A stretch of DNA of 38,660 nt from Candidatus Omnitrophota bacterium (GTDB lineage: Bacteria > Omnitrophota > 4484-213), in assembly GCA_003645805.1 (NCBI GenBank), contig QNCL01000003.1, forward strand, positions 1 through 38,660. The letters are read 5' to 3'. Shown here one piece after another: positions 1-38,660 of this stretch. The translations under genes and the position numbers were made by a program. How positions within the stretch are numbered: the stretch's first letter is position 1; each line of letters starts with the position of its first letter. The notes beneath the pieces are model-generated. The model worked only from the letters and a program-made list of their open reading frames with translations. It was not told the origin of the DNA and did not search any database.

Positions 1-107
1 CCATTGAGGCGGTAGAAAAGCAAGTAGAGATCGAGGCGAAGGAGATAGGCTCGGATATGCAGATTATTAAAAAAACGCTTGAAGGGTTAAAGGAGATCTG
101 GAGGTAA
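1..107 (+). CDS. 3' end of an unidentified CDS (partial)
   Basis: Frame from position 3 is open (IEAVEKQVEIEAKEIGSDMQIIKKTLEGLKEIWR) to TAA at 105-107, with host-like codon style. Confidence 0.7.
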   Translation, partial: IEAVEKQVEIEAKEIGSDMQIIKKTLEGLKEIWR

Positions 108-110
108 AAG

Positions 111-185
111 ATGCCCAAAGATAGAAACAGAGGGAAGGATAAAGGGGGAAGGAAGAAGAAAAAGAAGGTAAGAAAAAAGAAGTAA
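111..185 (+). CDS. 24-aa Lys/Arg-rich microprotein MPKDRNRGKDKGGRKKKKKVRKKK (not in ORF track)
   Basis: GGAGGT SD at 100-105, ATG 111, TAA 183-185; starts 3 nt after the upstream stop. Confidence 0.6.
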   Translation: MPKDRNRGKDKGGRKKKKKVRKKK

Positions 186-240
186 GGTTTTATCCTGAGT
201 TATCCGCAGTATTGTAAATGATTTTTGTCAATAACCTAAG

Positions 241-249
241 TGGTAGAAT
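241..249 (+). promoter_or_regulatory. Possible extended -10 promoter element (TGgTAGAAT) upstream of trxA
   Basis: Match to TGn-TAnAAT in an AT-rich intergenic gap; no properly spaced -35 seen. Confidence 0.3.
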
Positions 250-299
250 TTTTTATTATTTCTGAGGAGGAAAATGTTAGTGTTTTATTGGAGGGAAAG

Positions 300-626
300 A
301 TGGAAAAGGTAGTAATGGAAGTGAAGGAGGAAGAGTTTGCTCAGAAGGTTCTTGATGCGGAGATACCCTTTTTAGTGGACTTCTGGGCACCGTGGTGTGG
401 TCCTTGTCAGGCGATAAGTCCAGTGATAGAAGAGATTGCTCGAAAGTATCAAGGCAAGATCGGAGTTTGTAAGGTGAATGTAGATGAAGCCCCTCAACTT
501 GCCTCCGAGTATGGAGTAATGAGTATTCCTACGCTGATGCTCTTCAAGGAAGGGAAGGTGGTGGATAAGATAATAGGAGCAGTGAGTAAAGGCACTATAG
601 AGTCAATGCTGGAGTCCGTGCTGTGA
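300..626 (+). CDS. trxA: Thioredoxin
   Basis: VDFWAPWCGPC and SIPTL motifs; start moved to ATG 300 behind a GGAGGG SD. Confidence 0.95.
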   Translation: MEKVVMEVKEEEFAQKVLDAEIPFLVDFWAPWCGPCQAISPVIEEIARKYQGKIGVCKVNVDEAPQLASEYGVMSIPTLMLFKEGKVVDKIIGAVSKGTIESMLESVL

Positions 627-1303
627 TTAAAGAAAGGGTAAAGAAGATACTCTCTCAACTCCCTGCAGATGTAGAGTTGGTTGCTGCGGCAAAGACAAGA
701 GGTGCGCAAGAGATTATTGAAGCAGTGAAGGCAGGAGTGAGGATTATTGGGGAGAACTATGTGCAGGAGACAGAGAGGGTGCAGAGGGAGATTAGAGAGC
801 GCAATCCAGAGATAGCAGATAGAATAGTTTGGCATTTTATTGGACATCTGCAAACAAACAAGGTGAAAAAAGCGATAGAGATGTTTGATATGATAGAGAC
901 TGTGGACTCATTGGAGATTGCCAGGGAGATCGAAAAAAGATGCGCTCACCTGAAAAGGGTAATGCCGATATTAGTGGAGGTAAACAGTGCAAGGGAGAGG
1001 CAGAAGTTTGGTGTTTTCCCCGAGAAGGTAGAGGAACTGGTAAGGAGGTTAGCAGAGTTAAGATATGTAAAAGTGATGGGGTTGATGACAATGGGTCCGC
1101 AGGGAGAAAGTGAGGAGATGCGTCTTTATTTCAGGGATACCAGAAGGATATTTGAGCGAATCAAAAGCAAAGGGATAAGAAATGTAGAGATGCGATACCT
1201 ATCAATGGGAATGAGCAATTCCTATCGGGTCGCTATAGAGGAAGGGGCAAATATCGTGCGTATAGGAACAGGGATATTCGGTGAAAGAAGCACTGCTTTA
1301 TGA
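623..1303 (+). CDS. yggS: PLP homeostasis protein (YggS/PLPBP family)
   Basis: GENYVQE, WHFIGHLQTNK, LSMGMS and VRIGTGIFG motifs. Confidence 0.95.
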   Translation: MIKERVKKILSQLPADVELVAAAKTRGAQEIIEAVKAGVRIIGENYVQETERVQREIRERNPEIADRIVWHFIGHLQTNKVKKAIEMFDMIETVDSLEIAREIEKRCAHLKRVMPILVEVNSARERQKFGVFPEKVEELVRRLAELRYVKVMGLMTMGPQGESEEMRLYFRDTRRIFERIKSKGIRNVEMRYLSMGMSNSYRVAIEEGANIVRIGTGIFGERSTAL

Positions 1304-2285
1304 GAAGTTAGATAACCACCGGGTGCGTTGCCAACTTTGCCACCATTTCTGTCTCATTCAGGAAGGCAAGAGAGGAGTTTGCAGGGTTCGCCAGAATATA
1401 AACGGAGTGCTTTATACCCTGGTCTATGGCAAAGTTATTGCTGCCCATATTGACCCGGTGGAGAAGAAGCCTTTGTTTCATTTCTTTCCCGGTTCTTTTG
1501 CCTATTCTATTGCTACCTTAGGATGCAATTTTCATTGTCAGTGGTGTCAAAACTGGGAGATTTCTCAGGCTTTTCCGGAGAAAGGAGGAGAGAAGATAGG
1601 GGCACAGGAGATCGTTGCCCTTGCTCAGGAAGGAGGATGTAGAAGTATTGCTTATACTTATACAGAGCCTACTATTTTCTTTGAATACAGTTATGATATT
1701 GCTCGTTTAGCCAAGAGAGCGGGTATGAGAAATCTCTATATTAGCAATGGGTATATGAGCAGAAGGATGCTGGAGATGCTCTCTCCTTATCTGGATGCAG
1801 TGAATATTGATCTGAAGTCTTTACGGGAGGAGGTCTATACACATTATATCGGGGGACATCTCCAACCTGTCTTGGAGAATCTGAGGCAGATGCGCAAGAT
1901 GGGGATATGGGTGGAGGTAACCACGCTGATTATCAGCGGGATAAATGATACTTCTGAAGAACTAAGGGAGATTGCCAGGTTTATTGTTAATGAGTTAGGA
2001 GAAGATACGCCCTGGCATCTAAGCCGTTTTTTCCCCGCTTATAAGATGAACAGAGAAATTACACCTCTTTCTTCTCTTGAGCGTGCAAGGGAGATAGGGC
2101 TAGAGTTGGGCTTGCGTTATGTCTATGAAGGGAATATCCCGGATGATGAGGCAGTCAATACATATTGTCCTAATTGCCAGAGGTTGCTTATCCGTCGGCA
2201 GGGGTTTAGCGTGATAGAGAACCTCATCCATAGAAGCGAGTGTCCTTACTGTCATTTTAAGATTGCAGGAGTGGGTTTAGGATGA
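1281..2285 (+). CDS. amrS: AmmeMemoRadiSam system radical SAM enzyme
   Basis: N-terminal CxxCxxxC..CxxR, DPVEKKPLFHF, radical SAM motif CNFHCQWCQN, YTYTEP, C-terminal Zn ribbon. Confidence 0.9.
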   Translation: MKEALLYEKLDNHRVRCQLCHHFCLIQEGKRGVCRVRQNINGVLYTLVYGKVIAAHIDPVEKKPLFHFFPGSFAYSIATLGCNFHCQWCQNWEISQAFPEKGGEKIGAQEIVALAQEGGCRSIAYTYTEPTIFFEYSYDIARLAKRAGMRNLYISNGYMSRRMLEMLSPYLDAVNIDLKSLREEVYTHYIGGHLQPVLENLRQMRKMGIWVEVTTLIISGINDTSEELREIARFIVNELGEDTPWHLSRFFPAYKMNREITPLSSLERAREIGLELGLRYVYEGNIPDDEAVNTYCPNCQRLLIRRQGFSVIENLIHRSECPYCHFKIAGVGLG

Positions 2286-3211
2286 GTGCCACTTATGAAC
2301 TGATTATTATTGGAGCAGGACCAGCAGGGTTAACTGCGGGAATATATGCTAAACGCGCAGGGTTAGATGTGCTTGTTATAGAGGATCCCTCTCTACCTTC
2401 ACAGGCTTTAAGTGCTACTCAGATAGAAAACTATCCTGGTTTTCCTCAGGGAATTAGTGGAAGAGAACTAATAGAGAGATTTAGGAAACAAGCAGAGGGA
2501 ATAGGAGTGGAGTTTAAAAAAGGGAAGGTATATAACCTTACTCTCCTTTCTTCGCAGAGATGGGAGGTAGAGAGTGAGGAGGGAAAAGCGAGAGGGATTG
2601 CCTTGATTATTGCCAGTGGAGCACATCCTAAGGAATTAGGAGTAAAGGGAGAGAGAGAGTTGAAGGGAAAAGGAGTTTCTTATTGCGCGATCTGTGATGG
2701 TAATTTTTTTAGGGAACAGGAGATAGTAGTAGTAGGAGGAGGAAATAGTGCTTTAGAGGCAAGTCTGTTTCTCTCCAAGATAGTTAAGAAGATTGTTTTA
2801 GTGCATCGGAGAGATGAACTGAGAGGAGTAAAGGTCTTGCAGAAGAGGGTATTTGCTAATAGGAAGATAAGCGTGTGCTGGAATTCTATAGTGGAGGAGA
2901 TCTTAGGCGAAGATAGGGTAGAGGGAGTGAGGGTGTTTAATCTCAGGAGTGGAGAAAAGCAAATAATCCCTTGCGCCGGGGTATTTATTCAGGTGGGTTC
3001 GGTTCCCAATACAGAGTTCGTAAAGGATGTGGTAGAGCGCGATAAGGAAGGATATATTATTACCGATGAGAAGATGTGCGCCTCCAGAGAGGGTATCTTT
3101 GCTTCCGGGGATTGTCGAAGCACCGCTTTAAGGCAGGTAATTACTGCCTGTGGAGATGGGGCGCTTGCGGTTGTTTCGGCTCAGCAGTATATACACCAAC
3201 AAAGGAGTTGA
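2282..3211 (+). CDS. trxB: Thioredoxin-disulfide reductase
   Basis: GAGPAG, ENYPG, GVSYCAICDG, GGGNSA, HRRD and GIFASGD motifs. Confidence 0.95.
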   Translation: MSATYELIIIGAGPAGLTAGIYAKRAGLDVLVIEDPSLPSQALSATQIENYPGFPQGISGRELIERFRKQAEGIGVEFKKGKVYNLTLLSSQRWEVESEEGKARGIALIIASGAHPKELGVKGERELKGKGVSYCAICDGNFFREQEIVVVGGGNSALEASLFLSKIVKKIVLVHRRDELRGVKVLQKRVFANRKISVCWNSIVEEILGEDRVEGVRVFNLRSGEKQIIPCAGVFIQVGSVPNTEFVKDVVERDKEGYIITDEKMCASREGIFASGDCRSTALRQVITACGDGALAVVSAQQYIHQQRS

Positions 3212-3219
3212 ATAAAACA

Positions 3220-4482
3220 ATGACCCAGTTAGAGAAGGCTAAGAAGGGGGAGATAAGTGCTCAGATGCGCTGGGTAGCCCAGCAAGAGGGTGTTCCTCTT
3301 CAAAGACTGATGAAAGACATTGCTCAAGGCTGGACGGTCATCCCTGCTAACAGAAAACATTCACATATAAAGCCCATAGGAATTGGAAGAGGGCTAACAG
3401 TAAAGATAAATGCGAATATTGGTGCGTCTCCTTCAAATCTGAGTTTAGAAACAGAACTGAAAAAACTCAAGATAGCCATAGAGGCAAAGGCAGATACGAT
3501 AATGGACTTGAGCATTGCTCCTGATAAAGAGGATATTGATAGAATAAGAAGGACGATAATAGAGAGATGTTCTCTCCCTTTAGGCACAGTGCCTATATAC
3601 CAGGCAGTAGTTGAGGCAGGCGGAGCAGAGAGACTAAATATCCAGACCTATCTTAAGGTGCTCAGAAAGCACGCCGAGGAAGGAGTAGATTTTGTTACTG
3701 TGCATGCGGGGGTGAAAAGAAAGGCTCTGGAGTTGGTAGAAAGCAGATTGATGCCTGTGGTCTCGCGCGGAGGTTCGTTCCTTCTTTATTGGATGAAAAA
3801 AAACAGAAAAGAGAATTTCCTTTATGAGTATTTCAATGAGATTTTAGATATTGCCTATGAGTTTGATATGACTATTAGTTTGGGTGATGGGTTAAGGCCA
3901 GGGTGTATTGCAGATTCTACCGATAATGCCCAGTTGTATGAACTGAAAGTACTTGCAGAACTTGCTCAAAGAGCAAGAGAAAGAGGGGTGCAGGTGATTA
4001 TCGAGGGACCCGGACATATTCCCTTAAATGAGATAAAGAAGAATGTGGAGTTGGAGAAAGAGATATGTAAAGGCGCGCCGTTTTATGTCTTAGGACCTCT
4101 ACCTATTGATACTGCAGTAGGTTATGACCATATTGCCTGTGCAATAGGAGGAGCGTTAGCCGGCTACTGGGGAGCGGATTTCCTTTGCTATGTAACCCCA
4201 AAGGAACATATTGGTCTGCCAGAGATTGAGGATGTGCGCGAGGGAGTGGTGATAACTAAGATCGCCGCTGAGATTGCTGATCTTGCTCGTGGAGATAGAA
4301 GACAGAAAGAAAGAAATAAACAGATGTCTCTTGCACGCAAGAGTTTTGACTGGAAAAAGATGGCGGAGTATGCCATAGATAAACGAGGTTTTGAGCAAAT
4401 TCTCTCCTCTTCTCCTCGCCCAAAGGAGGGGGGATGTTCGATGTGTGGCAAGGAGTTCTGTGCACTTAAGGTTTACTCCTGA
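3220..4482 (+). CDS. thiC: Phosphomethylpyrimidine synthase (ThiC family; Bza paralog not excluded)
   Basis: KINANIG, GTVPIYQ, SRGGS, SLGDGLRPG, EGPGH and C-terminal CSMCGxxxC; start moved to ATG 3220 (MTQLEKAKKG). Confidence 0.9.
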   Translation: MTQLEKAKKGEISAQMRWVAQQEGVPLQRLMKDIAQGWTVIPANRKHSHIKPIGIGRGLTVKINANIGASPSNLSLETELKKLKIAIEAKADTIMDLSIAPDKEDIDRIRRTIIERCSLPLGTVPIYQAVVEAGGAERLNIQTYLKVLRKHAEEGVDFVTVHAGVKRKALELVESRLMPVVSRGGSFLLYWMKKNRKENFLYEYFNEILDIAYEFDMTISLGDGLRPGCIADSTDNAQLYELKVLAELAQRARERGVQVIIEGPGHIPLNEIKKNVELEKEICKGAPFYVLGPLPIDTAVGYDHIACAIGGALAGYWGADFLCYVTPKEHIGLPEIEDVREGVVITKIAAEIADLARGDRRQKERNKQMSLARKSFDWKKMAEYAIDKRGFEQILSSSPRPKEGGCSMCGKEFCALKVYS

Positions 4483-4494
4483 GGAGATGAACCG

Positions 4495-5049
4495 ATGGTA
4501 AAGTCGGATAAGTGGATTAGAAAGATGGCAAGGGAATTTGGGTTGATAGAGCCTTTTAATGAAAAACTGATAAGCAAAGGGAGGATTTCCTATGGTCTTT
4601 CTTCCTATGGTTATGATATTCGTCTGGATAATCGGTTTAAGATGTTCATCCCGCAGAATGAGGAGAGCCTTGATCCTAAAAAGATCAAACATAGTTTATT
4701 TCGGGATGTTGTTGCCCAGGTTTGCCTTATTCCTCCTCATTCCTTTTTGTTAGCCCGTTCAATGGAGTATATTCGAATCCCCCGCAATATTCTTGGACTT
4801 TGTGTAGGCAAATCTACTTATACCCGTTGTGGAATAATTGTCAATGTCACCCCTTTAGAGCCAATGTGGGAGGGTTATTTGACCATAGAGATTTCCAACA
4901 ATAGTTCTCTTCCTGCAAAACTCTATGCGGGAGAGGGGATTGCTCAGATTATCTTCCTGGAGGCAAATGAACCTTGTGAGGTTTCTTATGCAGATAGAGA
5001 AGGGAAATATCATCAGCAGAAGGAGATAACCATAGCAAAGGTTAAATAG
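4495..5049 (+). CDS. dcd: dCTP deaminase
   Basis: ISYGLSSYGYDIR, GKSTYTRCG, TPLEPxWEG and YxGEGIAQ motifs. Confidence 0.95.
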   Translation: MVKSDKWIRKMAREFGLIEPFNEKLISKGRISYGLSSYGYDIRLDNRFKMFIPQNEESLDPKKIKHSLFRDVVAQVCLIPPHSFLLARSMEYIRIPRNILGLCVGKSTYTRCGIIVNVTPLEPMWEGYLTIEISNNSSLPAKLYAGEGIAQIIFLEANEPCEVSYADREGKYHQQKEITIAKVK

Positions 5050-5051
5050 CA

Positions 5052-6626
5052 ATGGAAGGGAAGGCAAAGAAGAACTATCTGGTTTTTGCTCGCAAGTATC
5101 GCCCTCAGCGTTTTGAGGAGATCATCGGGCAGGAGCATATTGCCCGGAGTCTAAGAAATGCTATCTCAAACAGGCGAATTGCTCACGCTTACCTCTTTGC
5201 CGGTGCGCGGGGAATAGGAAAGACAAGCACAGCGCGGATATTAGCCAAAGCCTTAAACTGCCTTAATGGTCCTACCCCTGATCCCTGCCAGAAGTGTGTT
5301 TTTTGTCGCGAGATAACCCAAGGGATTAGTATGGATGTGATAGAGATTGATGCTGCCTCCAATCGTGGAATTGAGGAGATTCGCAGTTTGCGAGAGAATG
5401 TGAAGTTTGCCCCCGCGCAAGGAAGGTTTAAGATATATATCGTGGATGAGGTGCATATGCTTACCCCTGAGGCTTTCAATGCTCTGCTGAAGACCTTAGA
5501 GGAGCCTCCGGGGCATATAAAATTTATCTTTGCCACCACCCAGCCCGAGAGGATTCCCACCACCATTCTCTCTCGTTGTCAGCGATTTGATTTCCGAAGG
5601 ATAAGCACACAGAAGATAGTAGAGCAATTGGAGAGAATTAGCAGAGAAGAAAAGGTAGAGGTGGAAGAAGGGGCTTTGTTTGCCATTGCCAGATTTGCTG
5701 AAGGAAGTATGCGTGATGCGGAATCTATCCTGGATCAAGTTGTTAGTTTCGGTGAAGGGAAGATAAAGGAGGAGGATGTTCACCTTCTTTTAGGGACGAT
5801 AGGGCAGGATTGCTTATTTGAATTTACTCAAACAATCGTGGAAAAAGAAATAGAGAAGGGGTTGAGTATTTTGGATAGGATAATAAAAGAAGGGAAGGAA
5901 ATAGAGCAATTTATGAAGGAACTTAGCGAGCACTTTCGTAATCTGATAATTGCCAAGGAGGGATTGTTTAATCTGATAGAACTTTCTGAGGAGAGAAAGA
6001 GCGGTATTGTTGAGCAAAGCAAAAGGTTTAGTTTAAGCGAACTCTTCTACATCTTAACTGCTATTAGCCATACCCGACAGATGATACGAACTTGCCTGGA
6101 TAAAAGGGTGTGGCTGGAGTTTTTCTTTCTTAAGATGGTAAACAGGGATAGTTTTCTCTCTTTAGAAGAGATCTTGAAGAGGCTCAGAACTCTGAAAGGA
6201 GAGGAGGGGGCAGGAGGAGATAAAGAGAAGGTGAGTGAGGAAAAAGAAAGGGAGGTAAAGAAGGATGAGATAAAGAAAGATAAGGATTGCTTTTTAGGAG
6301 AGTTAAAAGAGATATGGAAAGAGTGCGTGGAGGATGTGGGGAAGGAAAGGATGTCTCTGGCTACCTTTTTGGAAAAAGGAAAACTACTTTCTGTGGAGGG
6401 GAGTAAAGCAAAGATTGGTTTTCCCGCAGATTTCTCCTTCTATTACCAGAATCTGCAAAGAGAAGAGAATAGGCGAATAGTGGAGAAGGTAATAAGTAGG
6501 AGGTTGAACAGAGAGGCAAAGGTAGAGTTCCTGTTGATGGAAGAGAAGGAATCAAGTAAGAGCGAATCTCTGCCTTCCTCAGTAAAGAAGGCGATGGAGA
6601 TATTTGGAGGCAAGATACTGAAATAG
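5052..6626 (+). CDS. dnaX: DNA polymerase III subunit gamma/tau
   Basis: ARKYRP, GxRGxGKTS, EIDAASN, DEVHML, LLKTLEEPP and SRC motifs. Confidence 0.97.
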   Translation: MEGKAKKNYLVFARKYRPQRFEEIIGQEHIARSLRNAISNRRIAHAYLFAGARGIGKTSTARILAKALNCLNGPTPDPCQKCVFCREITQGISMDVIEIDAASNRGIEEIRSLRENVKFAPAQGRFKIYIVDEVHMLTPEAFNALLKTLEEPPGHIKFIFATTQPERIPTTILSRCQRFDFRRISTQKIVEQLERISREEKVEVEEGALFAIARFAEGSMRDAESILDQVVSFGEGKIKEEDVHLLLGTIGQDCLFEFTQTIVEKEIEKGLSILDRIIKEGKEIEQFMKELSEHFRNLIIAKEGLFNLIELSEERKSGIVEQSKRFSLSELFYILTAISHTRQMIRTCLDKRVWLEFFFLKMVNRDSFLSLEEILKRLRTLKGEEGAGGDKEKVSEEKEREVKKDEIKKDKDCFLGELKEIWKECVEDVGKERMSLATFLEKGKLLSVEGSKAKIGFPADFSFYYQNLQREENRRIVEKVISRRLNREAKVEFLLMEEKESSKSESLPSSVKKAMEIFGGKILK

Positions 6627-6628
6627 CA

Positions 6629-7222
6629 ATGTATCCTCAACCTTTAGAAAACCTGATTACAGAACTGAAAAAGATGCCAGGGGTGGGGAGACGTTCTGCA
6701 GAGAGGATAGCCTTTTATATCCTTAAGATGCCTCCTGAGGAAATGCTTAAGTTAATCTCCTCTATCCAGAGAGCAAAGAAGGGTTTATTTTACTGCCGTA
6801 TATGCAATAGCCTTTCCGAGAAAGAGGTGTGTTCTATTTGTGATAATCCCAATCGTTCTTCTACAACCGTCTGTATAGTAGAGAACCCACAGGATATGGA
6901 AGCAATAGAGAGGACCGGAGTATATAAAGGACTTTACTATGTCTTAGGAGGAGCAATCTCTCCCCTTAAAGGAATTACCCCTCAGGATTTGAAGATAGAA
7001 AAACTCTTTTCCCTTCTGCGTTCAGGAAAGGTAAGGGAGGTGATTATTGCTACCAATTTTACTCCTGAGGGTGAGAACACCGCTCTTTTTCTTAATCAGA
7101 GGATAAGGGAACTAAATCTCAGGATAAAGATTACTCGACTATCTTTAGGTATCCCCTTAGGAAGCAGTTTAGAATATCTGGATGAAACAACCGTTGCTAA
7201 AGCAATAGAATTGCGTAGATGA
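6629..7222 (+). CDS. recR: Recombination mediator RecR
   Basis: PGVGRRSAER, C4 zinc finger, TOPRIM (CIVE, IIATN..EGE); follows dnaX. Confidence 0.96.
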   Translation: MYPQPLENLITELKKMPGVGRRSAERIAFYILKMPPEEMLKLISSIQRAKKGLFYCRICNSLSEKEVCSICDNPNRSSTTVCIVENPQDMEAIERTGVYKGLYYVLGGAISPLKGITPQDLKIEKLFSLLRSGKVREVIIATNFTPEGENTALFLNQRIRELNLRIKITRLSLGIPLGSSLEYLDETTVAKAIELRR

Positions 7223-7251
7223 GAAAAAGGATTTATACTTACTTCACCCAT

Positions 7252-7273
7252 ATTTCCACCCCAGGGGTGGAAA
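7252..7273. repeat. 22-bp direct repeat copy 1, containing perfect palindrome TTTCCACCCC-A-GGGGTGGAAA
   Basis: ATTTCCACCCCAGGGGTGGAAA is identical to 8398-8419. Confidence 0.95.
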
Positions 7274-7368
7274 ATTAGAAAATTAAACCAACAAATTTTT
7301 GCTTGACAAAAAGGGAGCGGTACAGAGGCGTGGTTGGTAATCCGTAATATCGCGTTAATATAAGTAAA

Positions 7369-8448
7369 GTGAAAATCCTCGTTACCCGGATGGGAAACAT
7401 TGGAGACATGCTTTTTATTACCCCTCTTCTTGCGGCTATCAAGGCGATTATCCCTCAGAGCCAAATATATATCCTTTCCCCGAAATATAGTAAGGAAGTA
7501 CTGGAGGGGAATCCAGATGTAGATTATCTGTTTACTTTCTACACCAAGACAAAAAGGCTCAGGAATAAGGTGCACAATATGTTGCTTTTCAACCGACTGA
7601 AGAAGATTTATTTTGACCTCCTGTTTTGTTTGGATATGGATGAAAATGTCATATCTTTTCTGAGAAGGCTACCACGGGTAAAGACTTGGGTAGGATTTCG
7701 TAAGCCTGCGAATGTAATGAGAGCATTGAAAGGAGATATGCACGCGGCGGATAACTATCTCTTTCTTTTGAAAGAACTTTTTCCATCGATCAATATTGAA
7801 CCGCACAGGAAAAGGTTTTCTTTCTTTGTGCCTCAGCGGCAAAAGGAAAAGACCAAATTGTTTTTGGTTCGACATAGATTATCTGATCCTGTTTTAATCT
7901 GTCCCTGTACAAGCGAGTTCAAACCCTCGAGGTTATGGCCTACTAAAAATTGGATTTCTTTTATCCAACGCTTACTTAAAGAGACAAATATTCCTGTCAT
8001 TGTCGTATCCAAGAGTAAGAAAGAGAAACCCATCCCCGAACTTTATAGATGTTTTCGCAAAAGGGTCTATTTTTGGTATGGTAAATCCCTTACAGAGACG
8101 GTCGCTCTTATGGCTCTGGCAAAGGCTATTGTCTGTTTGGATAGTGGAACTCTTCATCTTGCGACGGCTGTTTCCACTGGGAAGGTTATTTCTCTTTTTG
8201 GTCCCTCAAACTCTGTCCATACCGGGCCGTATCCTGAGGATGTTTCCCAATGGAAAGTGGTTCGCGACCTCTCTTGTCAGATAGGACCATGCAACACTTT
8301 CCCAAGGGAAAAGATTCCTCAAGAGTGTCTTTATGCAGAATTCACACCTTGTATGGAACGGATAAGTGTGGAGAGTGTATGGAGGGCTTTGCTGGGCATT
8401 TCCACCCCAGGGGTGGAAAGTTCGCCTTTGGAAAAAGAGAGGGGCTAA
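7369..8448 (+). CDS. Glycosyltransferase family 9 (heptosyltransferase-like)
   Basis: MKILVTRMGNIGDML, DSGTLHLA, LFGPS and C-terminal Cys cluster CQIGPC..C..CM; GTG start without obvious SD. Confidence 0.9.
   Translation: MKILVTRMGNIGDMLFITPLLAAIKAIIPQSQIYILSPKYSKEVLEGNPDVDYLFTFYTKTKRLRNKVHNMLLFNRLKKIYFDLLFCLDMDENVISFLRRLPRVKTWVGFRKPANVMRALKGDMHAADNYLFLLKELFPSINIEPHRKRFSFFVPQRQKEKTKLFLVRHRLSDPVLICPCTSEFKPSRLWPTKNWISFIQRLLKETNIPVIVVSKSKKEKPIPELYRCFRKRVYFWYGKSLTETVALMALAKAIVCLDSGTLHLATAVSTGKVISLFGPSNSVHTGPYPEDVSQWKVVRDLSCQIGPCNTFPREKIPQECLYAEFTPCMERISVESVWRALLGISTPGVESSPLEKERG
8398..8419. repeat. 22-bp direct repeat copy 2 (inside the GT9 3' end, encodes ISTPGVE)
   Basis: Identical to 7252-7273. 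Confidence 0.95.
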
Positions 8449-8466
8449 CATAAGGTAGAAGGAAAA

Positions 8467-8494
8467 TTGACTTTTTTAGAAAACTTGCTATTAT
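8467..8494 (+). promoter_or_regulatory. Putative sigma70 promoter TTGACT-N16-TATTAT with TGn extension
   Basis: Near-consensus hexamers upstream of a GGGAGG SD and ATG 8512. Confidence 0.55.
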
Positions 8495-8511
8495 ATTAGA
8501 AAAATGGGAGG

Positions 8512-9588
8512 ATGAGAGAAGGGAGAGTTTTCCTTTTTTTATTTTTAGTTCTATGGCTTGCTACCGCGGGAGGAGGTTATGTTGTCTTCAAGCAAAAGAG
8601 AGAAATAGAGGAAAGATATCAGGAGGCTCAAGAGGAATTTAGAAGAAAACAGCAGGAGTTCAGAAAAGAGAGAAAAGGGTTAAAAGCAGAGTTGACAAGA
8701 TTAGAGAAGGAGATAGAAGAACTTGGGAGGGAAAAGGAAGGGTTAGTAAAGGAGATAGGAGAGTATAAAGAGAAGATAGCAAGACTATCGGAGGAGATTG
8801 AGAAGAAAGAGAAGAGATATAAGACACTGCGGGATAAGTATCAATCTGCTCTTAAGAAGCAGAGAACTCTCAGTCAGCAAATAAAGAGGCTTGCAGGAGA
8901 GAGGATAATCTTAAAAAAAGAGATAGATAAATTGCGTTCAGATTCATTTTTGAGTGAGGTTTTGGAAGAGAAGAATAAACTGCTTCTTGAGAAAGAGGAC
9001 TGGGATAAGGAGAGAAGGAATTTAATCCAAGGAATTTTGGATCAGAAGAAGGAAAACTTTTCTCTTAAGCAACAAATAGAGAAACTTAGACAGACTTTAG
9101 ATAAAGCAAATAAGGAGAGGGAGAGGTTTGTTAAGGAGATAGGGAAGGTAATAGAGGTATTCAGAGAGGGGCTCAGGCAGATAAGTAGAGCAAGATCAGC
9201 AAGAGAATTAAGAGAGGAGATAAAAAAGGTAGAGGAAAGATTAGCAGGAGATATACGCGGGATTGAATTGCCCCTTTTGGTCGTTTCTCCCTCCAGCAGA
9301 AGCACGCATAGAGAAAAGAAGAGGTTTGTGCGATTGGAAAGAGAGCAGGTTTCAGGAGGAGAGAGGAAAGAAGGGGAGGTTTTGCAGGTTAATAGAAGAT
9401 ATAATTTTCTGATAATAGATATGGGAGAGGAAGAGGGGGTAGAAGAAGGAGAGGTCTTAGAGGTTTATCAGGACAGAGAGAGGATTGGAGAAGTAAAGGT
9501 GATAGAGGTGCGCGAGCAGGTATCTGCCGCAGATATTATTAGTTTCAGAAGGAGAATAAAAAAAGGAGATAAGGTGGTAAGGGAATAA
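8512..9588 (+). CDS. Membrane-anchored long coiled-coil protein with C-terminal beta domain (FlgT-C-like pattern)
   Basis: Hydrophobic N-terminal segment, about 210 aa of E/K/R heptad sequence, C-terminal GEVLQVN..FLIIDMGEEEGV..G..LEVY..IGEVKV. Confidence 0.75.
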   Translation: MREGRVFLFLFLVLWLATAGGGYVVFKQKREIEERYQEAQEEFRRKQQEFRKERKGLKAELTRLEKEIEELGREKEGLVKEIGEYKEKIARLSEEIEKKEKRYKTLRDKYQSALKKQRTLSQQIKRLAGERIILKKEIDKLRSDSFLSEVLEEKNKLLLEKEDWDKERRNLIQGILDQKKENFSLKQQIEKLRQTLDKANKERERFVKEIGKVIEVFREGLRQISRARSARELREEIKKVEERLAGDIRGIELPLLVVSPSSRSTHREKKRFVRLEREQVSGGERKEGEVLQVNRRYNFLIIDMGEEEGVEEGEVLEVYQDRERIGEVKVIEVREQVSAADIISFRRRIKKGDKVVRE

Positions 9589-9605
9589 AGAGAGGCTTTA
9601 AGGAT

Positions 9606-9681
9606 GCCGAGGTAGCTCAGGTGGTAGAGCGAGGGACTGAAAATCCCTGCGTCGGCGGTTCAACTCCGCCCCTCGGCACCA
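9606..9681 (+). tRNA. tRNA-Phe(GAA)
   Basis: Acceptor GCCGAGG/CCTCGGC, anticodon arm AGGGA-CTGAAAA-TCCCT, TTCAACT T-loop, encoded CCA. Confidence 0.97.
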
Positions 9682-9707
9682 ATAAAGAAAAGAATAGCAA
9701 ACAAAAG

Positions 9708-10637
9708 GTGTTTATTGCTGTTGATATAGGAGGAACAAAGACAGAGGTTGCGATAGGAGAAGAAAGGGTAGAGAAGTTCAAGGTCATTCCTACCCCTGCA
9801 GAGTTTGAAAATTTCCTTTCCTCACTCTTTTTGCTAATAGAGAGGGTAGGGAAAGGGAAGAAGATAAAAGCGATAGGAATTTCTGCCCCTGGTCCGTTAG
9901 ACCCCGTAAAAGGGTTGATCTTTCCTTCTCCTAATCTAAAATGGAAAGAAGCAAAGATAAAGGAGGTGCTGGAGAAGAGGTTTACTTTGCCTGTTTTCTT
10001 AGAGAACGATGCTAATCTGGCAGGATTGGGAGAGTGTTTTCAGGGAGCAGGAAAAGGCGCAGATTCAGTCTTCTATATTACAGTAAGCACAGGAATTGGA
10101 GGGGCGTTTATTCTCCAAGGGAAGATTTACCAGGGAGCAAGTTTTGACGCAGGAGAGATTGGGCATACTGTTGTTCTGGATAATGGCCCAAGATGTAATT
10201 GCGGAAGAAAGGGGTGTTTAGAAGCACTCTCCAGTGGCACCGCCATCGCCAAAAGGGCAAAAAGGGGATTAAAAAGATATCCCCATTCTTTGATTTGGCA
10301 ATTAGTGGAAAATAGAAAAGAATTGGTAGACGCTCAGGTAGTAGTGAAGGCAGTGCGTGCAGGAGATGAGTTTGCCTGTAAGATATGGGAGGAGAGTTGT
10401 CGTTTTCTGGCTCTTGGGGTTGCCAATATGATTAGCCTGCTCAATCCTCAAAAGGTAATTATTGGAGGAGGAATAAGTAAAGCAGGAGAGATTCTTTTCC
10501 GACCTTTACGCAAGATGGTCAAAGAAATAGGCTGGAAGAGAGCGGTAAGGTATTGCAGGATAGAGAAGGCTAAATTGCGAAATCCTGCGATTGTGGGAGC
10601 ACTGGTGTATGCGAAAAGCAAACTTAGTTCTTCTTAG
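9708..10637 (+). CDS. ROK family sugar kinase (glucokinase-like)
   Basis: VDIGGTK, ENDAN, STGIGG, GEIGH and CNCGRKGCLE motifs; start placed at GTG 9708 because the track start 9621 lies within tRNA-Phe. Confidence 0.9.
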   Translation: MFIAVDIGGTKTEVAIGEERVEKFKVIPTPAEFENFLSSLFLLIERVGKGKKIKAIGISAPGPLDPVKGLIFPSPNLKWKEAKIKEVLEKRFTLPVFLENDANLAGLGECFQGAGKGADSVFYITVSTGIGGAFILQGKIYQGASFDAGEIGHTVVLDNGPRCNCGRKGCLEALSSGTAIAKRAKRGLKRYPHSLIWQLVENRKELVDAQVVVKAVRAGDEFACKIWEESCRFLALGVANMISLLNPQKVIIGGGISKAGEILFRPLRKMVKEIGWKRAVRYCRIEKAKLRNPAIVGALVYAKSKLSSS

Positions 10638-10643
10638 AAAACA

Positions 10644-11906
10644 ATGAAGGTCTTGGTAATCGGCTCAGGAGGGAGAGAGCATTGTCTGGTCTGGAAACTC
10701 AGTCAGAGTAGAGAGGTAGATAGAATCTTCTGCGCTCCAGGTAATGCAGGAATAAGTGAAATCGCTGAGTGTATAGATATCCTTCCTTCAGAGGCAGAAA
10801 GATTAGTTAACTTTGCTCAACAGGAGGAGATTGGGCTTACAGTTGTTGGTCCTGAGGCGCCTCTGGTGGAGGGAATAGTAGATGAGTTTACGAGAAGGGG
10901 GCTTAAGATTTTTGGACCTTCTAAGCAGTGTGCACGCCTTGAGGGAAGCAAGGTGTTTGCTAAGACACTAATGCGCAAGTATGGTATTCCTACCCCTGAG
11001 TTTATAGTCTTTGAGGAATATGAATCCGCACTTCTTTACCTAAGAAAAAGAGATTTTCCTTGTGTAATCAAAGCCGATGGCTTAGCCGCAGGGAAGGGTT
11101 CTATTGTTGTGCACAGCCTTGCCGAAGGAGAAAAGGTAATAACGCAGATGATGCAAGAGAAGATATTTGGCAAGGCAGGAGAGAGAGTGGTTATTGAGGA
11201 GTATATAGAGGGGGAGGAGGCTTCTATTATTGCCCTTACTGATGGAAAGACAATTCTCATTCTCCCTCCTGTGCAAGACCATAAGCAGGTCTTTGAAGGA
11301 AACAAAGGAGCAAATACCGGAGGGATGGGGGCTTATTCTCCGCTGGCGAGTATAGACGAAAATAAACTTAGGTTTATAAAGAAAAGAATATTGGAGAGAA
11401 TACTGGAGGGGTTGAAGAAGGAAGGATTGAGGTATAAAGGAGCACTTTATGCAGGGATAATAATGGATGGAGAAGACATAAAGGTACTGGAGTTTAATGT
11501 GCGTTTTGGAGATCCAGAGACACAGGTGCTTCTTCCGCGTCTTAAAAACGACCTTTTTCAGATCCTCTTAGCGGTTGTAGAGGAGAGGCTGGAGGAGATA
11601 AAGATAGAGATAGATCCGCGGCCAGCAGTTTGTGTAGTGCTTGCCTCCAAAGGCTATCCAGGCAAATATGAGAGAAACAAAGAGATTTTTGGCTTAGATA
11701 AGATAGAGGATGTCTTGGTGTTTCATGCAGGAACAAAACTACTTTCTTCTCCCAGAAGGATTGTCAGCGATGGAGGAAGGGTATTAGGGATTACAGGTTT
11801 AGGTAATAGTTTAGAGGAAGCGAGAGATAAAGTATACAGGCAGATAGAGAAGGTTTACTTTGAAGGGATGCACTACAGGAAGGATATCGGAAGAAGGAAG
11901 CAATAA
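10644..11906 (+). CDS. purD: Phosphoribosylamine-glycine ligase
   Basis: GSGGREH, APGNAG, KADGLAAGKG, NTGGMGAYSP and EFNVRFGDPETQ motifs. Confidence 0.97.
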   Translation: MKVLVIGSGGREHCLVWKLSQSREVDRIFCAPGNAGISEIAECIDILPSEAERLVNFAQQEEIGLTVVGPEAPLVEGIVDEFTRRGLKIFGPSKQCARLEGSKVFAKTLMRKYGIPTPEFIVFEEYESALLYLRKRDFPCVIKADGLAAGKGSIVVHSLAEGEKVITQMMQEKIFGKAGERVVIEEYIEGEEASIIALTDGKTILILPPVQDHKQVFEGNKGANTGGMGAYSPLASIDENKLRFIKKRILERILEGLKKEGLRYKGALYAGIIMDGEDIKVLEFNVRFGDPETQVLLPRLKNDLFQILLAVVEERLEEIKIEIDPRPAVCVVLASKGYPGKYERNKEIFGLDKIEDVLVFHAGTKLLSSPRRIVSDGGRVLGITGLGNSLEEARDKVYRQIEKVYFEGMHYRKDIGRRKQ

Positions 11907-11963
11907 AGGGAAGGTTTTCTTTATTAAAGCGATACAAGTAAGTCGGGAGGGTAAAGGAAAGAG

Positions 11964-13019
11964 TTGAAGAACACAGAGATAGTAGAGATTTGTCCAGATA
12001 ATCCTCAGATAGAGAGAATAGAGAGAGCAAGCGAGGTGCTCAAAAAAGGGGGGCTGGTGATTTTCCCTACAGAAACAGTCTATGGCTTGGGTGCAGATTC
12101 TACCAATCCTCAGGCAGTGGAGAGGATATATGAGGTTAAACGCCGCCCCTTGAATAAACCACTTGCCCTGCATATTGCAGATAGGAACGAAGTAGAGAGG
12201 TTAGTTGATGCTCCCCCTGCGCTTTTCTATACCCTTTCCCAAGCCTTTTGGCCCGGACCCCTTACTTTGATATTGAAAGCAAAAGAGGGAAAGGTAGGTT
12301 TTCGTTTCCCCGATAATAAGATTGCTCAGGCTTTAATCAAGAGAGCAGGTGTGTTATCCGCTACCAGTGCAAATCTCTCTGGTAGTCCTCCCCCTTTTAG
12401 TTTAGCAGATGCCATAAAGGAATTGAATGGTAAAGTAGAATTGGCTATTGACGGAGGTAAAAGTAGAATTGGTGCCCCTTCTACAGTGTTGGATTTGAGT
12501 TCTTTCCCTGTGAAGGTTATTCGGGAAGGGGTTATCAGTGCGGAGAGAATCAGGAGGCTGGTAAGGAGAAAGAGAGTGCTTTTTGTCTGCACAGGAAATA
12601 CCTGCCGTAGTGTTATGGCTGAGGGATTGCTTAAGAAAGCATTGAAGGAAAGGAAGATGGAAGAGATAGAAGTTAATTCTGCAGGGGTGTTTGCCTTTCC
12701 AGAGACAAGCCCTACTAAAGAAACAATTCAGGTTTTAAGAAAGGAAGGGATAGATGTTTCTGATTATCGGGCAAAGAGGCTGAGTTCGGAGATGATTAAA
12801 TCTGCAGACCTTATCTTTGTGATGCAGGACTATCATCGTGATATCCTCTTGCGTTATGTCCCCTGGGCAAAGGAGAGGATTTTTGTGCTGGATATTCCTG
12901 ATCCTATAGGGAAGCCATTTAATGTCTATCAGGAGTATTTTGAGAAGATAAAGAAACATCTTCCCAGGATATTAGCAAGCATAAAGGAGTTGGAAAGCAG
13001 CAATCGAGAGATGGATTAA
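11964..13019 (+). CDS. Fusion of threonylcarbamoyl-AMP synthase (TsaC/YrdC domain) and LMW phosphatase (YwlE-like protein-arginine phosphatase)
   Basis: FPTETVYGL, KxR, FWPGPLT and SANLSG, then VLFVCTGNTCRS and DIPDP. Confidence 0.92.
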   Translation: MKNTEIVEICPDNPQIERIERASEVLKKGGLVIFPTETVYGLGADSTNPQAVERIYEVKRRPLNKPLALHIADRNEVERLVDAPPALFYTLSQAFWPGPLTLILKAKEGKVGFRFPDNKIAQALIKRAGVLSATSANLSGSPPPFSLADAIKELNGKVELAIDGGKSRIGAPSTVLDLSSFPVKVIREGVISAERIRRLVRRKRVLFVCTGNTCRSVMAEGLLKKALKERKMEEIEVNSAGVFAFPETSPTKETIQVLRKEGIDVSDYRAKRLSSEMIKSADLIFVMQDYHRDILLRYVPWAKERIFVLDIPDPIGKPFNVYQEYFEKIKKHLPRILASIKELESSNREMD

Positions 13020-13022
13020 AAG

Positions 13023-13475
13023 ATGAGAATTGCTATCGGTTCGGATCATCGAGGTTATCTCTTGAAGAAGTATCTAAAGCAGAGGTTGAGAGAGGAAGGT
13101 TATGTAGTTTATGATTTTGGCACCAATTCTCAGGATCCTTGCGATTATCCTCAGATTGCTTTTCCTTTAAGTTTGGCAGTAAGGAAGGGAGATTTTGAGA
13201 GAGGAATCCTGATCTGTGCTACCGGGATAGGGATGTCTATCGCCGCAAATAAAGTAAAAGGCATTCGTGCGGCTCTCTGTCTTTCTCCAGAAACTGCAAG
13301 GTTGAGCAGGGAACATAATGATGCAAATATTCTGATTTTGGGAGGGATGTTGCTGAAGAAAGAAAACGCGGAGCATATCTGCAAGGTTTGGTTGGACTCC
13401 GATTTTCTAAATGAACGACATAGCCGTAGATTACGGCAGATAGAGGAGTTTGAGGAGAGATGCCAGAGTGGTTGA
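13023..13475 (+). CDS. rpiB: Ribose-5-phosphate isomerase B
   Basis: GSDHRG, DYP, ICATGIGMSIAANK and REHNDAN motifs; last 22 nt overlap tRNA-Ser. Confidence 0.95.
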   Translation: MRIAIGSDHRGYLLKKYLKQRLREEGYVVYDFGTNSQDPCDYPQIAFPLSLAVRKGDFERGILICATGIGMSIAANKVKGIRAALCLSPETARLSREHNDANILILGGMLLKKENAEHICKVWLDSDFLNERHSRRLRQIEEFEERCQSG

Positions 13476-13545
13476 TTGGGCCGGTCTCGAAAACCGGTAT
13501 CCGCAAATAAGCGGATCCTGGGTTCAAATCCCAGTCTCTCCGCCA
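13454..13545 (+). tRNA. tRNA-Ser(CGA)
   Basis: Acceptor GGAGAGA/TCTCTCC, G73, CCA; anticodon arm CCGGT-CTCGAAA-ACCGG; long variable arm. Confidence 0.96.
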
Positions 13546-13615
13546 GACGGAGAGATGTTTCTAAAGTGTTATATTGCTACTTAGAAGAAAATTTTTTGTA
13601 AGAAGTACTGAATGT

Positions 13616-13707
13616 GGAGAGGTGGCTGAGTGGTTGAAAGCAGCCGCCTGCTAAGCGGTTGATCGGGTAAAACCGATCCTCGGGTTCGAATCCCGACCTC
13701 TCCGCCA
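13616..13707 (+). tRNA. tRNA-Ser(GCT)
   Basis: Acceptor GGAGAGG/CCTCTCC, anticodon arm GCCGC-CTGCTAA-GCGGT, long variable arm, CCA. Confidence 0.96.
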
Positions 13708-13727
13708 TAAATTAAAGGAGGTGGAAG

Positions 13728-13904
13728 ATGGCAAAAGCAAAGGTAGACCAGGAGAAGTGTGTGGGTTGCTCTGCCTGTGTAAGCGCTTGTCCCGTAGGGG
13801 CGATTACGGTCTCAGAAGGAAAAGCAAAGGTAGACCAGGAGAAGTGTGTGGGTTGCTCTGCCTGTGTAAGCGCTTGTCCTATGGAGGCGATAAAGGTAGA
13901 GTAA
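13728..13904 (+). CDS. 2[4Fe-4S] ferredoxin, 58 aa (not in ORF track)
   Basis: AAGGAGGTG SD; MAKAKVDQEKCVGCSACVSACPVGAITVSEGKAKVDQEKCVGCSACVSACPMEAIKVE has two CxxCxxCxxxCP motifs. Confidence 0.95.
   Translation: MAKAKVDQEKCVGCSACVSACPVGAITVSEGKAKVDQEKCVGCSACVSACPMEAIKVE
13733..13879 (+). repeat. Perfect 60-nt direct repeat (13733-13792 = 13820-13879), period 87 nt
   Basis: Direct base-by-base comparison. Confidence 0.95.
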
Positions 13905-13967
13905 ATTTACAGAGAAGTGGTTAGCCCAATCTAATAGTTTGGGAGAGTGGACTGACTGCCAAATTGA

Positions 13968-14882
13968 ATGTTGAACAAAGAAGAGATAAAGGAGAGAATA
14001 ATTAGGCTCAAAAAGAAGCACTCTGCGATTATCATTGCTCACAACTACCAGCATTCTGATATTCAAGAAGTAGCAGATTTTGTGGGTGATTCTTTGGAAA
14101 TAAGCCAGAAGGCGGCTCAGACAGATGCAGAGGTGATTGTAGTTTGTGGAGTGAGGTTTATGGCGGAGAGTGCATCCATTCTTTCTCCTCATAAAAAGGT
14201 GCTCATTCCCGATAAAGATGCAGACTGCCCTTTGGCAGATATGATTACTCCCGAGGAACTTAAGAGAATGAAAGAGAGGTATCCACAAGCAGTGGTAGTT
14301 TGTTATGTGAATACCTCAGCGGATGTCAAGGCGGAATCAGATATCTGTTGCACCTCGGCAAATGCAGATAAGGTGGTAGAGAGTTTAAGGGATAAATCCG
14401 AGATTATCTTTGTTCCGGATAAGCATTTAGCCCATTATGTATCCTTAAAGACAAAAAGGAAACTCATTGACTGGAATGGTTATTGCCCAGTGCACATCGC
14501 TATTACCCCTGAAGATGTTCTAAAACGTAAGAAGGAACATCCTCAAGCCAAGGTTATTGTTCATCCTGAATGTGTGGGTAAGGTGATAGAGTTAGCCGAT
14601 GGGGTGTTCTCCACCTCAGGGTTAGCGAAATATGCCCGGGAGTCAGATGCTCAGGAGATAATAGTAGGAACAGAGAATGGTTTTTTGTATAGATTGGAAA
14701 AGGAGAATCCAGAGAAGAGGTTTTATCCTGCTTCCGAACTGGCGATTTGCCCGGGGATGAAAAAGATAACCCTGAGCAAGGTTCTGTGGTCTTTAGAGAA
14801 TATGCAGTATGAGGTAAAAATTCCTCAGGAGATTGTGCAGAGAGCAAAGCAAGCGGTGGATAGAATGTTAGAGATAAGATGA
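13968..14882 (+). CDS. nadA: Quinolinate synthase
   Basis: AHNYQ, GDSL, CGVRFMAE, YVNTSA, CTSAN, CPVH, HPEC and CPGMK motifs. Confidence 0.97.
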   Translation: MLNKEEIKERIIRLKKKHSAIIIAHNYQHSDIQEVADFVGDSLEISQKAAQTDAEVIVVCGVRFMAESASILSPHKKVLIPDKDADCPLADMITPEELKRMKERYPQAVVVCYVNTSADVKAESDICCTSANADKVVESLRDKSEIIFVPDKHLAHYVSLKTKRKLIDWNGYCPVHIAITPEDVLKRKKEHPQAKVIVHPECVGKVIELADGVFSTSGLAKYARESDAQEIIVGTENGFLYRLEKENPEKRFYPASELAICPGMKKITLSKVLWSLENMQYEVKIPQEIVQRAKQAVDRMLEIR

Positions 14883-15445
14883 AGAGAATAATGGGAGAAA
14901 AGGAGATAGCAAGAGCAATAGAGCAGATAAGCGAAGAGGTTTTAAGAGGGAATTCAGGAAGGGATTTAGCGGTTATCGGTATCTATACACGAGGAGCATA
15001 TTTAGCCCAGCGTATTGCCCAGTATCTGGAGAGAAAAGAGGGAAGAAAACCAGAGATAGGTTTTCTGGATATTACCCTTTATCGAGACGACCTGAGTGAC
15101 CTCTCTCCTCAGCCTATTCTGAGAAAGACAGAGATAGATTTTGAGGTGAGAGGAAAGAGGATTGTGCTTGTGGATGATGTTCTGTTTACCGGAAGAACAG
15201 TGCGCTCAGCGTTAGATGCTATATCGGACTTTGGGCGAGCAGAGAAGATAGAGTTGGCAGTGTTGGTAGATAGAGGGCTTAGAGAACTCCCTATCTCCCC
15301 CACCTATGTAGGCACATATATTTCTACTTCTTTACAGGAAAGGATAGAGGTAAGGTTAAAAGAAGTGGATGGAGTGGAGGAGGTAGTGCTGATCAAGAAA
15401 GGAGAAGAGTGGAAAGCAGAGGTTGGCAAAGAAAAGACCTGTTAG
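14879..15445 (+). CDS. pyrR: Bifunctional pyr attenuation protein / uracil PRTase
   Basis: LDITLYRDD, VDDVLFTGRT and DRGxRELPI motifs. Confidence 0.95.
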   Translation: MKRIMGEKEIARAIEQISEEVLRGNSGRDLAVIGIYTRGAYLAQRIAQYLERKEGRKPEIGFLDITLYRDDLSDLSPQPILRKTEIDFEVRGKRIVLVDDVLFTGRTVRSALDAISDFGRAEKIELAVLVDRGLRELPISPTYVGTYISTSLQERIEVRLKEVDGVEEVVLIKKGEEWKAEVGKEKTC

Positions 15446-16332
15446 GTCTGGAGGAGTTAAGCAAAAAAGAGATAGAGATAATCTTAGAGAATGCCCGCTC
15501 GTTTAAGGAGATTTCTGAGCGAGAGATAAAAAAGGTTCCTACCTTGCGCGGGAAGACCGTTGGTTTACTTTTCTTTGAACCAAGCACAAGAACAAAACTC
15601 TCCTTTGAACTCTCAGCAAAGAGGTTGAGTGCAGATACTCTCAGTTTTTCTTCTGCAAGTAGCAGTATTGTGAAAGGAGAGAGTTTGCTGGACACGATAA
15701 AGAATATAGAAGCAATGAGGGTGGATCTGGTGGTTATTCGTTCCTCCTCTTCAGGAGCAGTCTTTCAGATTGCTCAGCAGGTATCTATGGGGGTGATAAA
15801 CGCAGGAGACGGTTGCCATGAGCATCCTACTCAAGGTCTACTCGATTTGTTCACCATCTATCAAAAAAAAGGGAGGATAGAGGGACTTAAGGTATGCATT
15901 GTCGGGGATATTGCCCATAGCCGAGTAGCGCGATCAGACATCTATGGGCTTAAGAAGTTGAATGCAGAGGTAGTTGTCTGTGGTCCTGCTACCTTAATTC
16001 CCTCCCAAATAGAAAAGTTAGGGGTGAGGGTATCCTATTCCCTTGAAGAAGCGCTTAAGGATGCAGATGTGCTGAATATCTTAAGAATTCAGAAGGAAAG
16101 GGGAGTTGATTGTCAGATTCCTTCCTGGCGAGAATACCGTCAGCAGTTTGGGATTACCAGAGAGAGGTTGAAGAGGGCGAGGAAGGATATTCTGATTATG
16201 CATCCTGGTCCAATAAATCGGGGAGTAGAGATAGACTCTGAGATTGCTGATCTCTCTTCTTCCATCCTTGAACAAGTAAACAATGGTCTGGCAGTGCGGA
16301 TGGCTATAATCTATCTTTTGGCAAACCGGTAA
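15409..16332 (+). CDS. pyrB: Aspartate carbamoyltransferase catalytic subunit
   Basis: FFEPSTRT, KGESL, HEHPTQ, GDIAHSRVARS and MHPGP motifs. Confidence 0.97.
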   Translation: MESRGWQRKDLLGLEELSKKEIEIILENARSFKEISEREIKKVPTLRGKTVGLLFFEPSTRTKLSFELSAKRLSADTLSFSSASSSIVKGESLLDTIKNIEAMRVDLVVIRSSSSGAVFQIAQQVSMGVINAGDGCHEHPTQGLLDLFTIYQKKGRIEGLKVCIVGDIAHSRVARSDIYGLKKLNAEVVVCGPATLIPSQIEKLGVRVSYSLEEALKDADVLNILRIQKERGVDCQIPSWREYRQQFGITRERLKRARKDILIMHPGPINRGVEIDSEIADLSSSILEQVNNGLAVRMAIIYLLANR

Positions 16333-16362
16333 AGGTTTTTGCTCGGGAGGAAGCAGTCTGGT

Positions 16363-17658
16363 ATGAGAAAAAGAAGGATATTGGTTAAGCAAGGGCGGGT
16401 GATAGACCCTAATAGCAGGAGAGATGAGATCACGGATATTCTTATCTGCGAGGAAAGGATTTGCAAGATAGAGAAGGAGATAAAGGAGAAAGAGGTTGAG
16501 GTTATCGATGCCAGAGGCAAGATTGTAATACCGGGCTTGGTAGATATCCATACTCATCTGCGCGAGCCAGGAAGAGAGGATGAGGAGAGTATCAAGAGCG
16601 GAGCAGAGGCAGGAGCAAAGGGAGGATTTACCACCCTTTGCTGTATGGCAAATACCCAACCAGTAGTAGATAATCAGGAGGTGGTAAGGTTTATTTATGA
16701 GAAGGCAAAAGAGGCAAGAATAAATATCTATCCTTTTGGAGCAGTAAGCAAAGGTTTAAAGGGAGAAGAATTGGCAGAGTTCGGAGAACTGAAGGAAGCC
16801 GGAGTAATTGGTCTTTCTGACGATGGCAGACCGATCTCAGATGCTAAACTCCTGCGCAGAGCATTAGAATATGCTCAGATGTTCTCTTTGATAATCAGTG
16901 TTCATTCCGAAGAGGAGAGGTTGAGTGAGAGAGGACAGATGAACGAAGGTTTTTTTTCTACCAAACTGGGACTTGAAGGTATCCCGGACATTGCGGAGTC
17001 TATAGCGGTCGCCCGAGATATCCAGATTGCCGAGTTTCTTCATCTCCCTTTACATTTTGCCCATATCAGCACAAGAAAGTCTGTAGATTTAATCAGGGAG
17101 GCGAAGAAAAGAGGGGTGAGGATAACCTGTGAGACAGCGCCACAATACTTTTCTCTGGAAGAAAGCCTTCTTTGTGGATTTGACACTAATCTTAAAGTAA
17201 ATCCACCCTTACGCTCAAAAGAGGATGTGGAGGCTATCAAGGAGGGATTAAGCGATGGGACAATAGATGCTATTGCCAGTGACCATGCTCCACATTCAGA
17301 GGAAGAAAAGAATCTTCCTTTTGATAAGGCACCGTTTGGAAGTATAGGTTTGGAGACTGCTTTAGCGGTAGGGATTACCGAACTGGTAGAGAAAAAGGTG
17401 TTGACGCTCTCCGGGTTGATAGAGAAGATGTCCTTAAATCCAGCAAGGATATTCAACCTTCCCGCCGGAGAATTAGATGTGGGAAAACAGGCGGATTTAG
17501 TGGTTGTGGATATGGACAGGAGATGGAAGGTGAAGAAGGAAGATATTCTTTCAAGGAGTAAGAATTCAGCATTCTTGGGAAGGGAACTGAAGGGACTGGT
17601 GATGACCACTATTTGTAAAGGAGAGGTGGTGTATACCTTTAATGGAGATAACCTATAA
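16363..17658 (+). CDS. pyrC: Dihydroorotase (class I)
   Basis: PGLVDIHTHLREPG, SDDG, KVNPPLR and SDHAPH motifs; start moved to ATG 16363. Confidence 0.96.
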   Translation: MRKRRILVKQGRVIDPNSRRDEITDILICEERICKIEKEIKEKEVEVIDARGKIVIPGLVDIHTHLREPGREDEESIKSGAEAGAKGGFTTLCCMANTQPVVDNQEVVRFIYEKAKEARINIYPFGAVSKGLKGEELAEFGELKEAGVIGLSDDGRPISDAKLLRRALEYAQMFSLIISVHSEEERLSERGQMNEGFFSTKLGLEGIPDIAESIAVARDIQIAEFLHLPLHFAHISTRKSVDLIREAKKRGVRITCETAPQYFSLEESLLCGFDTNLKVNPPLRSKEDVEAIKEGLSDGTIDAIASDHAPHSEEEKNLPFDKAPFGSIGLETALAVGITELVEKKVLTLSGLIEKMSLNPARIFNLPAGELDVGKQADLVVVDMDRRWKVKKEDILSRSKNSAFLGRELKGLVMTTICKGEVVYTFNGDNL

Positions 17659-18601
17659 TCTTATCCTGTTTCTCTTTGGGCTTTCTCTGCTTATCTTTGG
17701 TTCGGACTATCTTATTCACGCCTCCGCAAAACTCGCTTCTCTTTTCCGCCTTACTCCTTTGTTTATCGGGTTAGTGTTTATTGCCTTTGGCACTTCTCTT
17801 CCTGAGGCAGTAGTGAGTATTGTGGCAGGAATAAAAGGGCATAAGGAGGTCGCTTTAGGGAATATTCTGGGAAGTTGTATTGCCAATATTGGATTGGTTC
17901 TGGGAATATGTGCTTTTTTGTTTCCTTTGAGGATAGAGAAAGGGATCTTTAGAAGAGAAGTTCCTCTCCTGCTCTTGTGCACCTTTTTTGTCTATCTGTT
18001 AGGTGCTGATCTGGTTTTAGGGCGAGTAGACGGATTTCTTCTCCTTATATTCTTTTTCTTCTCTCTTTTTCTTCTTTATAAAGGAGCGAAGGAAGACTTC
18101 TCCTTATCTCAGATAAGCGGTTTTAAGTTTAAGCAGGTGTTTAAAAGGTTGAACTCCAGAGCGATGGTTCTCTTCTTTGCTCTTTTTTCTCTCTTTTTGG
18201 TCATCGGAGGGGCAAATTTGATGCTCAAAGCAGGTCTGCGGTTGGCGGAGGAGTTTAGGATAAGTGCTTGGGTTATTGGCATTAGCGTGTTTGCAATAAG
18301 CACCTCTCTTCCCGAATTAGCCGCTTCCTTGAGTGCTGGCTTTAGAGGGTTTCCGAGTATAGGAGTAGGGAATGTTATAGGGAGTAATATCTTTAATATC
18401 CTGTTTATTCTGGGAGTAGTGTCTTTGATAAAACCGGTTAATATTCAAGCAGGAATATGGAGATTTGACTTTCCTGTTTTGCTTTTATTTAGTTTGTTGC
18501 TATCAGTGTTTATGCGCACAGGCTATAAGATAAGCCGCGCAGAAGGCTTGCTGATGTTTTTGGGTTATCTGGTGTTTATTCTTCTCCTGATTAGAAAATG
18601 A
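17642..18601 (+). CDS. Calcium/sodium antiporter (CaCA, YrbG-like)
   Basis: Two alpha-repeats (GTSLPE..GNILGS; STSLPE..GNVIGSNIFN); about 10 hydrophobic helices. Confidence 0.93.
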   Translation: MEITYNLILFLFGLSLLIFGSDYLIHASAKLASLFRLTPLFIGLVFIAFGTSLPEAVVSIVAGIKGHKEVALGNILGSCIANIGLVLGICAFLFPLRIEKGIFRREVPLLLLCTFFVYLLGADLVLGRVDGFLLLIFFFFSLFLLYKGAKEDFSLSQISGFKFKQVFKRLNSRAMVLFFALFSLFLVIGGANLMLKAGLRLAEEFRISAWVIGISVFAISTSLPELAASLSAGFRGFPSIGVGNVIGSNIFNILFILGVVSLIKPVNIQAGIWRFDFPVLLLFSLLLSVFMRTGYKISRAEGLLMFLGYLVFILLLIRK

Positions 18602-18666
18602 GGGCGAATTATATACAAAGAAGAAAAAAGCGAGAGTAATCAACTCCAGTTTGCAGGTAAGCAGAG

Positions 18667-19893
18667 ATGTTTATTGCTGATTTTCATATTCATTCCCGAT
18701 ACAGTCGAGCAACCAGTAAAGAGATGGATGTGGAGCATCTGGTGCAGTGGGCGAGATGGAAGGGTATAAAGTTATTAGGCACAGGAGACTGGACACACCA
18801 TCTTTGGCTTGAGGAACTTAAAGCAAAGTTGGAGCCATTAAACAACGGGCTATTTATCTATAAAGGAATCTACTTTATTCTTAGCACCGAGGTGAGCAAT
18901 ATCTATTTTAAGTATGGAAAAACTCGACGAGTGCATAACCTCATTTTTGCTCCCTCTTTTAAGGTAGTGGATAAGATAAACTCTGTTTTGAGCACCTACG
19001 GAGATTTATCTGTAGATGGGCGTCCAGTTCTATCTCTTGATTGCCAGGAGATGGTGCGGATTATTCTGGATATCTGTGCAGATTGTTTTATTGTTCCTGC
19101 CCACGCCTGGACTCCTTGGTTTGGTATATTTGGTTCGCAAACCGGATTTGACAAGATTGAAGAATGCTTTGATAAACAAACACCCAATATCTATGCCTTG
19201 GAGACTGGATTATCCTCTGATCCAGCAATGAATTGGCGCTGGAGCGCTTTAGATAGATTTGCGCTGATAAGCAACTCCGATGCCCATTCTCCGGTGCGTT
19301 TAGGCAGAGAAGCAAATGCTTTTGATTGCGAATTAGACTACTATGCCATCCTTAAAGCCTTAAAGCAGAGAGATAAGAGGAGATTTTTGTTTACTATTGA
19401 GTTTTTCCCCCAAGAAGGAAAATATCATTTTGATGGCCATCGGAGTTGCAGTATCTGTTTCTCTCCTCAGCAGACCAGAGAACATAACAACCTCTGCCCT
19501 AAGTGTGGCAGGCCTTTGACGGTGGGGGTGATGAATAGAGTAGAGCAACTTGCGGATCGTCCAGAGAACTTTCAACCTGAGCAAGCAATCCCTTTCAAGA
19601 GTCTAATACCTCTGGAGGAGATCATCGCCGAAGCCTATGGGGTAGGTAAGGAGACGAGAGGGGTGCAGAGGGATTATCTTTCTTTTGTGCAGAATCTAGG
19701 GAATGAGTTTGAAATTCTATTGACTATTCCCGAGCAGATATTAAGAAGACGTTTACCCGAGCGAGTAAGTGAGGGGATAATCAGGGTAAGAGAAGGTAAG
19801 GTGGATATTAGACCAGGGTATGATGGAGAGTATGGAAAGATTACTATCTTTCCTAAAGAGAAGGAAGAAGGAAGGCAGATGAGTTTGTTTTAG
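18667..19893 (+). CDS. Endonuclease Q family (PHP domain plus Zn finger) protein
   Basis: ADFHIHSRYSRATS, GTGD, PAHAWTPW, ETGLSSD, NSDAHS, GKYHxDGHRxC, CPxCG and PGYDGEYG motifs. Confidence 0.9.
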   Translation: MFIADFHIHSRYSRATSKEMDVEHLVQWARWKGIKLLGTGDWTHHLWLEELKAKLEPLNNGLFIYKGIYFILSTEVSNIYFKYGKTRRVHNLIFAPSFKVVDKINSVLSTYGDLSVDGRPVLSLDCQEMVRIILDICADCFIVPAHAWTPWFGIFGSQTGFDKIEECFDKQTPNIYALETGLSSDPAMNWRWSALDRFALISNSDAHSPVRLGREANAFDCELDYYAILKALKQRDKRRFLFTIEFFPQEGKYHFDGHRSCSICFSPQQTREHNNLCPKCGRPLTVGVMNRVEQLADRPENFQPEQAIPFKSLIPLEEIIAEAYGVGKETRGVQRDYLSFVQNLGNEFEILLTIPEQILRRRLPERVSEGIIRVREGKVDIRPGYDGEYGKITIFPKEKEEGRQMSLF

Positions 19894-19958
19894 GTTTTTA
19901 AAGAAAAATCTTCTTCGGTTTTTCATATAAAGATTTTCTAAGATCGTGAGGAGGAGCG

Positions 19959-20762
19959 ATGCCCGAACTTCCAGAGGTGGAGACCATTAGAAGGGATCTG
20001 GAGAAGGTAGTAGTGGGTAAAAGGATTAAAGAAGCGAGAATTGGCAGTGCAAAGGTGATAAAAGAACCAGATGTCAAGGATTTTGTCCAGAAGATAGCCA
20101 ATAGGCAAATAAAGGAGGTTTTTCGTCGGGGTAAGGTGCTTATCTTTGGGCTTTCTACCCAGTATTTAGTTATCCATCTGCGGATGACCGGGCAGATTAT
20201 CTATGGAGAGAGAGAAGAGGAAAGCCGAATTTCCTTCTTGCTTTCTGACGGAAGGTATCTTAACTTTCTTGATCAGCGCTTGATGGGAGAGGTGAGGTTG
20301 GTAGATAACTGGCAGGAGATTTGCTTTATTCGCCAGATGGGTCCCGAGCCTTTAGAGGAGGAGTTTACCTTAAAGAGGTTTGAAGAGATGATAAAAGGAA
20401 AGAAAAGCAAGATAAAGCCTTTGTTAATGGATCAGAGTTTTATTGCCGGTATAGGAAATCTTTATGCAGTGGAGATACTCTTCAGAGCAGGAATAAACCC
20501 TTTGCGTCCAGCAAATGACCTGTCTTTAGCAGAGATAAAGAGGCTTTTTTCCGCAATAAAAGAGGTATTAAGAGAGGGGATAGAATATCGCGGGTCGTCA
20601 GTGGATACTTATCGCGATGCTTATGGAAGAAAAGGAGGATTTGAACAGAGGCTTTGTGTATATGCCAGAGAAGGACAGCCCTGTGTTAAGTGCGCCAAGC
20701 CCATCAAAAGAGTTAATTTAGCAGGCAGAGGCACATACTTTTGTCCTCTCTGTCAGAAATAA
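19959..20762 (+). CDS. mutM: Formamidopyrimidine-DNA glycosylase
   Basis: MPELPEVE, RRGK, HLRMTG, GIGNLY and C-terminal Zn finger. Confidence 0.97.
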   Translation: MPELPEVETIRRDLEKVVVGKRIKEARIGSAKVIKEPDVKDFVQKIANRQIKEVFRRGKVLIFGLSTQYLVIHLRMTGQIIYGEREEESRISFLLSDGRYLNFLDQRLMGEVRLVDNWQEICFIRQMGPEPLEEEFTLKRFEEMIKGKKSKIKPLLMDQSFIAGIGNLYAVEILFRAGINPLRPANDLSLAEIKRLFSAIKEVLREGIEYRGSSVDTYRDAYGRKGGFEQRLCVYAREGQPCVKCAKPIKRVNLAGRGTYFCPLCQK

Positions 20763-20776
20763 AGAATCTGGGCAAG

Positions 20777-21601
20777 ATGGAAGGGAGAAATCTGCTTCAC
20801 AAACTCAGGGTAGTTTCCAACCTTCGGGTAAGTCCGGGATACTTTAAGATGGTTTTGTTTGCTCCGAGGATTGCTCAAAGCGCTTACCCGGGTCAGTTTA
20901 TCTATCTTCTTGTAGAGAATACCTGCTTTCCTCTTTTAAGACGAGCGTTTAGTGTGCACAGGGTTAGAGAGGAGAAAGGAGAGATAGAGATTTTATGCAA
21001 GATAAGAGGAGAGGGAACAAAACTATTGAGTAGAAAGAGAGAGGGTGAGGAGATAGAGGCGATAGGACCTCTGGGGAGGGGATTTGAGTGTTTTTCAAGA
21101 GAGGATTATCAGGCAGTGGTGTTGGTAGGGGGAGGAGTAGGAATAGCCCCTCTGGTTTTTTTAGGAGAAAGGATAAAAAACAGGAAAGGAATGAAGGTCT
21201 TGGTTTTGATCGGAGCAAAGAGAAGAGAAGAGGTGCTGTGCGTTAAGGACTTTCAGGACTTAGGCTATAAAGTAGAGGTGGCTACCGAGGATGGTAGTCA
21301 GGGAAGAAAGGCTCTGGTGAGCGAGTTGTTAGCAGAGCATTTAGCAAACGCCGAAGTCTGTGCATACAATGTTGTTTATTCCTCCGGTCCTCTTCCGATG
21401 CTGAAAGAGGTGGCAAGGATTAGTGGGGAGTATAGACTCTCTTCTTATGTCTGTGTAGAACAGAAGATGGGTTGCGGGATAGGAGTTTGTCGTGGATGTG
21501 CAATAGGGGTTATAGATAAACAAGGAAGAAGGGGGTATAAGAGGGTATGCAGAGATGGGCCTGTATTTGAGGGAGGGGAGATAGACTGGACTTATGTATG
21601 A
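20777..21601 (+). CDS. pyrK: Dihydroorotate dehydrogenase electron transfer subunit
   Basis: PGQF, LRRAFS, GPLG, GGGVGIAP and MGCGIGVCRGC..VCRDGPVF motifs; start moved to ATG 20777. Confidence 0.93.
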   Translation: MEGRNLLHKLRVVSNLRVSPGYFKMVLFAPRIAQSAYPGQFIYLLVENTCFPLLRRAFSVHRVREEKGEIEILCKIRGEGTKLLSRKREGEEIEAIGPLGRGFECFSREDYQAVVLVGGGVGIAPLVFLGERIKNRKGMKVLVLIGAKRREEVLCVKDFQDLGYKVEVATEDGSQGRKALVSELLAEHLANAEVCAYNVVYSSGPLPMLKEVARISGEYRLSSYVCVEQKMGCGIGVCRGCAIGVIDKQGRRGYKRVCRDGPVFEGGEIDWTYV

Positions 21602-21613
21602 TTTATAAAGCAG

Positions 21614-22108
21614 ATGCTACATTATATAGTTGATGGTTATAATGTAATCAGACAGACAGGTTTCTTAAGCAGGAAGACCTTGCGCGGAGAGAGGGAAGGG
21701 TTGATAAGGTTTGTGGAGGAGAGGAAACCGCAGGGCAAGAATAGAATTACGATTGTTTTTGATGGCCAGAAGGATATCTGCCCGCCCCTGAAAGGTATAA
21801 AGGAAGAGAAGGTGAAGGTAGTTTTTGCTCGAGGTATCTCCGCAGATGAGAAGATAAAGAGGATGGTGGAGAAAGAAGGAGCAAAGCAGGTAGTGGTAGT
21901 TAGCGATGATAAGGAGATAAGAGTTTATGTGCGTGCATTAGGAGCAAGGGTGTTGTCGGTGAAGGAGTTTATAGAGAAGGGCGGGGAAAGAAGAGAAAGA
22001 AAGAAGGAAGGTTCGTCCTCTCAAGTGGAAAGAAAGAGATTGCCAGAAGGGATAGAGGAGATTACTTCAGAGTTAAAAAGGCTATGGCTAAAGGAGAGGG
22101 CTGTTTGA
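21614..22108 (+). CDS. NYN/YacP (Rae1-like) PIN-fold RNase domain protein
   Basis: IVDGYNV, IVFDG, SADEKI and VVSDD motifs. Confidence 0.88.
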   Translation: MLHYIVDGYNVIRQTGFLSRKTLRGEREGLIRFVEERKPQGKNRITIVFDGQKDICPPLKGIKEEKVKVVFARGISADEKIKRMVEKEGAKQVVVVSDDKEIRVYVRALGARVLSVKEFIEKGGERRERKKEGSSSQVERKRLPEGIEEITSELKRLWLKERAV

Positions 22109-23007
22109 GCACAAGGCTGGGAGGAATAGAATTAAAGAATCCTGTATTGCTTGCCTCGGGCACCTTTGCATATGCAGAGGAGATTAGCCAGTGGGTGGAC
22201 CTGAACAGGGTGGGAGGGCTAATTACCAAGACTATTACTTTAAAACCTCGTGCAGGGAATCCTCCTCCTCGCCTTGCAGAAACCCCGTGCGGACTTCTTA
22301 ATGCGATAGGTTTAGAGAACCCGGGAATAGAGGGGTTTCTGAAGAGTAAACTGCCTTTTCTCCTCCGATTTAAGGTTCCTATCATTGTAAGCATTGCTGG
22401 AGAGGATAAACAGGAGTATGTGGAACTTGCGCGCAAACTACAGAGGGAGGGAGTAGCAGGTTTGGAATTGAATATCTCCTGTCCAAATATAGCAAGGAAG
22501 GAAGGAAGAATGATTTCCCAGGATGAGAAAGCGACCTATAGTTTGACGAGGGCGGTGCGGAGAGAAACCTCTCTTCCGCTGGTGGTAAAACTTTCTCCTA
22601 ATGTGGGAGACATATCTGCTATTGCTAAGTCTGCAGAGGAGGCAGGAGCAGATATCCTCTCGCTGGTTAATACCTTTTTAGGAATGGCTATTGATATTGA
22701 CCGCAGAAAGCCTAAGTTAGGGAATGTTATAGGAGGGTTAAGTGGACCAGCAATAAAACCTCTGGTTTTAAGAGCAGTATACGAGGTTGCTCAGGAGGTA
22801 AAGATTCCTATTATTGGAATGGGCGGAATTATGCGGTGGCAAGATGCTCTGGAGTTTATTCTTGCCGGAGCAAGTGCTGTAGCCGTGGGAACAGCCAATC
22901 TTATAAACCCTCTTTATGTAGTGGAGATTATAGAGGGATTGAAAGGTTATCTCCAGAAAGAGGGAATAGGGAATATTGAAGAGTTGCGTGCAGGATTAGA
23001 GGAATAG
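22084..23007 (+). CDS. pyrD: Dihydroorotate dehydrogenase family 1B catalytic subunit
   Basis: ASGTF, GNPPPR, NAIGLENPG, ELNISCPN, KLSPN and GGLSGPAIKP motifs. Confidence 0.96.
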   Translation: MAKGEGCLSTRLGGIELKNPVLLASGTFAYAEEISQWVDLNRVGGLITKTITLKPRAGNPPPRLAETPCGLLNAIGLENPGIEGFLKSKLPFLLRFKVPIIVSIAGEDKQEYVELARKLQREGVAGLELNISCPNIARKEGRMISQDEKATYSLTRAVRRETSLPLVVKLSPNVGDISAIAKSAEEAGADILSLVNTFLGMAIDIDRRKPKLGNVIGGLSGPAIKPLVLRAVYEVAQEVKIPIIGMGGIMRWQDALEFILAGASAVAVGTANLINPLYVVEIIEGLKGYLQKEGIGNIEELRAGLEE

Positions 23008-23045
23008 AGTTGGAGAGAGGTTTTTGAGGTTAGGAAGAAGAGCAG

Positions 23046-23627
23046 ATGGAAAGGGAGAAGATTAGAAAAGGGGATAGTGTTTATGTGCGCAGTAGAGGTT
23101 GGGTCAGCAGGTTGATTGTTTTGGTTTCCACAGGAGGGAAAAGGGATAGCCGAGATTGTCCAAGCCATGAAGCGAGGGTGTTTGATATAGTGGATGGAGA
23201 GATTAAGTTGATAGAGGTGGTGTTTACGGGGAAGAGGTATATTAGTCTTGATAAGTACTTGAGCAAGAAAGGAATACGCATATGGGTCAAGAGAGATGAG
23301 TATCTTTTGGGCGAGAGAGGCGAGATAGATGAAGCGAAGGTAGAGAGTCTTTTATCTTTTCTTAAGCAGATAAAGGTAAAAGGATATGATTGGCGATTAT
23401 TTCTTGGGTTAGGAATAAGAGGGGTGCTGAGAAAGGTGTTCAGAAGTGGTTCTCGTTTTAATTGGGTGACCAGAATCTTGGATAGCAAGATAGCCTTTGT
23501 GTGTTCAGAGTTCCAGAATGCGGGAAGGAGATATATTGGGATGAATATTCCCGAGAACGAAACACCCGCTGATGATATGCGCAAGATACCCGCAAGGATG
23601 ATCACAACCTATGCTTCTGAGAAGTAA
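23046..23627 (+). CDS. Probable permuted papain-like NlpC/P60 (YiiX/YaeF-type) hydrolase
   Basis: GD-x-V-Y-V start, SH near the N-terminus (PSHEA), YD, CSEF near the C-terminus, TPxD tail. Confidence 0.7.
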   Translation: MEREKIRKGDSVYVRSRGWVSRLIVLVSTGGKRDSRDCPSHEARVFDIVDGEIKLIEVVFTGKRYISLDKYLSKKGIRIWVKRDEYLLGERGEIDEAKVESLLSFLKQIKVKGYDWRLFLGLGIRGVLRKVFRSGSRFNWVTRILDSKIAFVCSEFQNAGRRYIGMNIPENETPADDMRKIPARMITTYASEK

Positions 23628-23662
23628 GTAATCAATCACAGAGAAGATGAGGAAGCAGGAGG

Positions 23663-24481
23663 ATGTTCCCTTTGAATTTAGATACTCAGAGCATTCAGAT
23701 TATGGGCATTGTTAATACCACTCCCGACTCCTTTTATGACGGGGGAAGGTTCTATGAGAAGGAGAAGGCGGTGGAACATGCTCTGCGTTTAGCCGAGGAA
23801 GGAGCAGAGATTATTGATATAGGAGGAGAATCTTCTCGTCCAGGAGCCCAGCCTGTCTCTGAGGAGGAGGAACTCAGGCGGGTGATTCCAGTGATCGAAG
23901 GTTTGCGCAGAAGATCGGGCATTCCCATCTCTGTTGATACCTACAAAAGCAAAGTAGCAGAGAAAGCGATTGAAGCAGGGGCAAACATTGTCAATGATAT
24001 CTCTGCTCTGCGAATGGATAGAAGGATGGTGGAGGTGGTGAAGAAATATAAGGTAGCAATAGTATTGATGCATATGCAAGGCACTCCTTCTACTATGCAA
24101 GTCAATCCTTCTTATGAGGATGTGTTAAAGGAGATATTTGATTTTCTGAAGGAGCGAGTAGATTTTGCTTCCCGGAATGGAATTGCTTTTGAGAGGATTA
24201 TCATTGACCCAGGGATCGGTTTTGGCAAAAGATTGGAGCACAATCTTCTAATCCTCAGACATCTGGAGAGATTTAAAGCCCTTAATAGGCCAGTGCTGAT
24301 AGGAGTGTCTCGTAAGTCCTTTATTGGTCAGATACTCAATTTACCGGAAGAGGAGAGATTAGAAGGGACAATATCTGCTATTTGCCTCTCTATTATGAAA
24401 GGAGCGAATATCTTGCGCGTGCATGATGTTAAGGAGGTCAGGAGAGCGGTAGAGGTAGCAAAAGCAATAATGGGAAGGTAA
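23663..24481 (+). CDS. folP: Dihydropteroate synthase
   Basis: MGIVNTTPDSFYDGG, DIGGESSRPG, DPGIGFGK, SRKSF and RVHDV motifs. Confidence 0.97.
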   Translation: MFPLNLDTQSIQIMGIVNTTPDSFYDGGRFYEKEKAVEHALRLAEEGAEIIDIGGESSRPGAQPVSEEEELRRVIPVIEGLRRRSGIPISVDTYKSKVAEKAIEAGANIVNDISALRMDRRMVEVVKKYKVAIVLMHMQGTPSTMQVNPSYEDVLKEIFDFLKERVDFASRNGIAFERIIIDPGIGFGKRLEHNLLILRHLERFKALNRPVLIGVSRKSFIGQILNLPEEERLEGTISAICLSIMKGANILRVHDVKEVRRAVEVAKAIMGR

Positions 24482-24485
24482 AAAG

Positions 24486-26369
24486 ATGTATTTCTGTTAT
24501 CCTAAAACCTTTGCTCGTCAAGAGGTCTTAGATTGGTTAAGATATCAGAAGACTTTTGTCCTTCTTGAAACAGGAAGAAAGACCTCAGAGGATTACCTTA
24601 CCTATATCTTCACCCATCCTGTTTATATCCTTTGTTGTTATAGTTCGGAGGAGGTAAGAGAGAGTTTCAGGCAGTTAGAGAGGTTTTTGGATGCCCATTA
24701 TTATTTAGCAGGATTTCTTTCCTATGAACTTGGTTATGTCTTTCAAGGTATAGGAAGGATACAGAGATGCACTTTCCCCCTTCTCTGGTTTGGTGTGTTT
24801 AGTTCCCCTATCATCTTTGACCATCGCCAGAACAGATTCTTAGACGCTAAAATGCAGAGCCCTGCCCGAGTTAGAAAGAAGGCTTACCAGATAAAAAATC
24901 TAAGGTTAAATATCAACAAAGAGTTATATCTGAGTGCTATTGAGCGAATTAAGGAGTTTCTTAGACAGGGAGAGACCTATGAAGTGAATTATACAATGAA
25001 GTATAAGTTTGACCTTAACGGTTCTGTTTATCAACTCTACTCTGATCTGCACAACTCTCAATCTGTTTCCTATAGCGGGTTTATAAAAGCAAAGGACTTT
25101 AAAATTCTCACTTTTTCTCCAGAGTTGTTTTTTAGAAAAAGAGGGAGGAGGATTACGGTCAGGCCAATGAAAGGCACTACTCCGAGAGCAGAGAGTACAA
25201 GAGCAGAGGAGATGAATAAAAGGCTGTTGTTTTCTGATGAGAAAAATAGGGCAGAAAACCTGATGATTGTGGATTTGCTGCGCAACGATCTGGGCAGGAT
25301 ATCAGAGATAGGGAGTGTGCAGGTAAAAGAGATGTTTACTGTAGAGAGGTATGAGACCCTTTTTCAGATGACCTCTACCATAGAAGGTAGATTAAGGAAG
25401 GATGTTGACTTCTATCAAATATTCGCCTCTCTTTTTCCTTCAGGTTCGGTTACCGGAGCACCTAAAATACGCACAATGGAGATTATAAAGGAACTGGAGA
25501 GGGAAAGGCGTCAGATCTACACCGGAGCAATTGGTTTTATTAAACCTTGCAGAGACGCAGTGTTTAATGTGGCTATTCGCACTATCTTGCTTCAGAAGGA
25601 AAAAGGCGAGATGGGAGTGGGAAGTGGGATTGTTTATGATTCTGAACCAGAAAAGGAATATGAGGAGTGCAGACTAAAAGCAGACTTTTTAAGCGAAGCG
25701 GGAAGGGAGTTTCAGTTGATAGAGACTATTCTTTATTCCAAAGGAAGATTTTTTCTTCTAACCCTTCATCTTCAGCGTTTAAGAGAATCAGCAGAGTTTT
25801 TTGATTTTTGCTATAATGAGAGGTGGATAAAAGAGAAACTCTACCAGATAAGAGAGAGGTTGAGGTTTGCTTTATCATATCGGGTGCGTTTACTTCTCTT
25901 CAAGAATGGAGATGTTTCTATTACCTATCAACCTATCTCTGCTCTCGGGGCAGACAAGGAAAGATTTATTGCTCTTTCCAAGGAGAGGGTGAGGTCAGAG
26001 GATATCTTTCTTTATCATAAAACCACCCGCCGTTGGCTATATGAGCGGGAGTATCAGAGATATAAACGATTAGGATTCTACGATGTAATTTTTAGAAACG
26101 AGAAGGACGAAATAACCGAAGGAGCAATCTCCAATCTTTTTGTTAAACTCAAAGGCAGATATTACACTCCTCCTCTTTCTTCCGGGGTGTTGAACGGAGT
26201 TTATCGGCGGTATCTGTTAGGGAGAAGAAAAGATATTCAGGAAAGGGTTCTGCGATGGGAGGATATAGAGAAAGCGGAGGAGGTATATCTCACCAATGCA
26301 GTGAGAGGAATGGTGAGGGTAAGGGCAGGTAGATTGACAGAGAAGGGAGGAGAGCACCGTGTTGAATAA
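24486..26369 (+). CDS. pabB: Aminodeoxychorismate synthase component I fused to class-IV aminotransferase/ADC lyase (PabB-PabC)
   Basis: SPELF, PMKGT, AENLMIVDLLRND and FPSGSVTGAPK, then LIET, HKTT, TEGAISN and NAVRG. Confidence 0.92.
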   Translation: MYFCYPKTFARQEVLDWLRYQKTFVLLETGRKTSEDYLTYIFTHPVYILCCYSSEEVRESFRQLERFLDAHYYLAGFLSYELGYVFQGIGRIQRCTFPLLWFGVFSSPIIFDHRQNRFLDAKMQSPARVRKKAYQIKNLRLNINKELYLSAIERIKEFLRQGETYEVNYTMKYKFDLNGSVYQLYSDLHNSQSVSYSGFIKAKDFKILTFSPELFFRKRGRRITVRPMKGTTPRAESTRAEEMNKRLLFSDEKNRAENLMIVDLLRNDLGRISEIGSVQVKEMFTVERYETLFQMTSTIEGRLRKDVDFYQIFASLFPSGSVTGAPKIRTMEIIKELERERRQIYTGAIGFIKPCRDAVFNVAIRTILLQKEKGEMGVGSGIVYDSEPEKEYEECRLKADFLSEAGREFQLIETILYSKGRFFLLTLHLQRLRESAEFFDFCYNERWIKEKLYQIRERLRFALSYRVRLLLFKNGDVSITYQPISALGADKERFIALSKERVRSEDIFLYHKTTRRWLYEREYQRYKRLGFYDVIFRNEKDEITEGAISNLFVKLKGRYYTPPLSSGVLNGVYRRYLLGRRKDIQERVLRWEDIEKAEEVYLTNAVRGMVRVRAGRLTEKGGEHRVE

Positions 26370-27141
26370 CCAAGAGATGGAGAGGCAAGAGTTAGAGAGG
26401 TTTCTAAATCTATATGAGCCAAGGTTGATAGAGATTAAAGATGCAGACAGGGTTATCTTTGTTGGCGATACGCACGGAGATGTGGAGGTGAGCAAGCAGA
26501 TAGTGCGCACTTATCTGAAGGAGAGAAATGTGCTGGTGTTTTTAGGAGATTATGTAGACCGAGGGTCTTTTTCTCGCAGAAATCTTGATTTTCTCCTGAA
26601 GACAAAGATAAACAACCCTTCTTTAATCTACCTCTTGCAGGGAAACCATGAAGGTCACAGGGTTTTAAAACTCTTCCCTGCAGATTTCTGGCAGAGTTTG
26701 GATAGCGAACTATACAACTTCTATGCTTCGCTGGTAGAGAAACTTCCTTTGATGGTAGTGGCGCAGGATATCATTGCTCTTCACGGAGCCTTGCCCAATA
26801 TAAAGAGATTGGAGGAGGTGGAGGAGATAAAGTTAGGGGATGAGAGATGGAAGGAGATAGTATGGGGGGATTTTGTAGAGATGCCCGGAGAGAGGATATC
26901 CTCTGCTTCTCTCTCTGGCAGACCTTTATTTGGTAAAGATTGGTTTTTTCAGATAATGGAGAGATTGGGAAAGAGGGTGTTGATAAGGTCGCATCAGCCT
27001 CATTCTCCCCAGTCTATGTTCAATGACAGATGCTTGACCATCTTTACTTCTTCAGTGTATCTCAGAAGAAAGACAATTGCAATTGCCCACCTAAACAAGC
27101 CCATAATGAGTATCAAGGATCTTGAGGTTAAAGAACTTTAA
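26359..27141 (+). CDS. PPP-family Ser/Thr protein phosphatase (metallophosphoesterase)
   Basis: GDTHG, GDYVDRG, GNHE, HG and RSHQ motifs. Confidence 0.88.
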   Translation: MLNNQEMERQELERFLNLYEPRLIEIKDADRVIFVGDTHGDVEVSKQIVRTYLKERNVLVFLGDYVDRGSFSRRNLDFLLKTKINNPSLIYLLQGNHEGHRVLKLFPADFWQSLDSELYNFYASLVEKLPLMVVAQDIIALHGALPNIKRLEEVEEIKLGDERWKEIVWGDFVEMPGERISSASLSGRPLFGKDWFFQIMERLGKRVLIRSHQPHSPQSMFNDRCLTIFTSSVYLRRKTIAIAHLNKPIMSIKDLEVKEL

Positions 27142-27198
27142 GAAAAAGGGATTTATCTCTGCCCCGAGAATTTGTCCTGAAGAAAAAAGGTTAGAGGG

Positions 27199-28386
27199 AT
27201 GCAGTTTTTACTTGCCGAAGGAGGGAGGATCAGAAAGGAGACAGAGGAGGAGGTTGTTTTGCGAGGAGTGAATTTAGGTGGTTGGCTGATGATGGAGGGG
27301 TATATCTTAGGAGGAAGGAATATCCCGGAGAAGGAGTTTAAAAGAGACTTTGCCAGGAGGTTAGGAAGGGAGGAGTTAAGGAGATTTGAGAGAGATTTTT
27401 ACAGTAATTTTATTCGCAAGGAAGATATCAGAAGGTTGAAGAGTATGGGAGTAAATTGTTTGCGTCTCCCTTTCAACTTTCGCTTGCTTAAGAAATATGG
27501 TTTTTATTATCTGGATAGGTTGATTGCCTGGTGCAAGGAATTTAGACTCTATCTCATCCTGGATTTGCATTCTGCTCCTGGAGGCCAGAATGCAGATTGG
27601 CATTCAGATACTCAAGGAGAATCTTTGCTCTGGAGAAGGGAGGAGTATCAAAAGCAAACTCTTTCTCTTTGGCATTCCCTTGCTAAACATTACTCTAATG
27701 AACCCATAATTGCAGGCTATGATCTGCTCAACGAGCCCGTAGCGAGAGATATTTACTCTCTTCGGCAACTGAAAAGACTTTATCAAAGGTTGATAGAGAC
27801 AATCCGAGAGGTAGACAAAAGACACATTATCTTCTTAGAAGGAAATCTTTGGGCTCAGGAAATAGACTTTTTGCAGGAGTTGGAGAAGAGCAATATTGTC
27901 TGGAGTATTCATTTCTACCAACCCTTAGATTTCACTTTTAATTTCAGACCTCACCTGCTCTATCCAGGAGAGATAGATGGAGAGTATTGGGATAAGAAAA
28001 GAATCAGAGATTATCTAACCCTCTATTACAGAAAAGCGAAGGAGTGCAAGGTGCCTATCTATGTGGGAGAGTTTGGAGTAAACTATCGCTGGGGATGCAG
28101 AGGAGAACTGAGGTATTTGAAGGAGAGTATAGAGGTCTTTGAAGAATTTGGTTTTCACTGGACTTACTGGACATATAAAGCAGTCGCTAACAAGGTTTAT
28201 CCGGATGGGCTTTATCAATATACAGAAAACCCAGAATGGGTAAGACGCGAGGGAGTAGACCAGGGATGGGAGAGTTTTGCTTCTTTATGGAAAAGAAACA
28301 GAAAAAAGATAATCTCTTCCTGGCGCACAGAGAGTTTTAGAGAGGAGGAGCAGTTGATAGAAATTCTCCAAAGATTTCTCCGCTGA
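27199..28386 (+). CDS. Glycoside hydrolase family 5, no signal peptide apparent
   Basis: RGVNLGGWL, RLPF, DLHSAPGGQ, catalytic NEP and VGEFG, HFY. Confidence 0.92.
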   Translation: MQFLLAEGGRIRKETEEEVVLRGVNLGGWLMMEGYILGGRNIPEKEFKRDFARRLGREELRRFERDFYSNFIRKEDIRRLKSMGVNCLRLPFNFRLLKKYGFYYLDRLIAWCKEFRLYLILDLHSAPGGQNADWHSDTQGESLLWRREEYQKQTLSLWHSLAKHYSNEPIIAGYDLLNEPVARDIYSLRQLKRLYQRLIETIREVDKRHIIFLEGNLWAQEIDFLQELEKSNIVWSIHFYQPLDFTFNFRPHLLYPGEIDGEYWDKKRIRDYLTLYYRKAKECKVPIYVGEFGVNYRWGCRGELRYLKESIEVFEEFGFHWTYWTYKAVANKVYPDGLYQYTENPEWVRREGVDQGWESFASLWKRNRKKIISSWRTESFREEEQLIEILQRFLR

Positions 28387-28471
28387 TGTTTTGCCCGCGG
28401 GAGACTGGGAAGAGGAAAGAAACATCTTTGAAGGAAGTAAGAATTCTTTTCAGGTTTTGGCAGGAGAGAAA

Positions 28472-29203
28472 ATGAACTCTTCCTCTAATAGTGTATCCAA
28501 TAGACTCATTGTGAGTTTGGATGTAGATAATCTGAAGAAAGCACAGAGGTTGGTAGAAGAAGTTTCTCCTTGGGTGCGCGTATTTAAGGTAGGTTATAGA
28601 TTATTTACCCGGGCAGGAAGGGAGATTGTTGAGTTTATTCAACACAAAGGAGCAGAGGTATTTTTAGATTTAAAGTTTTATGATATTCCTCATACAGTAA
28701 GAGAGTGTGCCCGTTCTTTGGTGCATCTTAAAGTATCTATGTTTGATGTGCATACTATGGGAGGCTTTCGGATGATGCAAGAAACAGTAGAAGTCTGCGT
28801 AAAGGAGGCAAGAAGGTTGAAGGTTAGAAAACCGCTCATTTTAGGGGTAACCTTACTCACCAGTTTTGATTCAAGGATGTTGAAAGAGATAGGGATAGAG
28901 AAGGGTATAGAGGAGTATACGCTTTATTTAGCAAGATTGGCGAAAAAAGCAGGCTTGGATGGAGTAATCGCCTCGGCTCGGGAGATAGAGATTTTACGCA
29001 ATGAATTGGGAAAGGAGTTTCTGATAATTACTCCAGGAATACGGCTTTTAGATAAAATAAAAGAAGATGATCAAAAACGAACATCAAACCCGAGAGAAGC
29101 AATAAAAAAAGGAGCAGACTATATTGTGATAGGCAGACCCATCATCAATAGCAGTTCGCCTCAGGAGATGGTAAGGAGGATAGTGGAGGAGATAGGAGAG
29201 TGA
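28472..29203 (+). CDS. pyrF: Orotidine-5'-phosphate decarboxylase
   Basis: FKVG, DLKFYDIPHT, LTS, TPGIR, DDQKR and GRPI motifs; start moved to ATG 28472 behind AGGAG. Confidence 0.96.
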   Translation: MNSSSNSVSNRLIVSLDVDNLKKAQRLVEEVSPWVRVFKVGYRLFTRAGREIVEFIQHKGAEVFLDLKFYDIPHTVRECARSLVHLKVSMFDVHTMGGFRMMQETVEVCVKEARRLKVRKPLILGVTLLTSFDSRMLKEIGIEKGIEEYTLYLARLAKKAGLDGVIASAREIEILRNELGKEFLIITPGIRLLDKIKEDDQKRTSNPREAIKKGADYIVIGRPIINSSSPQEMVRRIVEEIGE

Positions 29204-29781
29204 AGGAGAGAGAAGTTATAGAGATATTTGAAAGATGCGGTGCTCTCTTGAAAGGCCACTTTAAACTTTCTTCAGGTTTGCACAGTGCGCAATACCTTCA
29301 ATCTGCTTTAGTTCTTCAATATCCTTCCTATGCTTGTTTGTTAGGTAAAGAGATCGCCGGGAGATTTGCAGATAGGAAGATAGAGGTAGTAGTTGCTCCA
29401 GCCTTGGGAGGGATAATCATCGCTTATGAGACTGCTCGTTTTCTCAATGCTCGCGCCTTATTTGCAGAGCGAGAAGAGACAAAGATGGGTTTGCGAAGAG
29501 GTTTTGATATCAAGGAGGGAGAGAGAGTATTGATAGTGGAGGATGTGATTACTACCGGAGGGTCAGTAAAGGAGTTGGTGGATTTAATAGAGGAGAAAGG
29601 GGGAGAGGTGGAGGGAGTAGGAGCAATTGTGGATCGGAGTGGAGGAGAAGCGTTTAAGGAGAAAGAAAGTATCTATTTTCAGGCTCTGGTGTGTTTGAAG
29701 ATAGACTGTTTCCCTCCTTCATCTTGTCCTTTATGCAGGAAAGGTATTCCTTTGGTTAAACCAGGGAGCAGGAAGGAATAG
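29200..29781 (+). CDS. pyrE: Orotate phosphoribosyltransferase
   Basis: GHFKLSSGLHS, VEDVITTGGS and C-terminal CPLC..KPGSR motifs. Confidence 0.96.
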   Translation: MKEREVIEIFERCGALLKGHFKLSSGLHSAQYLQSALVLQYPSYACLLGKEIAGRFADRKIEVVVAPALGGIIIAYETARFLNARALFAEREETKMGLRRGFDIKEGERVLIVEDVITTGGSVKELVDLIEEKGGEVEGVGAIVDRSGGEAFKEKESIYFQALVCLKIDCFPPSSCPLCRKGIPLVKPGSRKE

Positions 29782-29800
29782 AGGATTAGACCTCTTTTTT
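29780..29800 (+). terminator. Possible weak intrinsic terminator after pyrE
   Basis: AGAGG-ATTAGA-CCTCT followed by a T-run. Confidence 0.4.
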
Positions 29801-29848
29801 GGAAGTTCTAAATAAGAGTTTTTTATAAACCAGGTGCAAGGAGGAGTG

Positions 29849-31522
29849 ATGCGTTCCGATCAAATGAAAAAGGGTATAGAGAGAGCGCCTCATCGCTGTT
29901 TATTTAAAGCAATGGGCTATACAGATGAGGAGTTGGCAAAGCCAATCATTGGGGTGGTGAATTCCGCCAGTGAACTTATCCCCGGGCATATCCATTTAGA
30001 CAGAATCGCACAAGCGGTAAAAGAGGGAGTGCGTATGGCTGGAGGCACTCCAATGGAGTTTCCCGCAATTGGTATCTGTGATGGAATAGCAATGAATCAT
30101 TTAGGAATGAAGTATTCTTTGCCTTCCCGTGAGTTGATTGCTGACTCCATCGAGATAATGGCAAAAGCCTACCCTTTTGATGGTTTGGTTCTCATTCCCA
30201 ATTGCGATAAGATTGTTCCGGCAATGCTAATGGCTGCTTTGCGTGTAAATATTCCCGCGATTCTGATCAGCGGTGGACCAATGCTTGCCGGGTATCTGAA
30301 GGGTCAGAGTATAGATCTAATCTCTGTATTTGAAGGGGTAGGGAAGACTGCGGTTAATAAACTTAGCCTGGAAGACCTAAAGATGCTGGAGGAGGAAGCC
30401 TGCCCCACCTGTGGTTGTTGCGCAGGGATGTTCACTGCTAATTCTATGAATTGTTTAACAGAAGCTCTAGGGATGGCTCTGCCCGGTAACGGCACTATCT
30501 CTGCAGTTAGTGCAAAGAGGATAAGGTTGGCAAAAAAGAGTGGAATGCAGATAATGGAGTTGGTGAGGAAAGAGATAAAACCGCGGCAGATTGTCACTCC
30601 CGAGGCTTTTGAGAATGCATTAGCAGTAGAGATGGCTTTAGGAAGTTCTACTAACACCGTTTTGCATCTACCCGCTATTGCTCGCGAAGCAGGGATTGAG
30701 TTGAATCTGGAGATATTTGACAGAATAAGCAAAAGAACACCTAATCTTTGCCACCTTTCTCCTGCGGGTAGGTATCATCTGGAAGATTTAGAGCGTGCGG
30801 GTGGAATCTTAGCAGTGATGTCCGAGTTAGATAAGAAAGGGTTGATTCATAAGAATCTACTCACTGTGAGCGGAAAAAAGGTAGGAGAGAATATAAGAAA
30901 TAAGAGGATTTTGGATGAGGAGGTAATTCGTCCCTTAAACAGGGCTTATAGCAAGGAAGGAGGAATTGCCATCCTTAAAGGAAACCTGGCTCCTGAGGGA
31001 GCAGTGGTGAAGCAATCCGCAGTAGATAAGAAAATGCTTATCCATCAAGGGAAAGCAAGGGTGTTTGATAGTGAGAATGAGGCGATGCAGGCAATTATCA
31101 ATAAAGAGATCAAGAAAGGAGATGTGGTGGTTATTCGCTATGAGGGCCCTAAAGGAGGACCGGGAATGCAGGAGATGCTTTCCCCTACATCGGCTATTGT
31201 GGGAGTTGGTTTGGACAAGGATGTGGCTTTGCTCACTGATGGCAGATTCTCTGGAGGGACACGGGGAGCCGCTATTGGTCATATCTCTCCTGAAGCGGCT
31301 GAGGGTGGCCCAATTGCTATAGTAGAGGATGGAGATGTTATTGAGATTGATATTCCCGGGAGGCAACTAAATATAAGACTCTCTCAAGAGGAGATAGAAT
31401 CTCGCTTGGCGAGGTGGAAACCTCCCGCCCTCAAGATAAAAGATGGCTATCTCTTTCGCTATGCTCAACAGGTAAGTTCAGCAGCAGAAGGAGCAGTATT
31501 TAAGCAAAACTTTTCAAGGTGA
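29849..31522 (+). CDS. ilvD: Dihydroxy-acid dehydratase
   Basis: [35 protein letters not shown] and TDGRFSG motifs; start moved to ATG 29849. Confidence 0.97.
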
Positions 31523-31590
31523 TTTGAAGGAGGTGTTTGAGAGAGATTTTCCTCCTGTATGCGTATCGTTTTTGCTTTTAGGGACTGGCA

Positions 31591-32547
31591 ATGAAAGAAC
31601 TTAAAGATATCCGTAAGATTCTCCTGATCACTCTCACCAATATTGGAGATGCTGTGCTTACTCTTCCTGTTGCTCTGGTGCTGAAGGAGAAGTTTCCTTC
31701 TGCATATCTTGATGTGCTTCTGGGCCCTAAGCCTTATGAGTTATTTAGAAACATTCCCTATTTTTCCAAAGTAATCCCCTATGATAAAAGAATGCCTTGC
31801 TTTAGAAAGATTAGGTTGATCTTGAAATTAAGAAGAGAGAGATATGACCTGGTAGTTGACCTCCGACATAGCCTTTTCCCTCTTTTTCTTAAACCCAGAT
31901 ATTCTACTCCTTTATTGTTCAAGGTTTCCAAAGAGATCAAGCATAAGCAAGATTTCCATCTTTATAAGTTAAAACTTGCAGGGGTGGACTTTGTGGGTTT
32001 CTCCTCAGATAATCCCTTTGGAATCAATTTCAATGAAGGAAGGAAGATAGACGATCTGCTCATAAGCAAGGGTATATATTCTGAGGATAAGTTGATTGTT
32101 CTGGCTCCCTCTGCCCGTGATAGAAGAAAAAGATGGGGAGCGCAAAACTTTGCCAGATTGTCTGATGCACTCTCACGGGAAGGTAAGGTGGTTTTGGTAG
32201 GGAGTAAGGAGGATAAAGAAGTTATTGAGGAGGTGCTTTTTTTCAGCAAAAGCAAACCTTTGCGCTTAGATGGAGAGTTAGACTTAAGAGATTTGGTGGT
32301 GCTTTTGAAGCGAGCAGACCTTTTTATTGGCAATGACAGCGCCCCAATGCAGATAGCCTCTTTATTGGGTATCCCTACTATTGGAATCTTTGGTCCTACC
32401 GAGGTAGAGAAATACAAACCTTTAGGAGACAGGAGTAGGGCAATAAGAAAAGGTAGATCTGTAGACTTAGTGCTTCCTGAGGAGGTGCTGAAGTTAGCAA
32501 AGGAGTTGATAAGAGATGAACAGGAGAAGATTGATAGAACTAATTAG
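31591..32547 (+). CDS. Glycosyltransferase family 9 (LPS heptosyltransferase-like)
   Basis: ILLITLTNIGDAVL, KRW, GNDSAPMQIA and FGPT motifs; adjacent to hldA and kdsB. Confidence 0.9.
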   Translation: MKELKDIRKILLITLTNIGDAVLTLPVALVLKEKFPSAYLDVLLGPKPYELFRNIPYFSKVIPYDKRMPCFRKIRLILKLRRERYDLVVDLRHSLFPLFLKPRYSTPLLFKVSKEIKHKQDFHLYKLKLAGVDFVGFSSDNPFGINFNEGRKIDDLLISKGIYSEDKLIVLAPSARDRRKRWGAQNFARLSDALSREGKVVLVGSKEDKEVIEEVLFFSKSKPLRLDGELDLRDLVVLLKRADLFIGNDSAPMQIASLLGIPTIGIFGPTEVEKYKPLGDRSRAIRKGRSVDLVLPEEVLKLAKELIRDEQEKIDRTN

Positions 32548-33502
32548 AAGGTTTAAGCAAGCAAGAATCTTGGTAATCGGTGATTTTATCCTTGACCAAT
32601 TTATCTGGGGAGATGTCTCGCGTATTTCACCTGAGGCACCTATTCCTGTAGTGTTTGTACACAAAAAGACATTTATGTTGGGTGGAGCCCTTAATGTGGT
32701 AAGTAATATTTACTCCTTGGGAGGAAAAGTCTATGCCTGTGGAGTAGTGGGAAAGGATGCAGGAGCAAGGATATTGCTTAACGAGTTGAGAAAGAAAGGG
32801 ATTGAGACAGAGGGAGTGATTATAGACAAAAATAGACCCACTACTCTTAAAACTCGAATAATCGCCAGACACCAGCAGGTAGTGAGGGTAGATGAGGAGA
32901 AAATTGCTCCTCTTTCCTCAGATGACTTTTCTCAATTTTTAGACTACCTTAAAAGGAAGATAACAGAAGTAGACCTCATCTTGATAGAGGATTATGGCAA
33001 AGGAGTAATTACTGCCGAACTTCTGGAGGAGATTGGAAGGTTAAATAAGGTTTATAATAGGATGATTACTGTCGATCCTAAAGAGGAACACTTTTCTTAT
33101 TATAAAGGGGTAAACGCAATTACTCCTAACTACCAGGAAGCCTTAAAAGCCGTGCAGAGTTTATGCCCGGGAAAGACAAGAATAGAGAAGGTGGAGGATA
33201 TAGGAAAGAAATTACTACAGAAACTTAGATGCAAAGCAGTGCTGATTACTTTGGGAGAGAAAGGGATGTGCTTATTTGAGAAGAGCAAAGTTATCCATAT
33301 TCCTACCATTGCCCAGGAGGTGTTTGATGTTTCTGGAGCAGGAGATACAGTAATAGCCACTTTCTCTTTGGCTCTATGTGCAGGAGCAACAATGAAGGAA
33401 GCCGCATATCTCTCTAATTATGCTGCTGGAATTGTAGTAGGGAAGGTGGGGATTTCAGCAGTGAGTTCTGAGGAACTAAGAAGGAAGATAGAGGAATTAT
33501 GA
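32516..33502 (+). CDS. hldA: D-glycero-beta-D-manno-heptose-7-phosphate kinase (RfaE domain I)
   Basis: GDFILD, RISPEAPIPV, KTRI, DYGKG and DVSGAGDT motifs. Confidence 0.94.
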   Translation: MNRRRLIELIRRFKQARILVIGDFILDQFIWGDVSRISPEAPIPVVFVHKKTFMLGGALNVVSNIYSLGGKVYACGVVGKDAGARILLNELRKKGIETEGVIIDKNRPTTLKTRIIARHQQVVRVDEEKIAPLSSDDFSQFLDYLKRKITEVDLILIEDYGKGVITAELLEEIGRLNKVYNRMITVDPKEEHFSYYKGVNAITPNYQEALKAVQSLCPGKTRIEKVEDIGKKLLQKLRCKAVLITLGEKGMCLFEKSKVIHIPTIAQEVFDVSGAGDTVIATFSLALCAGATMKEAAYLSNYAAGIVVGKVGISAVSSEELRRKIEEL

Positions 33503-34251
33503 AGGCTATCGGTATAATTCCTGCTCGTTTATCTTCAACAAGGCTTCCAGAAAAGCCATTAGTAGATATTTTAGGTAAGCCTCTAATTCAATGGACTTAT
33601 GAGCAGGCAAAGAAAGCAGACTCTTTAGAGGATGTGGTAGTGGCTACTGATGAGCAAAGGATACTGGAGGTAGTAGAGGGATTTGGAGGAAAAGCCGTGC
33701 TTACCTCAAGAAAGCCTATAAGTGGAACCGAGAGGGTAGCAGAAGCCACTTTTTCTTTGGAATTAGAAGCAGAGATAATCGTAAATATCCAGGTAGATGA
33801 ACCTTTACTTGACCCTTTCTCTATTGACAAGTTAATCAGAGTGTTTTATAATTATAATAATAAGATTGAGGTAGCCACCCTTATTTATCCTATCCAGAGG
33901 AAGGAGGAATTAGAGGACCCGAATATAGTAAAGGTAGTAGTTGATAAAGATAACTTTGCCCTTTACTTCTCACGCTCCTCGATTCCCTATTCTTTTTCCA
34001 GACAGGAGGTTGTTTCTTATTCTTATAAGCATATCGGAGTTTATGCCTACAGGCGAGATTTTTTGTCCCTATTTGTTCACCTTCCTTCTTTTGAATTAGA
34101 AAAAAAAGAGAGATTGGAACAGTTGCGTGTGCTGGAGAATGGTTATCGGATAAAGACAGTGTTTTCCCAGAATGACTCAATAAGTGTAGATACGCAAGAG
34201 GATTTGAACAGGGTAAGGGATTTTTTGCTAAAAAAAGCAGATAAAAAATAG
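33499..34251 (+). CDS. kdsB: CMP-Kdo synthetase
   Basis: IPARLSSTRLPEKPL, SGTER, NIQxDEP, LYFSR, HIGVYAY and ExLEQLR motifs. Confidence 0.96.
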   Translation: MKAIGIIPARLSSTRLPEKPLVDILGKPLIQWTYEQAKKADSLEDVVVATDEQRILEVVEGFGGKAVLTSRKPISGTERVAEATFSLELEAEIIVNIQVDEPLLDPFSIDKLIRVFYNYNNKIEVATLIYPIQRKEELEDPNIVKVVVDKDNFALYFSRSSIPYSFSRQEVVSYSYKHIGVYAYRRDFLSLFVHLPSFELEKKERLEQLRVLENGYRIKTVFSQNDSISVDTQEDLNRVRDFLLKKADKK

Positions 34252-34334
34252 ATTTGCATTTACAGATTGAATAATTAAGCAGGAGGTTATGCTTAGCAAG
34301 TAAAGGCGAGCAAAATTAAGGAGGTGCATCAGAG

Positions 34335-36254
34335 ATGAGCAAGGTAATCGGAATTGACTTGGGAACTACAAATTCCTGTGTAGCAATCTTAGAAGGAGGT
34401 AAGCCGGTGGTGATTCCTAATGCTGAAGGTTCGCGCACTACTCCTTCTGTAGTTGCTTTTACCAAAACAGGAGAGATATTGGTTGGACAGGTAGCAAAGA
34501 GACAGGCAATTACCAACTCAGAGAATACCATCTTCTCTATCAAGAGATTTATGGGACGAAGGCATAATGAGGTGGAGGAAGAAGAGAAACTTGTACCTTA
34601 TAAGGTGATAGCAGATAGCAAAGGTAATGTAAAGGTAAAGGTGCGAGAGAAGGAGTATACTCCTCCTCAAATTTCCGCTTTTATCCTGCAGAAGATGAAG
34701 GAAACCGCAGAGAACTATTTAGGAGAGAAGGTAAAACGAGCGGTGATTACTGTTCCTGCTTATTTTAATGATAGCCAGCGTCAAGCAACCAAGGATGCAG
34801 GAGAGATTGCCGGATTGGAGGTGTTAAGGATTATCAATGAGCCTACGGCTGCTTCTTTAGCCTACGGACTGGATAAGAAGAGAAACGAGAAGATAGCAGT
34901 CTTTGATTTAGGAGGAGGAACATTTGATATCTCTATCCTTGAGATTGGAGAGGGAGTTTTTGAGGTAAAAGCCACCAATGGAGATACGCACTTAGGAGGA
35001 GATAATTTTGACCAACGGATTATCGATTGGTTAGCCGAGGAGTTTAAGAAGCAAGAGGGAATAGACTTGAGAGAAGATAGGATGGCTTTGCAAAGGTTGA
35101 AAGAGGCAGCAGAAAAGGCAAAGTGTGAACTTTCCACTACTCTTCAGACCGAGATAAATCTTCCTTTTATCACTGCAGATAGCAGTGGACCCAAGCATTT
35201 AAGCGTTACTCTGACTCGAGCAAAACTGGAACAGTTGGTTGCCGACCTAATTGAGAGAACCGTAGAACCTTGCAAGCAGGCGTTAACTGATGCCGGGCTT
35301 TCTGCTGAGGATATTGATGAGGTTGTTTTGGTAGGAGGGCAGACAAGGATGCCCGCAGTGCAGGAATTGGTAAAGAGACTATTCCATAAAGAACCACACA
35401 AAGGAGTTAACCCTGACGAGGTGGTTGCCGTAGGAGCAGCAATTCAGGGAGGAGTGCTTGCAGGAGATGCGGGAGTAAAGGATGTACTCTTGCTTGATGT
35501 TACCCCTCTTTCCTTAGGAATAGAGACATTAGGAGGAGTATTTACTAAACTGATAGAGAGGAATACCACCATTCCCACCAGAAAGACTCAGATATTTTCT
35601 ACTGCTGCTGATAATCAAACTGCGGTGTCTATCCATGTTCTGCAGGGAGAAAGACCGATGGCTGCAGATAATCGCACCTTGGGCAGGTTTGATTTGGTAG
35701 GTATTCCTCCTGCTCCGCGTGGGGTTCCTCAGATTGAGGTATGTTTTGATATTGATGCTAATGGAATTCTCCATGTTTCCGCAAAGGACTTGGGGACAGG
35801 CAAAGAGCAGAAGATAAGAATAGAGTCCTCCAGCGGGTTATCCAAAGAGGAAATAGAAAGAATGAAGAAGGAGGCAGAGGCACACGCAAAGGAGGACGAG
35901 AAGAAGAAAGAACTCATTGAGGCAAGGAACCGGTTAGATAGTCTTATTTACTCTGCGGAGAAGTCTCTGAAGGAAGCAGGAGATAAACTCTCTCCACAGG
36001 AGAGGGAAAGAGTGGAGAAGGCTATCAAAAAAGGAAAGGAGGAGTTTAATAGTGATGACATCAACAGGATAAATAAAGCGATAGAGGAGATTACTCAAGC
36101 CTCGCATAAATTAGCCGAGGAGTTATATAAGAAAACTACTACTCAGCAGTCTACCCAGACAGGAAGTAAGCAAAGCGGAGGAGAAAAAAAGGATAATGTG
36201 GTAGATGCAGAGGTGGTAGATGAGGAGAAAGATAAAGGGGGTGATAAGAAATGA
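34335..36254 (+). CDS. dnaK: Chaperone DnaK
   Basis: [31 protein letters not shown] and [11 protein letters not shown] motifs. Confidence 0.99.
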
Positions 36255-36775
36255 GAAGGCGGGAGGAGGTGCAGGAAGAGAGATTTTTAGATATTACTGC
36301 CAATATGGAAGGAAATCTTTCTTTTAATGATCCAGTAAACTTGCGAATTAGTGGAAGGTTTGAAGGGACTCTGGATACAAAAGGAAAATTGGTTATTGGA
36401 GAAAAAGCAGAGGTTAAGGCAGAGATTGAGGGAGAGGAGATTATTGTAGGAGGAAAGATAGAAGGAGATGTGAAGGCGAGTAAAAAGATAGAGATTCTTT
36501 CCACAGGGCAGATTAAAGGTGATGTGCAGACCCCTGTATTCTGCATTCGCGAGGGAGGAATCCTGCAAGGTAGGTGTCAAATGCTCTTTGATTTCTCTGA
36601 GAAGGAGATGATGGGACTGAGAGAGGTAGCAGAGTATCTGGAGTTGGATCCAAAGGTGGTAGAAAAATGGGCAGAGAGCAAGAGAATTCCAGGAGTGAAG
36701 AAGGGTAGTGAATGGGTGTTTGAGAAGGAAGAGATAGATAAGTGGGTAAGCAGGGAGAGAGCAGGGGAGATATAG
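36251..36775 (+). CDS. Bactofilin (polymer-forming cytoskeletal) domain fused to C-terminal excisionase/BldC-like HTH_17
   Basis: Beta-helix repeats [49 protein letters not shown]; then LREVAEYL..W..RIPGVKxGxxWVF..EIDKW. Confidence 0.88.
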
Positions 36776-36788
36776 AGATAGAAGCAAG

Positions 36789-37100
36789 ATGTCAAAAGGA
36801 TTGTTAAGCTTTCATCAGGCTTTAGAGTATTTAGGAGTAAACAGAGGAGAGTTGAAGAAACTAATTAAGGAAAAGAGAATCACTCCTTATAAGATAGGAG
36901 GAACTTATTTGAGGTTCAAGAGAGAGGACCTTGAGAATTTAAGGAGTCATTTAGAGAGAAAAGCAAAAAAAGCGCATTGGTTAACACAAAAGGAAGAACC
37001 TGTGTTAATAGAAAGGATAGTTGATTTCTGGTATTTCAATGATTTATATATCCTCTCTACCCTAATTATCCTTTTTTTATTGTTTATAATCTTTAGATAA
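36789..37100 (+). CDS. Excisionase/BldC-like HTH_17 protein with C-terminal transmembrane helix
   Basis: LLSFHQALEYLGV..ITPYKIGGTYLRFKREDLE; tail DFWYFNDLYILSTLIILFLLFIIFR. Confidence 0.85.
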   Translation: MSKGLLSFHQALEYLGVNRGELKKLIKEKRITPYKIGGTYLRFKREDLENLRSHLERKAKKAHWLTQKEEPVLIERIVDFWYFNDLYILSTLIILFLLFIIFR

Positions 37101-37122
37101 ATTTAGAGTAAAATCTCCTTCT

Positions 37123-37197
37123 GGGGCTGTGGCGCAGAGGAAGCGCATCTGGCTGGCAGCCAGGAGGTCGTGGGTTCAAATCCCACCAGCTCCACCA
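37123..37197 (+). tRNA. tRNA-Ala(GGC)
   Basis: Acceptor GGGGCTG/CAGCTCC with G3:U70, anticodon loop CTGGCAG, CCA. Confidence 0.96.
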
Positions 37198-37241
37198 GAG
37201 GAGAGCGAGATAGTAGTAAAGGGAGGTAAGCAATTGTAGAT

Positions 37242-37277
37242 AAAAAAAGAACCCCGCTAATTGCGGGATTCTTTTTT
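37242..37277. terminator. Bidirectional intrinsic terminator
   Basis: A7-GAAC-CCCGC-TAATT-GCGGG-ATTC-T6 between convergent transcription units. Confidence 0.85.
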
Positions 37278-37306
37278 GAAAGATGATTATATTCAGCGAA
37301 GCAGTC

Positions 37307-37417
37307 TTACTTCTTCTTTTTCTTCTTCTTGGTGCTTTTTGTGCTTTTGCTACTCGTCTTCTTTGTGCTCTTCTTTGTGCTCTTCTTTGTGCTCTTTTTG
37401 GCTTTTTTCTTAGCCAT
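37307..37417 (-). CDS. 36-aa Lys/Ser/Thr-rich histone H1-like microprotein MAKKKAKKSTKKSTKKSTKKTSSKSTKSTKKKKKKK (not in ORF track)
   Basis: Strong SD GAGGAGGTGA, ATG at 37417, TAA at 37309-37307, upstream promoter and downstream terminator. Confidence 0.85.
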   Translation of the reverse strand: MAKKKAKKSTKKSTKKSTKKTSSKSTKSTKKKKKKK

Positions 37418-37435
37418 CTTTCACCTCCTCATTCT

Positions 37436-37472
37436 CTTGATTATGCACCCTTACTTGATGTGCATAACCAAG
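37436..37472 (-). promoter_or_regulatory. 13-bp stem-loop in the 5' UTR of the microprotein gene
   Basis: CTTGGTTATGCAC-N11-GTGCATAATCAAG on the minus strand (one G-U pair). Confidence 0.6.
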
Positions 37473-37530
37473 CGTTTCCAGTATTAAACAGGAGAGTTTG
37501 CGTCTTAAAATGAGAACTTATCTACTCCAT

Positions 37531-37559
37531 CTTTTAACACACTTTTATTCTCTTGTCAA
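37531..37559 (-). promoter_or_regulatory. Putative sigma70 promoter TTGACA-N17-TAAAAG with TGn
   Basis: Consensus -35, 17-nt spacer and extended -10-like element pointing at the microprotein gene. Confidence 0.55.
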
Positions 37560-37645
37560 GAGTTTTTTATATTGCGCGCAGACAAGATGTTTTCTCTTCT
37601 GAAGTAGAGAGAGAAAGGAAAGAGCAGATTTTTTATTTTTAATTT

Positions 37646-37733
37646 GCCGGAGTGGTGAAATTGGTAGACGCAGTGGACTCAAAATCCACCGGGCATTCTG
37701 CCCGTGTCGGTTCGAATCCGACCTCCGGCACCA
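37646..37733 (+). tRNA. tRNA-Leu(CAA)
   Basis: Acceptor GCCGGAG/CTCCGGC, anticodon arm GTGGA-CTCAAAA-TCCAC, variable arm, CCA. Confidence 0.97.
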
Positions 37734-37768
37734 GAATATGACTTAATGGCTTTTTGCCAACCATTTGG

Positions 37769-37791
37769 TGGGCGGTGCACTGCACCGCCCA
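37769..37791. repeat. REP-like perfect palindrome TGGGCGGTGCA-C-TGCACCGCCCA
   Basis: 11-bp arms with a 1-nt centre, no U-tract, overlapping a 5' GTGG tetranucleotide. Confidence 0.75.
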
Positions 37792-37982
37792 TTGATTTTA
37801 CACTCTTGCGCGTACAATGACTTCTGTTCTAAGATCGCTTATGTAAAAGAGGCAGATTTGGCACTGAATACCAGGCTCAAAATAGAAATGAGAGAAAGCT
37901 CCAATTCTACTCTTGAAACACTGAATAAAGATTACCAAAGCAGTTGAGTACCGGTGGATAGTTTATTTAAATAGTATTAATT

Positions 37983-38438
37983 ATGCATTATGCCAAGTCT
38001 AAAAAGACAATCAAAGATTTACCAGAAGCAGAAAGACCAAGAGAGAAATTAATGCGCTATGGCCCAGAAAAACTTTCTAATTCCGAACTCTTGGCTATAC
38101 TCTTGCGCTCAGGAAAGAAAGGAGAGAAGGAATACTTTGTTATTTTCTATCTTGACTCCCGAAATCAGGAAATCAAAAGAGAAATCATCTCCATTGGCTC
38201 TCTTAACGCTAATTTAGTCCACCCACGAGAAGTCTTTGAGCCAGCAGTAAGAGATTTAGCCGCTCAAATAATCTTAGCCCACAATCACCCCTCAGGAGAC
38301 CCAGAACCATCAGAAGATGATCTAACAATCACTAAAAGATTAGTAGAGGCTGGTAAAATTATGGGGATAGAGGTGGTTGAGCATATTATTGTAGTAAGAA
38401 ATGGATTTTTAAGTTTTAAGGAGAAAAATTTAATTTAG
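37983..38438 (+). CDS. radC: RadC/UPF0758 JAB-domain protein lacking the central HhH region
   Basis: ERPREKL..LSNSELLAILL joined directly to KEYF..VHPREVF..AHNHPSGDPEPSEDD. Confidence 0.88.
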   Translation: MHYAKSKKTIKDLPEAERPREKLMRYGPEKLSNSELLAILLRSGKKGEKEYFVIFYLDSRNQEIKREIISIGSLNANLVHPREVFEPAVRDLAAQIILAHNHPSGDPEPSEDDLTITKRLVEAGKIMGIEVVEHIIVVRNGFLSFKEKNLI

Positions 38439-38441
38439 TCT

Positions 38442-38660
38442 ATGGATAAAGCAAAGTATAAAAAACCTAAGGAAGAAATTGTAACAAAGCCCACTCGAAG
38501 AGTGGGATATATTAGAGATTTTGGTGTAGCAACTTCTATTTCTGTAGAAAGAACAAGAAGAGAATTTGGCGCCCACCTTACATCGGTTGATATTTTTAAA
38601 AAATTTATTTTCCCAGAAATAAAAAACATTCTACACAAGTATGTATGGGTAGATTTGTTC
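38442..38660 (+). CDS. N-terminus of a probable DNA amino-methyltransferase (partial, runs off the window)
   Basis: ATG 38442 opens 73 codons: ..RREFGAHLTSVDIF..WVDLF, resembling motif X (GqfyTp) followed by the start of motif I (DxFxGxG). Confidence 0.55.
   Translation, partial: MDKAKYKKPKEEIVTKPTRRVGYIRDFGVATSISVERTRREFGAHLTSVDIFKKFIFPEIKNILHKYVWVDLF

Follow-up and report, generated by a model that had tools for sequence, protein, structure and literature searches.

The window, by which is meant the whole stretch of 38,660 nucleotides that was analysed, is contig C3 of the MAG designated G000, which comprises 869,646 bp in 79 contigs, is 96.8% complete and has a GC content of 41.8%. Within it recR, which is kept together with dnaX in all 29 of the relatives' loci examined, is followed by a putative glycosyltransferase family 9 (GT9) gene and then by a gene for a coiled-coil protein. 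A short palindrome, probably a REP, occurs at either end of the GT9 gene. The features of the locus are as follows.

6629..7222, plus strand: recR, the left neighbour (Pfam RecR_HhH, RecR_ZnF, Toprim_4 and RecR_C; synteny)
7252..7273, no strand: left copy of the putative REP (core 7253-7273), 30 bp past the recR stop, in spacer DNA of ancestral origin
7299..7310, plus strand: TTGCTTGACAAA, a -35-like 12-mer with a single occurrence in G000, matched in sister spacers
7345..8395, plus strand: segment homologous to GT9 orthologues elsewhere (DNA and protein alignments; 5' limit approximate)
7369..8448, plus strand: GT9 open reading frame of 359 amino acids (Pfam PF01075), the last 16 of which come from the palindrome and the spacer beyond
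8398..8419, no strand: right copy of the putative REP, with codon 8398-8400 in the place of the orthologues' TAA stop
8467..8494, plus strand: promoter-like site before the coiled-coil gene (TTGACT, 16 nt, TATTAT)
8512..9588, plus strand: coiled-coil protein gene, the right neighbour, found directly after recR in three sister-genus genomes
9606..9681, plus strand: tRNA-Phe (GAA), downstream of the coiled-coil gene and given for context

The product of the GT9 gene contains a Glyco_transf_9 domain (PF01075) with an E value of 1.3e-20 and 74.2 bits against a cut-off of 22, and by this domain would be placed in glycosyltransferase family 9 as a heptosyltransferase-family, LPS heptosyltransferase-like protein. 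Its best NCBIfam match, heptosyltransferase II, reaches 86.6 bits and stays under the cut-off of 134.6, as the protein does for all the heptosyltransferase (equivalog) models of that collection. The promoter-like site ahead of the coiled-coil gene has 10 of 12 matches with a TG ahead of the -10 element. No recombinase adjoins the GT9 gene, in agreement with the first-pass annotation, and no integrase is present in the region of the window that was read; G000 encodes only two Xer-sized tyrosine recombinases (PF00589), on the other contigs C13 and C22. The same annotation had described the insert as less G/A-skewed than its neighbours, which is true (purine fraction 0.50) but unremarkable, with a z score of -1.4 against 557 ORFs of at least 200 amino acids, the outlier being the coiled-coil gene (z +2.9). 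The codon-usage test that it proposed returned an ordinary gene, whose codon-usage distance lies at the 81st percentile of 251 genes; with GC (z +0.27) and GC3 (z +0.68) equally ordinary, a foreign origin judged by composition is rejected.

The repeat itself, ATTTCCACCCCAGGGGTGGAAA, is a 22-mer found exactly at 7252-7273 and at 8398-8419 on the plus strand, 1146 bp apart, just as first described. The 38.7-kb window has no further site, even when up to three mismatches are tolerated, and 0.00 are expected from 100 shuffles. The 21-bp core, TTTCCACCCCAGGGGTGGAAA, is a palindrome about a central A (10+1+10) that as ssDNA would fold into a hairpin with 9 bp of stem and 3 nt of loop, for which DNA parameters give about -8.7 kcal/mol, and the length of the core falls within the about 20-40 bp of the short stem-loop palindromes classed as REPs.

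The right 22-mer lies inside the reading frame 7369-8448 and encodes the start of the tail ISTPGVESSPLEKERG, whose oddness had rightly been pointed out. GT9 orthologues end in RALLD followed directly by a stop codon. Homology to them ceases at 8395, 2 nt short of the right 22-mer, and their TAA stop falls on 8398-8400, the codon with which that repeat opens; on this alignment, the right copy is placed exactly on the predicted ancestral stop codon of the gene. The left copy is followed by GAA-AAT-TAG in the same frame as the GT9 tail, which is the stop that the first-pass annotation saw restored in a predicted circle. The stop is indeed there, but it is only mildly unusual, since 2 of 47 copy-orientations, counting that of the left copy, have an in-frame stop no more than two codons away, and it was spotted post hoc.

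The palindrome as a genome-wide repeat

The repeat had been noticed at these two places and nowhere else, a statement that holds for the window and fails for the genome. The genome-wide count that the first-pass annotation called for gives 24 exact copies of the 21-mer in G000 and two with 1-2 mismatches, dispersed over 20 contigs, and this master sequence accounts for 92% of the population (24/26 identical). In a symmetrised position matrix the core is invariant and its edges are sharp, with flanks that are otherwise unrelated apart from a weak extension of CC-N-A before the core and T-N-GG after it. The flank consensus in G000 can be written A-core-T, with CC and GG two to three positions outward; in other genomes the flanks are often AACCTA-core-TAGGTT, which is TAG-like with no clear GTAG. 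No longer attached element was found by self-BLAST of G000, which together with the matrix rules out a MITE or IS around the palindrome, and copies that lie kilobases apart rule out a CRISPR repeat. Dispersed copies with unrelated flanks are what the first-pass annotation had itself named as speaking against a cassette, its own reading of the locus. Most copies in G000 are singlets. Tandem half-sites adjoin some copies of the palindrome.

The copies are biased towards extragenic positions. Against a crude ORF set that covers about 94% of the genome almost all are intergenic, and the only homology-backed overlap is that of the copy at 8399; three further overlaps involve calls without homology support or N-terminal over-extensions. 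Typically a copy is found 9-50 bp past the upstream gene and 40-180 bp ahead of the next start. By type of spacer, the 27 divergent ones contain five copies and the 40 convergent ones a single, doubtful copy; nine more are in tandem spacers. An intrinsic terminator was considered and ruled out, as there are 0 terminator-like sites in 7150-8600 and five copies sit between divergent genes. The hexamer TTGAC[AT] occurs within 120 nt, reading away from the repeat, at 16 of 51 sides, mostly at 10-35 nt. The 40 adjacent ORFs that were scanned have mixed functions, and a single functional theme is rejected. Several sugar-nucleotide, glycosyltransferase and pilus genes are among them.

About 7 of the 26 copies lie within 200 bp of a contig end, where by our estimate about 0.9 would be expected, an excess that may have a technical cause. 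Population rearrangement was considered for the palindrome-ended contigs and rejected in the one case followed, where the locus L121 joins the G000 contigs C26 and C47 via 123-bp overlaps, carries housekeeping genes and is read as a binning break.

RAYT genes and the palindrome

Dispersed palindromes of this type are known from REP/REPIN-RAYT systems, with which Bertels and Rainey reportedly dealt in 2011. When one genome per prokaryote species was scanned for exact matches, the 21-mer was found in 47 stretches, several of them multi-copy and most belonging to MAG records titled Candidatus Omnitrophota/Omnitrophica or 'uncultured Planctomycetia'. In three of the genomes (G041:C29, G042:C18 and G043:C41) two 21-mers lie 731-747 bp apart around one gene encoding 221-224 amino acids, with the exact 21-mer 10-55 bp from the ends of the reading frame; orientation is not readable from a perfect palindrome. 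All three proteins match Pfam Y1_Tnp (PF01797) with 31.6-37.3 bits against a cut-off of 23, and the best NCBIfam match is REP_Tyr_transpos, with an E value of 2e-19 and 67-70 bits, below the cut-off of 80. The residues H89-x-H91 and the Y149 of RY.HLNP are invariant among eight aligned homologues. By domain and motif the protein qualifies as a putative RAYT-type Y1/HUH transposase, and the suggestion in the first-pass annotation of a hairpin-recognising HUH enzyme (RAYT/IS200 TnpA) is borne out in that the repeat of the window brackets this gene. What defines RAYTs, following Nunvar et al. (PMC2817692), is a rayt gene 'always flanked by two REPs'. Since the same 21-mer flanks the RAYT gene on both sides in G041, G042 and G043, the palindrome of the window is very probably a REP, the cognate repeat of a RAYT-type Y1/HUH transposase.

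Full-length RAYT orthologues, with 44-59% identity, are present in 14 of 40 relatives, including all three sister-genus genomes. Ten RAYT loci were examined, and in six of them palindromes flank the gene at distances of 2-35 bp on either side. Among the others, one has a palindrome with 21-bp arms downstream only, one has a weak palindrome and two have none with arms of at least 8; one of these two, G002, has an imperfect palindrome visible by eye. The palindromes around the orthologues differ from genome to genome, hence repeat and enzyme co-vary.

The likeness to the systems of Enterobacteria, Pseudomonas and Stenotrophomonas, as portrayed by Nunvar et al. 2010 (PMC2817692), comprises a dispersed, hairpin-forming extragenic palindrome, a single-domain Y1/HUH gene with the same palindrome on both sides, and a palindrome sequence that changes with the RAYT lineage. 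Unlike those repeats, which are imperfect, the core here is a perfect 10+1+10. There are about 26 copies, mostly singlets, whereas inverted doublets (REPINs) are held to be the mobile unit, and 26 is low beside the more than 100 copies per genome mentioned for REP families in the same paper (PMC2817692). The flank here is T-N-GG (TAGG in other genomes) with no clear GTAG/CGTC head; the unpaired head of REPs is given as GTAG or CGTC type in one paper (PMC3733652) and as a 'GT(A/G)G head' in another (PMC2817692). Moreover, the hosts are not Proteobacteria but, by record titles, Omnitrophota-type MAGs with genomes of about 0.9-1.4 Mb. A full-text literature search for Omnitrophota together with RAYT returned nothing related, which does not show the system to be undescribed.

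A further difference is that no cognate RAYT was found in G000. In the Pfam search for Y1_Tnp, G000 had no match at E ≤1, against matches in 10 of 14 control genomes; with the three cognate RAYTs as tblastn queries no hit bettered E 0.2, and a low-stringency scan of all contig ends revealed no RAYT fragments. The cognate RAYT that would be looked for in the same genome as a REP was thus not recovered from this MAG, complete to 96.8%. Only one of the genes around the RAYT in G041-G043 has an orthologue in G000, at the end of C60/C7, so the RAYT locus could fall in an assembly or binning gap. A contig in the bin of another MAG, G044:C27, bridges two G000 contig ends through exact 123-bp overlaps, one of which ends at a REP, and carries housekeeping genes. 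According to a preprint (bioRxiv 10.1101/2022.05.22.493013), REPIN populations decay after RAYT loss, and a large master-sequence share goes with a high replication rate. With 24 of 26 copies identical, such decay suggests either very recent loss of the cognate RAYT or a RAYT that the organism still has but that went unassembled and so is absent from the MAG. Within a single genome repeat and enzyme do not always visibly go together, since G002 contains nine copies of the window's REP but its one detected RAYT has a different flanking palindrome.

Origin of the GT9 gene at the recR locus

In the three sister-genus genomes the coiled-coil gene directly follows recR, with spacers of about 160-470 bp, and in none of the relatives' 29 recR loci is there a GT9 gene within about 1.5 kb. 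The GT9 gene is a derived single-gene insertion at this locus. Its closest homologue among 40 relatives and the six paralogues of G000 is only 31% identical, and orthologues were found on metagenome contigs, with identities of 80-81% (L070 and L071) and 65% (L072). These occupy two other contexts, a GT9-GT2-ManC cluster and a position between a histidine kinase/sigma-54 regulator pair and OsmC, which indicates that the gene does move.

The two boundaries of the insert differ in their relation to the repeats. Whereas the homology at the 3' end stops at the right REP, at the 5' end it begins about 25 nt before the GTG start and leaves a gap of roughly 72 nt to the left REP. Between that REP and the gene lies TTGCTTGACAAA, which matches the -35 region of the promoter in the recR-coiled-coil spacer of the three sister-genus genomes, the second T being replaced by C in one of them; this match indicates that the left REP is in native spacer, outside the insert. 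No palindrome within four mismatches of the repeat, nor any other strong palindrome, was found at the ends of the orthologues L070-L072. The sister 'empty' spacers contain no REP. In the comparison with relatives that the first-pass annotation had outlined, recR-coiled-coil sites lacking the GT9 gene were thus recovered, but not with the single repeat that was anticipated.

For the population at large, assembled contigs of four public runs, X1 to X4, were set on 6300-9900; such contigs drop rare variants. None of them contains the circle joint (8419 to 7274) or the empty-site joint (a skip of 1146 bp) that the first-pass annotation had suggested looking for, a result by which rare excision is unaffected. 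The recR-REP-GT9 arrangement is reproduced with 0-1 differences in X2 and X3, which come from other studies, and X3 additionally reproduces GT9-REP-coiled-coil. X4 represents a relative that is about 90-95% identical, in which a contig over the left spacer and the 5' end of the GT9 gene shows two gaps, of 1 nt and 8 nt, within the left palindrome and no single contig ties the GT9 gene to recR or to the coiled-coil gene. An X4 joint that skips 959 bp was set aside as too weak, one side being 21 nt. An X1 contig (depth 3.9) joins 8423 back to 7252 with 13 other letters between; its aligned parts are essentially the repeat alone, and rather than a circle it is read as two putative adjacent REPs at another locus.

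The original proposal of a GT9 cassette integrated or excised by crossover in the palindrome hence survives in two respects, that the gene is inserted and that its 3' boundary is at the right REP. Otherwise it lacks support, given the dispersal of the repeat, the orthologues without palindromes, the position of the left REP outside the GT9 segment, the ordinary composition of the gene and the lack of circle and empty-site joints in the contigs. Most likely the palindromes do not mark the termini of a mobile gene cassette.

Explanations for the bracketed gene

The favoured explanation, at a probability of roughly 0.8, is that the two flanking REPs are independent members of a dispersed repeat family and that the GT9 gene was inserted without the left REP serving as a junction. 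A REP is a short hairpin repeat recognised and propagated by a RAYT of the Y1/HUH family, and by analogy with the E. coli and Pseudomonas systems those of this genome would have been spread by RAYT acting on ssDNA hairpins. Some 26 copies may have settled in the little intergenic room that this compact genome leaves, surviving where harm is small, which here would be past a stop codon and short of the promoter that follows. One would have landed 30 bp past recR; another, in what was probably a separate event, would have landed on the GT9 stop and replaced it, giving the tail of 16 residues, which ends at the first stop codon met in the spacer. The GT9 gene itself would be a single gene that roves and that, in this lineage, came to lie between recR and the coiled-coil gene. 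REP sites turn over between genera, and some orthologous sites persist within a genus.

Several observations sit less comfortably with independent REPs. GT9 homology ends precisely where the right REP begins and a stop follows the left REP, both of which fit a REP-mediated junction equally. To these can be added the lack of a RAYT in G000, the mismatch in G002, the RAYT model score below its cut-off, and the small number of copies, mostly singlets. The TTGAC[AT] motif near 16 of 51 REP sides leaves room for a regulatory role in the host.

One rival holds that short-homology recombination at a REP already present in the spacer made the right junction only, the REP acting as a hot spot. It is in keeping with the orthologue homology that ends 2 nt before the right 22-mer, with REPs of the sister genus that lie at an indel boundary (L037/L043) and at a synteny breakpoint (L035/L044) relative to G000, and with the excess of REPs near contig ends. 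Insertion of a REP at the stop after the arrival of the gene would, however, yield the same picture; the sister spacers are without a REP, at about 13x depth assembly alone can account for contigs that break close to a repeat of 21-35 bp, and the case that was followed, L121, proved to be an ordinary housekeeping contig in another bin. This origin of the right junction is considered unlikely.

A second rival treats REP-GT9-REP as a composite unit, in which a RAYT acting in trans cuts both hairpins on the same single strand and moves the gene as an ssDNA circle. Its models are the movement of IS200/IS605 elements and the rayt gene seated between two REPs. In the 'peel and paste' mechanism of IS200/IS605 elements such as IS608, a Y1/HUH enzyme recognises subterminal ssDNA hairpins and an ssDNA circle is the intermediate, which is also what a cassette bounded by two hairpins would need; such an element encloses a tnpA of its own, with or without tnpB, between a left and a right end that differ. 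Unlike them, the bracketed gene here encodes a predicted glycosyltransferase, the ends are identical and the left end is off the homology boundary, and an IS200/IS605-type transposon proper is ruled out because the bracketed ORF is GT9 and no Y1_Tnp was found in G000. Integron cassettes offer a looser parallel, in the form of a single, promoterless-looking gene with a 3' palindromic site and the idea of a circular intermediate. Their attC sites, however, are imperfect palindromes of 57-141 bp with an adjacent IntI integrase and a cassette array, whereas here a perfect 21-bp palindrome is dispersed genome-wide with no integrase nearby and no array, and an integron cassette is ruled out on these grounds. 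For the composite unit speak the derived insertion (0/29 recR loci) of a gene whose orthogroup is found in three contexts, the 3' boundary exactly at the right REP, and the stop after the left one (2/47). The same REP moreover brackets AbiEi/AbiEii (L124), a HEPN and nucleotidyltransferase pair (L128) and an AAA_14/DUF4143 ATPase (L123) elsewhere, and the model of BIME formation put forward by Nunvar et al. includes a circularised module (PMC2817692). On the other side, about 72 nt, including the unique sister-matching 12-mer, part the left REP from GT9 homology; the orthologues (80% and 65% identical) are without palindromes, the sister empty sites are without a REP, and no RAYT was found in G000. 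Nor does a single bracketed gene among 26 REPs exceed chance by much, since by our estimate about 0.7 pairs of adjacent occupied spacers would arise per genome from 26 REPs in several hundred spacers, and one is seen. That the two REPs would move the gene as a unit is accordingly judged improbable.

The weakest rival sees in the palindrome mainly a site of regulation or protein binding for the host, such as an operator or a nucleoid-protein site, and in the RAYT link something secondary. It draws on the position of nearly all copies 40-180 bp upstream of a start codon, the five copies in 27 divergent spacers against one doubtful copy in 40 convergent ones, the -35-like hexamer within 120 nt at 16/51 sides, the tandem half-sites beside some copies, and a 21-mer that is identical at orthologous sites of G002 and G004 though the flanks differ, and across genomes whose proteins are only 45-60% identical, but it is very improbable given that perfect identity at 24/26 copies is unlike transcription-factor sites, that positions are mostly non-orthologous between genera, that the downstream genes have no single shared function and one copy lies within a coding region, and that the palindrome changes along with the RAYT across genomes.

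With independent REPs as the preferred reading, what had looked like private cassette ends is corrected to an ordinary dispersed REP. Should REP pairs after all bound gene cassettes that a RAYT mobilises, cutting them out as an ssDNA circle and inserting them anew, which is improbable, the REP-RAYT system would serve small-genome Omnitrophota to shuffle genes for surface and defence functions, with the GT9 gene here and the AbiE and HEPN/MNT toxin-antitoxin pairs and rayt itself elsewhere as candidate cassettes. Near-uniform REPs in a genome in which no RAYT is found may mean either that the RAYT locus is systematically lost from assemblies or bins, which if so would call for caution in MAG-based RAYT surveys, or that the REPs are kept in some other way. 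A REP-RAYT system with co-varying palindromes is documented here in an under-studied phylum of very small genomes, and in one of them the insertion of a REP would have rewritten the C-terminus of an otherwise conserved enzyme.

Repeats at contig ends and at an unusual joint

The palindromic 21-mer (REP) is found at 26 sites in the 79-contig Omnitrophota genome G000, and at seven of these the nearest contig end is less than 200 bp away, where our own estimate would predict about 0.9 such sites.

Contig ends of G000 that carry a REP
C1, end
C6, start
C12, end
C14, start
C28, start
C47, end
C48, end

The end of C47 is bridged by a contig from another bin; the two share a 123-bp overlap, beginning at the REP. 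In a low-depth contig from X1, one of the public runs compared with window positions 6300–9900, position 8423 is followed by 13 other nucleotides and then by position 7252, a joint that probably represents two neighbouring REPs at a locus absent from the metagenome-assembled genome.

The compared region also contains a tRNA gene, which lies to the right of the glycosyltransferase gene.

9606–9681, tRNA-Phe (GAA), between the coiled-coil gene and a ROK-like ORF

The read-out at this tRNA gives a depth of 180–370 in all four runs because the tRNA is conserved. The long call for the ROK-like ORF, from 9621, overlaps the tRNA, and the true start of the gene is therefore placed further downstream. 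Further along the window there is a 78-bp tandem duplication (13733–13810 and 13820–13897), the two copies of which are 92% identical.

Bracketed modules and the form of the repeat in other genomes

Three small accessory modules in other genomes are bracketed by the 21-mer.

L124 (G041, contig C122), 796–3255, AbiEi and AbiEii
L128 (G045, contig C41), 1653–3153, HEPN and nucleotidyltransferase
L123 (G041, contig C52), 456–2064, AAA_14/DUF4143 ATPase

One flank of such modules is sometimes formed by a REP doublet with a spacing of 51–70 bp. Many 21-mer copies in other genomes have AACCTA immediately before the core and TAGGTT immediately after it. In some genomes, full palindromes are adjoined by tandem arrays in which a unit made up of the half-site, GGGGTGGAAAT, and roughly 8 further nt recurs two to three times (L091, L092, L104, L112 and L120).

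Sites compared with the sister genus

Among nine sister-genus sites examined, the sole candidate for a shared site is the REP upstream of an orthologous MiaB-like radical-SAM gene, which is present in both genera (G000 C10, position 17754; L038 on G002 C116). Elsewhere in G002, a sister-genus genome, a REP and an insert of about 1 kb (L032/L033, at the starts of C49 and C64) split a gene pair that is contiguous in G000 C67. The insert codes for a 40–45% homologue of G000 C5:5828–6568, a gene which has its own REP 81 bp upstream in G000. In G002 the ORF carried by the insert, when read from stop to stop, has a frame that passes through the REP.

RAYT paralogues

All three genomes with the cognate REP-associated tyrosine transposase (RAYT), G041, G042 and G043, encode a second full-length paralogue, which has 56–61% identity and is of the sister-genus type. 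More distant Y1 proteins are additionally present in each, and several RAYT lineages therefore coexist.

Follow-up and report, generated by a model that had tools for sequence, protein, structure and literature searches.

The window analysed here (the whole stretch of DNA, 38,660 nucleotides) carries two small genes lying between dnaK and a tRNA-Ala gene (Table 1). Gene 1 encodes a bactofilin fused to a winged helix-turn-helix (HTH) domain, and gene 2 encodes a second winged helix followed by a predicted membrane helix. As described in the original prediction, the ATG of gene 1 overlaps the TGA of dnaK as ATGA (positions 36251-36254), and 13 nt separate gene 1 from gene 2. According to a pattern scan, the hairpin that follows the tRNA gene is the first clear terminator past dnaK, gene 1, gene 2 and the tRNA, and we infer that these four are co-transcribed. 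None of the 4 sequencing runs containing the stretch provided RNA data. Two minus-strand ORFs (36151-36546 and 36287-36787) were taken as shadow frames, the conservation and domain evidence being all on the plus strand.

Table 1. Features of the dnaK-tRNA region of the window
Feature	Position	Strand	Basis
dnaK, upstream co-oriented gene	34335..36254	+	Pfam HSP70, E 2.5e-276
Gene 1, bactofilin-winged-helix fusion, 174 aa	36251..36775	+	ORF; Pfam Bactofilin and HTH_17
Bactofilin beta-helix domain (gene 1 residues 16-110)	36296..36580	+	Pfam PF04519, E 1.8e-25
Fused C-terminal winged HTH (gene 1 residues 121-169), excisionase/BldC type, net acidic	36611..36757	+	Pfam HTH_17, Foldseek
Gene 2, predicted tail-anchored winged-helix membrane protein, 103 aa	36789..37100	+	ORF; Pfam HTH_17
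N-terminal winged HTH of gene 2 (residues 6-49) with invariant wing Arg42	36804..36935	+	Pfam HTH_17
Aromatic juxtamembrane motif (gene 2 residues 79-87)	37023..37049	+	Conservation among 78 orthologues
Predicted C-terminal transmembrane helix (gene 2 residues 85-102), then 1 residue	37041..37094	+	AlphaFold2, Kyte-Doolittle
tRNA-Ala(GGC), directly 3′ of gene 2	37123..37197	+	ARAGORN
Terminator-like hairpin and T-run	37253..37277	+	Pattern scan

A coupling of the pair to dnaK had also been proposed. This functional link was rejected, as dnaK lies 5′ of the pair in just 3 of 80 related loci. These three belong to the closest relatives and show dnaK-gene 1 gaps of 111-271 nt; in other loci, the pair has tsaD, MgtC and a LarB-like gene for neighbours. 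The dnaK adjacency is lineage-specific and outside the conserved unit. The overlap found in the window would represent a recent rearrangement within this family, with no functional coupling implied.

Gene 1 combines a bactofilin core with an acidic winged helix

Pfam searches confirmed that gene 1 encodes a full bactofilin followed by an Xis/BldC-type HTH_17. The Bactofilin domain scored 89.4 bits (cut-off 27.9) and the HTH_17 domain 43.7 bits (E 3.3e-11, cut-off 27). In the AlphaFold2 model (mean pLDDT 88.7), a beta-helix spanning residues 13-111 was connected by a low-confidence linker to a winged helix at residues 120-170. Foldseek aligned the beta-helix to BacA (2n3d) with a TM(target) of 0.85 and an rmsd of 1.6 over 103 columns, and to 6rib/6ria with TM(target) values of 0.71-0.73. 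Since 52 out of 58 database homologues have both Pfam domains, the two-domain architecture is more than chance. Gene 1 is the sole bactofilin match in the 869,646-bp genome. Its L105 aligns with TtBac F105, a polymerisation residue and the site of the F105R mutant, and the equivalent column is hydrophobic in all 78 orthologues (L37, F20, I17, M3 and V1). The gene 1 product is predicted to polymerise as a filament.

The membrane-targeting peptide of bactofilins is given with the consensus M-F-S-K-K-K-K in the text of PMC12448750. This peptide is absent from the window's gene 1, whose N-terminus reads M-R-R-R-E-E-V-Q, with no hydrophobic residue at positions 2-5. By a crude rule, 24 of 48 database family proteins carry a bactofilin-type N-terminal membrane-targeting peptide, and peptide-like N-termini of the M-A-F-K-K-K and M-A-I-L-G-R-G-K types were seen in many gene-1 family members.

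The fused winged helix matched BldC (6ama/6amk) with a TM(target) of 0.74-0.81 and an rmsd of 1.3-1.4 over 49 columns, and it also matched the RacA structure 5i44 (Foldseek). Its acidity, noted from the window (net charge -2), extended to the family: among the 78 orthologues the median was -3 and the range -6 to 0, the domain being net acidic in 73 and never positive. The supposed absence of the wing Arg held for the window, which has V at this position, but not for most of the family, in which R (34) and K (28 of 78) prevail. Since R or K occurs in 62 of 78 fusions, the missing wing Arg is a trait of the window's small clade and not of the family; the median wing charge was 0. BldC reads bases with Arg30, and the R30A substitution is described as abolishing DNA binding (PMC5859096). 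In our own mapping and numbering, made by alignment, the Arg30-equivalent position of the fusions is E in 37, D in 16, K in 8 and R in 1 of 78 (acidic in 53), and K in the window. The net charge of the recognition helix was 0 or lower in 77 out of 78 fusions, with a median of -2. We also mapped the BldC head and tail patches onto the fusion and gene 2 ourselves. The equivalents of the 'head' residues F21/V23/W31 are kept in the fusion as L130 (78/78), V/I/L132 (77/78) and W140 (73/78). Because the fused helix is acidic across the family and lacks the Arg30 equivalent, a protein-docking role for this domain appears reasonable.

Gene 2 encodes a winged helix with a predicted membrane anchor

The second HTH_17 domain and the single C-terminal membrane helix ascribed to gene 2 were both recovered. 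The HTH_17 match covered residues 6-49 (E 8.2e-8, 32.8 bits, cut-off 27), and the gene 2 profile matched the PDB entries of Xis (4j2n), RdfS (8dgl) and BldC (6amk/6ama). The NCBIfam 'excise' domain matched both proteins of the pair, at 33.0 and 33.1 bits (cut-off 28.8). For gene 2, AlphaFold2 (mean pLDDT 70.5) modelled the HTH at lower confidence (block pLDDT 60-73), followed by a disordered linker and a confidently predicted helix (residues 72-102) that includes the terminal hydrophobic segment, with block pLDDT values of 88-96 for residues 85-102. The most hydrophobic 19-residue stretch (Kyte-Doolittle) was C-terminal in 77 out of 77 orthologues, and the protein is predicted to insert in the membrane. 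The D-F-W-Y-F-N-D segment, which had been singled out as conserved-looking, falls within the best-conserved stretch of gene 2. Its family consensus is D-F-F-Y-F-N-D-F-Y, in which Y87 is invariant and at least 90% of the 78 orthologues share each of D79, F80, Y82, F83, D85 and F86.

In agreement with the prediction that gene 2 retains the wing Arg, R42 was present in 78 out of 78 orthologues. The wing had a median charge of +3 and was positive in 77 of 78, and the linker had a median net charge of +2. The BldC Arg30-equivalent position was variable (D22, K19, R18 and E8 of 78; K in the window), and the net charge of the recognition helix was 0 or lower in 70 out of 78 proteins, with a median of -2. 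In the window's own gene 2, the recognition helix carries +2 and the domain +5. G38 of gene 2, kept in 71 of 78, aligns with G44 of BldC, a residue of the 'tail' patch whose G44E substitution is reported to abolish binding (PMC5859096).

The pair is conserved across Omnitrophota and is lost asymmetrically

We found that the two genes are conserved together and co-oriented, as anticipated: by ORF calling, gene 2 lies directly 3′ of gene 1 in 77 out of 80 related loci. The median gap was 26 nt, and in 42 of the 77 loci it did not exceed 30 nt. As for the three exceptions, one showed an intact gene-2 frame on translation (profile match E 7.8e-26), another had, at a contig end, a gene-2 frame interrupted by an in-frame stop, and in the last one the sequence stops 27 nt past gene 1. 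Profile searches matched the fusion in 375 out of 401 Omnitrophota genomes (325 of the 341 high-quality ones) and gene 2 in 376 (327 of 341), always with one gene-2 match per genome. Reading the fusion and gene-2 match tables side by side, we counted a full-length fusion (E below 1e-50) in about 355 genomes, all of which had gene 2; some 21 further sampled genomes had gene 2 without a full-length fusion. In the 25 genomes without gene 2, the fusion match was never better than 1e-26. The gene pair is a near-universal single-copy feature of the phylum Omnitrophota. These range figures cover Omnitrophota genomes; some of the records examined are labelled 'uncultured Planctomycetia/Planctomycetales'.

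Gene 2 was also found alone. In one genus, MgtC, gene 2 and the LarB-like gene lie in a row and gene 1 has been lost, and in several genera of one family tsaD is followed directly by gene 2. Five genomes with 97-100% completeness carried gene 2 without gene 1, and no Bactofilin match was obtained in any of them. Because gene 2 persists alone in these lineages and the full-length fusion never occurs without it in the genomes sampled, the distribution indicates that gene 1 depends on gene 2 and not the reverse. The gene-2 winged helix remains intact in lineages without any bactofilin and must therefore have a filament-independent task. The original prediction was supported in part, by the strong conservation of the pair; the lineages in which gene 2 outlasts gene 1 speak partly against a simple adaptor model.

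Paralogy between the two winged helices is detectable (25% identity, E 2e-5), and BLAST places them in one cluster. A search of 1.84 billion representatives with the gene-2 profile yielded 315 matches at E 1e-10 or better; among the full-length matches in the best 150 of these 315 (80-154 aa), there was no fused gene-1/gene-2 form, which would be about 280 aa long. A word search for longer proteins with the gene-2 aromatic tail returned no candidate, which is weak evidence.

Tests for contact between the two proteins

Complex prediction with full-length gene 1 and residues 1-78 of gene 2, both given as 78-row alignments and run without controls, reached a score of 0.15 against a mark of 0.32, a value that weighs in neither direction on binding. 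Mirror-tree analysis gave a correlation of 0.70 between the gene-1 HTH and the gene-2 HTH and of 0.76 between the bactofilin core and the gene-2 HTH, hence no specific signal; the partial correlations were 0.31 and 0.51, respectively, shared phylogeny being dominant. The two domains are complementary in charge, with an acidic fused domain (median -3) and a basic gene-2 wing (median +3), and across the 78 pairs no correlation was seen between the net charge of one HTH domain and that of the other (Spearman 0.19, p 0.10).

Comparison with known systems

No description of this architecture was found in the literature, in line with what had been supposed, and published neighbourhood or architecture surveys may already list HTH-fused bactofilins. 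The fused and gene-2 winged helices share their fold and Pfam family with BldC, RdfS and Xis (PDB 6ama, 6amk, 8dgl and 4j2n), and the residues aligned with the BldC head-to-tail interface are kept here. These proteins are described as free-standing and basic, reading DNA by Arg30 and a basic wing, which is Arg47/Arg48 in BldC (PMC5859096), whereas the Omnitrophota domains have neutral or acidic recognition helices and are predicted to be tied to a polymer or a membrane. The scores stayed below the NCBIfam cut-offs for the BldC subfamily NF033787 (18.1 bits, cut-off 77) and for the MADS anti-phage MAD1 HTH NF047737 (49.4 bits for gene 1 and 19.4 for gene 2, cut-off 80). In RacA/DivIVA of Bacillus subtilis, a MerR-like winged helix is joined to a membrane-associated scaffold; RacA has a base-reading Arg and a coiled coil, and DivIVA is unrelated to bactofilin. 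RacA/DivIVA anchors the chromosome, a role that is one possibility for the Omnitrophota pair.

The closest precedent is BacR (YhbD, DUF4004) with BacE/BacF of Bacillus. There, as in 77 of 80 loci here, a small HTH gene lies beside a bactofilin gene, and BacR is described as binding bactofilins and being held at the membrane in competition with DNA binding (PMC13649987). According to the same source BacR is a soluble, dimeric DUF4004 protein, whereas the Omnitrophota pair has one HTH within the bactofilin chain and a second one with a predicted tail anchor. The HTH type is also different, being excisionase/BldC (HTH_17) here with a range in Omnitrophota, as opposed to the Bacillota range of BacR; DUF4004 (PF13171) gave no Pfam match in gene 1 or gene 2 at E up to 1. 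In Myxococcus, a BacNOP bactofilin scaffold is tied to DNA-bound ParB/ParA complexes, and the account in PMC5703909 assigns this link to the separate adaptor PadC and ParB, whereas here a DNA-binding-type fold resides inside the bactofilin with the membrane partner alongside. CcmA of Proteus mirabilis is presented in PMC12448750 as a bactofilin using an integral membrane segment instead of or besides the N-terminal peptide. Its helices lie in the bactofilin chain; in the Omnitrophota pair, a separate partner carries the predicted helix and also occurs in genomes that have no bactofilin.

Proposed role of the pair and alternatives

Since the pair is kept in almost all Omnitrophota and the literature holds no description of it, it probably marks an undescribed membrane scaffold. 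The reading that we favour, with a probability of roughly 0.45, is that of a winged-helix protein anchored in the membrane and accompanied by an accessory bactofilin, the two being coupled via paired winged helices. Gene 2 would be the core component, a tail-anchored inner-membrane protein whose winged helix, of excisionase/BldC type and basic in its wing, faces the cytoplasm and is connected by a variable linker to the aromatic juxtamembrane motif, which hardly varies, and to the membrane helix at the terminus. Gene 1 would be the accessory component, a polymerising bactofilin to which a short flexible linker joins the paralogous, acidic winged helix. Pairing of the two winged helices would couple the filament to the membrane protein, either by direct head-to-tail hetero-association, of the sort found among the subunits of BldC and among those of RdfS, or by the binding of both to the same nucleic-acid stretch. 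A multivalent membrane scaffold would result, with gene 2 as the only membrane link of the fusion in the window lineage, given that this fusion has no N-terminal membrane-targeting peptide. Docking rather than sequence-specific DNA reading is suggested for the winged helices by their neutral or acidic recognition helices, the mostly acidic Arg30 position of the fusions, the charge complementarity and the kept head and tail patch residues.

Several observations speak against this scaffold. The mirror-tree signal between the two HTHs was not specific, and BldC makes its head-to-tail contacts only on DNA according to PMC5859096. In family members with a peptide-like N-terminus, gene 2 would be unneeded as an anchor, yet it is kept. 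Furthermore, the conserved gene-2 winged helix in lineages without gene 1 implies a target other than the fusion. That target could be DNA, in which case a DNA-membrane tether or nucleoid organiser would be closer to the truth. In such a tether, which we consider a somewhat doubtful alternative, both winged helices would bind DNA with low specificity, mainly by their wings. They may form mixed BldC-like head-to-tail multimers, with gene 2 pinning the chromosome to the membrane and the bactofilin polymer adding DNA-binding heads; the system would resemble RacA/DivIVA or BacNOP-PadC/ParB minus the separate adaptors. The two domains share a fold family of DNA-binding proteins, with matches including Xis, RdfS, BldC and RacA, and the persistence of the gene-2 winged helix without gene 1 is expected if DNA is the ligand. 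The invariant Arg42 and the wing R/K of 62 out of 78 fusions make a wing-mediated non-specific DNA contact possible; the basic gene-2 wing (77/78), the net positive linker and the basic recognition helix and domain of the window's gene 2 point in the same direction, and the maintenance of the pair in an 870-kb genome fits a core cell-biological role. Against the tether, 77 of 78 fusions and 70 of 78 gene-2 proteins have a recognition helix with no net positive charge, the base-reading Arg position is acidic in most fusions and variable in gene 2, the fused domain is never positive, and the window genome already encodes ParB.

An unlikely alternative is a BacR-type regulatory partner switch, in which one winged helix is a transcription factor whose access to DNA is set by sequestration at the filament or membrane, so that gene expression would respond to the condition of the envelope or cytoskeleton. 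The gene logic is the same, with an HTH gene beside a bactofilin gene: in B. subtilis the BacR gene adjoins the bactofilin genes, BacR binds BacE and BacF, and this binding is described as blocking BacR DNA binding and placing BacR in membrane foci (PMC13649987). Here, neither protein matches DUF4004, and no release step is evident with gene 2 permanently anchored and the other HTH permanently fused; in addition, the recognition helices are without the usual base-reading residues and the pair has no dedicated promoter region, as it starts in the dnaK stop and elsewhere closely after MgtC or tsaD. The view that the two proteins are independent, their adjacency and shared fold deriving from an old HTH tandem duplication after which one copy was fused to a bactofilin, seems slightly less plausible still. 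It would account for the paralogy and BLAST clustering of the winged helices, for the occurrence of gene 2 without gene 1 in some lineages and for the failure to find a specific co-evolution signal. It sits poorly with a phylum-wide adjacency that is maintained despite changing flanks (dnaK, MgtC or tsaD at the 5′ side; tRNA, LarB-like gene or another ORF at the 3′ side), with the short gaps or overlaps between the genes and with the lack of a full-length fusion without gene 2 in any sampled genome. As for a mobile-element or defence remnant, with an excisionase or MADS1-like HTH, the conservation pattern of the pair effectively refuted this highly improbable origin: the pair is single copy, vertically inherited across the phylum and placed among housekeeping genes, and its conserved neighbours include neither an integrase nor any further mobile-element or defence gene. 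The 'excise' matches above the cut-off in both proteins and the sub-threshold antiphage_MADS1 match of gene 1 were in favour of such an origin; against it, the MADS1 and BldC subfamily scores were far under their cut-offs.

Bactofilins are scaffolds that recruit clients via separate adaptors or short peptides. Here, the predicted filament subunit itself contains an adaptor-type fold and a predicted membrane protein contains the paralogue, as a single-copy pair in around nine tenths of the genomes of a phylum whose members are very small, mostly uncultured and perhaps dependent on hosts. If the winged helices of the favoured scaffold dock together, they would attach a bactofilin to the membrane in a new way and clearly exemplify the re-use of a DNA-binding fold in protein assembly; should they bind DNA instead, the pair would be a minimal chromosome-membrane tether. 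Either outcome would provide a first entry point to how the cells of Omnitrophota are organised; no FtsZ/tubulin match was obtained in the 101 high-quality genomes searched. A more speculative and rather improbable extension is that the pair belongs to the core of an FtsZ-independent cell-organising apparatus of the phylum, in which gene 2 would mark membrane sites and the fusion would polymerise there, linking the membrane with the chromosome, or else with the site of division or growth. In that event, a cytoskeleton, a membrane anchor and a nucleic-acid-type adaptor would all be provided by two small genes.

Organisation and domain content of the gene pair

The original prediction described a bactofilin-HTH protein that was paired with a membrane HTH protein, coupled to dnaK, and a candidate tether between cytoskeleton, membrane and DNA. 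The pair itself was confirmed by the positions of the ORFs and by an HMM scan against Pfam. The first protein (gene 1, the fusion) carries a Bactofilin domain at residues 16-110 (E = 1.8e-25) followed by an HTH_17 domain at residues 121-169 (E = 3.3e-11), and the second (gene 2) an HTH_17 domain at residues 6-49 (E = 8.2e-8) ahead of its predicted C-terminal membrane helix. The ATG of gene 1 overlaps the TGA of dnaK (ATGA), gene 1 and gene 2 lie 13 nt apart, and no convincing terminator-like site was seen among the three genes, which are probably co-transcribed.

Features of the gene pair region and further HTH_17 matches in the same genome
Feature	Position	Strand	Remarks
dnaK (Hsp70)	34335-36254	+	upstream of gene 1, co-oriented
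Gene 1	36251-36775	+	ORF, 174 aa
Gene 2	36789-37100	+	ORF, 103 aa
tRNA-Ala	37123-37197		3' of gene 2
Terminator-like hairpin	37253-37267		followed by a T-run; 3' of tRNA-Ala
tRNA-Leu			past the terminator-like hairpin
Short tandem repeat	37330-37400	+	12-nt unit rich in C/T; just past the terminator, within overlapping small ORFs
RadC-like JAB-domain ORF	37983-38438	+	151 aa; 40 of 77 positions matched in the UPF0758 N-terminal profile; possibly truncated
HTH_17 match, contig C2	38017-38163		open frame of 402 aa
HTH_17 match, contig C51	4981-5115		open frame of 143 aa

Gene 1 and gene 2 form the conserved unit

Database searches returned 58 homologues of gene 1 (E <= 0.001), 52 of which contained both Pfam domains. 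They were annotated just as 'hypothetical' or 'polymer-forming cytoskeletal protein', and every source name that gave a taxon was Omnitrophota/Omnitrophica, except for one partial protein labelled Gerdarchaeota. When one genome per prokaryote species was scanned, relatives were encoded in 348 stretches and 80 loci were retained; their record titles read Omnitrophota/Omnitrophica or, in some assemblies made by third parties, 'uncultured Planctomycetia/Planctomycetales'. In 77 of these 80 loci a gene-2-like ORF (phmmer E < 1e-5) followed, its start lying -58 to +237 nt relative to the gene 1 stop codon (median gap 26 nt). As for the three misses, one contig stopped 27 nt past gene 1 (L028), in another a frame resembling gene 2 carried an in-frame stop at the contig end (L059), and the third was missed by the start-codon rule, its gene 2 frame being intact in translation and matched by the profile in that genome at E = 7.8e-26 (L083).

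In contrast to gene 2, dnaK was found upstream in only 3/80 loci, those of the three nearest relatives (gaps, 111-271 nt), indicating that the proposed coupling to dnaK is incidental. Neighbours were surveyed in 69 of the 80 loci, naming one representative per cluster by Pfam; the other 11 were left out because an overlapping ORF displaced gene 1 in the greedy gene calling. The recurrent neighbours were TsaD (58/69), an S41 peptidase (51), MgtC (47), an AIR-carboxylase/LarB-like gene directly downstream (42), GatB (32), a YibQ-type deacetylase (24) and a type II/IV secretion ATPase (21), and gene 2 was more constant than any of them. The conserved unit is thus gene 1 plus gene 2, without dnaK.

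The fusion has been lost at least twice while gene 2 stayed in place

The range within the phylum was measured on an even sample of 401 genomes, 341 of them of high quality. The fusion profile matched 375 of the 401 (325 of the 341) and the gene 2 profile 376 (327), the latter never giving more than one match per genome. In the window's own genome (869,646 bp, 96.8% complete), gene 1 is the sole bactofilin. Comparing the two tables by eye, about 355 genomes had a full-length fusion match (E < 1e-50) and gene 2 was present in all of them; of the 25 genomes without a gene 2 match, 19 had no fusion match and in six the match was weak or incomplete (1e-12 to 1e-26). The fusion was therefore never found without gene 2 in this sample. 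Conversely, gene 2 occurred in about 21 genomes that had no full-length fusion match, and assembly gaps may account for some of these.

Two groups are real losses of the fusion. Three genomes of one genus (g14; L086-L088) show the order YibQ, TsaD, MgtC, gene 2 and LarB-like gene with gene 1 absent, and in four genomes of one family (f15; L090-L093) tsaD is followed directly by gene 2, while another member of that family (G034) retains tsaD, gene 1 and gene 2. Five genomes from these groups, 97-100% complete, had no Bactofilin match (0/5), and their gene 2 proteins retained the winged helix with its wing Arg as well as the aromatic tail. The fusion was thus lost at least twice, its membrane-anchored partner staying at an unchanged chromosomal position. 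Retention in genomes without gene 1 or any bactofilin indicates that gene 2 can work alone.

Predicted structures and conserved surfaces

The AlphaFold2 model of gene 1 (mean pLDDT 88.7, 78-row alignment) comprised a beta-helix (13-111), a low-confidence linker (about 112-119) and a winged helix (120-170) ordered strand-helix-helix-strand-strand-helix. In Foldseek searches of the PDB the beta-helix resembled the bactofilins BacA (2n3d, TM(target) 0.85) and TtBac (6rib/6ria), and BldC was matched by the C-terminal domain (TM(target) 0.74-0.81, rmsd 1.3-1.4, 49 columns). Further hits included RacA, RdfS, Xis and the HTH domains of terminase small subunits. Owing to the two-domain model, even the best E-value (1.1e-3) was weak. 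Within the beta-helix, residues 13-35, its first turn, were unusually invariant, and the residue aligned with TtBac F105, a polymerisation residue, was hydrophobic in 78/78 orthologues. The gene 2 model was of lower confidence (mean pLDDT 70.5), with an HTH, a long third helix, a disordered stretch (60-69) and a confidently modelled helix (72-102) stopping one residue short of the C-terminus; this is read as a probable tail-anchored protein whose winged helix would face the cytoplasm. Conservation in gene 2 peaked outside the HTH, in an aromatic motif just ahead of the membrane helix (consensus D-F-F-Y-F-N-D-F-Y, six positions >=90%, Y87 invariant).

The two winged helices are paralogues (13/51 residues identical, E = 2e-5). 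We mapped both onto BldC by HMMER alignment, taking residue roles from the BldC paper; the mapping is our own. BldC Arg30 is described as reading bases, binding being abolished by R30A (PMC5859096). At the aligned position, the fusions had E/D in 53 of 78 orthologues and Arg in one, and gene 2 was not conserved (D22, K19, R18 and E8 of 78). The recognition helix had a charge <=0 in 77/78 fusions and 70/78 gene 2 proteins. Counterparts of the reported head-to-tail interface were conserved in the fusion (L130, V132, W140) and in gene 2 (G38). These patterns fit a drift of both domains away from sequence-specific DNA reading, with the oligomerisation surface kept.

Nine of the best 150 gene 2 profile matches (P0063, P0087, P0093, P0147, P0168, P0184, P0190, P0192 and P0210) were 363-799 aa long with 5-8 matched stretches, and appear to be tandem HTH_17 winged-helix arrays. 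The top match overall, P0063, has five HTH_17 repeats by Pfam. Such proteins suggest that winged helices of this type serve as repeated units arranged head to tail.

Possible roles of the pair

We favour, with a probability of roughly 0.45, a reading in which gene 2 would be a membrane-anchored winged-helix protein carrying its own function and gene 1 an accessory bactofilin scaffold, joined to it through the paired winged helices. In the window's lineage gene 2 would be the only membrane link of the fusion. The bactofilin membrane-targeting peptide is reported to have the consensus M-F-S-K-K-K-K and to require a hydrophobic residue at position 2 (PMC12448750); the N-terminus of the window's fusion (M-R-R-R-E-E-V-Q) is without that residue, and elsewhere in the family N-termini read M-A-F-K-K-K or M-A-I-L-G-R-G-K. 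The main alternative, a DNA-membrane tether in which both winged helices bind DNA by their wings, is less likely. The gene 2 wing is basic (median charge +3, Arg42 invariant) in a domain of median net charge +1.5 (range -4 to +8; window copy +5), and could meet either DNA or the fused domain, which is acidic (median -3, range -6 to 0). The wing of the fusion carries no net charge on average; 62/78 orthologues have R/K at a position where the window copy has V. The evidence speaks more for a membrane scaffold than for a sequence-specific DNA tether.

A regulatory switch is less probable still. In a 2026 study, BacR, an HTH protein whose gene neighbours those of bactofilins, is reported to bind BacE and BacF, to be kept in membrane foci and to lose DNA binding once bound to them (PMC13649987). 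BacR with BacE/BacF is the closest precedent, sharing the logic of an HTH gene beside a bactofilin gene, but it belongs to another family, and the present pair hard-wires both ends. Independent functions for the two genes would leave room for gene 2 persisting by itself and say little of its constancy beside gene 1; we consider them marginally less probable than the switch. The NCBIfam 'excise' domain matches both proteins, but a mobile or defence remnant is very improbable: the NCBIfam MADS1 and BldC scores lie far under the cut-offs, and the surrounding genes are housekeeping ones (OMP decarboxylase, dihydroxy-acid dehydratase, heptosyltransferase, PfkB kinase, cytidylyltransferase, Hsp70 and RadC). 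Judged by titles and the start of abstracts, none of the papers listed dealt with a bactofilin-HTH fusion, and a wider search on the architecture gave none either, in line with the original prediction, which knew of no characterised system of this design, although supplementary architecture surveys could already list one; no publication on bactofilins in Omnitrophota/Omnitrophica was found. Together the two genes make up a genuine module, strongly conserved and hitherto uncharacterised, that would add a new form of scaffolding by bactofilins.

Cytoskeletal genes in the phylum

No FtsZ was found. In the window's genome, 96.8% complete, the profiles FtsZ_C, Tubulin and TIGR00065 all remained without a hit, and Tubulin (PF00091) was matched in 0/101 high-quality phylum genomes versus 13/14 control genomes. 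The FtsZ status of Omnitrophica was left open in a 2016 review (PMC5147048), and a 2025 paper describes dcw genes as conserved in the phylum (PMC12283558). The sole FtsA-family match in the window's genome was MreB, which is present together with ParB.
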